DNA from: a virus
Taxonomy: Duplodnaviria > Caudoviricetes
DNA: 45,381 nt
Virus record (IMG/VR): IMGVR_UViG_3300037589_000199
Span: 1-45,381 of that record
Strand: one strand, 5' to 3'
The notes beneath the pieces were generated by a model. That model was not told where the DNA came from. It did no database searches and was given only the letters and a program-made list of their open reading frames with translations. A program made the position numbers and the translations under genes. Shown here in pieces: positions 1 to 45,381 of the stretch (position 1 is the stretch's first letter; each line of letters begins with the position of its first letter).

Positions 1-11
1 ATGGATTTTCG

Positions 12-98
12 TTTCACACAAAATTCACAGAAAGTGTCCAAATCATCTTTAAGAGGTCTTTCACAAGCCCGCATGTCTCCTTTTTTTCACACGAAATT
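12..98 (+). repeat. Direct repeats TTTCACAC(A/G)AAATT (12-25, 85-98) plus partial TTCACA copies; candidate integrase arm-type sites
   Basis: 13/14 identical repeat immediately upstream of the probable integrase start. Confidence 0.45.
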
Positions 99-108
99 TA
101 AAGGAAGT

Positions 109-1266
109 ATGCGGGCTAGTGTTTTATGCAGGATCCGGTCTGACAGACCAAATAAACAGGGATTAGCTCCAGTATACCTTCAAGTAATCATCAACTCAAG
201 TAGAACCACTATCCCATTAGGAGTTAGTTGGGATCTTAATTTTTTTGATAATAAGTCCGGAATTTTCCTTGATCGAAAACGAAATGATCAGGAGGCAAAT
301 GATTATAACATGCTGGTAAAAAAGGAAATCTCAAAAATAAATGAGATTTTCATGTATTACAGGCATTCTGATTTTGAACTTACGATTGATCAATTTCTAA
401 AGGAATTTGAAAGATTTGGAGCAAAGAAAAATTTTATAGATTGGGCTAATTTAGAAATAGAAGAGAGGTTCGAATTAAATAAAATTGCCCTTCAAACTAA
501 GAAAAATTCACTCTCCAACCTTAAAAAAATAAGGGAATGGAAACCTGAAATAAAATTTTCAGAGATTGATTATGGCTTTCTTGAAAACCTCCAGGCTTGG
601 TTAAAAAATGTAAAAGGTTATAAGCTTAACACAGTTGGTGCGATTCTTAAAACCTTAAAGGTTTATGCAAGAATCGCCCATGAATCAGGAATAGCTATTA
701 ATATTGATAGTATATCAAAATTTTCACTCCCTTCAGGGAAATCCAGAATCGTATTCCTCACTGCAGAAGAATTGGAACGGGTAAAGAATTTTTACCAAAG
801 CTCAGAAATCAAACCTTCAGAAAAACGAGTTTTAGGTCAATTTCTATTTTCGTGTAAAACTGGGCTTAGGTTTTCAGATATAGAACGAGTAACCTGGAGA
901 GAAATTGATGGAGAAGTGTTGACTTTCGAACCCTATAAGACTAGGAAAATTGAAAAAAGAGTAAGCATTAGGATAGTGGAAGATGCTTTTCAATATATTG
1001 AAAACCAAAAAGGAAAGCTTTTCAATACTATGGCCATGCAACCAACCAATAGAATACTGAAAGAAATAGCATTTAAGTGTAAAGTTCGAAAAAACCTCAC
1101 AACTCATGTAGCCAGACATACATTTGCTACAGATTTCTTGAGAAGGGGTGGCAAAGTCCAAGTTTTACAGAAACTTCTTGGTCATGCAAAAATGAGCACT
1201 ACCATGATTTACGGCCATGTGGAAGAAAAGGAAATTTTTGACCAAATGCTCATAATGCAAGACTAA
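109..1266 (+). CDS. int: Tyrosine site-specific integrase (arm-binding + SAM-like + catalytic domains)
   Basis: TGLRFSD, HVARHTFAT, LLGH...TTMIY catalytic motifs; N-terminus (GLAPVYLQVII) typical of Bacteroidota arm-binding domains; ATG 109 preferred over 1. Confidence 0.95.
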   Translation: MRASVLCRIRSDRPNKQGLAPVYLQVIINSSRTTIPLGVSWDLNFFDNKSGIFLDRKRNDQEANDYNMLVKKEISKINEIFMYYRHSDFELTIDQFLKEFERFGAKKNFIDWANLEIEERFELNKIALQTKKNSLSNLKKIREWKPEIKFSEIDYGFLENLQAWLKNVKGYKLNTVGAILKTLKVYARIAHESGIAINIDSISKFSLPSGKSRIVFLTAEELERVKNFYQSSEIKPSEKRVLGQFLFSCKTGLRFSDIERVTWREIDGEVLTFEPYKTRKIEKRVSIRIVEDAFQYIENQKGKLFNTMAMQPTNRILKEIAFKCKVRKNLTTHVARHTFATDFLRRGGKVQVLQKLLGHAKMSTTMIYGHVEEKEIFDQMLIMQD

Positions 1267-1721
1267 ATATTCTGCAAATCATAAACTTCCTGCATATTGG
1301 CCACAAGTGCACTGTACACTTTAGCAGCTAGTGTATTGCCTTGAAAGGTTGCTGCAGGAAGGTTTTGCCAATACTGCAGCTGGGTGATACTGCCTTCCGG
1401 ATAAATTCCATTTTCATTAGGATGTACAAAAAAACCCGTCTCCGGATCAACCATGGAACCTCGGGTGGTACTGGACCAAATACGGGTTTTGAATACCTCG
1501 GAATCATTTCTTTTTTGCGATTCTGATAGTAATGGATCATTGGCAATTACCTCTAGAACCGGCTTATCGAAATCACCATTTTCGTCTTTAGTCCAGAACT
1601 CAATCCTGATATATGCTCTCATCTCGAGGTCTTTCTCTATTTCCAACTTGTCATGCACTAGCTTGATTAGGTAGTCAGAATGTCTGTGTTTGATCTTGGT
1701 AGGGTTGGATAGTGTGTTCAT
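1263..1721 (-). CDS. Hypothetical phage protein (possible fibre assembly/chaperone)
   Basis: 152 aa ORF coupled by ATGA overlap to the upstream fibre gene. Confidence 0.7.
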   Translation of the reverse strand: MNTLSNPTKIKHRHSDYLIKLVHDKLEIEKDLEMRAYIRIEFWTKDENGDFDKPVLEVIANDPLLSESQKRNDSEVFKTRIWSSTTRGSMVDPETGFFVHPNENGIYPEGSITQLQYWQNLPAATFQGNTLAAKVYSALVANMQEVYDLQNI

Positions 1722-2578
1722 GATGTTTGTCCTCCGTCTGTAATTGTCCAGTTATAGTTAGTTATTATTGAAGCTCTAGAAGCTGCGGCTGCAGCTGTAT
1801 ATTCCACCGAACCCATTGTTAATTTCACGCCATTATTGAGCGATTGTCCAGCAAGGGAATTGAGGAATAAATCATAATTTGTCGTTGAAAAAGAAGTTGT
1901 ATTATTCATAAAGCCTAAACATGAGATAGCACTTTCAAAAGAAAGTCCGGAAACATCTTGATTGAAATCATAACACCTATTGAGCATATTCACAAAGGAG
2001 GAAAATAAAGATGTGTCCCAATTATTAATGGATGCATTGAAATTCTCACACCAAAAGAAACACCTTAACCCTGATGTTTGATTTGAAACATCCCAATCAT
2101 TCATTGAAGGAGAACCCGTAAAAGCAGTACACCCTCTAAACATGTCCACAAGAATCCTATTATACTTACTCAAATCAGGCACATCAGAAGCCGACAATTG
2201 AAGATTTTCGCAGCCATAAAAAGCAGATGTTCCAAGAAACGAACATTTTCCCCACTGTGAAATGTTTAAAATTTTCAATCTATCCCTAGTATTACCAAAT
2301 CGGAAATCATGGATTTTACCATAAACCTTGATAGTATATATCCCTCCTGAGCTATAGGTATGCGTTGCATTAACATCATCGAATGATGTAATTCTGCTAT
2401 GATTCCCATCTCCCCAGTCTACCAAAAGATTATACCCTTCCCCTGAAGACCTTAGAGGTAGCTGTATGGTAGATACCGGAGAGCTTCCGCTACTTATATT
2501 TTCTGTATTCCATTCCGAAATAAACGGGGTCTGTTGAGCGGCTAGGGTTGATCTGAAAAATTGATTAACCGTCCTCAT
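1718..2578 (-). CDS. PKD-like + DUF285/BspA-like repeat protein, probable receptor-binding/tail fibre
   Basis: VDWGDG...HTYSSGGIYTI PKD motif; repeats WDVS, FNASINNWDTS, FNQDVS; end of tail operon. Confidence 0.75.
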   Translation of the reverse strand: MRTVNQFFRSTLAAQQTPFISEWNTENISSGSSPVSTIQLPLRSSGEGYNLLVDWGDGNHSRITSFDDVNATHTYSSGGIYTIKVYGKIHDFRFGNTRDRLKILNISQWGKCSFLGTSAFYGCENLQLSASDVPDLSKYNRILVDMFRGCTAFTGSPSMNDWDVSNQTSGLRCFFWCENFNASINNWDTSLFSSFVNMLNRCYDFNQDVSGLSFESAISCLGFMNNTTSFSTTNYDLFLNSLAGQSLNNGVKLTMGSVEYTAAAAASRASIITNYNWTITDGGQTS

Positions 2579-4848
2579 AGCAGGTCCTGGGTAATGGTGT
2601 AATTAACTGCTTTTACGTCTCCGGAACTATCCTTGTCTATGATGAAAAGGTAGTAATTGTCTTCATCTTTAAAATACTCGCCGGATAGCAGCCGTTTACC
2701 TACTCCTGCCGGTGTGATGATGGTTGGTTCGGTGCTGTCGTTATGAAGTACTTTGGCCATGTTGCTATCATCTGCATAGGCGATGGCGATGGTGAGATTA
2801 CCTGTAATAGGCGTGCCTGACAGCCCATAGGCCCGAGGTTTGTCAAACTTGATGGTATTACCGATGGATGGGACGTAGGACTTACCATTCCAGGAATGGT
2901 AGGCATCGCCAGCCGGAAGGGCTGCATAGCCTTGATTGTCTAGCAAACTATCATCCTTTACATTGTTGGTTTTGACTCCGAGGTAGTTGAAAGTAACGGT
3001 CTGGAAGTAGGCGGTCTTTCGGACGTAGATCGATGCCTGGGTAGCTGAAGTCTGGACTATCACGAAGTCGCCTGACTTGGTGCTGATGTCCCTGGTCTGA
3101 ATGCTGATCCTGTCGGGATCTATCTCGGTATCGGAGGCTCTGGTAACGAAATTGACCAATAACATACCATTGAGCGGGCGGGTGTCAAATTCTGAATAGC
3201 TTGATGCCCAACCGACAAAAGAAAGTTTAAAGTCATAATAGGTGTTCTGACTTAAGGTCTGCCTCCATATCAAGGCAAACTCATTTGTTCTCCCAGTTTG
3301 GTTTTTAGTCTCAGGATCCACCTCATCCACTGGTGTGATAATAGCTTCCCCAGTATTTAATCTTAAAATAACATGGAGAGCCATTTCACCATTGGGCGGG
3401 TTTGGAATGACAGGGTCCTCATCTGGAGCACCGGCTTGATACCCAACTGTACTGGATGGTTGGGTGTATATTATATCAAACCTACTATACGGATCATCAG
3501 GAGCATCATTAAGTATTACAGGTCCTGAATAATTATAAACAATTCCATTCCTTACCCAGGAAGCCCCGTTTATTGTACCTGAGGTAGGGCTATTGATTTC
3601 AAAGCTACCAGAAGTAATTACCCTGTCTCCATTCGGTATTTCTAATTCATTTCTGAGAAAATCCAAAATAACAGAAAACGAAAGCCCATGCCAATCCTGC
3701 TTTCCGGCAACCTGTACCGGAAAAATGGCGTCTGTTGGGTCTTCGAGCATTGGGAAGAGCCACATTCGTGGGACCAAATAATAAAGTTCCTGGTCCGGCC
3801 CTACGATAACGAGCACATTGGAAGGCTGCTCTTCTATCCAATCCAGGTATATGACTTGGCGCGTATATACATAAGTAAAATCAAATGCGATAAGGTCATA
3901 CTGAGCTGCCTCGAAGCTAGGCTCTCTGGTGAGTATTCGCTTAAGCTCTACACCGTCCAAGTGGTACTTTTGGAAACTGGAAAAGAAATCCTGAGACCAG
4001 AAAAGCTGCTTTCTGCTACGGAAGTAGCCGGTATTCTTTTCATAAGCTTTGTCCGGATTGACCTCGTACTCATGTTCGTATTCGTCAAAGAAAAGCCCTG
4101 AATCAAACTGCTGACTATTTAGTAGGGTCTTTTGTCCTGTGAAGCGGATGGTATCAATGGCTCCAAGGCTATTTTCAAAAACGAAAAGATCATTGTGCTC
4201 AAAGAAATTGTCTGTAAGTACATAACGCTGGTACCAAGTGTTTTCTCCACCTTCTCCATCTTCTACCCAAACGTCGAAGTACAGAGGCTGCTCCTCAAAG
4301 AGGGCGTGCATCTTTTCGAAGGATACATTGATAGTGCTGAGCTGATCTGCCGGGAGGGTGTAGGCCGTGGCTGTGCTGTCGGTATTGTCCTGGAAATAGC
4401 CTTTTACCTTCACCTCTAGTGCCTGCTGGGCGTAATAGCTGAGATACTCGGGATCAAAGTACTTGACCTGCTTGATCTGTGGCTGCCAAGTGAGCCAGTT
4501 GAGTGTGAGGAAATCTGAGGTTGTGAAATTTTTTCTATCCACACCTCCCTTAATAGCCCTGAAGGTAACCTCGGTGCCGTCTATATCACATACAATATCA
4601 GCCACTGCGTCGGCTTGATTGTATAGGTCTGCATCCGGTATGCGAACACTGAGTTGCTTTTCTATAAGATGCTTGAGCGTGATGCTGATATTGCCATCTG
4701 CATCTGCAGTGTAGTATTCCTCTAATATGTCAGTGCCGTCCATTGATATGGTGACATCATGCCCCGGATCTGAGGTCGTGAGGAGAATATCAGGGATATT
4801 GCCGGCAAAGCAGAGTGCTAAAGGTACCTGTGTGACAGTGATGGCCAT
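2575..4848 (-). CDS. Phage tail structural protein with C-terminal fibre-like region
   Basis: 757 aa beta-rich ORF; FENSLGAIDTIRFTG resembles a motif in Bacteroidota phage tail proteins; position. Confidence 0.65.
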   Translation of the reverse strand: MAITVTQVPLALCFAGNIPDILLTTSDPGHDVTISMDGTDILEEYYTADADGNISITLKHLIEKQLSVRIPDADLYNQADAVADIVCDIDGTEVTFRAIKGGVDRKNFTTSDFLTLNWLTWQPQIKQVKYFDPEYLSYYAQQALEVKVKGYFQDNTDSTATAYTLPADQLSTINVSFEKMHALFEEQPLYFDVWVEDGEGGENTWYQRYVLTDNFFEHNDLFVFENSLGAIDTIRFTGQKTLLNSQQFDSGLFFDEYEHEYEVNPDKAYEKNTGYFRSRKQLFWSQDFFSSFQKYHLDGVELKRILTREPSFEAAQYDLIAFDFTYVYTRQVIYLDWIEEQPSNVLVIVGPDQELYYLVPRMWLFPMLEDPTDAIFPVQVAGKQDWHGLSFSVILDFLRNELEIPNGDRVITSGSFEINSPTSGTINGASWVRNGIVYNYSGPVILNDAPDDPYSRFDIIYTQPSSTVGYQAGAPDEDPVIPNPPNGEMALHVILRLNTGEAIITPVDEVDPETKNQTGRTNEFALIWRQTLSQNTYYDFKLSFVGWASSYSEFDTRPLNGMLLVNFVTRASDTEIDPDRISIQTRDISTKSGDFVIVQTSATQASIYVRKTAYFQTVTFNYLGVKTNNVKDDSLLDNQGYAALPAGDAYHSWNGKSYVPSIGNTIKFDKPRAYGLSGTPITGNLTIAIAYADDSNMAKVLHNDSTEPTIITPAGVGKRLLSGEYFKDEDNYYLFIIDKDSSGDVKAVNYTITQDLL

Positions 4849-4849
4849 G

Positions 4850-5353
4850 CTAAAATAATTTGAATTTTGATAAAATCCTGAGACCTGCTATGACTATAAG
4901 TAAGGCTACTGCAATGCTTATGTATAGCCAAAAATTTGGCTTTCGATTGACTTCCCTGTCTACCTTGTCAGAAGCTCTTTCGTATGATGCGGCGCTGTCT
5001 AGTTGTGAAAAAGATGCTGTGCTGTCTGAGGCGGTAAAATCTACTTTGGTGTGATCTTCCTGCCTGGAACTATCCCGATGGAGGATGCTAACCGCTGATG
5101 CTTCGCCCTCAAAGCTGCCATCAGGTGAAATTCTGAAAGTTCCCCTGGGAACAATGTCAATTAAGGATTCGAAGTAGTCGAGTCGGAGACGTTCCTGATT
5201 GAGACTCCCCTTGGTTTGATTTGCTTTTTCATGGCCTTGGATTTGATGGTATTGGTTTGTTGAAACGCTGTGATCTTTCGACCTAGTAATACCCTTCTTG
5301 CTGGTGCAAGAAAGGAAGCAGTATATAAGCGATATGATAAAAATTATTCTCAT
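4850..5353 (-). CDS. Lipoprotein with C-terminal TM helix; putative unimolecular spanin
   Basis: Lipobox FLS-C after a hydrophobic signal; C-terminal TM (FWLYISIAVALLIVIAGL); directly after endolysin. Confidence 0.7.
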   Translation of the reverse strand: MRIIFIISLIYCFLSCTSKKGITRSKDHSVSTNQYHQIQGHEKANQTKGSLNQERLRLDYFESLIDIVPRGTFRISPDGSFEGEASAVSILHRDSSRQEDHTKVDFTASDSTASFSQLDSAASYERASDKVDREVNRKPNFWLYISIAVALLIVIAGLRILSKFKLF

Positions 5354-5775
5354 TGTGAGATTATGATTTTAAACTGGTCCGGAAGTAAGCTGATCAATTT
5401 GTTTTTGGTCTTGATGGAATTTATCACGTCCGGGAGATGGTCTCCATCTATGTCCATCAGCTTGTTTCCTACTGCTATGCATCCCCTGAGCTCATGCACA
5501 TGGTTGGCTTCATGAATAAGGATGTAATCACGATTTGGAACATCTAATATGTGGAAGTGCCTACCGATTGTTTCGCTTTTTCTCTTCTTTGCCTTGTAGA
5601 TACCTGCAGGAATACAAGAAATATTCCTTTGGTTTTCTTTCCAAGGAAGCTCTAAGGTAAAACAGGTGAAAAGAATGGCATTAAACTCATCCTTAACCAA
5701 GAGTTTGCCTATAATCTGTTTATCAGAGACCTGGTTCCTGATCAGAATTAATGTGTTGTACTGATTTTTCTCCAT
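5350..5775 (-). CDS. DUF5675-like putative endolysin (L,D-transpeptidase-like)
   Basis: TLELPW...SCIPAGIY...ILIHEAN...LRGCIAVG motif; between holin and spanin; start MEKNQ at 5775 preferred. Confidence 0.75.
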   Translation of the reverse strand: MEKNQYNTLILIRNQVSDKQIIGKLLVKDEFNAILFTCFTLELPWKENQRNISCIPAGIYKAKKRKSETIGRHFHILDVPNRDYILIHEANHVHELRGCIAVGNKLMDIDGDHLPDVINSIKTKNKLISLLPDQFKIIISQ

Positions 5776-6304
5776 CTTGGCTGGTAAAATTCTGGGTAAG
5801 GTGTGTAAGATCACCGGTCTCATTGAAGCCCTTAAGCCGCTTTAGGATAAAGACCGGGACCAGTTTTTTGGAGACTTTACCCGCATTGGTAAGTACTGAT
5901 ATGGCTTCTTTGATAAGTATGGCAATGTATATGATGAACTTGAGGTATTCTCCGCCCGACATGGTTTGACCCGAAACAGTGAAGTTCTCTAAAACATGCC
6001 CCACTATAAGACAAGAACTATAAACAATCATTTTAATGAGGATATCTCCAAATTTTTCTTTTTCCACTTCCCTTTTAAATATGGCTAAGCCAAACCCTAA
6101 AACAGTATCAAGGCTTACTAGAACTGCAAGCCACATAAGGTAATCGAAATCATTAAAAATATAGGTCTGGAAAAAGGTGAATAGGGGAATTGTAATTATT
6201 GCCCACTTTCCCTTATCCAGTAAATCTACCAGAATGTCCCTCGTTTGTTGAAATACGTGGATATTCATTAGCCTGTGTGATTTATTGATAGCCTGTTGAG
6301 CCAT
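5723..6304 (-). CDS. Phage holin (holin_4-like)
   Basis: Several TM segments; LDTVLG and EAISVLTNAGK motifs; alternative start at 6268. Confidence 0.75.
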   Translation of the reverse strand: MAQQAINKSHRLMNIHVFQQTRDILVDLLDKGKWAIITIPLFTFFQTYIFNDFDYLMWLAVLVSLDTVLGFGLAIFKREVEKEKFGDILIKMIVYSSCLIVGHVLENFTVSGQTMSGGEYLKFIIYIAILIKEAISVLTNAGKVSKKLVPVFILKRLKGFNETGDLTHLTQNFTSQDGEKSVQHINSDQEPGL

Positions 6305-6328
6305 TATAGAATATTGTTAATTTCAGTT

Positions 6329-6364
6329 CTAAAGTAGCCGGAAGTGGGTTGAAACCAAAGGACA
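6329..6364 (-). promoter_or_regulatory. Putative phage late promoter TGTCCTTT-N20-TACTTTAG (lysis/fibre operon)
   Basis: One of five identically spaced copies, all upstream of minus-strand operon starts. Confidence 0.7.
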
Positions 6365-6391
6365 AAAAAAATCCCCTGGAATTCCAGGGGA
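6364..6391 (-). terminator. Rho-independent terminator
   Basis: Perfect palindrome TCCCCTGGAATTCCAGGGGA followed by T8 on the minus strand. Confidence 0.75.
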
Positions 6392-6422
6392 AGCTAATTC
6401 TATTCAAATTTCTTTGGATAAA

Positions 6423-6605
6423 TTAAGAGAGTGACACAAGTTGCCCACTTTCATCTTTTACACTAAAAGGCTCCAATCCAGTAATGGATTTTACCTCCAG
6501 ATTTAATTGCTTTACCTCTTGTAAATTGGGTGTTTCAATTCTATAGGTAATAAAATAACACCTTTGGAGATTTTTCTTTTTTTTTAATGGCTTTTTGTTG
6601 AGCAT
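6423..6605 (-). CDS. Small basic protein (60 aa, MLNKKPLKKKK...)
   Basis: ATG at 6605 preceded by AT-rich leader and own promoter; ORF track start at 6683 probably over-extended. Confidence 0.55.
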   Translation of the reverse strand: MLNKKPLKKKKNLQRCYFITYRIETPNLQEVKQLNLEVKSITGLEPFSVKDESGQLVSLS

Positions 6606-6772
6606 AACAATAAAATTAAAAGGATCCCAGCGGCTGCTCAACAAAAGCCAAACGTATTGTACGAAGGATTGATGCCGCTCCAAACGGCTCCGCCGGGATT
6701 TATCCTATTTCTAGCATAAAATTGACTTCTGTACATAGTAAACATTTAACTTTTGTGAGCACCACAAAATTA
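6589..6772 (-). promoter_or_regulatory. Host-type -7 box TAATTTTG (6772-6765) plus structured 5' leader able to sequester the ATG
   Basis: Complementary segments at 6750-6761, 6635-6649 and 6589-6604; stem 6690-6699/6624-6633. Confidence 0.6.
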
Positions 6773-6806
6773 TTAAATATTACAATAATAAAAAGCATTA
6801 CCCTGC

Positions 6807-8954
6807 TTAACTCAAACAAGTAGCATCCGAAGAACATGTTCCGCCGGTAGTGACAGTTACGCCCAGAATAGGGTCTATTAGGATACCATCTACCTTTAGC
6901 ACCGGGGCTGAAACAGAGCAAATGGCTACAGTGATGATAAAACCTTCCTGGGTGTAGAAATAAGAGTTCCAAGACCTTTCCTCCTGCTCTGCCCCCGGTC
7001 TCTGCCGCTGTACGGTGAGTGTTTGGGATTCGGTATCGAATACTTCAGTGTCTATCTCGATGGTGTAGCAGTCGCCAAGCTCGGGACCTATACCGCCTCC
7101 AGAACTGTCGGCAGATTCATGTCCGTCGAAGATTCCTTCGATGTCTGACTCAATCAAATCTATGGATGCAGGCTCGATCTTGCGCTGACGGATGGTGAGC
7201 TCGATCTTTTCGATAAGGAAGTTGACTCCCCGCAGGTGGACTTTTTTACTCATGTCCATGTTCTTGATATCTAGGGCACTGAGCGTGAAAAGACTACTTA
7301 CCTTTTTCTTTTTTGCCTGCATATAGTTCATATAGGCACGATGGTACAAATTAATCAAGCCGTATGGTCCCTCCCACTCTAGGGAGAGTCCTCCCTGACG
7401 CTCTCCATAAGCATTGTAGTTATGCGGAGCCATTAATGGGTATCGGTTAGGGTTGTTTTCAGACCCTCCGGGAAGTTCGGTGTGCGTATCTTGCAGACCG
7501 TGAAAAAGACCTATATGCAGCTTGTCCGGACGAAGGAGTCTGTCACCCTCCCATACAGGTACATACCAGGAACCAAACTTGATACCGGCATCATCATAAT
7601 GATCTGCCCAGTATTCTTTAATAGACATGGTGACCGGTACCATGTTTGATTTCATCTCGAAACCTGAGGTACCCTCACCCCTGCCCATGGCTGAGCCTAT
7701 AAGTTCATAATCAAATCTATCGGGAGTCCCAGAATTTGCCTTCTCTCGAAGGATCTTCTTGTAAGCCTCCTTGGTGGATGTGACGTAAATCTCCAGATCT
7801 TCCTCTCCACCCATAGGATACTGAAACATCTGGTGGATGGTGCTGACTACATTGTCATAGTCTGAAGGGTTAATATCCGGAACAGCTTCCGCATAACCGT
7901 ATGTATAGGTCTGGCCTTCCTGATCAGAGAGGGTAAGCCTTCCTATCTGTTTACCTGACCAGTTTACGGAATCGGTACCTGCAAGTACTGCCTCATTAGA
8001 CCGGACCCTGAAGCGATTGCCGGCAGGATAGAGAGAATGACAAATTAATTTGAGTGATTCTTTGATAAGGTCGTTTGCAGGGAGCTGAGGGAGAAATGAA
8101 TTGAGATAGAAATACCCTTCATTTTCATACAAATCGCTAGGGTACACATCAAGCAACATGGACTGATAACCGCTGTACCCCATTCTTTCCTTCCAGCGTG
8201 GATGAAAGGTACTGAGGAGAGTAAGTCGCTTAAGGTCTCCGGAAGCGAAAGGGTTTTGGTCCAGGCTATTCCCAAAGAAATGGTCGAAGATGTACCATAT
8301 CTTAACAGCAGGGAAAACAATGGTGTGAGCTGTATTGACATCGTCAAAAAGCATGTACTCCTCATCCCTGGCATTAAAGAAATTGAAGTACATAAGATTG
8401 GCCGCCAGATTTCCACCCCATTCCGGGACAATTGCTTGATTTTCGAGCCTTGGCCACTTGATATCCTTGACGGCTACCGGTGGCGCCACGAACTTGGCAT
8501 CCGGATTGGATAGCGTGCCTTGGATGGTCTCTCTATAGAAATATCCGTAAAAATCTGTGGAATAAAAATCATGAGAATCCCTCTCTCCGCCAAAGTTGAA
8601 CTGCTCCATCTCTACATCGGGGAGGGATTTTCGCATTTCATCAGTGATGACAGAGCCACGAAAAAAGCACTTAATATTCTTCTCGAACTCCTGAACTACA
8701 AGTACCCCTGTGAGAATCTTGACTGTGGAGAAATAGATGTCGAACCCTTCGTATTCTTTGAAAGCTCCGTAAGTGTTAATTCTGTTTGGATGCAGGAATA
8801 GGTTAAGGTTGTGCCTGGTGGCCGGAAGCTCAAAGTTAAGGGAATGGGTGGAAGGAATCCGATCATTGTAGAAGAAAGGATTTTCATATATTAGATTGAG
8901 AGCGATGTCCGGGTTGTAATTAACGGGTACACCTTTGAGCAACATCTTAAGCAT
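6807..8954 (-). CDS. Phage tail protein (distal tail/hub-like) with C-terminal Cys-containing extension
   Basis: Immediately downstream of tape measure; YENPFF...HSLNFELPATRHN N-terminus typical of such tail proteins. Confidence 0.7.
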   Translation of the reverse strand: MLKMLLKGVPVNYNPDIALNLIYENPFFYNDRIPSTHSLNFELPATRHNLNLFLHPNRINTYGAFKEYEGFDIYFSTVKILTGVLVVQEFEKNIKCFFRGSVITDEMRKSLPDVEMEQFNFGGERDSHDFYSTDFYGYFYRETIQGTLSNPDAKFVAPPVAVKDIKWPRLENQAIVPEWGGNLAANLMYFNFFNARDEEYMLFDDVNTAHTIVFPAVKIWYIFDHFFGNSLDQNPFASGDLKRLTLLSTFHPRWKERMGYSGYQSMLLDVYPSDLYENEGYFYLNSFLPQLPANDLIKESLKLICHSLYPAGNRFRVRSNEAVLAGTDSVNWSGKQIGRLTLSDQEGQTYTYGYAEAVPDINPSDYDNVVSTIHQMFQYPMGGEEDLEIYVTSTKEAYKKILREKANSGTPDRFDYELIGSAMGRGEGTSGFEMKSNMVPVTMSIKEYWADHYDDAGIKFGSWYVPVWEGDRLLRPDKLHIGLFHGLQDTHTELPGGSENNPNRYPLMAPHNYNAYGERQGGLSLEWEGPYGLINLYHRAYMNYMQAKKKKVSSLFTLSALDIKNMDMSKKVHLRGVNFLIEKIELTIRQRKIEPASIDLIESDIEGIFDGHESADSSGGGIGPELGDCYTIEIDTEVFDTESQTLTVQRQRPGAEQEERSWNSYFYTQEGFIITVAICSVSAPVLKVDGILIDPILGVTVTTGGTCSSDATCLS

Positions 8955-11900
8955 TACAGTTCAGTGTTGTTTTTGATTTCATTATAAACTTTTTCGGCTT
9001 CGTAGAATCCCCGCTTACCCAGTAGGCTAACATCTGCGCGGATGCCTTTGCTAATCTGCTTTTGAAGGCTGTTCATCAGGTCATTGTTTCGCCTGATCAA
9101 ATCCATTACCTCAGGATCCGGCTGTATAGAAGGAACAGGTACAGGACTCTTTTTCCTGGAATAACCTCCCCGTTGTCTTCCCGGAAGTGTGAAGAGCTCC
9201 ATACGTTTGGCCATTACCTTTTCCAAATTGATAGAGGAAATAGTACCGTTTCGCTGGGCGGTATCGATGGCATTGAGAACAGGACGGATTGTTGGATTTT
9301 GATAAGCTTCATTATTGGCGATGAATTCTGTTCCATTTTCGCCCACCAAAACCTTTGGCTTGTCAACGAAACCAGACCTGATGAAACCCCGAGAACGGAA
9401 CATTTTTTTGTCCTGGCTTCGTACCACATCCATGTACCCCCCATCTTCTGCCCCGGGTATCTCAGGAAGAGGTTCATTTCGAATTTTGGCGATTTGCAAT
9501 AAACCCATGCCTCCGATAATACCTGCTAAGATTGGCCCCATAACAGGACCGGCCGTAAGTGCAGAAGTGACCGCCTGGGCAGTGTTGACGATAGCGGCCA
9601 TAAGCGCAACATTGCGCTCACGCTTCGCCTGATTACGCTCATGAACCGCCGTCTTCTTGTCTAATTGCAGATTGAGCTCATCAACCTGTTCGTTGTATTC
9701 GTCCTGAGAGATGACTCCCTGGTCTAGTCGTTTCTTGAGCGCTGCCTGTTTCTGATCATTGATCTGCTTGTACTCCTGCAGTTCCTTTCGTTCACTCGCG
9801 GATTTAAATTCATTGTATTGCGTCCAAATCTGCCCGAGTGCGTTGGCAGCCTGGGCAATGTCATCCATGCGAACCTTGCCCCCTTCTAACCTGGTATAAA
9901 AAGCATCCCAATCCTCAGCAGAAAAACCAAGTACATCCACACCGGTGTTTCTCAAGCCTTCGTCCTCTGCTATCTCAGTTCCGGACTTAAGCCCAAGTTC
10001 GCTGAGCTTTTCCTTGATATCTGCAATTCGATCAGCAAGAACTTGACGCTCCTCGTCAGAAAGCAACTTGTCTGCAAGATCGAGGCCTTCGACCTCACCA
10101 CCAGCCATGAGAGAATTGAGCTGAGCCATGAAGCCTTGCAAATGCTCCTTGACCATCTGCTCCTCATCGCGGATAAATTTCTTATCTACTTCCTGTTGCG
10201 CCTGACGAAGATTCTTGAGCCCGTCCAATGCTTCCTGGGAAAGATCATCCTGAAGGAGCGCTTTGGCATCTTCGAGGGTTTTGATCTCCTTGTACTTCTC
10301 ATTGTTAAGCGTGCGGAGTTGCTGCAGCTCTCGTTCGAACCTCGATTGATTGTTATTGATGAAGCCTTCAACCGCCTCAGCGTCTAGTTGGTTGATATTG
10401 TTGTAATATTGCTCCTGCAGGGCTTCTCGGACGGTGTTTTCCTCAGCTGTAAGTTCGGTCACGTCTTTGCCATAGATCCCCGCCTGCCTAAGCCTTTCCT
10501 CATAAGCCAGCTTCTCCTGCTCTACGAGTGATTTTTGGCCGTCGATGATTTTTTGACGGTATTCAGCTTGCTGTTGGAGTTGTTTTTCTAGGTTTGATTT
10601 GGCGTTGGTTTTGGGCTTGATTGATCCTCCATTTGTAGTGGTAGTCGTAGTAGTGGTAGTATCATCATCCTCTTCAATGGAGGGATTTAATTTTTTGTTT
10701 AGATCAACATTTCTCTTAATGAAACCTGTAAGAAGTTCCTCCTGCGCTTGAAAATCAGCCTCCATGGCTTCCCTATTCTCTTTTCGGTACTGCTCGCGAA
10801 CATCATTGACCAAGGCTTCTTCATTACCGAAGCTCAATACTGCTAACTTTGTTTTTTGCCAAAAACTAAGCTCCTCAGCCTGCCCGGTCTTCAATGCCTC
10901 GATTCGTTTCTTTTGTAGTTCTACCAGTTCATCTTCAGCCGCCTGTACTGATGCTTTCTTAAGCAGAGAAGCAATGTAAGCGTCAGTAGCGTCAGTAGCT
11001 TCCTTGGTGTTAATTGTTTCCAGGGAAAGATTGCCCAGGTAGTCAGGAGATAACTTTTGAAGCGCTTGAATAGCCTTCAGTCTATCTTCATCAGACCTTG
11101 TCTTGTCTCGGGCTACTGCAAGCAATTGTTCCATTTCTAATTTTTCCCGAACTATGGATTTTTCAGCACTTACCTGAATATCATTCAATTTCCGCTGTGC
11201 TTTTTCAGCTGAAGTTAATCCTTTGCTATATTGATAAACTGCCACTCCTACAACAGCTATTATTGAAGCCAGTGCCACCCAAGGATTAATTTTTGCTACT
11301 GAGTTAAAAACCCTTATTGCTTGTGTCGCTCCTTTGATATTTCCAGCTAATACCATTTGCGCAGCGGCAAGCAATTGAGTAGATGCTAGCATGGCATTGT
11401 CCCAAAACACCTTTAGCTTAGCCTGTATAATTGCAATTTTGGTATAGGAATTACTTACAAGCAATGCAGTGCTATAACTTACCAAGGCTACAGTTAGGAG
11501 TGAAAGAACTCTCCAATTATCACTTACAAAATCAAAAAGCACAGATAAAATCCTGACAAAATAACTAAAGCCATTGGTACTTACTGTCATCACCGGCAAT
11601 AGCTTTTCACCTAACTCAACAACCATGTTTTGAAGGCCCTTTCTTGCCTTATCCAATTGTGCCTGAGCTGTCTCATTCTTTAATCCAAACTCTTCTGTTA
11701 GGCTAGTACCCTTTTCAAATGCCTGGTTAGATAATTCCTGCTGTTCTCTTAATAGTTGAGTATTATTAGCCAATGAACCTAAAACCCCAATCACCCTGCC
11801 TCCATCTTGGCCTAAATCACCAAGTGTTTCGGACAAACTGGTTAGCCCATCACTATTTCTTTTAACCCCTTCCAATACCCTGATAAATGCTTCATTGGCA

Positions 11901-13048
11901 TCCGTATCCAACAACTCTTTAAAGGCTTTCACATCCATCGATGCATACTTAGCAAAGGCATCCGAATTTTTGGCCATTTCTAAAAACAATTTGGATAGGG
12001 CCGTTGTGCTAACTTCCGATGTTTGACCAAGACTATCTAAAGTTGCAGCCATCCCCATTAATTTGGTTATATTGATATCTGCCAATGGTCCAACACCAGC
12101 CATTCTTCGTGTAAACTCTACAATATAGCCTTCGTTCGCAGTTGTGGCCATTCCTAACTGATTGATCGAAGAACCCACTTTTAATAAAGCTTGTTCAAGA
12201 GGTATATCCTCAGAAACCTTGAAAATATCTACTAATTTACCTACTTGAGTGATGGCAGATTCAACATCCCCTCCTAGATCTTCAGATAGGGCTACACCTA
12301 TCTGATCAGCAGCTCTGACAAACCCTAAAATATCTTCTTTTCCTTGTATACCTAATTTTCCCGCCACTCTAGCAAGGCCCAGTAAATCATTCTGTGATGT
12401 TCTACTATCAATTTTCTTTAATTCTTCATTCAACTCACGAACTTCAATCTTGGTAAGGTTGGTAGTTTTCATTACATCGGCTAGCTTATCATCAAATTCT
12501 GCAAAATCATTTATTGTTTTCCTAATTCCACTAATAGCAGCTATTAGTGAAGCAAAACCTGCAGTCATTACACCAATGTAATGATTAAACCTACCTGCCA
12601 TTTTCTGAAGTGAACTACCCGTTTCCCTTGCACGCCCATTTAATTCCTGGTATCTAGTATTAACCTGATTTAATCGTTTTTCATGCTCAATCCATTGTTT
12701 GGTATATGGCACCGCCAAATCCCGCAATCTCCGGATGCGGTACATTTCTCTTCTAAGATCCACCAATGACATCTTATTAACATCAACCTGAGAGCGCAAG
12801 GATTGCAATCTACTTTGAGCCAGGCTAAGTGCTTTATTTTTATCTTCTATGGCTTGATTTACAGCTTTGTACTGTTCAGAATTCAATTTACCTGACCTTC
12901 GAAGCTTCTTTTCGGAACGCTCTAGGGCTTGTAATTCTTTATTTGTGTCCTTTACTGCACGTTCAAGCTCCCCTATTTCTTTTTGGCCGCGATCACCATT
13001 GACTACGATATTGAGGACTAGATCCTCATCCCTAAGTTTTTTACCCAT
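8954..13048 (-). CDS. Phage tail tape measure protein (TP901-like core)
   Basis: 1364 aa, coiled-coil/Ala-rich; FDDKLADVMKTT...LARVAGKLG core; hydrophobic middle section. Confidence 0.92.
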   Translation of the reverse strand: MGKKLRDEDLVLNIVVNGDRGQKEIGELERAVKDTNKELQALERSEKKLRRSGKLNSEQYKAVNQAIEDKNKALSLAQSRLQSLRSQVDVNKMSLVDLRREMYRIRRLRDLAVPYTKQWIEHEKRLNQVNTRYQELNGRARETGSSLQKMAGRFNHYIGVMTAGFASLIAAISGIRKTINDFAEFDDKLADVMKTTNLTKIEVRELNEELKKIDSRTSQNDLLGLARVAGKLGIQGKEDILGFVRAADQIGVALSEDLGGDVESAITQVGKLVDIFKVSEDIPLEQALLKVGSSINQLGMATTANEGYIVEFTRRMAGVGPLADINITKLMGMAATLDSLGQTSEVSTTALSKLFLEMAKNSDAFAKYASMDVKAFKELLDTDANEAFIRVLEGVKRNSDGLTSLSETLGDLGQDGGRVIGVLGSLANNTQLLREQQELSNQAFEKGTSLTEEFGLKNETAQAQLDKARKGLQNMVVELGEKLLPVMTVSTNGFSYFVRILSVLFDFVSDNWRVLSLLTVALVSYSTALLVSNSYTKIAIIQAKLKVFWDNAMLASTQLLAAAQMVLAGNIKGATQAIRVFNSVAKINPWVALASIIAVVGVAVYQYSKGLTSAEKAQRKLNDIQVSAEKSIVREKLEMEQLLAVARDKTRSDEDRLKAIQALQKLSPDYLGNLSLETINTKEATDATDAYIASLLKKASVQAAEDELVELQKKRIEALKTGQAEELSFWQKTKLAVLSFGNEEALVNDVREQYRKENREAMEADFQAQEELLTGFIKRNVDLNKKLNPSIEEDDDTTTTTTTTTNGGSIKPKTNAKSNLEKQLQQQAEYRQKIIDGQKSLVEQEKLAYEERLRQAGIYGKDVTELTAEENTVREALQEQYYNNINQLDAEAVEGFINNNQSRFERELQQLRTLNNEKYKEIKTLEDAKALLQDDLSQEALDGLKNLRQAQQEVDKKFIRDEEQMVKEHLQGFMAQLNSLMAGGEVEGLDLADKLLSDEERQVLADRIADIKEKLSELGLKSGTEIAEDEGLRNTGVDVLGFSAEDWDAFYTRLEGGKVRMDDIAQAANALGQIWTQYNEFKSASERKELQEYKQINDQKQAALKKRLDQGVISQDEYNEQVDELNLQLDKKTAVHERNQAKRERNVALMAAIVNTAQAVTSALTAGPVMGPILAGIIGGMGLLQIAKIRNEPLPEIPGAEDGGYMDVVRSQDKKMFRSRGFIRSGFVDKPKVLVGENGTEFIANNEAYQNPTIRPVLNAIDTAQRNGTISSINLEKVMAKRMELFTLPGRQRGGYSRKKSPVPVPSIQPDPEVMDLIRRNNDLMNSLQKQISKGIRADVSLLGKRGFYEAEKVYNEIKNNTEL
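10634..10660 (-). repeat. Thr9 homopolymer linker in tape measure
   Basis: Nine Thr codons after EEDDD. Confidence 0.8.
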
Positions 13049-13427
13049 GGTTATTTTCTATTTCACGTTTAATCCCGTCCCTAACCTCATTAGTAAACTC
13101 TACCATCAATCTATTGGCAATCACATAATAATGCCCAAAAACAAACCTGTTATGTATAGGATAATTACGCTTTCTGATCCTCCTTCCATTTTTTATTTTT
13201 GGATTTTTCCTTAGGTCTAGAAACCTTTGATAAGCCTTGTGCTTAAATCTTAATTGGCCATCCATTCCACTCTCTGTACTTATTTTAAAGTCCCTTTCTC
13301 TTTCCAGAATACCAGTATGGAAGTGCAAAAGCTTCCTCATTTCTAAACCTTGATTTCTTTCTAGTCGCTGAGACTCTTCTCTGAGAATTTTTTGAACGAA
13401 TGCCTTTTTTATAATTACCCCTTCCAA
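13041..13427 (-). CDS. Phage protein (possible neck/tail completion)
   Basis: Basic 128 aa ORF overlapping tape measure start; TTG start. Confidence 0.65.
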   Translation of the reverse strand: MEGVIIKKAFVQKILREESQRLERNQGLEMRKLLHFHTGILERERDFKISTESGMDGQLRFKHKAYQRFLDLRKNPKIKNGRRIRKRNYPIHNRFVFGHYYVIANRLMVEFTNEVRDGIKREIENNHG

Positions 13428-13443
13428 ACCTTTATTTTTTTCA

Positions 13444-13479
13444 CTAAACTATCTTTCCCTATTAGCTTTACAAAGGACA
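13444..13479 (-). promoter_or_regulatory. Putative late promoter TGTCCTTT-N20-TAGTTTAG (tail operon)
   Basis: Repeated motif with exact spacing. Confidence 0.7.
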
Positions 13480-13995
13480 ATGTATTGGGGCTTTTCTGCC
13501 GAACCAGGCTATCCATTCATAGTCCTCGACTTTTAAGAAGTCTGTGGGCTAACCATTGCTATCCTTAAGCCAAGATCTAATTCATTATCCTAGCGCATAA
13601 TTTAATTAATGGTGGGATTTTATGGCTTTTTAGTGTTATTGGTGGGATTTGGATTGGTATAGTTAGAGGCTTTATTTTTATTAGGGGGGGCGGGGGATCA
13701 TATATCCTTTTGAAAACCAAGATTTGCAATTGCAAACCAATGTCGGGGCGGAGTCGGGGTCAATTCTGACTGAATTACTTTTAAAAAAAGTAACCAAAAC
13801 CTTAAACCACTGAAAATCAATTTTTTAAATTATTTTACAGTGTCAAAAACACCATGTTTTTAGCCTTTTTATAGGCCTATTTGGCCTTTTCATTAGAAAA
13901 AAGAGGTAAAATTTTATTTAACCCCACAGTCATTTAATTCACACTAAGCACAACAACATTTAATCATAACATACTAATAGACAGCTTTTAACATG

Positions 13996-14026
13996 TTTGA
14001 AACATATAAATATTTGCGTATATTTA
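13996..14026 (+). promoter_or_regulatory. Host sigma-type promoter TTTG-N19-TATATTTA
   Basis: Near-consensus Bacteroidota -33/-7 boxes about 40 nt before ORF 14068. Confidence 0.5.
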
Positions 14027-14067
14027 TATTAAGAAACAAACAAAAAACACCTTAAAATTCTCTAAAA

Positions 14068-14529
14068 ATGAAAGAGCAAACTAAAAGTAAAGTGATGGAA
14101 GTAAGCAAAACAAAAGAACAGCCTAAAAAGTCAGACAAGCCAACCATAACACAAACCAATGAAGTAGAAACACTAAAAAAGGAAATCGAAAAATTAAAAA
14201 GCCAATTGGACAACCAACCCGAAAGCTTAGAAGAAAAGATAAAATTTTTCCAACAAAAACAAGAAATGATAAAACGCCTCAGACTTCTAAATGACTATGC
14301 CGAAAACCTTTTGAATGTTCAGGAACAAATTAATGAATCTTTAAAAGAAAACGACGTCTTTTTATCAGATCATTTTCAATTAAAAATCCAATACAAACAA
14401 AATTCTTATGGTTCCCCAAAAGATGTTTTAACCATTGCCCACCCCAAATTAATTGGAGATGTTTTAGGCTTCGCCATTGGTAAAATTCAGGACAAAAGAA
14501 CAGAAATTCAAAACCAAATCAATGCCTAA
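14068..14529 (+). CDS. Coiled-coil hypothetical protein, first gene of ArdC/RadC cassette
   Basis: 153 aa ORF with A-rich leader. Confidence 0.8.
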   Translation: MKEQTKSKVMEVSKTKEQPKKSDKPTITQTNEVETLKKEIEKLKSQLDNQPESLEEKIKFFQQKQEMIKRLRLLNDYAENLLNVQEQINESLKENDVFLSDHFQLKIQYKQNSYGSPKDVLTIAHPKLIGDVLGFAIGKIQDKRTEIQNQINA

Positions 14530-14530
14530 A

Positions 14531-15013
14531 ATGGAGAAACCACAAAACCCAAAAAGAGCTGAATTAATAGCTTTAAGCAACGAAGCCAAGGAACTCAGGG
14601 AAACGATGGAAGAAGCATCAGAAACCGAAAATGAAGCCCTTTTTTGGGCTTCTAAAACCATCAACTATATGTTGCTAAACCATATGTATAATACTGATGG
14701 AGCTACAGAGTTTAATACCTTCAAACAATGGAAGGAACAAGGAGCAACAGTAAAAAAGGGATCCAAAGCATTTTTGGTATGGGGTCAACCCATCTATAAA
14801 AAAAATGACGAGGATAAGGAAGAAGAAAACCCAAATGACCCCGAGGAAGAATATAAATATTTTCCGCTTTGCTACTTGTTTTCCGATAAGCAGGTAATTA
14901 CGGCCGAAGAGCTAAGCCAGGAGCGAGAAGTAACCAAAAAAGAAAAGGTTTCAAAAGCCCAAGAACCAACAGAAAAATTTTTCAATTCCGTTAAACTAGA
15001 TATTGTATTATAA
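14531..15013 (+). CDS. ArdC-like N-terminal ssDNA-binding domain protein (antirestriction-like)
   Basis: FNTFKQWKEQGATVKKGSKAFLVW...YLFSDKQV motif; lacks the ArdC metalloprotease domain; start at 14531 or 14522. Confidence 0.8.
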   Translation: MEKPQNPKRAELIALSNEAKELRETMEEASETENEALFWASKTINYMLLNHMYNTDGATEFNTFKQWKEQGATVKKGSKAFLVWGQPIYKKNDEDKEEENPNDPEEEYKYFPLCYLFSDKQVITAEELSQEREVTKKEKVSKAQEPTEKFFNSVKLDIVL

Positions 15014-15657
15014 TGAAAACTTTAAGAGAACCTGCACAAACTTTATTAACATCTGGAAAAATGGCACTAAATGACAAAATGCTATTTTCTACAGCCTTTC
15101 AATTGCCAGACCAAACAGTAAATGAAATTTTTGATATGGCAAAAAATGAACTGGCAAATATTGCCAAACTTTCCTTTCATGACCTAATGAAGTTTAAAAA
15201 CATCGGAGCAAATAAAGCAGCTTCAATTGTGGCCAGCTTTGAGGTTGGGCGAAGAAGATATAAAATAGATCCTGCAAAAGCATTTAAAATTCAATGCTCA
15301 AATAATGCTTATGAATACATTAGACCATTTCTTTTAGATGAACAACAGGAGCATTTTTATATTCTAATGCTTAACAGGGCAAACAGGGTAATAAATCACA
15401 AGCTTATAAGTTCCGGAGGTACAGCGGCAACCGTGGTAGATTCCAAGCTAATTTTTAAATCTGCTATTGAGAACTATTCACAGGCCATTATATTAATTCA
15501 TAACCACCCAAGCGAAAATTTAAAACCTTCACAGGCTGATATTGCGATCACAAAAAAACTTGTAAATATAGGCAAGGAATTGGAAATGCCCGTTTTGGAC
15601 CATCTAATTTTTGCCAATAGTGGCTATTACTCTTTTGCCGATAATGGATTAATTTAA
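15013..15657 (+). CDS. radC: RadC/JAB-domain protein
   Basis: HhH (IGANKA), E...HNHPS...S.AD JAB motif, VLDHLI, YYSFAD. Confidence 0.92.
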   Translation: MKTLREPAQTLLTSGKMALNDKMLFSTAFQLPDQTVNEIFDMAKNELANIAKLSFHDLMKFKNIGANKAASIVASFEVGRRRYKIDPAKAFKIQCSNNAYEYIRPFLLDEQQEHFYILMLNRANRVINHKLISSGGTAATVVDSKLIFKSAIENYSQAIILIHNHPSENLKPSQADIAITKKLVNIGKELEMPVLDHLIFANSGYYSFADNGLI

Positions 15658-15737
15658 TTTACTTTCATTACTTAAACGTGAACTACTTACTAAGTAGGTA
15701 GTTTCGCGCACTGGAATCGGAATTTTTCCCCAGTCCC

Positions 15738-15759
15738 CCGACATCCGTCGGATTTTTTT
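15738..15759 (+). terminator. Probable terminator of ArdC/RadC cassette
   Basis: CCGAC-ATCC-GTCGG hairpin followed by T run, nested in inverted repeat 15722-15733/15787-15798. Confidence 0.5.
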
Positions 15760-15872
15760 ACAAAAATTAATACTACCGTATAGGCCCTGGGGAAAAATGA
15801 TTGTGTTGGTCTGCTTTTACCCTTCAACATTTCTCACCACCTGCTACAATAAATGTTGAATGGAAAAAGGCT

Positions 15873-16508
15873 CTAAGAATTTTCAAATTTTTCCCATCGA
15901 TTTTTGATTTCCTTAAACTCACAAAGGTGGTATATCTGTAAAAAACTATGTTCTGGATTTAAAAATAAACTAATTTCCTGATCTAAGAAATCTACTATTT
16001 TACTTGAACTTACAGACTTTTCAAAAATTATTGGATTACAATTATAATTGTGAAGCCACCCAGTAAAGTAATAATGATGGACATATTTCGTCTTCAATAT
16101 TATTCTTAATTGTCCAGCGAGGATATCAAAAAAATTCATAGTAACCCCATTTCCTTTACTCTCAATAGGGAAAGGTGAACTTCCATCGTAATTATCTTGA
16201 ACCCAATCTTTAAATCGATTAACCATATAAACTATTTTCCTTTGAAAAATTTCTTTTTCGCTATTGCTCTTATTCATTACTAACTTTATTTCTTCTAAAG
16301 AAATTAATAGCTTACGGATTTCTTTGTCTAATTTGTCTAATTTACCCCTGCACCATTTTATTATTTCTGGATCTTCCCCATCCTTTAATGATATTTTAAA
16401 AGTATGACGCGAATTTGCTTTTTGCCTAATGAGTTTATTCAAATAAATCATTTTATTCAATGAATTGGCCAATTTAAGCTCGGTAATTTCTTCCATCATA
16501 ATCAACAT
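15873..16508 (-). CDS. Hypothetical moron protein
   Basis: 211 aa AT-rich ORF with its own consensus promoter. Confidence 0.75.
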   Translation of the reverse strand: MLIMMEEITELKLANSLNKMIYLNKLIRQKANSRHTFKISLKDGEDPEIIKWCRGKLDKLDKEIRKLLISLEEIKLVMNKSNSEKEIFQRKIVYMVNRFKDWVQDNYDGSSPFPIESKGNGVTMNFFDILAGQLRIILKTKYVHHYYFTGWLHNYNCNPIIFEKSVSSSKIVDFLDQEISLFLNPEHSFLQIYHLCEFKEIKNRWEKFENS

Positions 16509-16522
16509 AAAATAGTATTGAA

Positions 16523-16554
16523 CAAATTTATTGCTTTTTTACATGGAAGGCAAA
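16523..16554 (-). promoter_or_regulatory. Host promoter TTTG-N20-TAAATTTG
   Basis: Perfect Bacteroidota -33/-7 consensus. Confidence 0.7.
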
Positions 16555-16584
16555 TTAAATACGTGCATGTATTGCTTTATTTGA

Positions 16585-16773
16585 TTATTTTATTATGAGC
16601 TTGTTCACCTCGACTTTCCTAAAACTCCAATCCTTATACTCAAATGGAAACTTTTTGGACTTGATGTATTCATAAGAAAATTCAGGATGGTGTTCACACA
16701 AAAGTTTCAGGTTCGACCAAAATTCTTCTTTTCCGTCAGTTTTGATTACAATAATATTTCTAAAAGAACCCAT
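16585..16773 (-). CDS. Small hypothetical protein (62 aa), probably leaderless
   Basis: TATATTTG -7 box (16784-16777) 3 nt before ATG 16773. Confidence 0.6.
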   Translation of the reverse strand: MGSFRNIIVIKTDGKEEFWSNLKLLCEHHPEFSYEYIKSKKFPFEYKDWSFRKVEVNKLIIK

Positions 16774-16948
16774 ATACAAATATAACCATATATTTATACA
16801 TAAAAAAAACACAGCTTTCACTGTGATAAAGATCAAATTAAGTTGGTTACAGAACTCTGATCACTCAATATAAAAATACTTTATCTTTCCACACTCTTTG
16901 CAAATTTCAACTATTACCCTGCCATCAAATTGACTCCTCTCACACTTT

Positions 16949-17380
16949 CTAAAATGACAAAGACATGGACCAGCCATTCCAACCTCCGAAAATATTGTAT
17001 TCCGGATCGATCGGTATATTTTCGGAGCTAAGTTGCCAAAATGGACCGCAGCCTTCTTCAAAGCTTTCAAGCACTTTGCTTCTAATTTCCAAGGTGATTG
17101 CCTGTGTTTTTTCATATTGATCAAGTTCCTCAACTTTAGTTTGACCTGTCCATCCTTTGCTAAGCACAAAAAATAAAGCACTATGATTATCTGAAATGCT
17201 CGAGGGATCAGATCCGGAAGCTGTTGTTGATGGTATCACGGCCACCAGCTGTATCCCCCTTTCGTCCTTTAGTGCATTCACCGCATGATTATCTTGTGCT
17301 ACTAGGTGATGACTCTCCAGTTCCTGAATTTCATCCACCCAGTTTTTACAAATGGAATTATAATCTATAATGCTTATCAT
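16949..17380 (-). CDS. Phage protein, possible tail terminator
   Basis: 143 aa acidic ORF, coupled in head-tail operon; GWSMSLSF C-terminus. Confidence 0.6.
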   Translation of the reverse strand: MISIIDYNSICKNWVDEIQELESHHLVAQDNHAVNALKDERGIQLVAVIPSTTASGSDPSSISDNHSALFFVLSKGWTGQTKVEELDQYEKTQAITLEIRSKVLESFEEGCGPFWQLSSENIPIDPEYNIFGGWNGWSMSLSF

Positions 17381-18291
17381 TTTCTTGACTTCCTTTTGAT
17401 CTCTTCATTTTGTTCGTGGCAATCTTTCATATACAACAGCACATCATATAGCCCCATTTTGTCTGTTTTTTCAACATCACCAAAGGGTCCCTCCTTTGCA
17501 ACTTGATGTAGTATAGTTACCCAACCACTTCCTGCAGGTCTACGATCTTCCGTTTCTTCACCGGAAAAGAGCCCTGAGAAGCTTACCACTTCACCGCCTA
17601 GTATTAACTCTTCTTTTTGTATATAATTAATCATAAAAGTGAACCATAGCAAGACAGCCGTTTTCAATACCTGAGAAACCTCATTGAAATAAACTGCATT
17701 CATTTCTATTCTTGCCCTGTTTAAAGGCTCTCTAATACTTCCATCAAAATCATCTCTTTTACTAATTAAGTCAAAATCCATCCGCTTTGGACGGTAAAGA
17801 CATGCCATCATTCTATTGAGGTCACTAGGCTCTTTTGTCCGGAAAAACTCTTTCATTTCCTCCAGGGCCGCCCTGAACTCCCCAAAACTCAGATCTGCCA
17901 ATAAATCTTGCGGTCCATGAAGCCTGGTCTTCCTGGATTGTAATACCGGAAAATGATTATAGATTGTTTCATAACAGATTTCAGTTTGGCCCTCTTCATT
18001 TTTTTTAAACATAAACCCACACAGCTGCTCTGCTAGCAAAACCACCTTACTGTTTTTTTCATCATACATTTCCTTACTCATCACCCTTTCCACAGCCACA
18101 GCCCTCACATTTCTTTTGATTCCTGCTAAATGATAAAAGCACCTTACCTTAGCTTCATCCAGACTTATAACACCTGAAGTACACATTGCGGCCTGTTTTA
18201 GGCAATATTGCCGTTGATCCGAATCCATTTCGTCCCAGTGAGAAGGGGTTTCAAGGCGAATATTTCTTTCTGATAATTCGAGTGTATTCAT
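17377..18291 (-). CDS. Conserved phage protein (possible tail assembly chaperone)
   Basis: 304 aa, ATGA-coupled; LYRP motif. Confidence 0.65.
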   Translation of the reverse strand: MNTLELSERNIRLETPSHWDEMDSDQRQYCLKQAAMCTSGVISLDEAKVRCFYHLAGIKRNVRAVAVERVMSKEMYDEKNSKVVLLAEQLCGFMFKKNEEGQTEICYETIYNHFPVLQSRKTRLHGPQDLLADLSFGEFRAALEEMKEFFRTKEPSDLNRMMACLYRPKRMDFDLISKRDDFDGSIREPLNRARIEMNAVYFNEVSQVLKTAVLLWFTFMINYIQKEELILGGEVVSFSGLFSGEETEDRRPAGSGWVTILHQVAKEGPFGDVEKTDKMGLYDVLLYMKDCHEQNEEIKRKSRK

Positions 18292-19304
18292 GTTCGGAAG
18301 AATTTATCCGTATCCTTATTATTCGGCAACAATTGAAATTCTCTGGACGAAGGATCTGCTTGCTGTAGCCAAAGCTTTACATCATTAAAAATATCTGACG
18401 CATCATCTTCCAATCGCTTCACTTGGTACTTGATCACTTCCAGAAGAGCCGCCTGACTGGCCCCTCTCCCCTCTGTTTCACTCATAAATTGCTGGACTAC
18501 TCCTTCAGGAAGCACCTGCAGGGAGAGGCGCTTCACAGCTTTTACCATCACCAAAAGAGGAATTGCTTTTTGCACCAATTTCAATAACTCTTCCAATTCG
18601 CCATTATTTACTGACGGTATACCAGCCAGGCCTGATCCACTTCCTTCATTCAAACCTATATGGTAAGCCAAAAGATCAGTATACTTATTGCCAAGGGCTT
18701 TTTTGATTTCACGCTCCTGAACTTCTTTATTCCAAGCTAGAGTGGTATAAAAAAACCTCGGACTTTGATCAATGGGGTAAGCATCCTGAAAGATTTCCTC
18801 ATTCCATACAAACAGTTCCCTAGCTATCTTTCTATTTTGACTTCCAAGCCATTCAGGAATCTTTTTTTCTTCTAACCAGGAAATCAACATATCGGTAGTC
18901 TTATTCCCCTTGCTTACTTGCGCACGGTCATCTCTGTCCAACATCCACTCCCATGGCACCTTTTCATTTTCCGGATCTAGTTTTAGTTTTCTTCCTGCAT
19001 CTTCATGAGAGACGATATTTGACTGGTAGTAATTATAGGTAGCTCTATAGGCAATGGGGATCTGCATCATTAATACCAGTTCATCATTTAATTTTTGGGC
19101 TGCATTAGGATTTGATGTCTGGTAATCATTACCCCTATAATGATCATGCGCCCTGTCGTATACATCTTGGCCAACAAGCTTGATCATTGCATGCTCGGCC
19201 AGCATCACATCTGTAGCAATCCGATCAAATTTATTATTTGAGTAGTAGGATCCTGTCCGATCCCTAAGCTCCACTGCTCCATTATTGGCTTTATTAAATA
19301 ACAT
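18288..19304 (-). CDS. DUF6712-like phage protein (possible head-tail adaptor)
   Basis: MLFNK N-terminus, PWEWMLDRD motif; follows portal. Confidence 0.6.
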   Translation of the reverse strand: MLFNKANNGAVELRDRTGSYYSNNKFDRIATDVMLAEHAMIKLVGQDVYDRAHDHYRGNDYQTSNPNAAQKLNDELVLMMQIPIAYRATYNYYQSNIVSHEDAGRKLKLDPENEKVPWEWMLDRDDRAQVSKGNKTTDMLISWLEEKKIPEWLGSQNRKIARELFVWNEEIFQDAYPIDQSPRFFYTTLAWNKEVQEREIKKALGNKYTDLLAYHIGLNEGSGSGLAGIPSVNNGELEELLKLVQKAIPLLVMVKAVKRLSLQVLPEGVVQQFMSETEGRGASQAALLEVIKYQVKRLEDDASDIFNDVKLWLQQADPSSREFQLLPNNKDTDKFFRT

Positions 19305-19307
19305 AAA

Positions 19308-20684
19308 TCAAGGGGTTTCTTTATTGATTAATCTGTCTTCCGGGCTCACTTCCTGCTCTTTCATCACAGCATCATGGTAAAACCCCATCTTTAATTTTTT
19401 CCCAGGAAAGTTAGCTGCAATGGCTTGATTAATGGGCTCAAATATCACTTCTTCAGGTATTGAGGTATCGCTGGCCATGTACAGATTTAGCGCATATAGC
19501 ATCTGAGAGCCGGAGCTGAGCTGACCATTTACAATGATGTTAGAGAGTGAAGGATGCAAGCCCATACCCGAGGTTGTAGCTGAATCTGCTTTTTCTCCAA
19601 TTTTAACCTGGCTCTCTACAAAGTCCTTGATTTTTTGGTCTATGGCTTCTACTTTCCACTCATTCTTGTTCCCTTCTTCATCATAAAAATCTACCGTTTC
19701 TATAAACTTGCCGGCATTCCTCTTTCCAGTAAGCACTTGAGCCATTTTACTGAAAGTCTTATCTTTCAATTCTTCCAGAAGCTTTTCTATCTGTGCATCA
19801 GTTCTACCGGGATGCATTTTCTCCAGTTTCTCCAGCTTGTCTTCCCAATAGCCCGCAGGACTATGTATATGATAAGCCGAGGTAATCCCGTTTTCACTGA
19901 GGTACTTCAGTACTTCAGGAATATCAGATGAGCGCATAATCCAGTTAAGAGATCCATAGTAACTAGGCACACTATAAAAATTCCTGCCAAAGCTGTATTT
20001 GTTATGATACCCTATGGAAATCCCATGCCTGAAAGGTTTCCAGGGGTCGTGAACAGGATAGCTCGTAACACCGGTATGCAGGCAGTGATTCTGAAAGTCT
20101 CCGGTAAGGATATTTTTTACCGATTCCAATCGCTTAGGCCCTACTTTAGGCCATTCCAAACGGGCATCAGTCCCTGGTATTACTTCCAGATATTTAATCT
20201 TCCCTACACCTCCTATGCGTGGCCCTTTATTTCTTACGCGTTTTACGTATATGCCTTTCATATACTTAAATTCCACCATGGCCATATCCACGTAGCGTTT
20301 GTAATTCCAACTGTCGAGCCAGTCCTGAATTTCTTTATCTTCCACATATTCCCGGCTCACTTTTCCTTCCTTATAAATGACTTTGTACAGCTGGGGACCA
20401 TTACCATATAGCAAACCCATTTCTCTTTCGAGGATGCCTGGAGCCAGGTTATTCTTATCCATAATATCCCGGATAATCACCGGTAGATCATTATTCACAC
20501 CGTGGGGAACTATCTTTCTGCCATCTATGATAGCGGGATCAGCTTCCCAGTCAATGTTTTTTGACAAACCTACGAATTCATCAAAACTAGAAAATGGATT
20601 CTGCCCCATCACAAAGGCTCCCGCTTCCGTATTTAGCAGCCTGGTCTTACCTACTTTTTGCACTTTTTCAGCATTCTCTGTCAT
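19308..20684 (-). CDS. Phage portal protein
   Basis: 458 aa; position downstream of terminase; HGVNNDLP, YSVPSYYG, GLHPSL motifs. Confidence 0.7.
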   Translation of the reverse strand: MTENAEKVQKVGKTRLLNTEAGAFVMGQNPFSSFDEFVGLSKNIDWEADPAIIDGRKIVPHGVNNDLPVIIRDIMDKNNLAPGILEREMGLLYGNGPQLYKVIYKEGKVSREYVEDKEIQDWLDSWNYKRYVDMAMVEFKYMKGIYVKRVRNKGPRIGGVGKIKYLEVIPGTDARLEWPKVGPKRLESVKNILTGDFQNHCLHTGVTSYPVHDPWKPFRHGISIGYHNKYSFGRNFYSVPSYYGSLNWIMRSSDIPEVLKYLSENGITSAYHIHSPAGYWEDKLEKLEKMHPGRTDAQIEKLLEELKDKTFSKMAQVLTGKRNAGKFIETVDFYDEEGNKNEWKVEAIDQKIKDFVESQVKIGEKADSATTSGMGLHPSLSNIIVNGQLSSGSQMLYALNLYMASDTSIPEEVIFEPINQAIAANFPGKKLKMGFYHDAVMKEQEVSPEDRLINKETP

Positions 20685-20962
20685 AGTAATGTGGTTTTTT
20701 GACCGTTGAAGGTCATAAGGGTAGGGATGTAGAACCTCCTTGGCTCCAGGACATCTAGGTCTGTATAAGGTTGAAGAAGGTCTGCATTTTGGATTTCTGA
20801 TTGTACAGATTTAGCAGTTAGTCTCCCATTGCGCACTTCCACTATGCCCTCCGTAGTCTGTTTTTCCTCTGAATAGGACAAAAAGGAAAAGGAAAAAGTC
20901 TTGCCTTCTTTCGACAATTCACGCATCCTATTGATGGCCTCATATACCGTTAACTTACTCAT
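20681..20962 (-). CDS. Small conserved phage protein upstream of portal
   Basis: 93 aa, ATGA-coupled to portal; TFNG C-terminal motif. Confidence 0.75.
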   Translation of the reverse strand: MSKLTVYEAINRMRELSKEGKTFSFSFLSYSEEKQTTEGIVEVRNGRLTAKSVQSEIQNADLLQPYTDLDVLEPRRFYIPTLMTFNGQKTTLL

Positions 20963-20966
20963 TAAG

Positions 20967-21002
20967 CTAATTTCGTAAGGTCATATGGGTTTAGAAAGGA
21001 CA
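20967..21002 (-). promoter_or_regulatory. Putative late promoter TGTCCTTT-N20-GAAATTAG (portal operon)
   Basis: Repeated motif; 4 nt before ATG. Confidence 0.6.
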
Positions 21003-21115
21003 GGGAAATTATAAAAAATCACCCTTGATTTTAATTAATCGATTTCCCAGATCTGTTTAGGGATTAAATAAATTTCTACATTTGTTTTTTTATAATAATA
21101 TTAAAGTAATCAAAT

Positions 21116-21691
21116 ATGCTAACAGAAGAACAGAAAACAAAATTTTCATCCATGAGAGTGGAAATAATAAACCTTAACATTTTAGCGGGGTTTTATATAA
21201 GAAAACTAAATCGTTTTAATTATATCACGCAAAATACTTCCAGACATTTTATGCTTGAAGAACTTACAGCATTAAGATATATGGAAAACGGAATAATCCT
21301 TCACTTAATCAACCTTGATGATAAAAGCTCTGAATATTCATTTCGGAAAATATTAATAGAACTCAACAAAATTCATTGTGAGCAAAAAAAATTAAAAAAC
21401 CTCCAAAAACTCCTTAAAAACTATCGAGCTGAACTTTTAACCCTCAAGGATAAACACAGAAATAAACACATTGCCCACCTAAATTATATAAAGGACAAAA
21501 AATTTGATGAATTTTTAAACTATGACAATTATTTAAAACCTATGATTTCTAATGCCAACCAAATTGGAGATGAAATCTGGGGTAAACGAATCGAGTATCG
21601 TTTTAAATTAGGTAGTTTTGAAGGAATAATCAATTTCAGGGATATTTTTGAATTTTCAAAAGTTAATTATAGTGCAGAAAATGATTTTTGA
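21116..21691 (+). CDS. HEPN (AbiU2-like) domain moron, candidate anti-phage RNase
   Basis: RNKHIAH Rx5H motif; AT-rich; opposite strand; TACATTTG -7 box at 21077-21084. Confidence 0.65.
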   Translation: MLTEEQKTKFSSMRVEIINLNILAGFYIRKLNRFNYITQNTSRHFMLEELTALRYMENGIILHLINLDDKSSEYSFRKILIELNKIHCEQKKLKNLQKLLKNYRAELLTLKDKHRNKHIAHLNYIKDKKFDEFLNYDNYLKPMISNANQIGDEIWGKRIEYRFKLGSFEGIINFRDIFEFSKVNYSAENDF

Positions 21692-21879
21692 ATTTGGTGT
21701 ACCAACTGTGAGATAAAATATCAATTGATATTACTTTTAATACGATCATATAAATTTCCTGATATTTTTCAGTCCATATTAATCGCTTACTACTTACGAT
21801 AAGAACCATCTAGGTTTAAAAAATATTTAACCAATCCCTAAAAAATTATTAAAATTGCGCACTTTTTTAGTTATTACCC

Positions 21880-23631
21880 TCACCCCCTAACACTCGCACT
21901 ACCCACTTCAGGTTTCTTCGCTCCTCTTACATGCCTTCTCCAGGTTTTCCGCATCATCAGGTATTTAAAGCTATCTGAAGGATTGGTACTCTCGAGAGGA
22001 AGCCTATGGATAGGTAGCTGTTCGCTCTTTTTGTCTTTGCCTATGATATTACGGCCTCGGTCCGTTCGCTTTTTGGTTTTGGCCAGCTGCAGGGAAGATC
22101 TCAATGGCTTACAGTGAAAATAGTCTATCATCACTTTAGGCAACTTACGATTATGCCCTTGGAAAAGCTCCATCATAAAGTTATACTCTTCGGGCTGACC
22201 AATATTTCCCTGTCCTTCACTCATCAAGATTACTTTCCAGCCGGTTGGCTTCCCCTCACTGTCTTTTTCCAGGGCATTCTTCAACTGAGTAGCCAGATCC
22301 TGCCCCGCCTTTTTATAGTTATTGGCGGCTCTATCATAATACAAATGAATGGTCTTTTCACGGTGCGGCTTATAGAAGACCAGAAACTTGTCTGCCAGTT
22401 CTCTGATCCATTCAGGTGAAAGCGTATAAATGAATTTCTGAACCCGATAAAACTTCCCTAATTCCTGAGCCAGGGTCATGGAATTCATATTACCAAAATC
22501 CAATCCCATATCTATGGATTTCCGGCGATCATGATACTTGAGGATTCTACAATCTTCTTCATCCTGAAGCCCAAAGCGTAATTCCCAGTCAGGACTGGTA
22601 CCGTCCATATAGAAATGCCGCTCTCCTAGATTGGCATAGAACAATTCACCTGTCTCAGGGCTTGGTTTCAAACTCAGCACTGTAGTCTTGGCGTCTATAA
22701 AATCATCATTAAAGGCATCCTCAAACCACTCAGGCGTAAGAATATCTACATTGACATAGGAGCTGGCAATATAGAACATGTGTTGGGCTTCTTTTACCAG
22801 GCGGGTGGCCACCCATCTTTCTGTCCATCGCTGCCAGACCCTTTTCTTTTTGATGATTTCTTCAGTATCCTCGGACTCACAAGCAGCAAAATATTCTCCA
22901 AGGGATTCATTGACTACGATCGCTGTTTTAAGTACTCTGAGCAAGGCAGAAGCATTCATTCGAGTACCTCTTTCCAGAATCCAGTCATACTCTCCTACGT
23001 GATCTACATTAGGCATATCTGTGGTGAAGGTATGACCCCGATAGAATACAGAGTTACCATATTTTACACGCATCCCACGAATTGCTTTCTGGAGGTTTAA
23101 AATCCTTTCCTTTCTGAAGTACTTTACCTCATCTCCAAAGACATGCACATAGTTACCACCGGCCAAGGACGCAGGACGATCCAGGGAACCAAAGGTGATG
23201 TTAAAACCGGTAAAAAAGGTAAAGGTATGATTGTAGCTGGCCAGTTCATTGTAAGGTTTCCAGAAATGCTCTTTGATGTTTTCTGGCAAATCTGTCAATT
23301 CTTCGGGATTCACTTCCGGAGGTCGTTTCCCTATTACATAGTGTACATCCTCGATTAATCCTTTTGCCTTCAGCCCTTCTTTTACAGTTCTGAGTACGTT
23401 CTTTTGCAGGTTGGCATAGGTATCAGCCACCCAAGCAACCGGAGCCCCCGGCATATCATAGACCATTTCAATTAAACGCTCGACTTGAATATCTGTAGTC
23501 TTAGAAGATCCTCGACCGGCCACCATAGCCAAGCTCTTAGGCAGTATCATCATGCACAACTGGCTGAGCCAATTAGCAAATACCCGGTCAACTCCTTTAC
23601 TCTCCGCCTTGGGCTTCCTTCTCCAGCTCAT
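21880..23631 (-). CDS. terL: Terminase large subunit
   Basis: Walker A AGRGSSKTT, Walker B VFGDE, RNase H-like GLDFG and NPSDSFKY. Confidence 0.85.
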   Translation of the reverse strand: MSWRRKPKAESKGVDRVFANWLSQLCMMILPKSLAMVAGRGSSKTTDIQVERLIEMVYDMPGAPVAWVADTYANLQKNVLRTVKEGLKAKGLIEDVHYVIGKRPPEVNPEELTDLPENIKEHFWKPYNELASYNHTFTFFTGFNITFGSLDRPASLAGGNYVHVFGDEVKYFRKERILNLQKAIRGMRVKYGNSVFYRGHTFTTDMPNVDHVGEYDWILERGTRMNASALLRVLKTAIVVNESLGEYFAACESEDTEEIIKKKRVWQRWTERWVATRLVKEAQHMFYIASSYVNVDILTPEWFEDAFNDDFIDAKTTVLSLKPSPETGELFYANLGERHFYMDGTSPDWELRFGLQDEEDCRILKYHDRRKSIDMGLDFGNMNSMTLAQELGKFYRVQKFIYTLSPEWIRELADKFLVFYKPHREKTIHLYYDRAANNYKKAGQDLATQLKNALEKDSEGKPTGWKVILMSEGQGNIGQPEEYNFMMELFQGHNRKLPKVMIDYFHCKPLRSSLQLAKTKKRTDRGRNIIGKDKKSEQLPIHRLPLESTNPSDSFKYLMMRKTWRRHVRGAKKPEVGSASVRG

Positions 23632-24529
23632 TAAGTCTATCTTCTATTTTGATTTGCTCCATATTGGCTTCCATTCTTAATCGGGACTTTTCTCGTTCAG
23701 GGATTTCCAGGGCTTCAATCTGGCTGGCCAGCTCCTGCCGATTGATCTCTGGAAGCCCTACCACCGCTGAGTCAAGGGAATAATACCTGAGAGGCTTGAG
23801 ATACACGCCTTTATCCAGCTTTTTAGGATCCTCCTTATCTAATCCTCGCATCTTGTACGCTTTCTCCGTCAAGTTTCCATAAACTTCCCAGTCTTTGGCA
23901 GATTCAGCGTTATCTCTAACAATCAGTGCCGCCTCATCCATTTGGTCTGCATACATATTCCGCAGTGCTTTCTTCTCTACATTCCTGTTGGTATAAAAAA
24001 GCGTAACGGCCTCATCGTACATTTCAGAAGCCCTTCTATGTTGTAAATTCCAAGGAGCCCTGGTAAAAAACTTTATCGTATTCCTACGACCATATTTCCG
24101 GCTCAGGGAGTTTATTAATGTCAGAGCCTCAAGGTAAATTTGCTCTTCATTTTTCAGATCATTTACACTGCCTCCCTGAATATAATTTTCCAGTTTACGG
24201 AGTCTGTTTTTATCTAAGGCTCCGCCAAAAATATCCATTTTGGAAATATTCCATCCCCTAGACCTTCGAATCTTGCCAAGCTGCTGAGAGGCTGTTACAT
24301 TTCCTTTCTCCGCATCGCCTAAAAGAGCCATCTGCTCTTTAGCCACTGACATCAGCTGGCCTCGTTGGATATGGTAATAGACTTTACTGTTTACATCTTG
24401 TGCCGTTTCAATAAAAAAGTATTTGTCTACGTCAAAGTAAAGCGACATTTGTTCCAGGCTATACCCTAAGGAAGCCAGGTTTTCCAGTTCGGCAATACGC
24501 TCATCATCCAATGGAAACGAAAAACTCAT
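23597..24529 (-). CDS. Probable terminase small subunit
   Basis: N-terminal HTH-like segment (LASLGYSLEQMSLYF); overlaps terL start. Confidence 0.6.
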   Translation of the reverse strand: MSFSFPLDDERIAELENLASLGYSLEQMSLYFDVDKYFFIETAQDVNSKVYYHIQRGQLMSVAKEQMALLGDAEKGNVTASQQLGKIRRSRGWNISKMDIFGGALDKNRLRKLENYIQGGSVNDLKNEEQIYLEALTLINSLSRKYGRRNTIKFFTRAPWNLQHRRASEMYDEAVTLFYTNRNVEKKALRNMYADQMDEAALIVRDNAESAKDWEVYGNLTEKAYKMRGLDKEDPKKLDKGVYLKPLRYYSLDSAVVGLPEINRQELASQIEALEIPEREKSRLRMEANMEQIKIEDRLNELEKEAQGGE

Positions 24530-24532
24530 ATT

Positions 24533-24568
24533 CAAAAATAAATGTCCTCCCTTGGTAAAGGAAGGACA
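24533..24568 (-). promoter_or_regulatory. Putative late promoter TGTCCTTC-N20-TATTTTTG (terminase operon), itself an inverted repeat
   Basis: Motif variant; 3 nt before ATG 24529; ATGTCCT...AGGACAT dyad. Confidence 0.65.
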
Positions 24569-24573
24569 TCCGA

Positions 24574-24807
24574 TTAATCTGCCTTTTGATTTTTTAATTC
24601 CCTACACTTTCTAAAAAAATCTTTGATGACCAAGATATGCTGCAACTCATCTTTGCTCACATATCTATTCAAAATCGGAATAGAGCGAATCAAAACACAA
24701 ATCTTCCCCAGGGTCAAGACATAGGGGAGAAAATCTCGCTCAAACATGTGTAATAATTCAACCTGTTCTCCTAATCGAACCAAACGCTTACGCCTTTTTT
24801 CTGCCAT
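24574..24807 (-). CDS. Small hypothetical protein
   Basis: 77 aa ATG ORF filling an intergenic gap. Confidence 0.45.
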   Translation of the reverse strand: MAEKRRKRLVRLGEQVELLHMFERDFLPYVLTLGKICVLIRSIPILNRYVSKDELQHILVIKDFFRKCRELKNQKAD

Positions 24808-25064
24808 ATCAATTGCTGTTTTAAGCCCGCAATATCTAGGAGACGGAAATTATGAGGATATTTTGGGCAATTTTTTTAGTCCTTTTTAACCGCCTACTCT
24901 CTTCAATAAAATATAAACCAAAATTAACCAACCACTAATATTTAAACAACATTTTAGTGTATATATTTTGCATTTTTTTTATATTAAATAAATTTAACAT
25001 GATCTTTTACTAATTTAATTGAATTATTTAATTATTAAATTTTTAGATGATTAACTAATACAAT

Positions 25065-25652
25065 TCACAATTCAATACTCATTATACAGCTCATTCTAAA
25101 CATATAAACCCCCTTATCATTAATAAATACATATTGTTCGTGCATAGCATTTTCCGAAAAATTCCCACTTCCCTCAATCACAAAATAATTCCCCCGACTG
25201 GCAATGAGTGTTATTTTACTGTGGTTCCAGCAATAATTTACTTCAAAGTCCCTTTCTCTTTTTTGCAATTCTATCAAGTCATACACCTTAGGCATTCTGT
25301 GTTTGATAGAATCAGATATGGACATACTAATTTTCTTTATACTCCCTTTATCATACCACCTTAATAAACTAGAAAGAATCCGCTCATTTATCGAGTAAGT
25401 ACTAAATGTCAAATGATCTATTTCGCCACAGTGCTTGATGACATAAGTGATAAATGTGAAAGCATTGAAGCTTTTAAGTGTGTATAAAAAATAGGCTTCC
25501 CCACTTCTTGGCAAATTACCAATTAGCTGCTTGAGAGAGGCTATTTTGGATAGGTGTTTGCTTTCAAATTTTGAAGCATGCAACATGGCCTTTTCTTCCT
25601 TGCCTTCTTTTGTCCTGGACGGAACCAGTTCATTGACATTAAATAATTTCAT
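25065..25652 (-). CDS. Phospholipase D-like (HxK) nuclease-domain protein
   Basis: STYSI, HSKITLI...GSGNFS...EQ motifs. Confidence 0.75.
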   Translation of the reverse strand: MKLFNVNELVPSRTKEGKEEKAMLHASKFESKHLSKIASLKQLIGNLPRSGEAYFLYTLKSFNAFTFITYVIKHCGEIDHLTFSTYSINERILSSLLRWYDKGSIKKISMSISDSIKHRMPKVYDLIELQKRERDFEVNYCWNHSKITLIASRGNYFVIEGSGNFSENAMHEQYVFINDKGVYMFRMSCIMSIEL

Positions 25653-26329
25653 TAAAATTGTTTGATCAATCTCCTTACTTCCTTCAATTGACGTTTTTTT
25701 ATCCGTATTCTCCTTTCTCTCTCCGCCCGGAGATGGGGTTTTCTGTTTTTTTTCAATTCATTTTCTATACGCCACAGGTTATGCTCCAAGCGTTCTTCCA
25801 TTTTAATAAGGTCTACCGGTCCCAATTCCCGAAGTTTTTCCAAAGCTTTCATTTCCTTAAAAACCGGATGCTTACCCAAGACAATACCATGCTCCTTGTA
25901 GTGGACAAATTCCGCTATAATCGCTTTGTTTTCCTTGTAGTTATCCATTAGCATTTTCACCGTGGCCAGTTGCTCCTCACGACTAACACAGTCGAAAAGC
26001 TGTTCATGAGCTCGAACATAGTTCCAATAAGCAGTGATCTTGTCAGCAGCTAGGACTTTAAGTTCAGGAGGACAGGCTGGATCAGAAAGAAAGGGCCAGT
26101 TTTCCCGAAAAGTCCCCTTCTCCTGCCGAATTCGCCTGACCTCACTTAGACTAATCCCAGAACGAGAGGCCAACTCACGAATTAAAATAGGATAGGCCAA
26201 TTGATGGTTGTACCTGACTAGTCTTATGAAGGGATGACCTTCCCCAGCATCCGCAGCAAAAAGCCGAAGCCCTTCACTTAATGGGGCTCCGGCCTTCAGC
26301 CATTGGTATACTTTAGGCTTTTCAATCAT
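25652..26329 (-). CDS. Conserved hypothetical phage protein
   Basis: 225 aa; FRENWPFLSDPACPPELK motif; coupled on both sides. Confidence 0.75.
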   Translation of the reverse strand: MIEKPKVYQWLKAGAPLSEGLRLFAADAGEGHPFIRLVRYNHQLAYPILIRELASRSGISLSEVRRIRQEKGTFRENWPFLSDPACPPELKVLAADKITAYWNYVRAHEQLFDCVSREEQLATVKMLMDNYKENKAIIAEFVHYKEHGIVLGKHPVFKEMKALEKLRELGPVDLIKMEERLEHNLWRIENELKKNRKPHLRAERERRIRIKKRQLKEVRRLIKQF

Positions 26330-27249
26330 TTTTCAAACCTACATTTTTCGGCAAACAAAACTTTAAGATGAGGTTCCACTGCTTTCCAACCAGCATCATT
26401 ATTATTTAACCACTTCCTTGTAGCTATTACTCGCTTAAGTATTTTAGGATCTGGATTGCCACGGTAAACACTTGCACAGATAGACCCACTGCCATCATTT
26501 TTGGTAATGATTGGTCTGTAATCAGAAAAAATCGAATTGGCATAAAGTGAATAAATCAGATGCCCCTCTTTATCGCAACCATAGTGTGCGATCACCTTTG
26601 CCAAACTACTTTTCTCCATCACCACCGGCATATGGGTAGCATAGTCAAATGGATCATGAATTCCTTCCTTCTTAAGTGCTTTAACTGTGTTTTGGCAGTT
26701 TTCAGCATAAAGCCCATTGGCAGCACCACGTTTTAATAGTTTGCCGTGAGCTTTAAGTGTGATTATATCTGCAAGCTCCACAGGACATAGGGTATAGATA
26801 TCATCATTGCTCCAGATAAATACATCACTTACTTGATCAGAAGCAATGGCTGCTATCATTTTATGAGCCACATCTATTTGAGGATTTTTACTTTGTGGAC
26901 TGTGCGGAATGTGTACCAATCCCTTACCTGCCCAAGGTGGCTTGTCTCCGATGATCACCACATTCCCCTCAGGAAAATACTTTGCCCAGGCGCGAACAGC
27001 ATATAGAAGTTCTTCACCTTTTGCCTTCCCTGCTAGGTATGGAATCACTATACTTGTTGCATTACTTTTTTTTACTGCAGCAGCATTTTGCGCATTGTCC
27101 ACAGTCTTTTTTTTTGGTGTAGATTTCTTTGTACTGGTTTTGGACTTGGAAGGATTTTCAATTTTTCCCTGCTCACTAATTACAATTTCATCTACAGATG
27201 CTCCCTTTTTCTTTACATCTGTATCTTTTTTTTGATTTTTGGTATTCAT
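26326..27249 (-). CDS. Stealth-like / glycosyltransferase-fold protein
   Basis: IVIPY...EELLYAVRAW...VVIIGDKPPW...FIWSNDDIY...THMP...LNNND resembles Stealth conserved regions. Confidence 0.6.
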   Translation of the reverse strand: MNTKNQKKDTDVKKKGASVDEIVISEQGKIENPSKSKTSTKKSTPKKKTVDNAQNAAAVKKSNATSIVIPYLAGKAKGEELLYAVRAWAKYFPEGNVVIIGDKPPWAGKGLVHIPHSPQSKNPQIDVAHKMIAAIASDQVSDVFIWSNDDIYTLCPVELADIITLKAHGKLLKRGAANGLYAENCQNTVKALKKEGIHDPFDYATHMPVVMEKSSLAKVIAHYGCDKEGHLIYSLYANSIFSDYRPIITKNDGSGSICASVYRGNPDPKILKRVIATRKWLNNNDAGWKAVEPHLKVLFAEKCRFEK

Positions 27250-27269
27250 GATATTTATTGGATTAAAGT

Positions 27270-27306
27270 AAAAAGCCCTCCGTCCGGATGTCCGGGCCGG
27301 AGGGCT
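27270..27306 (-). terminator. Rho-independent terminator after capsid/tube genes
   Basis: AGCCCTCCG...CGGAGGGCT GC-rich stem followed by T run on minus strand. Confidence 0.75.
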
Positions 27307-27324
27307 ACGCCTGATTGATTTAAA

Positions 27325-27888
27325 TTAGATTCCTGATCCACCGGATCCACTGCCATCTGACGGAGGATCATATACAGGAGGATCATCATGCCTGTAATGG
27401 ATCATCTTATTGAAGGATTGCTGTCCGGAGGCGAAAGTTAGTGTACTGCTTATCCCTTCGGTGTTATCCTGACCTGTCACGGACATGAAGAGGGGATTAC
27501 AAGGAGTCCCTTGAAGCCTTACACCTTTAGCATCTCCACATTCTTTGCTAAGGATCAAGAAACCTTCATTTAGATGCTCCTGAAGCCATGCTGCAAAGTG
27601 TTCATCATCACCAGGCCGCTTACCTTCAAAATTGCTAATCCACCCTGCCATTTCCTCACTGGCTTCCCCTTCAGATGAATCAAACCGATTGATGGATTTT
27701 GGATTGAAGTATACAGCCATCCCTTTCTTGCCATCCTTCATTACTATCGATGAGGTGGAGACCACGCCCTTTTTGGTTGGCATGGATTCCACATCCTCAG
27801 AAAGCATAAACACCACATTAGGCTCCTTTGGCTTGGGAGAGCCTGCCCCCACTCTATTTTTTGGTACTGATACTTTTACATAAGTCAT
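27325..27888 (-). CDS. Major structural protein, probable tail tube
   Basis: 187 aa beta-rich ORF after capsid and before terminator; GTPCNPL motif. Confidence 0.6.
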   Translation of the reverse strand: MTYVKVSVPKNRVGAGSPKPKEPNVVFMLSEDVESMPTKKGVVSTSSIVMKDGKKGMAVYFNPKSINRFDSSEGEASEEMAGWISNFEGKRPGDDEHFAAWLQEHLNEGFLILSKECGDAKGVRLQGTPCNPLFMSVTGQDNTEGISSTLTFASGQQSFNKMIHYRHDDPPVYDPPSDGSGSGGSGI

Positions 27889-27903
27889 AATTCTTCCTTT
27901 CTT

Positions 27904-29475
27904 TTAAATGCCTGCTCCTGCAGATCCACTACCAAAGTTGTTTATTGTCATGTTAGGATCAGTCCCCTTGAATTGCTGAAAATCATCATGATCTCCATAT
28001 ACAGAGGTTACCAAAGCATGAGGATCGTATCCAGGCTTATGGTACGCAAATACCATTGGCCCATATTGATACCCTGCACCCATCCAGTACTCTCCAAATA
28101 TTCTGGCTTCATAATCCTTTTTCTGGACATCATTCACCACGGCAGGCACTCCGTTGATGTGTCTCAACTTCACCAAATTAACAGGAGGCGTTGCAATTAG
28201 ATCCGGAGAACCATACATGCCATCCACAGGTACCAAGTACTTATTAGAGAAATCAATAGCATTTGATCCAAAGTTGTGGTTTTCAGTACCAGACTTTTCA
28301 CCCCAAATGTTTTTGTAAGCCCTTCGATACCTTCTCCATACGTCCTTAGAGCACAATACAGGGAAAACCATTGACTGAAAGATAGGTGCCATCCAAGCAT
28401 CATACTCAGCAACAAATTCCAGTACTTCTTCATCAGTAGCCGTAAACCAATCGAAGTTACCTCCGTCAAAGTAGTTCATTTTGTTAGGGTTACCTGCATC
28501 AAAATTGTCAGCCACAATGGTCTCGGCTCCATCCATGGATTTTTCAGGAGCTTGTCCTGGGTCCCCTTCGGAAACACCACTCCAAGGCAATTCCTCAAAT
28601 CTCCCTTTCCAAATCATCCTTAATTCAATGTCTTGCATCAATTGAGGATAAATCAAGTTTTGCCAGATGTAGTAAAAAATTGGCATTTGGTCTACTGCCA
28701 GATTTTCTCTGTACAACTTAAAAATGTAGGAAGTCAAAACATTTGAAGGAATAATCGGCACATTGAGCTTATGCCTTCGGTTTTGGATCTTCATTGGCTC
28801 AAATTTGGATTCGCCGCTAGGTGTCCATTTGTTCACAAACTGCTGCGAAACAGAAGTGATCAATGGCATAACAGATCTAAATTCTGTAACAGCCGGCTCT
28901 TCAGTGAATAGTTTTGAGGAAGTAAACCCATTGAAGATACTATCAAGCATCGCAAAATTATTCGACCCTTGACTCAGGTAAGTACCAAACTCAGACATCA
29001 AATCATCCACATTTATTGTGGCCCCTGCAGCCATATATCCGCTCTTCAAGAAATCTGAAAGTGCCTGATAATGGGGTTTGCTCATATCCACTTTCATAAT
29101 GGACTTTACCCCTTGTTTTCTAGGCATATTTGTTACCAATTCCGGTGTTTCTGGTTCCGGATCATTACTTAGCTGTAGGATACTGGCTTGTAGCCTTTCT
29201 TTGTCTTTATTTGCCTGGTCCAGCTGTGTTTGTAGTGCAGTAAGTTGCTCACTGTTCTGGGTGGCATTGTGATCCGTTATCGCATCTAGGAGCGGTTGCG
29301 GATCCACGCTTTCCTGAGCCATGGCCTCCCTGAATTTGTCAACAAATGGCTGACCAAGCACATCGGCAATCACATTGCTTTCCTCTTCAGAAAGTGTAAG
29401 GTTACCGGACTCATCTTTTGAGAATTCCTTGATTCCCAATAAGCCGAGCACAATGGCTTTCATTTTTTTAAACAT
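27904..29475 (-). CDS. Major capsid protein with N-terminal scaffold/delta domain
   Basis: 523 aa after S49 protease; N-terminal coiled coil; QQF..KWTP, SMDG motifs. Confidence 0.8.
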   Translation of the reverse strand: MFKKMKAIVLGLLGIKEFSKDESGNLTLSEEESNVIADVLGQPFVDKFREAMAQESVDPQPLLDAITDHNATQNSEQLTALQTQLDQANKDKERLQASILQLSNDPEPETPELVTNMPRKQGVKSIMKVDMSKPHYQALSDFLKSGYMAAGATINVDDLMSEFGTYLSQGSNNFAMLDSIFNGFTSSKLFTEEPAVTEFRSVMPLITSVSQQFVNKWTPSGESKFEPMKIQNRRHKLNVPIIPSNVLTSYIFKLYRENLAVDQMPIFYYIWQNLIYPQLMQDIELRMIWKGRFEELPWSGVSEGDPGQAPEKSMDGAETIVADNFDAGNPNKMNYFDGGNFDWFTATDEEVLEFVAEYDAWMAPIFQSMVFPVLCSKDVWRRYRRAYKNIWGEKSGTENHNFGSNAIDFSNKYLVPVDGMYGSPDLIATPPVNLVKLRHINGVPAVVNDVQKKDYEARIFGEYWMGAGYQYGPMVFAYHKPGYDPHALVTSVYGDHDDFQQFKGTDPNMTINNFGSGSAGAGI

Positions 29476-29486
29476 GCTTTAAAAAT

Positions 29487-30431
29487 TTATAGGTATTGCT
29501 TTACGTGAGACTTTGCCAGGGCTATATCAATAGCCGTTGATTTACTGCCTACCCTGTCGATAAGCCCTATACTCAGAGCCTCCTGTGCGAAGTAGGTCTT
29601 GCCGTTAAGCACTCCCTTTGCAGAGAGGTCTAGCTTACCGGACCTGTTTTCTTTGATGGCATTTTGGAAGCTCCTAGCAAGTGGATCCAGTTCGGTTTCC
29701 TTGATGAGTTCGTATTTACCCTCAAGTGCCAGGTGAAAGGCTTCATTCTTGTTTTCGCTCTCTGAGCTGTAAATGTGATGTACTTTGATGCCTTCCTTTT
29801 CGTAGTATCCCTGCAAATCGTGAAAGGTACACATCACGCCAATGGATCCTACTTCCGAGCTGATATTGTTATCAGCGACGATGTAGTCGCAAACAGATGC
29901 AGCCCAGTAGCCAGCCGAACAAGCCATGTCTACAGAAGCGACTACAGGTTTTCCGTTGCCTCTAGCGAGATTAACAGCGTCCACGATGGGCGCTATGGCA
30001 TCCACACCACCACCTCCTGTATCTATGTCCAGGACGATGGCGCCAATATTCTTATGAACCGCAGCTGCTTTAATGTATTCCGCTATTTCCACCATGCCGT
30101 ATTCGCACATAGTGCCGTATTTCATCATGTTCCCCTTTATGGGAACCATGGCCACGGAGCCTTCAGGAGCACCATCATAGATATTTCCGGAGTCCTTTTC
30201 CTCTTCCTCCTCATCATCCAAATCCATCATCAGGTGAGAACTTTCCATACCTGAAATGCTCATGGTGGTGAGATTGATAGACCTTTTTTGTCTGGAATTT
30301 CGATCCACCTTATTGAGTACCTCAGAAGCCTGCATTCCCAAGCCTAGAGCGATCTCCGGACGCATAAAATACTTACCCCGTAGAATCTGATTCATTAGAA
30401 GAAATTGCCAGTTAGCTGCTAGTTTTGTCAT
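29487..30431 (-). CDS. S49 family prohead protease
   Basis: LDIDTGGG, ACSAGYW, VGSIGV, GLID motifs; start 30431 lies downstream of the promoter motif. Confidence 0.9.
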   Translation of the reverse strand: MTKLAANWQFLLMNQILRGKYFMRPEIALGLGMQASEVLNKVDRNSRQKRSINLTTMSISGMESSHLMMDLDDEEEEEKDSGNIYDGAPEGSVAMVPIKGNMMKYGTMCEYGMVEIAEYIKAAAVHKNIGAIVLDIDTGGGGVDAIAPIVDAVNLARGNGKPVVASVDMACSAGYWAASVCDYIVADNNISSEVGSIGVMCTFHDLQGYYEKEGIKVHHIYSSESENKNEAFHLALEGKYELIKETELDPLARSFQNAIKENRSGKLDLSAKGVLNGKTYFAQEALSIGLIDRVGSKSTAIDIALAKSHVKQYL

Positions 30432-30448
30432 TACATGCTTGTTTGATA

Positions 30449-30484
30449 CAAGTTTACCAACATACAATTTCAGGGCAAAGGACA
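30449..30484 (-). promoter_or_regulatory. Putative late promoter TGTCCTTT-N20-TAAACTTG (head operon)
   Basis: Repeated motif with exact spacing. Confidence 0.7.
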
Positions 30485-30487
30485 GCC

Positions 30488-33409
30488 CTAGCCCATCAAA
30501 TTAGACCTATGTAACCTATCTGACTCAGAAAGAACTCCGGAGTAGTAGCCAAAGGCAAGCATTTTATCTGAACCCTCGGATAGAATTTCATAATCTTCAG
30601 TTGGAGAAAAAGACTCTTCCCCTATGTAAACTCCATCTTGGTAAATTTTCATTACTCCCGAGGCCGGAATGACATATTTCAAAATACATGACCCATTCCT
30701 AATTTCGAATAAAGAATAAGGGCCGGATATGTCGATAAGCCCTGGCAAAGTGTACTGATCAGCAGGACGAGAAATTGTTAAATTCTTGGTTTCAATATCT
30801 GAGGTATGCTTTCCCTTCTCAATTTGCCCATTTACCACTGCAATCTTGAGACCTTGGTTTTCTGTTAATCTATCATCAATCAGTAGCCTTAATGGATATG
30901 TGCTAGGTAAGGACACAGGTGGCCCTAAAAATGAAAACCTTTTCCAATTAGTTGTTATTTCGATCAATCCATTTTCCGAAGAATCTTGACCACCTCCTCC
31001 AACTCTTAGGCCTAATGTTGCTTCGTAACTACCTTTAACCCATATTGAATTAGTATAAACCATACCATCTTCTTTCTCAGCTAATGAATCTCTATAGATG
31101 TATGAATTGTAGATATCCCATGTATCTATAATATCTCCCTTCAGCCCTACTGTCTCACCTGAAATTAAACCTGTCCCTGTATTCCAAAGATCAAACTCAT
31201 TTGATCTTGTGATTAGATTTCTTGAACTCCTTTCCACATAAACTCCTTCGAAAATCCCTGTGTCCGGATTAAAAGTAAACCTTGGCTGATTGTCGGGTAG
31301 TTGGGTCTGTAATAATCTATCCCAGTCAAAGCGGCTTCCACCACCGCCGCCGGTCACGGTTAGGTCAGGACCGATAAGACTATAAAGCTGATTTCCTTTA
31401 TTTGCAAAGGGTACATTTATCATATCCCAGCCAAAAGCTAATATTTTATCCACTATTGGCTTTACGTCTGCAAGCCTAGCACCCATCTTGGCATCTGTAA
31501 TCTTGACCCGTTTATAGGCATTGAATATTGCCTCTCCATACCTATCACTTAATGTTACGAACCTAACACCTCTGTAAAATACTTTACCAGGTACCGGCTC
31601 AGGATCTGGGATAGGGTCGGGGTCAGGGTCTGGGTCCGGATCTGTTTCCATGTATTCATAAGCACCAATAGAAGGAGCGACTGGCACATCATTCCCATCA
31701 AGGTCAAATTCCAAATCAATATCCGTCCCTGCTCCAATCAAAATAGATCCTTCAGCTGGTCGATAGTCCTTAGCTTGCATATTCTTAAAAAACGCCTCTT
31801 GCAGTGGAGAAATACTACTGATTACGAAGCCACCTCCAACACCTACCAGATTACCATAAACCGAGTTAATGATGGTTACAGGCGAACGCCTGTCTATAAC
31901 TCCAGGAATGGTACAGTTACGGATCTGGGTTCCGGAAGCATCGCCAAAAACAACTATACCAGGAGTATTCCCAAGGTTACACATTTCTATTAGCGTATTC
32001 TCCGCATCTCCATGAATATGGAGTCCAAAACTCACATTCTCAGAATTGATCACATCTATATGACTAAAGAAAATATCTCTTGGCACCTTAACCCCTCCAT
32101 TACTTACAAACTGGCCAATATTTCGGGTACAACCGTCAATTAGGATATGCTTAAAGCCTGAGTTCTTTAACCGGTAACTATCATCAAGACCGTTATGGGC
32201 CTCGTGACGAAAAGGATTCATTGCATCACGGTAACCTTTCAGGTAGGCCCATTGGATGACATGTTGAGCGGCCCTGATCTGCATCCCCAAGCCACGTTGA
32301 TTATCGCTTACTTGCTGATCAATAAATTTCAAATCAACGTAGGGAGCGTTGGCAGGACTTAATGGGGTTTCTGTATCTGACAATGAGGTATAACAGCGAA
32401 AATTCCTTCCAATGATACCGCCCGATTCAAATTTAATCCCCCGGTATTTACTGTCATACGTTTCTATATCTTGAAAAAGGGCCTCAATATTCCCAGCCCC
32501 TACAGAACCCGGATTGTTTTTCACCCAGAAGAATCCATCTTCCCAGGTCGTTACCATGGAGCATTTAAGCCTGTGAAACCTCAAACCTTTCCCATACATT
32601 CCCACCTGATAAGGATACCAATTTCCATTTCCGTCAAAGGTGGTTTCTATATCCATTATTCGGACATTATAGGCAACCATCTCAGGGTTACTAGTCGCTG
32701 TATAACTAGTTCCGTTTAACCTGGAATCCGAAACATCACAAAACCGCTCGCTTGTAGCGTTATTACTTCCATCTATTTTGGGTCTGTCACCTTTACCATA
32801 GGCACCAAGCGTAATGTAGTCAGGCCTTCCCCCTCCAATTAATGGGTTTCTTATCTTCGTCCAGTCTTCAAAGGTTTGTCCGCGCTTCCATAAATAATAT
32901 TTACCGGCAGTTCCCCATTCTATTAAGTCCCCTCCGTAAAAATGTGCCGACCATCCGGAGTAAGGATCTGTCCTGGTTCCCAAACCGGAGGTACCGGCCA
33001 CCCCGGTATCGAAGAAAACACAATCTGTTGCTGCTATTCTATCAATCTTGCAAATTGTATCCTGATAATAGGATTCAAAGAGCTTCACCCTTACAATAAG
33101 TAACCTTGATGATGTAAAGAGTGAAGCATTATCAATATAAAGTTCCCCACTGTTATGCCCGATCGAGAATGCACCGTCTCCATTACCTCCTACAATAGTA
33201 AAGGTATAGGAACCATCCATTACAGAGGTTCCAAATCTCCTGTTGTAAAATTTCTGGTGCGACCACAGAAAATTCACTTTCCCTACATTGTCATCGTCTT
33301 CGCAATTGTCCGGAAGTATATAATATTGATTGTACTCAGCAGCGCCAGATGCAATTTCAGCAACTGTACGAATATCCTCCGTATGAGTGATAGGATGTTT
33401 AAAATTCAT
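30488..33409 (-). CDS. Multidomain virion fibre/spike: cadherin-like + beta-helix + (DP)n linker + C-terminal head-fibre-like domain
   Basis: FTIVGGNGDGAFSI cadherin-like; WKRGQTF...GAYGKGDRP beta-helix start; DLDGN..PSIGAYE; DPDPDP linker; PRF...GVYVE..SRNL. Confidence 0.65.
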   Translation of the reverse strand: MNFKHPITHTEDIRTVAEIASGAAEYNQYYILPDNCEDDDNVGKVNFLWSHQKFYNRRFGTSVMDGSYTFTIVGGNGDGAFSIGHNSGELYIDNASLFTSSRLLIVRVKLFESYYQDTICKIDRIAATDCVFFDTGVAGTSGLGTRTDPYSGWSAHFYGGDLIEWGTAGKYYLWKRGQTFEDWTKIRNPLIGGGRPDYITLGAYGKGDRPKIDGSNNATSERFCDVSDSRLNGTSYTATSNPEMVAYNVRIMDIETTFDGNGNWYPYQVGMYGKGLRFHRLKCSMVTTWEDGFFWVKNNPGSVGAGNIEALFQDIETYDSKYRGIKFESGGIIGRNFRCYTSLSDTETPLSPANAPYVDLKFIDQQVSDNQRGLGMQIRAAQHVIQWAYLKGYRDAMNPFRHEAHNGLDDSYRLKNSGFKHILIDGCTRNIGQFVSNGGVKVPRDIFFSHIDVINSENVSFGLHIHGDAENTLIEMCNLGNTPGIVVFGDASGTQIRNCTIPGVIDRRSPVTIINSVYGNLVGVGGGFVISSISPLQEAFFKNMQAKDYRPAEGSILIGAGTDIDLEFDLDGNDVPVAPSIGAYEYMETDPDPDPDPDPIPDPEPVPGKVFYRGVRFVTLSDRYGEAIFNAYKRVKITDAKMGARLADVKPIVDKILAFGWDMINVPFANKGNQLYSLIGPDLTVTGGGGGSRFDWDRLLQTQLPDNQPRFTFNPDTGIFEGVYVERSSRNLITRSNEFDLWNTGTGLISGETVGLKGDIIDTWDIYNSYIYRDSLAEKEDGMVYTNSIWVKGSYEATLGLRVGGGGQDSSENGLIEITTNWKRFSFLGPPVSLPSTYPLRLLIDDRLTENQGLKIAVVNGQIEKGKHTSDIETKNLTISRPADQYTLPGLIDISGPYSLFEIRNGSCILKYVIPASGVMKIYQDGVYIGEESFSPTEDYEILSEGSDKMLAFGYYSGVLSESDRLHRSNLMG

Positions 33410-33411
33410 AA

Positions 33412-34746
33412 TTACAGAGTGCTAAATACACGGTCTTCATTGTCACCTGTGTCACAACCGAACATGGCCACGGGAAATCCATTGATCATGGTCCAACCCA
33501 TAGCTGATATTTTATTGGTAGTCCCTGAGGGTATCACTTCATAGGATTCCAAATCAGAACTACGGATAATAAAACCATTGGCACCATACAGGTACAAATA
33601 ATCACCTATGACAGCCATTCCGGAGGTTTCTTGATTACTGTCTTCAGGAGGCAATTTCTCTTCCCATGTCAAGCCTTTATCTGCACTCACCGTCACATAT
33701 CCACCGGAAGATGTACCACCTCTCCGTAAAATAATTTTCCCCTTAAAAAATGCTACCCCTGAAAAATACCTATTGGTAGGAGGTGAAGTAGCAGTATAGG
33801 TTTCTCCTAAATCATTTGAAAGCTGTACTCTATTTGTTCCATCACTGGAAACCAACACCACCAAGCCCTCATTATAGGCTACTCCTCGGAAAGCATTCGC
33901 TCCGTCTACTGTGGCAGCTAACCAGGTCACCCCATCATCGATGGAGTAAACGGCCTCACCTGTTCGGGCACAAGCTACCCATCTTCCATTGGCGATAAAG
34001 GAAACATCAATAAATTCATAAGTACCGGGAGCAGTAATGGTGGTAAAGGTGCGTCCTCCTTCCTCACTGCGCCGAATATTATCCGGACCACCGGATCTAC
34101 CTACCAGAATGACGGTTCCCCAGTCTGAGATATCAAAGCTATAATACTCGAGGTGACCAGTATTCCCTCCTTCCAAGAACACCTTCCCTTCAGGAGAAAT
34201 ATAAAACCTACCACTACCACCAGAGCTACTTACCGCATAGAAATACCCATTCCTACCAATAATTTTCCTAAAGCTCACCTCCTTTGTGTCCTCAGTTTCA
34301 GAAAAAGTAAATGCCTTTGCTTTCCTTCCTTGAATTGCAGAGGCCTCGTATTTCCATAAGTCAATCCCGGCCATAAATCCCATACCGTCCTTGCTAGGTA
34401 CATCCTCTCTAATGATTTCCCAAGCACCCGTTTCCTTATTATGAATAAAATGAAGGTCATTCATTGGAGTACCTTGTAATGCTGATGAAGGGAGCTTTTC
34501 CTCTTCATTATCTATGGCCTTAAGCTTGTCTACGATCATGGCACCGGTATCCGGAGAACCCGCAGGACCTTGTTCCCCTTGTGGGCCTTGTGGTCCTACA
34601 GGAAGGGGTTGGTCCTTATTGTATTTGCTCAAAATTAATTCTCTAAACATCTGGGCCACCATATTGGGATCTATGGTGTTTTCTTCGGTCTTATTACCGA
34701 TGGAATTAGCCTTTGCTATTAGTTGATTGTCGGAAAGCGCTGTCAT
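33412..34746 (-). CDS. Short collagen-like segment + BNR/Asp-box beta-propeller protein
   Basis: GPQGPQGEQGPAG; repeats SEEGGRTF, SIDDGVTW, SNDLGETY, SADKGLTW. Confidence 0.75.
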   Translation of the reverse strand: MTALSDNQLIAKANSIGNKTEENTIDPNMVAQMFRELILSKYNKDQPLPVGPQGPQGEQGPAGSPDTGAMIVDKLKAIDNEEEKLPSSALQGTPMNDLHFIHNKETGAWEIIREDVPSKDGMGFMAGIDLWKYEASAIQGRKAKAFTFSETEDTKEVSFRKIIGRNGYFYAVSSSGGSGRFYISPEGKVFLEGGNTGHLEYYSFDISDWGTVILVGRSGGPDNIRRSEEGGRTFTTITAPGTYEFIDVSFIANGRWVACARTGEAVYSIDDGVTWLAATVDGANAFRGVAYNEGLVVLVSSDGTNRVQLSNDLGETYTATSPPTNRYFSGVAFFKGKIILRRGGTSSGGYVTVSADKGLTWEEKLPPEDSNQETSGMAVIGDYLYLYGANGFIIRSSDLESYEVIPSGTTNKISAMGWTMINGFPVAMFGCDTGDNEDRVFSTL

Positions 34747-34752
34747 GACTTT

Positions 34753-35187
34753 TTAAGTAAACTCTTGTGTAAATTCAGGTGTAAAAATCCCCGTTCCGCT
34801 AACATTGACAAGCTTGAACGGATAAGCCCAAAATTTATGGGTGAATTGAAGGTTTTTCTGTGTCAGGCTGTGATCCTCTGTAATAAATACAGGATGATCA
34901 ATACTGCCTATGATAAGCGTAGGTTTGCCATCACTGAAATCCATTCGAATGATCACCGGAGCTGTTATCATTCGACGCTCTTTCAACCAGGTGCGAAAAG
35001 TACTGGTATAGCTTCGACCTGCCTTGCTATGCTCTTCACTGATGGTAAGATTAGGAGGCTTACTGATGGCCAGTTCTTGCCATGCAGCAGACACCATTAC
35101 ACCACCTGCAGGACTGGAGCTATACTGCGCTACTTCATTGATGGAAGCATAGCGCACCCTGCATATATGGTTGATTGGTCCTAGCAT
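34753..35187 (-). CDS. Phage protein with C-terminal FxxxFxxxF motif
   Basis: 144 aa in operon; ends IFTPEFTQEFT. Confidence 0.65.
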   Translation of the reverse strand: MLGPINHICRVRYASINEVAQYSSSPAGGVMVSAAWQELAISKPPNLTISEEHSKAGRSYTSTFRTWLKERRMITAPVIIRMDFSDGKPTLIIGSIDHPVFITEDHSLTQKNLQFTHKFWAYPFKLVNVSGTGIFTPEFTQEFT

Positions 35188-35235
35188 GAATTTATTTTTT
35201 TGGCGATTCCCCGATTTTTACGAAATATTTTATGA

Positions 35236-35796
35236 TTATTTAATAAGAATATCTTCCATTCCTCTTTCAATCTTCTCATTCCTGTAGTATGCTTTTCGCA
35301 CGAGCATATTACATCGCTGCTTTAGCAACTTCATCTCATCCCTATATTCTTTCTTTTTTAGAGTCTCATGGTCATGAAGTAAATTGGCAAGCTTCCTGGT
35401 TACAATGAAGGACTCAATGATATCCTTTTGTAACATCCCCAATTTTTTTCCCTTCAGGTAATAGCGATCAAAATCTATGTGAAAAAACACATCTAAAAGG
35501 TCATTGATCCTTACAATATCTTCTCTGGAATAGTATAAATAGTAATTGGGCGCATTTTTAAGACCATCTGAACGAGGGAGAGTCAATTGAACCGCACTAG
35601 GCAGGTTATTAGGTTTCTCGCTGGTATACCGAACGAAACTACAAAGCACCTTACCAAAATCACTGGCACGACCCACAGTATATATTCCGGAATCATCTTT
35701 TGGAAAAAGAAAATCAAAATATGCCAGCAATAAAGGCTTGGAGATGGTGAGCTGAATGTCCATTGTTTTTTTTAACAATTTAATCAATTCTCTCAT
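35236..35796 (-). CDS. Conserved phage protein; candidate late transcription regulator
   Basis: 186 aa at early/late junction; basic helical C-terminus; alternative start 35763; function inferred from position only. Confidence 0.6.
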   Translation of the reverse strand: MRELIKLLKKTMDIQLTISKPLLLAYFDFLFPKDDSGIYTVGRASDFGKVLCSFVRYTSEKPNNLPSAVQLTLPRSDGLKNAPNYYLYYSREDIVRINDLLDVFFHIDFDRYYLKGKKLGMLQKDIIESFIVTRKLANLLHDHETLKKKEYRDEMKLLKQRCNMLVRKAYYRNEKIERGMEDILIK

Positions 35797-35876
35797 TTAT
35801 CGCAATACTATCTCTTTTTGGGAAAATAATATTCAAAAGTTCAAAACAGACTAATATAAATTAAGCTAGAAAAATA

Positions 35877-36291
35877 TGTAACCCTGTATCCATGTAGCCT
35901 TTTGATTCTATTATCTTATTTTTCAGGAACTTACCAAGTTACATCTTCAATCATAAAAAGATATGGCCGTTACAGATTTTTGTAACCTGAAATTTGGCAT
36001 TTTTTGGTTACAAAAATTTTTGTAACCTATCACTTTTTATTACTAAAAATAATCATTGTTTGTAACCAAATATTTTGTTGATTTTCAGGAGTATTTATAT
36101 AGTTTTCATTCTTTAGTTACAGAGTTACAAAAATTTAGTGTAAATTAAGATTTTAATAGGGGAAGGAAAGGCAGAAAAGGCGGCGGAATATGGCCATGGC
36201 AAGAAAGTAGCGTCCCTCCCGGCTCCATGGAAAGTGGGATTTTTTTCTCTAGCCGGCCAAGATTTAGGTTATACCAAAAGCAAAGTGTAAC
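35877..36291. repeat. TGTAAC/GTTACA repeat cluster; candidate replication origin
   Basis: Ten copies in both orientations including perfect 22-bp palindrome GGTTACAAAAATTTTTGTAACC (36006-36027) in AT-rich non-coding DNA. Confidence 0.65.
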
Positions 36292-36480
36292 CTAAACTGG
36301 AGCCGTACGGGACCAGGTGTTTGATTATTTCGATTGGTAGGGAAATGGAATATTAAATTCACCGAAAAATTAAAATAAGATAAAACAATAATTCAATAAT
36401 AAATTTTATAATTAAAAAATCCCCATAAAGGAAACGAATAAAGTAAATCCTTTTTCCCAATTATAGTATAGCATTTAATA

Positions 36481-36921
36481 ATGGAAAACGCAGATATAGA
36501 CATCAAATACTCCAAAATACCTGAAACAGCCAAATACGCTTTAATTGTAATTATTAAAGGAATTAGTTCATTTCCATGGGTATTTTTCTTCGTTGGACTG
36601 CTATTGGCAAAAGAGATATTCTTTTATTGGTTTATATTTTTCCTGTTTGTAGAGGGACTTTTATTTGCTGCTCTCATTTACATACTTGTCCTAATAGTCA
36701 AGGCCTCACTAAAAACTGAATATGGTATTGAGCAAAAACACAACCCATATATTGAGTCAAAATCTGACTCGGTTTTAGAAGGCTACATGAAGAAGGCAAA
36801 AAGTGGTATTATTGGAAACATTGCATTTTATATATTCCTTATTGGCGCTCTTGTAGTCGTAAAATTTCTGGGCATTTTTGATGCATTCTTCACTCAAGTG
36901 TTTAATAGTATAGGAAATTAA
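36481..36921 (+). CDS. Membrane protein (cargo)
   Basis: 146 aa with about three hydrophobic helices. Confidence 0.75.
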   Translation: MENADIDIKYSKIPETAKYALIVIIKGISSFPWVFFFVGLLLAKEIFFYWFIFFLFVEGLLFAALIYILVLIVKASLKTEYGIEQKHNPYIESKSDSVLEGYMKKAKSGIIGNIAFYIFLIGALVVVKFLGIFDAFFTQVFNSIGN

Positions 36922-37355
36922 ATTTATCTATGGTAGGATCTAAAGAAAGTTCTAATTGGAAAAGAACTGAAATTAATTACTAAGTAAACAACAAAAAATT
37001 GAATGAAGGTATACAATTAAATTTCTTCAAGACCCGAGAAATTCCATAATCAAAAAATCAAAACTAAAGGTGTTTAGGTTATTGATAATTTTTCATCCTT
37101 CCACATTCCACTGGGGATCACACTCTATACTTTAAACCAAACTAGTTAATAATTTGACTCATAAATAAAAATAATTAAAAACCTATATACAAGAACAATC
37201 AAAATAATGAACATAGCTAAGGATTGGCAATAGACCTAAATATATGACACAAAATTACTTTCAAAGCTAATGAGGTGTTGCTTATTATAAAATCAGTATG
37301 ATTAATCAATTGAAAACCAGTATATTTTAGAAATATTAGCTAGAACTATTAAAAA

Positions 37356-37985
37356 ATGAAAAACTATTTACCTGTTATTAGAGATTTTAGTATTGCAGTA
37401 ATAATAGCAATTTTTACAGCGGAAAAAATCGTTATTTTAAATATAATATATCAGACTACAATCATTTCTCTTATTGCGGTAATAATATTCCTTATACTCA
37501 GAGTAATAAACAAACATTCCGGAAAATTGGAAATCCTTTCAATTATATATTCTCAAAGTATTATTCTTCCAATTCTTAAAGGAATATCAAATGGCAAAAT
37601 AAAAGATGTTTATAAACTATATATTGTCTTACCTGATAGTTTAAAATCTCTTCAAAATATTTCCAGTATAATTAGTACTTTCGAAATTTACAAGACCGAT
37701 AAGATTGAGGATAGGAATGTTTGGATAAATATAACCGAATTACCCAAAATAGGAAAAGTATTCATTGATACTCCAAGTATATGGATTAATGGTTTTAAAT
37801 TTTACAACTTAGAAAAAGAACTAAATCACGAATCGCTTCAAAAGGTTATGCAAAAAATGAACAAAGACATAAAATTATATTGTAAGAAAAAAACAAGAGA
37901 TGGTAATATTAAAGCACAAGTTCAATTTATTACTGCTGATGAGTTTTATAAGTTTTTTACAGAACAAACTAATTCTAAGGAGTAG
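37356..37985 (+). CDS. 2TM + divergent prokaryotic STING-like domain protein
   Basis: Two N-terminal TMs; LSIIYSQSIILP, KLYIVLPDSL, R, FIDTPS in the order and spacing of bacterial STING motifs. Confidence 0.5.
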   Translation: MKNYLPVIRDFSIAVIIAIFTAEKIVILNIIYQTTIISLIAVIIFLILRVINKHSGKLEILSIIYSQSIILPILKGISNGKIKDVYKLYIVLPDSLKSLQNISSIISTFEIYKTDKIEDRNVWINITELPKIGKVFIDTPSIWINGFKFYNLEKELNHESLQKVMQKMNKDIKLYCKKKTRDGNIKAQVQFITADEFYKFFTEQTNSKE

Positions 37986-38274
37986 ACAACCGTAAGCATA
38001 ACCTCACGGTGCACCTTTACCAGAACCGAACTTACGAGTCTCTTGTACCAACTCCAACCATAGCCTAGCCCTACGCTAAAATCCAGACCCAGCAGTTTAG
38101 CATTAAATATCCTGAGACTTCAGGATTTCACTGCATAGATCACTCCAAACTACTTATAAAAAACAGAGCATGCATGCCACTTGCTTCGCTTCGGGTAACG
38201 ACTCCCGCACGTAAAGGACTCTTACCCGTTGCAAAGGTCAACTTTTTGACCTATATTCATCATTCAAGGCACAC
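37977..38274 (-). mobile_element. Degenerate ORF-less group IIC intron remnant with both ends
   Basis: 5' end GTGTGCCTTGAATG after exon TTGT; decayed DV/DVI ending GTCTACTCCTT. Confidence 0.6.
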
Positions 38275-38404
38275 ACAAGGGCAATAGCAAATGCGGCTGA
38301 CTGCTTAAAAATGAAGAAATTACAACTAAATAAATTCGATCTGGCGGTCATAGAATCGGTTTCAAAACCCCGTACTTGCCATAGCCAGAGCCACTAGGTA
38401 CAAT
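38275..38404 (+). repeat. attC-like cassette recombination site (degenerate)
   Basis: Imperfect inverted arms 38280-38296/38370-38386 (13/17), then TAGGTA just before next ATG. Confidence 0.55.
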
Positions 38405-38406
38405 AG

Positions 38407-39174
38407 ATGAGTTACACTAAAAAACATAGTAAACACGGAGAACTCTATGGAGCGGTTTTAATTCTAGAAACGGAATTAAGAAGCTTTGTTGATTTCTTAG
38501 CTAAAGATTTTGTCGAAATTGCTATAAACGGAAAAACGAAAGATGGAACCAATATCAATTTTTCCGATTTAGACGAATTCATATCGTATTCCAATTTTGA
38601 AAAGAGAAAAATTGTTGAATTTGAATTATCATGCTCAAATGAGGAAAAATCCGTAGACATAAAATTTCAAAATGATAGATTTTTCTTCAAACCAAAGGTT
38701 ATATCTTACTATCTCAGGTATAACAATCAAAACTGGGGCTTCAAATTTGAAGATGACTTAAGACAAGAACTTAAAGAGTTTCGACCACATTATAGTTTTC
38801 TGACTTATCTGGATCTAAAAATGGGATTACCGCTATTATTAGTTGCTATTGCAATTCTATTCTTCTCCGTGGATTATCTTTTAAAAGTTGCTGGCTTAAC
38901 TGGCTTCACTAACGCTGACTATAATAATTCTGGAAGTAATAAATCTAATTGGATAGTTGGTGTTGCGTGGTGGATTCCCATTTACTTATCTGGTTATTTC
39001 ATCAATTTATTTAGGAACTATCTATTCCCTGTTCTATTCATTGCGACAGGTAAACAGGTTAAAGAATATCGAAAAAGGAGAAATATAGCTTATGTGATTT
39101 TTGGAGTGGTCCTATTGGGAATTGCTATTAATATATTATCTCATCTAATAACCAACGGCTACCTAATCGTGTAG
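38407..39174 (+). CDS. Cassette-borne protein: soluble N-domain + 3 C-terminal TM helices
   Basis: 255 aa ORF bounded by complementary TAGGTA/TACCTA core-like sites. Confidence 0.8.
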   Translation: MSYTKKHSKHGELYGAVLILETELRSFVDFLAKDFVEIAINGKTKDGTNINFSDLDEFISYSNFEKRKIVEFELSCSNEEKSVDIKFQNDRFFFKPKVISYYLRYNNQNWGFKFEDDLRQELKEFRPHYSFLTYLDLKMGLPLLLVAIAILFFSVDYLLKVAGLTGFTNADYNNSGSNKSNWIVGVAWWIPIYLSGYFINLFRNYLFPVLFIATGKQVKEYRKRRNIAYVIFGVVLLGIAINILSHLITNGYLIV

Positions 39175-39330
39175 ACGGCCCGTAAGATTCCTCTGGAGGG
39201 AAGTGTCTTACACAACGCCCTAAGTACAGGCCTCTTATACGGCGGTTCACCGAGTTATGGGTTGTGTTTTGAGTTAATAAGAAAGCATGAATTCATATCT
39301 ATTTCTTCTCAGGCGTGACAGTGTAACTAT
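39166..39330 (-). mobile_element. 5'-truncated group IIC intron: IEP C-terminal remnant + domains V/VI
   Basis: GAACCGCCGTATAAGAGGCCTGTACTTAGGGCGTTGTG DV-like; end GTCTACACGAT; preceded by IVTLSRLRRNRYEFMLSY*LKTQPITR* maturase-like tail. Confidence 0.75.
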
Positions 39331-39509
39331 TCAAGTCACAATTTAATAGGCATAAGACCGCAAAGGTTGTGATCTAGGGTTAACAGATATCCTACACTAT
39401 CAAAAAATCATAGTAGCCCTTACAGAAACGTATTGGCTGATGATGGAGATTGACAAAGTTAAATACTTCTTTAAAAGATATTAAATATGCGGATTAAAAC
39501 CTAAGAGTT

Positions 39510-40295
39510 ATGCTACAGATTGTAAAAAGACAAGCGTCTCCTAATGGGGCAAATAACCTTGACGATTTTATAGGTGGATTTTTAAAAGAACTGGATGAGT
39601 TAGATCCTAATACTCCCAAAAAAACTTTGGAGATTTGTCATGTTGGTAAATTCTTAATGTTATTAAATGCTAATTTACGGATCGATTCGATAATGGAAAA
39701 GCCAGATTTTATAATTAAATCTAGAAACAATAGTTTTATTGGATTGGAACATGAAATTCTTCCAGATCACTCACAAAAGAAAATTGAAGGAAGCTTTGAA
39801 GATATTGTTAAAATTGCTGAAAATAAATTTAAGGAGCGATTTCCTACCTTAAAGTATTTAGTAAACATCAGGATGAATACTAAAAAAAAACTTAATAAAA
39901 AAAACAAGATATTTAATGCAAACTCTATAGCAACCATCGTTGAAAAATATCTAATCCATGGCCAATTTGAAAGAAATGACCTAGTACATAGAATCTATTG
40001 CCAAGAAGATTCAAATTTAACGTTTAATAGCCTTCCATTTGGAGGCTTTATTAAAAAATCCTTAAAACCTGAACATTTGATTACTGCAATACTTAAAAAA
40101 GAACGTAAACGTCTAAATTACATCAAAAATACAGGCCTGAATCAACAATGGTTATTAATTGTTATAGGTAGCGCAGCAAAAAGCTCATACGAAATTCTCC
40201 AAAAATTTGATGAAAATCTTGAAATAAAATGTGGATTCAACCGGATTTTCATCTTGGAGGACTTCAATTCAAGACTGTTTGAACTTCAGCTATAA
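39510..40295 (+). CDS. PD-(D/E)xK-like nuclease-fold protein (cargo)
   Basis: EKPDFII...IGLEH motif, WLLIV, FNRIFIL. Confidence 0.55.
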   Translation: MLQIVKRQASPNGANNLDDFIGGFLKELDELDPNTPKKTLEICHVGKFLMLLNANLRIDSIMEKPDFIIKSRNNSFIGLEHEILPDHSQKKIEGSFEDIVKIAENKFKERFPTLKYLVNIRMNTKKKLNKKNKIFNANSIATIVEKYLIHGQFERNDLVHRIYCQEDSNLTFNSLPFGGFIKKSLKPEHLITAILKKERKRLNYIKNTGLNQQWLLIVIGSAAKSSYEILQKFDENLEIKCGFNRIFILEDFNSRLFELQL

Positions 40296-40320
40296 GGAAT
40301 CAAGCTTTCTTCAAAAGCAT

Positions 40321-40464
40321 TTAAACTCCTCCAGATAATAGAAAAACTGCAACTAGGGCAATTACCGCCAATAACACAGCCTGGAGAATGGCAAAGCTGG
40401 TAATAATAGCTAAGCCCAAAATTCTTCTTTCATACCTGGTAAGCTCTTTATCTTCTTTTTTCAT
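40321..40464 (-). CDS. 47-aa single-TM protein absent from ORF track
   Basis: MKKEDKELTRYERRILGLAIITSFAILQAVLLAVIALVAVFLLSGGV*, co-oriented after replication genes. Confidence 0.55.
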   Translation of the reverse strand: MKKEDKELTRYERRILGLAIITSFAILQAVLLAVIALVAVFLLSGGV

Positions 40465-40527
40465 TACTTTATGGGTTACAGGGTTACGGATATTTTATTG
40501 TTTTTTTGACTTGAAATACACGGAGGA

Positions 40528-40755
40528 TCAGCAGTTTTCGGCTATATTCTGAGAAGTTTGCAAATAAATTTTCCGCTGCTTTATCATCCTGATCAGCCAG
40601 AGTTTGTCTGTCTGATCTGAAATCACACGGGTAATTACTGCAGACTCGCCCTCCAGGAGTTGGAAGTAAACCAGCCCCTTTTTCCTAGTCTTGGTTTGCT
40701 TGTCAACAAACTCCTTTATCGACATTACCGGTTTTAATTTTAATGTTATATCCAT
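40528..40755 (-). CDS. Small phage protein
   Basis: 75 aa, 1 nt after primase stop. Confidence 0.7.
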   Translation of the reverse strand: MDITLKLKPVMSIKEFVDKQTKTRKKGLVYFQLLEGESAVITRVISDQTDKLWLIRMIKQRKIYLQTSQNIAENC

Positions 40756-40756
40756 C

Positions 40757-43672
40757 TTAGAAAGTAGCTAAATCTTCTTCATCTTCTGGTGCCAAACCTT
40801 CATTCGGAGAAGGTGGCATCACTACCTGATTGACAGCCCTATGATTAGCATCCTGACTATTTCCTGAACTGCTGACATATATCATTTCCACAGAGGTGGC
40901 CACACCATTTATCTGTTCTTTCCGGATTATTCTTCCGGATGAGTTTTTGAATTCCTCAGGGTCCAGCTCGTAGCCATAGAACCTGGCCCAAGCTTTAAGT
41001 GCTTTGGTAAATTTCTGTGAGGTCCATTTACTTGCAGTGGTTTTGCTATAGTCCTCAAAGGCATATTTCTTAACCACAAAATCATTCAGCCGGTCGGTAA
41101 AATAGGTATCAGCCCATTCATGAAAGGCCGGTCCCATTTCACTTAGTAGATTCCTTTTCTCCACATTCTCCATAGGTGGATCTATTTTGCCATGTTGCAT
41201 GTACAGCTGACAGCATTGAATCATAAAATTGTAAAAGTCATTCCATTCCTTTTCTGTATAGTCCGGCCCTAGGATATTCTTTCCAAACTCCTCCCTGGGA
41301 TTCCTACTTTCATTAAAATAGCCATCCTTATTTTGATGGTAATAGTCCGAAAATACGCAGTACAACACCCTACGAAGTACAGAACTATCTATATTCCTTA
41401 AGGGAAAATTTGAGCTGAATGCAAACTTAGGTGACTCTTCATAAGGGATCTCATAGGACTTGTTATTCTTGGGGTTGACGATCATATTTCCGGTGATGTC
41501 AGAGAAAAACACATCAAACTTCAAATACTGGTTGGCATCATCCACCAAGATGTAATCTGTATGAATAGTGACCCGGTCATACATGTGGGGATTTTCTGTC
41601 ATTTTGGGATCCCGGCCACGTAAAGTTACCGACTTCATAAAGCGTGACACAGATCCCATGGCTATAGATTTACCGGATCCTCCATGAGATTCTCCCTCAT
41701 CAGATATCCGATGATCCATAGTCCAAATAGCCCAGGGACGGGAAGGATCTTTATACCTGTGTAATAGATACCCTAACACATACATTTTATTAACCAAATG
41801 GTGCTTCTGTTCCATTATTTCGTCATGATTCAAATTAGGTCCTGCGATATTGAACAAATTTTCCTGCTTGTATTTTTTAATCTCCTCAGCTGGTTTACCG
41901 GCGAGCCTTTCTTCTAGTTCTTTTCTCCAGTGCGTCCGACTTGTATTGATCAAGAAATTAAAAAAGGTGTTGTCTTTCTTCAATACCTCTATGTCCCAGC
42001 GGCCATCTTTAGTTTGGGAAACTTTAAAATGTGGATCTTGTACTTTAAATCGATGGTCTATTACCTCATCATGCCAGACATATTTTTGCACTTCTCCAAG
42101 CTTATGAACCTTCACATGATCTTTATCGACTTCCACTGTCTTGTTGCCAAAAAAGAAAAATTGAGACTCCCTGTCAAAATCGGTAAAGTCCACTTCCGTC
42201 ATTGGTAGATTGGACATGGAGGCTTCTTTAAGTTGACTGCTTCTGTAGAAAACATCCCTTAATCCTTCATCTAAATGCCGTTCTTCAAGAAATTTATTTA
42301 CATACGTTTTTACTTCATTCACCTCAATTTCACGGACTATATTATCCTTGATCTGAATGAAAATATACCCTTGCTTTTCATTCTTATTTTCAAGCCTGTA
42401 GAATCCATTTTTGGTAAGGAAATTATAAAGCCTGGTGTTTTTTTCCTGGAACTTAGATTTCCAATTCCCTGCTTTGTCCACCCAATAAACTTCATCCCAG
42501 AACCTATAAGGTATAGCAGTGCGTACCAATTGCTTAAACTCGTAAGCACTGAAGCGCTTCAGGTAGTCCCTAACATCCTTGGAAGGATTACCCCTTTTGT
42601 CCGGAAATTCTTTTAATTTTTCAGGTAGTGTAATTGTATGTAGATCCAGGTGCTCCATGGCCAGCCGATGAGCTTCTCTTTTGCCTGTAAAATCTATATC
42701 CGGCATGTTCATTACTTTTTCAGCAATGGCCTGCAGCTTTTTAAAAAGCTTATCAGTAAGCTTTGCAGTTTCGGAATTTGGCCAGACTACCTGGTAACTG
42801 ATCATGGCCAAGTTCAAAGCATCAGACCCACCACTGCAGTATATGATTTCAGGTAGCATTTTTTTCTTTCTAGGCTTACTCCCTTCTTCCTGCTCTTCAA
42901 AATTGTCATCCTCTTGAATTTCCTCATAGGCAGTGTTACAAACAGATAGTCCATGTAAAAAGTCACTTTTGCGTTTGCCGTAGTACATAAACCTACGACT
43001 CTTATCAGGACTAAGTGGTTGATAAATTTTCTTGAAATCCCCTTCATCCCACATGAAAATTGGGTATTTATCTGTGGCCTCAATCGTGGTCACCTTCCGG
43101 TTTTTCACTATGGAGTAAGAAACAAGGGAGTAAAAATGATACCTACGAAAAATTTTATAAACCTTATCGGTATTTATTGCTGCAATTCCAGAACTGTCCC
43201 GAATTACTTTCCCTTCCTTATCTCTCATCACAGGGATGACCTTCTCTGCCAGAACAGTTCTTACCTCAAAATCTGTAAACTCATTCCTTACTTCAAAATA
43301 CCATTCTCCGTCATTCTCCTCTGCCCTTGCATCCCTACTTGTAATTTCTGGTTTTAAAATTTCAAAGTTGGTTTCTCCGGAAACATTATACCTTTCGGCA
43401 AGTACTTCAAGAGCTTCTTTAAAATCAAGCCCTTCTTCTTCCATGCAGACATGAATACCATTTTTTGGTTTTTGATCTCCCCCAAAATCCGTTACCACCC
43501 AATTGCCATCCTCCAGCTGCTTTAGTGTGGCACTGGCCGTTTTCTCACTTTCACGAACTTTAAATTTCTTTCCCTTTACTCCTACACAATTTTGAGCTTG
43601 TGGAAAATAATAAAGGATAATATTGAGACCACCATCGGTCGCTTCAAATATGTCTGCTTGGTTTATAAACAT
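40757..43672 (-). CDS. Primase-helicase (Toprim + P-loop NTPase)
   Basis: CSGGSDA...PDIDFTG Toprim, KDVRDY; GGSGKS Walker A, ILVDD Walker B, SSNF, RR. Confidence 0.85.
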   Translation of the reverse strand: MFINQADIFEATDGGLNIILYYFPQAQNCVGVKGKKFKVRESEKTASATLKQLEDGNWVVTDFGGDQKPKNGIHVCMEEEGLDFKEALEVLAERYNVSGETNFEILKPEITSRDARAEENDGEWYFEVRNEFTDFEVRTVLAEKVIPVMRDKEGKVIRDSSGIAAINTDKVYKIFRRYHFYSLVSYSIVKNRKVTTIEATDKYPIFMWDEGDFKKIYQPLSPDKSRRFMYYGKRKSDFLHGLSVCNTAYEEIQEDDNFEEQEEGSKPRKKKMLPEIIYCSGGSDALNLAMISYQVVWPNSETAKLTDKLFKKLQAIAEKVMNMPDIDFTGKREAHRLAMEHLDLHTITLPEKLKEFPDKRGNPSKDVRDYLKRFSAYEFKQLVRTAIPYRFWDEVYWVDKAGNWKSKFQEKNTRLYNFLTKNGFYRLENKNEKQGYIFIQIKDNIVREIEVNEVKTYVNKFLEERHLDEGLRDVFYRSSQLKEASMSNLPMTEVDFTDFDRESQFFFFGNKTVEVDKDHVKVHKLGEVQKYVWHDEVIDHRFKVQDPHFKVSQTKDGRWDIEVLKKDNTFFNFLINTSRTHWRKELEERLAGKPAEEIKKYKQENLFNIAGPNLNHDEIMEQKHHLVNKMYVLGYLLHRYKDPSRPWAIWTMDHRISDEGESHGGSGKSIAMGSVSRFMKSVTLRGRDPKMTENPHMYDRVTIHTDYILVDDANQYLKFDVFFSDITGNMIVNPKNNKSYEIPYEESPKFAFSSNFPLRNIDSSVLRRVLYCVFSDYYHQNKDGYFNESRNPREEFGKNILGPDYTEKEWNDFYNFMIQCCQLYMQHGKIDPPMENVEKRNLLSEMGPAFHEWADTYFTDRLNDFVVKKYAFEDYSKTTASKWTSQKFTKALKAWARFYGYELDPEEFKNSSGRIIRKEQINGVATSVEMIYVSSSGNSQDANHRAVNQVVMPPSPNEGLAPEDEEDLATF

Positions 43673-44017
43673 TTAAAAAATCGATAATTGATGTTGGAAG
43701 CCTGATTTAAGAGCCTGTCTGACATAGTATCTTTCAGGACTGGGGATATCTTCAACTGAACTGTAAGGTGTATTAATGGTAAGGGATTTCATGTCTACAT
43801 GAAATTTATCCTTCAGTCTGCTTGCCAGATAATACCGTCTCTTGTATGTCTTTTGTTTGCGTCGCTTCTTGGAGGTCAAGCTGACTTTCAAAGAAGCCCC
43901 ACTCTTCACCTCTTGAGTCTCGGACCCGGTAGTAATCGTTGTTTTGGTAAACATCTCTAAGGGGCTGGGACTTGATGTTTGTTTCAAAATAGGCTGAAGT
44001 GCATGGAACGTTTTCAT
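43673..44017 (-). CDS. Hypothetical phage protein
   Basis: 114 aa basic ORF abutting primase start. Confidence 0.65.
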   Translation of the reverse strand: MKTFHALQPILKQTSSPSPLEMFTKTTITTGSETQEVKSGASLKVSLTSKKRRKQKTYKRRYYLASRLKDKFHVDMKSLTINTPYSSVEDIPSPERYYVRQALKSGFQHQLSIF

Positions 44018-44028
44018 GTCTTAGTTTT

Positions 44029-44253
44029 TTATTGACAGTCACTATCATTGATTATTAATTTTAATGTTTTGATGTTCTTTTGATACCTATCAATCCCCAT
44101 TTTCAAGGTTTCTATATCCTTTTCTAGGCGATCTAACTCATCAGGGCCTAAAACATCTCTAGTTTCGACCAACTTCTTTTGGTCTAACTTTAACTCTTGC
44201 CTTGCAAATTCTAGCAAAGACAAATAATCCTCAAGCTGTCTTTTTTGATCCAT
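44029..44253 (-). CDS. Small coiled-coil protein
   Basis: 74 aa ORF in early operon. Confidence 0.65.
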   Translation of the reverse strand: MDQKRQLEDYLSLLEFARQELKLDQKKLVETRDVLGPDELDRLEKDIETLKMGIDRYQKNIKTLKLIINDSDCQ

Positions 44254-44476
44254 TGTCCAGGTCGTTATAGAGTTTATTGGTGCTTATGATTTCATCGGCT
44301 ACCTGATAAATATTCATCCGAAGCTTAACTTCTACTCGTATCCAGTTATGAGCACTCAGGTTATTCATTGGCCTGAGGATACCACCTAATCCATGAGCTT
44401 TTTCTTGCCAGAAATTTTTCTTTTTCATTGCAAATTCATGGTCGATTAATAACTTTTCAATTCTTGAGTTGTCCAT
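44231..44476 (-). CDS. Small hypothetical protein
   Basis: Start MDNSR at 44476 preferred, after a GC hairpin at about 44492-44522. Confidence 0.6.
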   Translation of the reverse strand: MDNSRIEKLLIDHEFAMKKKNFWQEKAHGLGGILRPMNNLSAHNWIRVEVKLRMNIYQVADEIISTNKLYNDLDNGSKKTA

Positions 44477-44564
44477 GGTGTTTTGAGTTAATCCCGGGAC
44501 CAATGCCGGCATGGCCCCGGGAAAGTTGATTGTCGATCAAACGTGGATAGAACATCCGGCAATG

Positions 44565-45158
44565 TCATATAAGGTTTTTTTCAAAGGCAAATCTGACCAG
44601 TTCAGCCTTGTTTTTATAGCCTGTTTTTTCTCTAATATTCTTCATAAATACCCCAACCGTGAGAACAGAAATGCCCATTTTCGTAGCTATTTCTTTATCC
44701 AAAAGGCCTTCAGGTATTAATTTCAGTACTTCTATTTCGCGAGGAGTTAAGGTTCCATACTTAGCTTTGAGCAGTGAACAAATCCTTCCTTCATAAGGAC
44801 AGGTTCCTCTAAGATTGCAATCTATGTATTCACTATCCTGGAGCTCTCCTTCTACCATATCAGGATCATTGTCCAAAGCGGAATACCGGCACTTAATATA
44901 TTGGGTGACCATTTCAGCATCCGTGATGAAGCCAGCTTTCACAAGTGCTTCGACTGCCTCCGGATGTTTCTCCATGTCGCTAAACACACCTTCATAAAGC
45001 CAGTCTGGCCATTCATTTGGAGGTGCGATATTACCATCTATCAATGCGAATATTTTTTCGTCTTTTGCGAAAAATTCAACGTTCTTATCTGCTATACCTG
45101 CAGGTAATTTGCCACTGCTGAAGTTGATCATTTGGGTTTTGATGGGTTTATTTCGCAT
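44565..45158 (-). CDS. LuxR-type HTH regulator with Cys cluster
   Basis: LTPREIEVL...DKEIA...IS..TV...NIREK; DCNLRGTCPYEGRIC. Confidence 0.88.
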   Translation of the reverse strand: MRNKPIKTQMINFSSGKLPAGIADKNVEFFAKDEKIFALIDGNIAPPNEWPDWLYEGVFSDMEKHPEAVEALVKAGFITDAEMVTQYIKCRYSALDNDPDMVEGELQDSEYIDCNLRGTCPYEGRICSLLKAKYGTLTPREIEVLKLIPEGLLDKEIATKMGISVLTVGVFMKNIREKTGYKNKAELVRFAFEKNLI

Positions 45159-45381
45159 TTACAATCTTATTTTGTCTCATTTTAAGACGGTTAATCAATT
45201 CTTTGCTTTCTTCAATTACATCTAGAGCTGCCTTATGTACCTCAGTATTGTATCTGTGATTTTTTTCAGAAAAAAAGTTAGAAACAGTCCTTTTTGACAC
45301 ATTTACCCTTTTTTCCACCTTTGAAAAATACCCATAAGGCAGTGAATTTTTCAGATCTTTAAGTTCTTGTTGGGTCAGCAT
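45148..45381 (-). CDS. Small HTH (Cro-like) protein
   Basis: LPYGYFSKV..RVNVSKRTVSNFF HTH; first early gene in window. Confidence 0.65.
   Translation of the reverse strand: MLTQQELKDLKNSLPYGYFSKVEKRVNVSKRTVSNFFSEKNHRYNTEVHKAALDVIEESKELINRLKMRQNKIVNAK

Follow-up and report, generated by a model that had tools for sequence, protein, structure and literature searches.

The locus described here is best read as a piece of a decayed integron-like array from Bacteroidota that carries two dead group IIC introns antisense in the R'' boxes of its sites, and that likely passed from a host into the cargo slot of a prophage (probability about 0.8). The window, meaning the whole 45,381-nt stretch analyzed, is a Bacteroidota prophage with minus-strand tail, holin, and head-protease genes. 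Its cargo consists of four plus-strand ORFs of low GC content (36481-40295), which lie between conserved genes 35236 and 40757 and run opposite in strand to the conserved phage genes around the slot (Table 1). No integron integrase is present, as an earlier sequence-only reading had noted; the window's own integrase (1-1266) is of the phage type. The main reading is anchored by the recovery of cassette ends in another genome, the identity and insertion point of the introns, the loss of pairing in DV, and the junction of the second intron remnant with an RM gene. The locus itself is a dead remnant made up of element types already known; the system to which it belongs is a variant, distinct from a standard integron, and its phage setting recurs. 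Loci compared with the window are given L numbers.

Table 1. Features of the cargo region, by position in the window
Feature	Position	Strand	Remarks
Conserved non-coding block with TGTAAC/GTTACA repeats	35780-36345	.	Left flank of cargo slot; 70-73% identity to block in L040, L041, L101
Cargo ORF, 146 aa, hydrophobic	36481-36921	+	74% homologue within L044 array, behind GTT box and intron stub
Cargo ORF, 209 aa	37356-37985	+	End crosses split R'' box; stop inside remnant 1
Left R'' half, site 1 (AATTCTA); 3' exon for intron 1	37971-37977	+	Sequence; 3' exons of relatives
Intron remnant 1	37978-38274	-	5' ~200 nt joined to degenerate DV-DVI; lacks ~1,640 of 1,870 profile positions (deleted) and the triad
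Decayed attC-like site	38275-38401	+	R'' right half (ACAAG); arms ~38280-38296 and ~38370-38386; R' = ACTAGGT at 38393-38399
Gene cassette, R' to R'' (TAGGTA...TACCTA), with ORF 38407-39174	38393-39165	+	Same ends, 668/773 nt identical, unrelated flanks in L100
Intron remnant 2	39166-39330	-	Broken maturase tail, DV (CGC triad kept, pairing broken), DVI, and 3' end ACGAT; deletion of the 5' part
Last 38 codons of type ISP-like RM gene (Type_ISP_C, N6-methylase)	39356-39469	+	66% to end of 1072-aa gene in same slot of L040
Cargo ORF, 261 aa	39510-40295	+	Behind RM tail; 35 homologues, none with a family

The junctions are not artifacts of one assembly, because contigs of a second run, X3, cover 37844-38255, 38911-39248, and 39231-39898 with zero differences. 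A single contig of run X1, which may be the source of the stretch, spans all of it.

Intron remnants

A profile of 7 full-length relatives matches the window at 38274-38072 (E 1.6e-35), 39330-39166 (E 1.2e-23), and 38046-37980 (E 0.003); nothing else in the window scores under E 4. Since the first and last of these matches both fall in remnant 1, it represents a single intron that has lost its middle and kept both ends. A complete intron on a Chondrinema plasmid, in which ltrA is annotated, has a start that matches the 5' end of remnant 1 at 81%. The remnant's 5' junction on the minus strand is TTGT|GTGTG (38278-38275|38274), as previously proposed. The earlier description of remnant 2 likewise holds, with a 3' end of ACGAT|T at 39166 and a maturase tail (39327-39259) that matches at 74% over 23 aa with one stop inside. 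The CGC triad, a feature of DV in group IIC introns, survives only in remnant 2.

A covariance model of DV-DVI from 9 relatives finds 39248-39166 at 37.6 bits (E ~3e-7), where a DV match had been predicted near 39205-39248, and 38057-37977 at E ~0.02, with many broken pairs in both. On folding, DV-DVI of an intact relative reaches z -5.4 whereas the window remnants score z -0.55 and -0.73, no better than shuffles, so both remnants are considered dead. A functional group II intron has intact domains I-VI and a folding DV; the window copies have large deletions and neither property. An Rfam intron search of the window, suggested earlier as a check, gives no match at gathering or E <= 5. This null result is uninformative, and would wrongly speak against the introns, because Intron_gpII also misses the intact intron of L002. 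Exact searches for intron-end patterns returned 0 and 1 stretches, the one being unrelated.

Both window introns lie antisense in R'' behind a bottom-strand hairpin, which is the placement of IIC-attC introns and is also seen in relatives. Two consecutive cargo ORFs had been said to stop in the complement of GTCTAC, and GTAGAC at 37982 and 39171 does hold the TAG stops of ORFs 37356-37985 and 38407-39174. The second stop is correctly placed inside the intron, but it is reached only through a +1 frameshift: homologues of ORF 38407 stop at a TAA within R'' (ACCTAAC), and the window has one extra base just before R''. At the other end of remnant 2, the RM tail begins after ~25 nt and the gene is intact in the closest sisters, so a deletion likely joined the two. 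A single such deletion would have extended from within intron 2 as far as the end of the RM gene.

Parent intron lineage

By tests on the sequences of intact relatives, the parent element is a group IIC intron. The relatives' IEPs are class C RT/maturases of 426 aa with YADD and no En domain, and exceed the TIGR04416 cutoff. The best PDB matches of the parent IEP are 7UIM and GsI-IIC (325 and 315 bits), with LtrA and 6ME0 at 141 and 122. The relatives' DV has the CGC triad, DV and DVI are paired, and compensatory changes are found in 3 of 13 DV pairs. Intact relatives with ltrA occupy the same kind of attC-like site.

Among loci that were picked by similarity to the window, TGT precedes the intron at 20 of 22 distinct 5' junctions (CTGT 11, ATGT 5, TTGT 3, GTGT 1), T is the first base on the intron strand in all 17 of the relatives' 3' exons, and a hairpin sits just upstream of the 5' junction in 11 of 22 cases versus 1 of 440 shuffles. 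The target consensus of this Bacteroidota lineage is NTGT|T. The sequence-only reading had placed the introns at TTGT/T in attC; the antisense position in R'' stands, but the target has to be widened. A 2009 survey of IIC-attC intron targets by Quiroga and Centron may include Bacteroidota.

According to a tree of 16 IEP sequences with weak deep nodes and one row of deviant composition, the lineage is separate from proteobacterial IIC-attC introns: 6 Bacteroidota IEPs (2 of them grouped by IEP similarity, with the 5' junction unchecked) are set apart from 3 of enterobacterial integrons, and one clade is rejected (p-AU 0.0024). In L104 and L044, a second intron type (Rfam group-II-D1D4-7) occurs on the cassette strand beside antisense stubs, which suggests that two intron families are stacked at the same sites.

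The attC-like site and its cassette

The dyad upstream of ORF 38407 had been called attC-like, and a model of 12 sister sites matches 38275-38398 at E 4e-28, its sole match in the window. With 82-90% identity to sites that lie between short ORFs in many genomes, as the sequence-only reading had anticipated, the dyad is a decayed member of a widespread site family; a repeat search of 35700-40800 found no second copy. Parts of the cargo region match 90 of 301 family genomes and 18 of 18 of one genus, mostly through the dyad or intron ends. Decay is evident in R' (ACTAGGT versus GTTAGGT in relatives), in a bottom-strand stability bias that is present in 6 of 6 sister sites and reversed in the window copy, and in hairpin folding that is no better than shuffles. 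Flavo-1 was tried as an identity for the site and rejected: Rfam gives no match in L001 or L073, and the published alignment, in the accessible part of its source, looks different (PMC2864571).

TAGGTA at 38395 and TACCTA at 39160 had been proposed as the R' and R'' boxes of a cassette. This proposal is borne out by L100, where an 84% homologue of ORF 38407 starts with GTTAGGTA and ends with CACCTAAC (ACCTAAC end). The cassette ends are real, because the L100 homologue keeps them between unrelated flanks. There, the cassette is followed by an uninterrupted, intron-free hairpin of another site family. Four further homologues (L003-L006) are without cassette ends, so the 38407 family is not always a cassette.

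The 255-aa product of ORF 38407 has a predicted alpha/beta domain and three hydrophobic helices (model pLDDT 71). Its family recurs beside RM genes in the window, L115, and L005, a neighborhood that hints at a defense role. The sequence-only reading saw the captured array as a source of cargo or defense genes. Cargo is upheld; for defense, the searches were blank, with no Pfam or NCBIfam family and nothing under E 0.01 in PADLOC for the four cargo ORFs, and no PDB fold match at E <= 0.001 for the 38407 product. ORF 36481 is, from its homologue, probably a former cassette whose site is no longer present in the window. A homologue search with ORF 37356 returned only itself (1 of 614 candidates), and a candidate R' before this ORF was dropped as being at chance level (p 0.11). 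No cassette boxes were seen at ORF 39510.

Arrays in relatives and their recombinase

A 50-kb stretch of a Persicobacter plasmid (L073) carries 65 sites on one strand and 4 on the other, compared with 0 in 20 kb of shuffled sequence. When the five bases after GTT are compared with the five before the next AAC, R'/R'' complementarity is perfect (5/5) in 53 of 62 neighboring pairs, with a mean of 4.5 of 5 versus 2.0 (maximum 2.6) after shuffling. The bottom strand is more stable at 55 of the 65 sites, most spacers measure 2/4, 3/5, or 4/6 nt, and several ORFs recur within the array. AAC...GTT core boxes, with R' and R'' complementary across the cassette, are found in L073 and, by comparison with L100, in the window cassette. 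Extrahelical bases in the L box are a feature of attC; the one site family folded has a continuous stem with an asymmetric internal loop. The hairpin detector misses the window's decayed site, and its blanks show no absence. Arrays with intron stubs at many junctions occur in L044, L104, L105, and L107, and L044 also carries the 36481 homologue.

Co-oriented tyrosine recombinases head site arrays in L002, L062, L075, L077, and L078, with a bare GTT box after the recombinase in L002, L062, and L075. Their adjacency in five loci suggests that these enzymes act on the sites. None of 5 array-bearing genomes exceeds the TIGR02249 cutoff (219-220 bits versus 265). The best matches split at model positions 184/239 with ~18 aa between, and since the two blocks are ~37 residues closer than in the model, the IntI insertion is missing. 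Other TIGR02249 matches examined, such as that in L114, have no sites nearby. To judge from these features, the array system would work like an integron but falls outside the IntI integrons.

Cassette movement would proceed through bottom-strand hairpins recombined at G|TT, with a co-oriented host tyrosine recombinase as the putative catalyst. The introns would have retrohomed into NTGT|T beside the hairpins, separating R'' from the hairpin and thereby freezing the cassettes, and internal deletions and point changes would then have eroded introns and sites.

Two smaller observations concern array heads. On a 15-kb plasmid, L002:4983-8577 is a compact element made up of a recombinase, a GTT box, a GNAT cassette, and a site with an intact intron. 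The non-coding segment 37226-37345 of the window is 82% like a segment behind the bare GTT box at the array heads of L103 and L106.

The cargo slot in related prophages

The related prophage loci number 13, or 10 distinct ones once three duplicates are removed, and L043 covers part of the slot. Flanking genes are kept and the content between them varies. Closest relatives L040/L116 and L115 hold an intact RM gene in the slot (with Type_ISP_C and methylase domains in L040). Comparison with sister prophages had been recommended by the sequence-only reading. It supports a variable slot with attC-type sites, found in 2 of 10 related prophages (L115, L042; 3 of 11 counting the window), but reveals intron pieces in 0 of 13 related loci at E <= 0.05. 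L115 has a distant 38407 homologue behind the RM gene (probability 95.8), and a decayed site comes next (77% over 115 nt, E 2e-17). L042:11900-12800 is a three-unit chain with matching R'/R'' boxes and two hairpins that starts at a bare GTT, its small ORFs running opposite to site polarity. Further detector matches lie at L115 13713, L119/L121 17067, and L042 9507; single matches in L041/L118 and at 3440 in L115 were discarded as resembling phage coding sequence.

Prophage cargo hotspots carry RM and other defense genes. The slot resembles such hotspots in having variable genes on the opposite strand between conserved phage genes and, in the closest sisters, an RM gene; it differs from them in its content in the window, which includes attC-type cassettes and intron scars. 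Single-protein scans of viral_contigs returned no relatives, and no empty-site sister of this exact prophage is among the searched loci and viral_contigs. In Cyclobacterium sediminis, homologues of 38407 and 39510 have locus tags GCM10027284_09580 and 09600, whose closeness suggests the same neighborhood as in the window. A separate loss of the type ISP-like RM gene, independent of that in the window, is seen at L005:5447-5904, where an internal deletion fuses codons 1-98 with codons 998-1072; a 38407 homologue lies behind it.

Route of entry and alternative explanations

It is likely that related phages pick up host cassettes repeatedly. For the window itself, we lean toward entry by recombinase rather than block transfer, because the slot is occupied by different cassette-type units in other prophages of the family. 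The alternative keeps the anatomy of the preferred reading and differs only in the entry route: the array piece would have decayed in a host chromosome before one illegitimate or homologous recombination event carried it whole into the phage, with no recombinase acting on the phage. Chromosomal arrays of relatives are equally eroded and hold the 36481 homologue, a sibling of the 5' part of remnant 1 sits in another site in the same metagenomes, related prophage loci are free of intron pieces, and no attachment site is recognizable at the left end of the fragment. Against a single event, the slot in L115 and L042 contains different cassette-type units, and the L042 chain begins at a bare GTT. 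Block entry is a serious possibility at somewhat less than even odds.

A different proposal is that the intron stubs have been retained for the sake of outward promoters in their 5' ends, from which the next cassette would be transcribed. Such promoters are documented for proteobacterial IIC-attC introns in the accessible part of PMC3001079. Short 5' stubs do precede many cassette ORFs in relatives, but similarity at the 5' end was the basis for choosing these loci, 3' pieces are common too, and deletions that spare both flanking genes would retain both ends anyway. The Bacteroidota promoter motif is TAnnTTTG, and no exact copy occurs on the plus strand of 36000-40400. Retention for promoter activity is therefore unlikely.

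Remnant 1 could instead be a non-autonomous miniature intron mobilized in trans rather than a decay product, given that both ends fall within ~300 nt, that similar short two-ended forms occur in L029, L038, L039, L102, and L104, and that one internal insert is common to remnant 1 and the L044 stubs. However, the breakpoints of the short forms differ, which fits repeated independent decay, the DV triad and pairing are lost, and the domain I core is absent; a miniature intron is largely refuted and very improbable. In-place formation of the cassette between two flanking introns (the Leon and Roy model, as summarized in the accessible part of PMC7923331) would suit an ORF 38407 that is intron-flanked on both sides and has homologues without cassette ends, but is refuted for this ORF by the same cassette with mature ends at an intron-free site in L100, unless L100 derives from the window locus.

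Relation to known systems

In the accessible parts of the literature, IIC-attC introns are described with a TTGT/T target, truncated copies, and outward promoters (PMC3001079, PMC7923331, PMC8876359). As far as these sources extend, the introns of the decayed array resemble proteobacterial IIC-attC introns of the S.ma.I2 type in their class C maturase without an endonuclease domain, in their antisense position in R'' of a hairpin, and in the presence of truncated copies in arrays. Bacteroidota introns differ from them in target (NTGT|T versus mostly TTGT|T) and have 36-39% identity to integron-borne IEPs, and the window introns differ further in being dead and in a prophage.

Like integron arrays, CALINs, and SALINs, as portrayed in the accessible text, the Bacteroidota arrays have co-oriented short ORFs, R'/R'' complementarity, bottom-strand hairpins, and, in the window, no integrase nearby. 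On the same partial basis, they differ from integron arrays in their site spacers and G.T wobbles, from attC in the lack of a conserved single bulge in the one site family folded, and from IntI in a recombinase that is co-oriented with the array and without the IntI insertion. CALINs have been reported in phages, including one in a Polaribacter phage, in a paper whose accessible text does not contain the word intron (PMC9892861). Excerpts of other work describe cassette insertion at attG sites (bioRxiv 2022.09.11.507474), list Bacteroidota among integron-bearing phyla (PMC8618304, bioRxiv 2022.02.06.479319), and give Bacteroidota as an example after mentioning clades without integrons (bioRxiv 2024.07.02.601686). 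The accessible portions of PMC9723704, PMC5737381, and PMC2864571 contain nothing on these Bacteroidota sites, and a search of largely open-access literature for a Bacteroidota integron-like system found only general papers.

A broader proposal is tentative, at somewhat less than even odds: Bacteroidota may own an integron-like system in which a co-oriented tyrosine recombinase lacking the IntI insertion shuffles cassettes at hairpins of another geometry, so that IntI-based scans miss it. The system would load cassettes directly into the cargo slot of this prophage family, and an IIC intron lineage with a separate evolution would home into the sites and freeze the cassettes. If the recombinase works on the sites, integron-like shuffling in Bacteroidota is undercounted and the arrays are unmined collections of small adaptive genes; if the proposal is true, the prophage family serves as cassette shuttles between hosts. 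The locus links three mobile systems and offers testable parts, namely candidate recombinases, a large natural library of sites with matching cassette ends, intact introns with a defined target, and the prophage slot with its cassette-type units.

Additional observations in the prophages

The TGTAAC/GTTACA repeat cluster (35870-36140) is kept in sister prophages and also occurs in the non-prophage locus L101; it may be a replication origin or a regulatory block. A plus-strand island at 14068-15657, between the head and tail modules, carries ArdC N-terminal and RadC/JAB genes. The plus-strand ORF at 21116-21691 has a weak AbiU2/HEPN match (E 4e-4), and a similar-looking ORF is present in the L044 array. 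In a sister prophage, the slot holds a run of genes (L119:6624-9197) whose starts presumably resemble type IV CRISPR Csf proteins.
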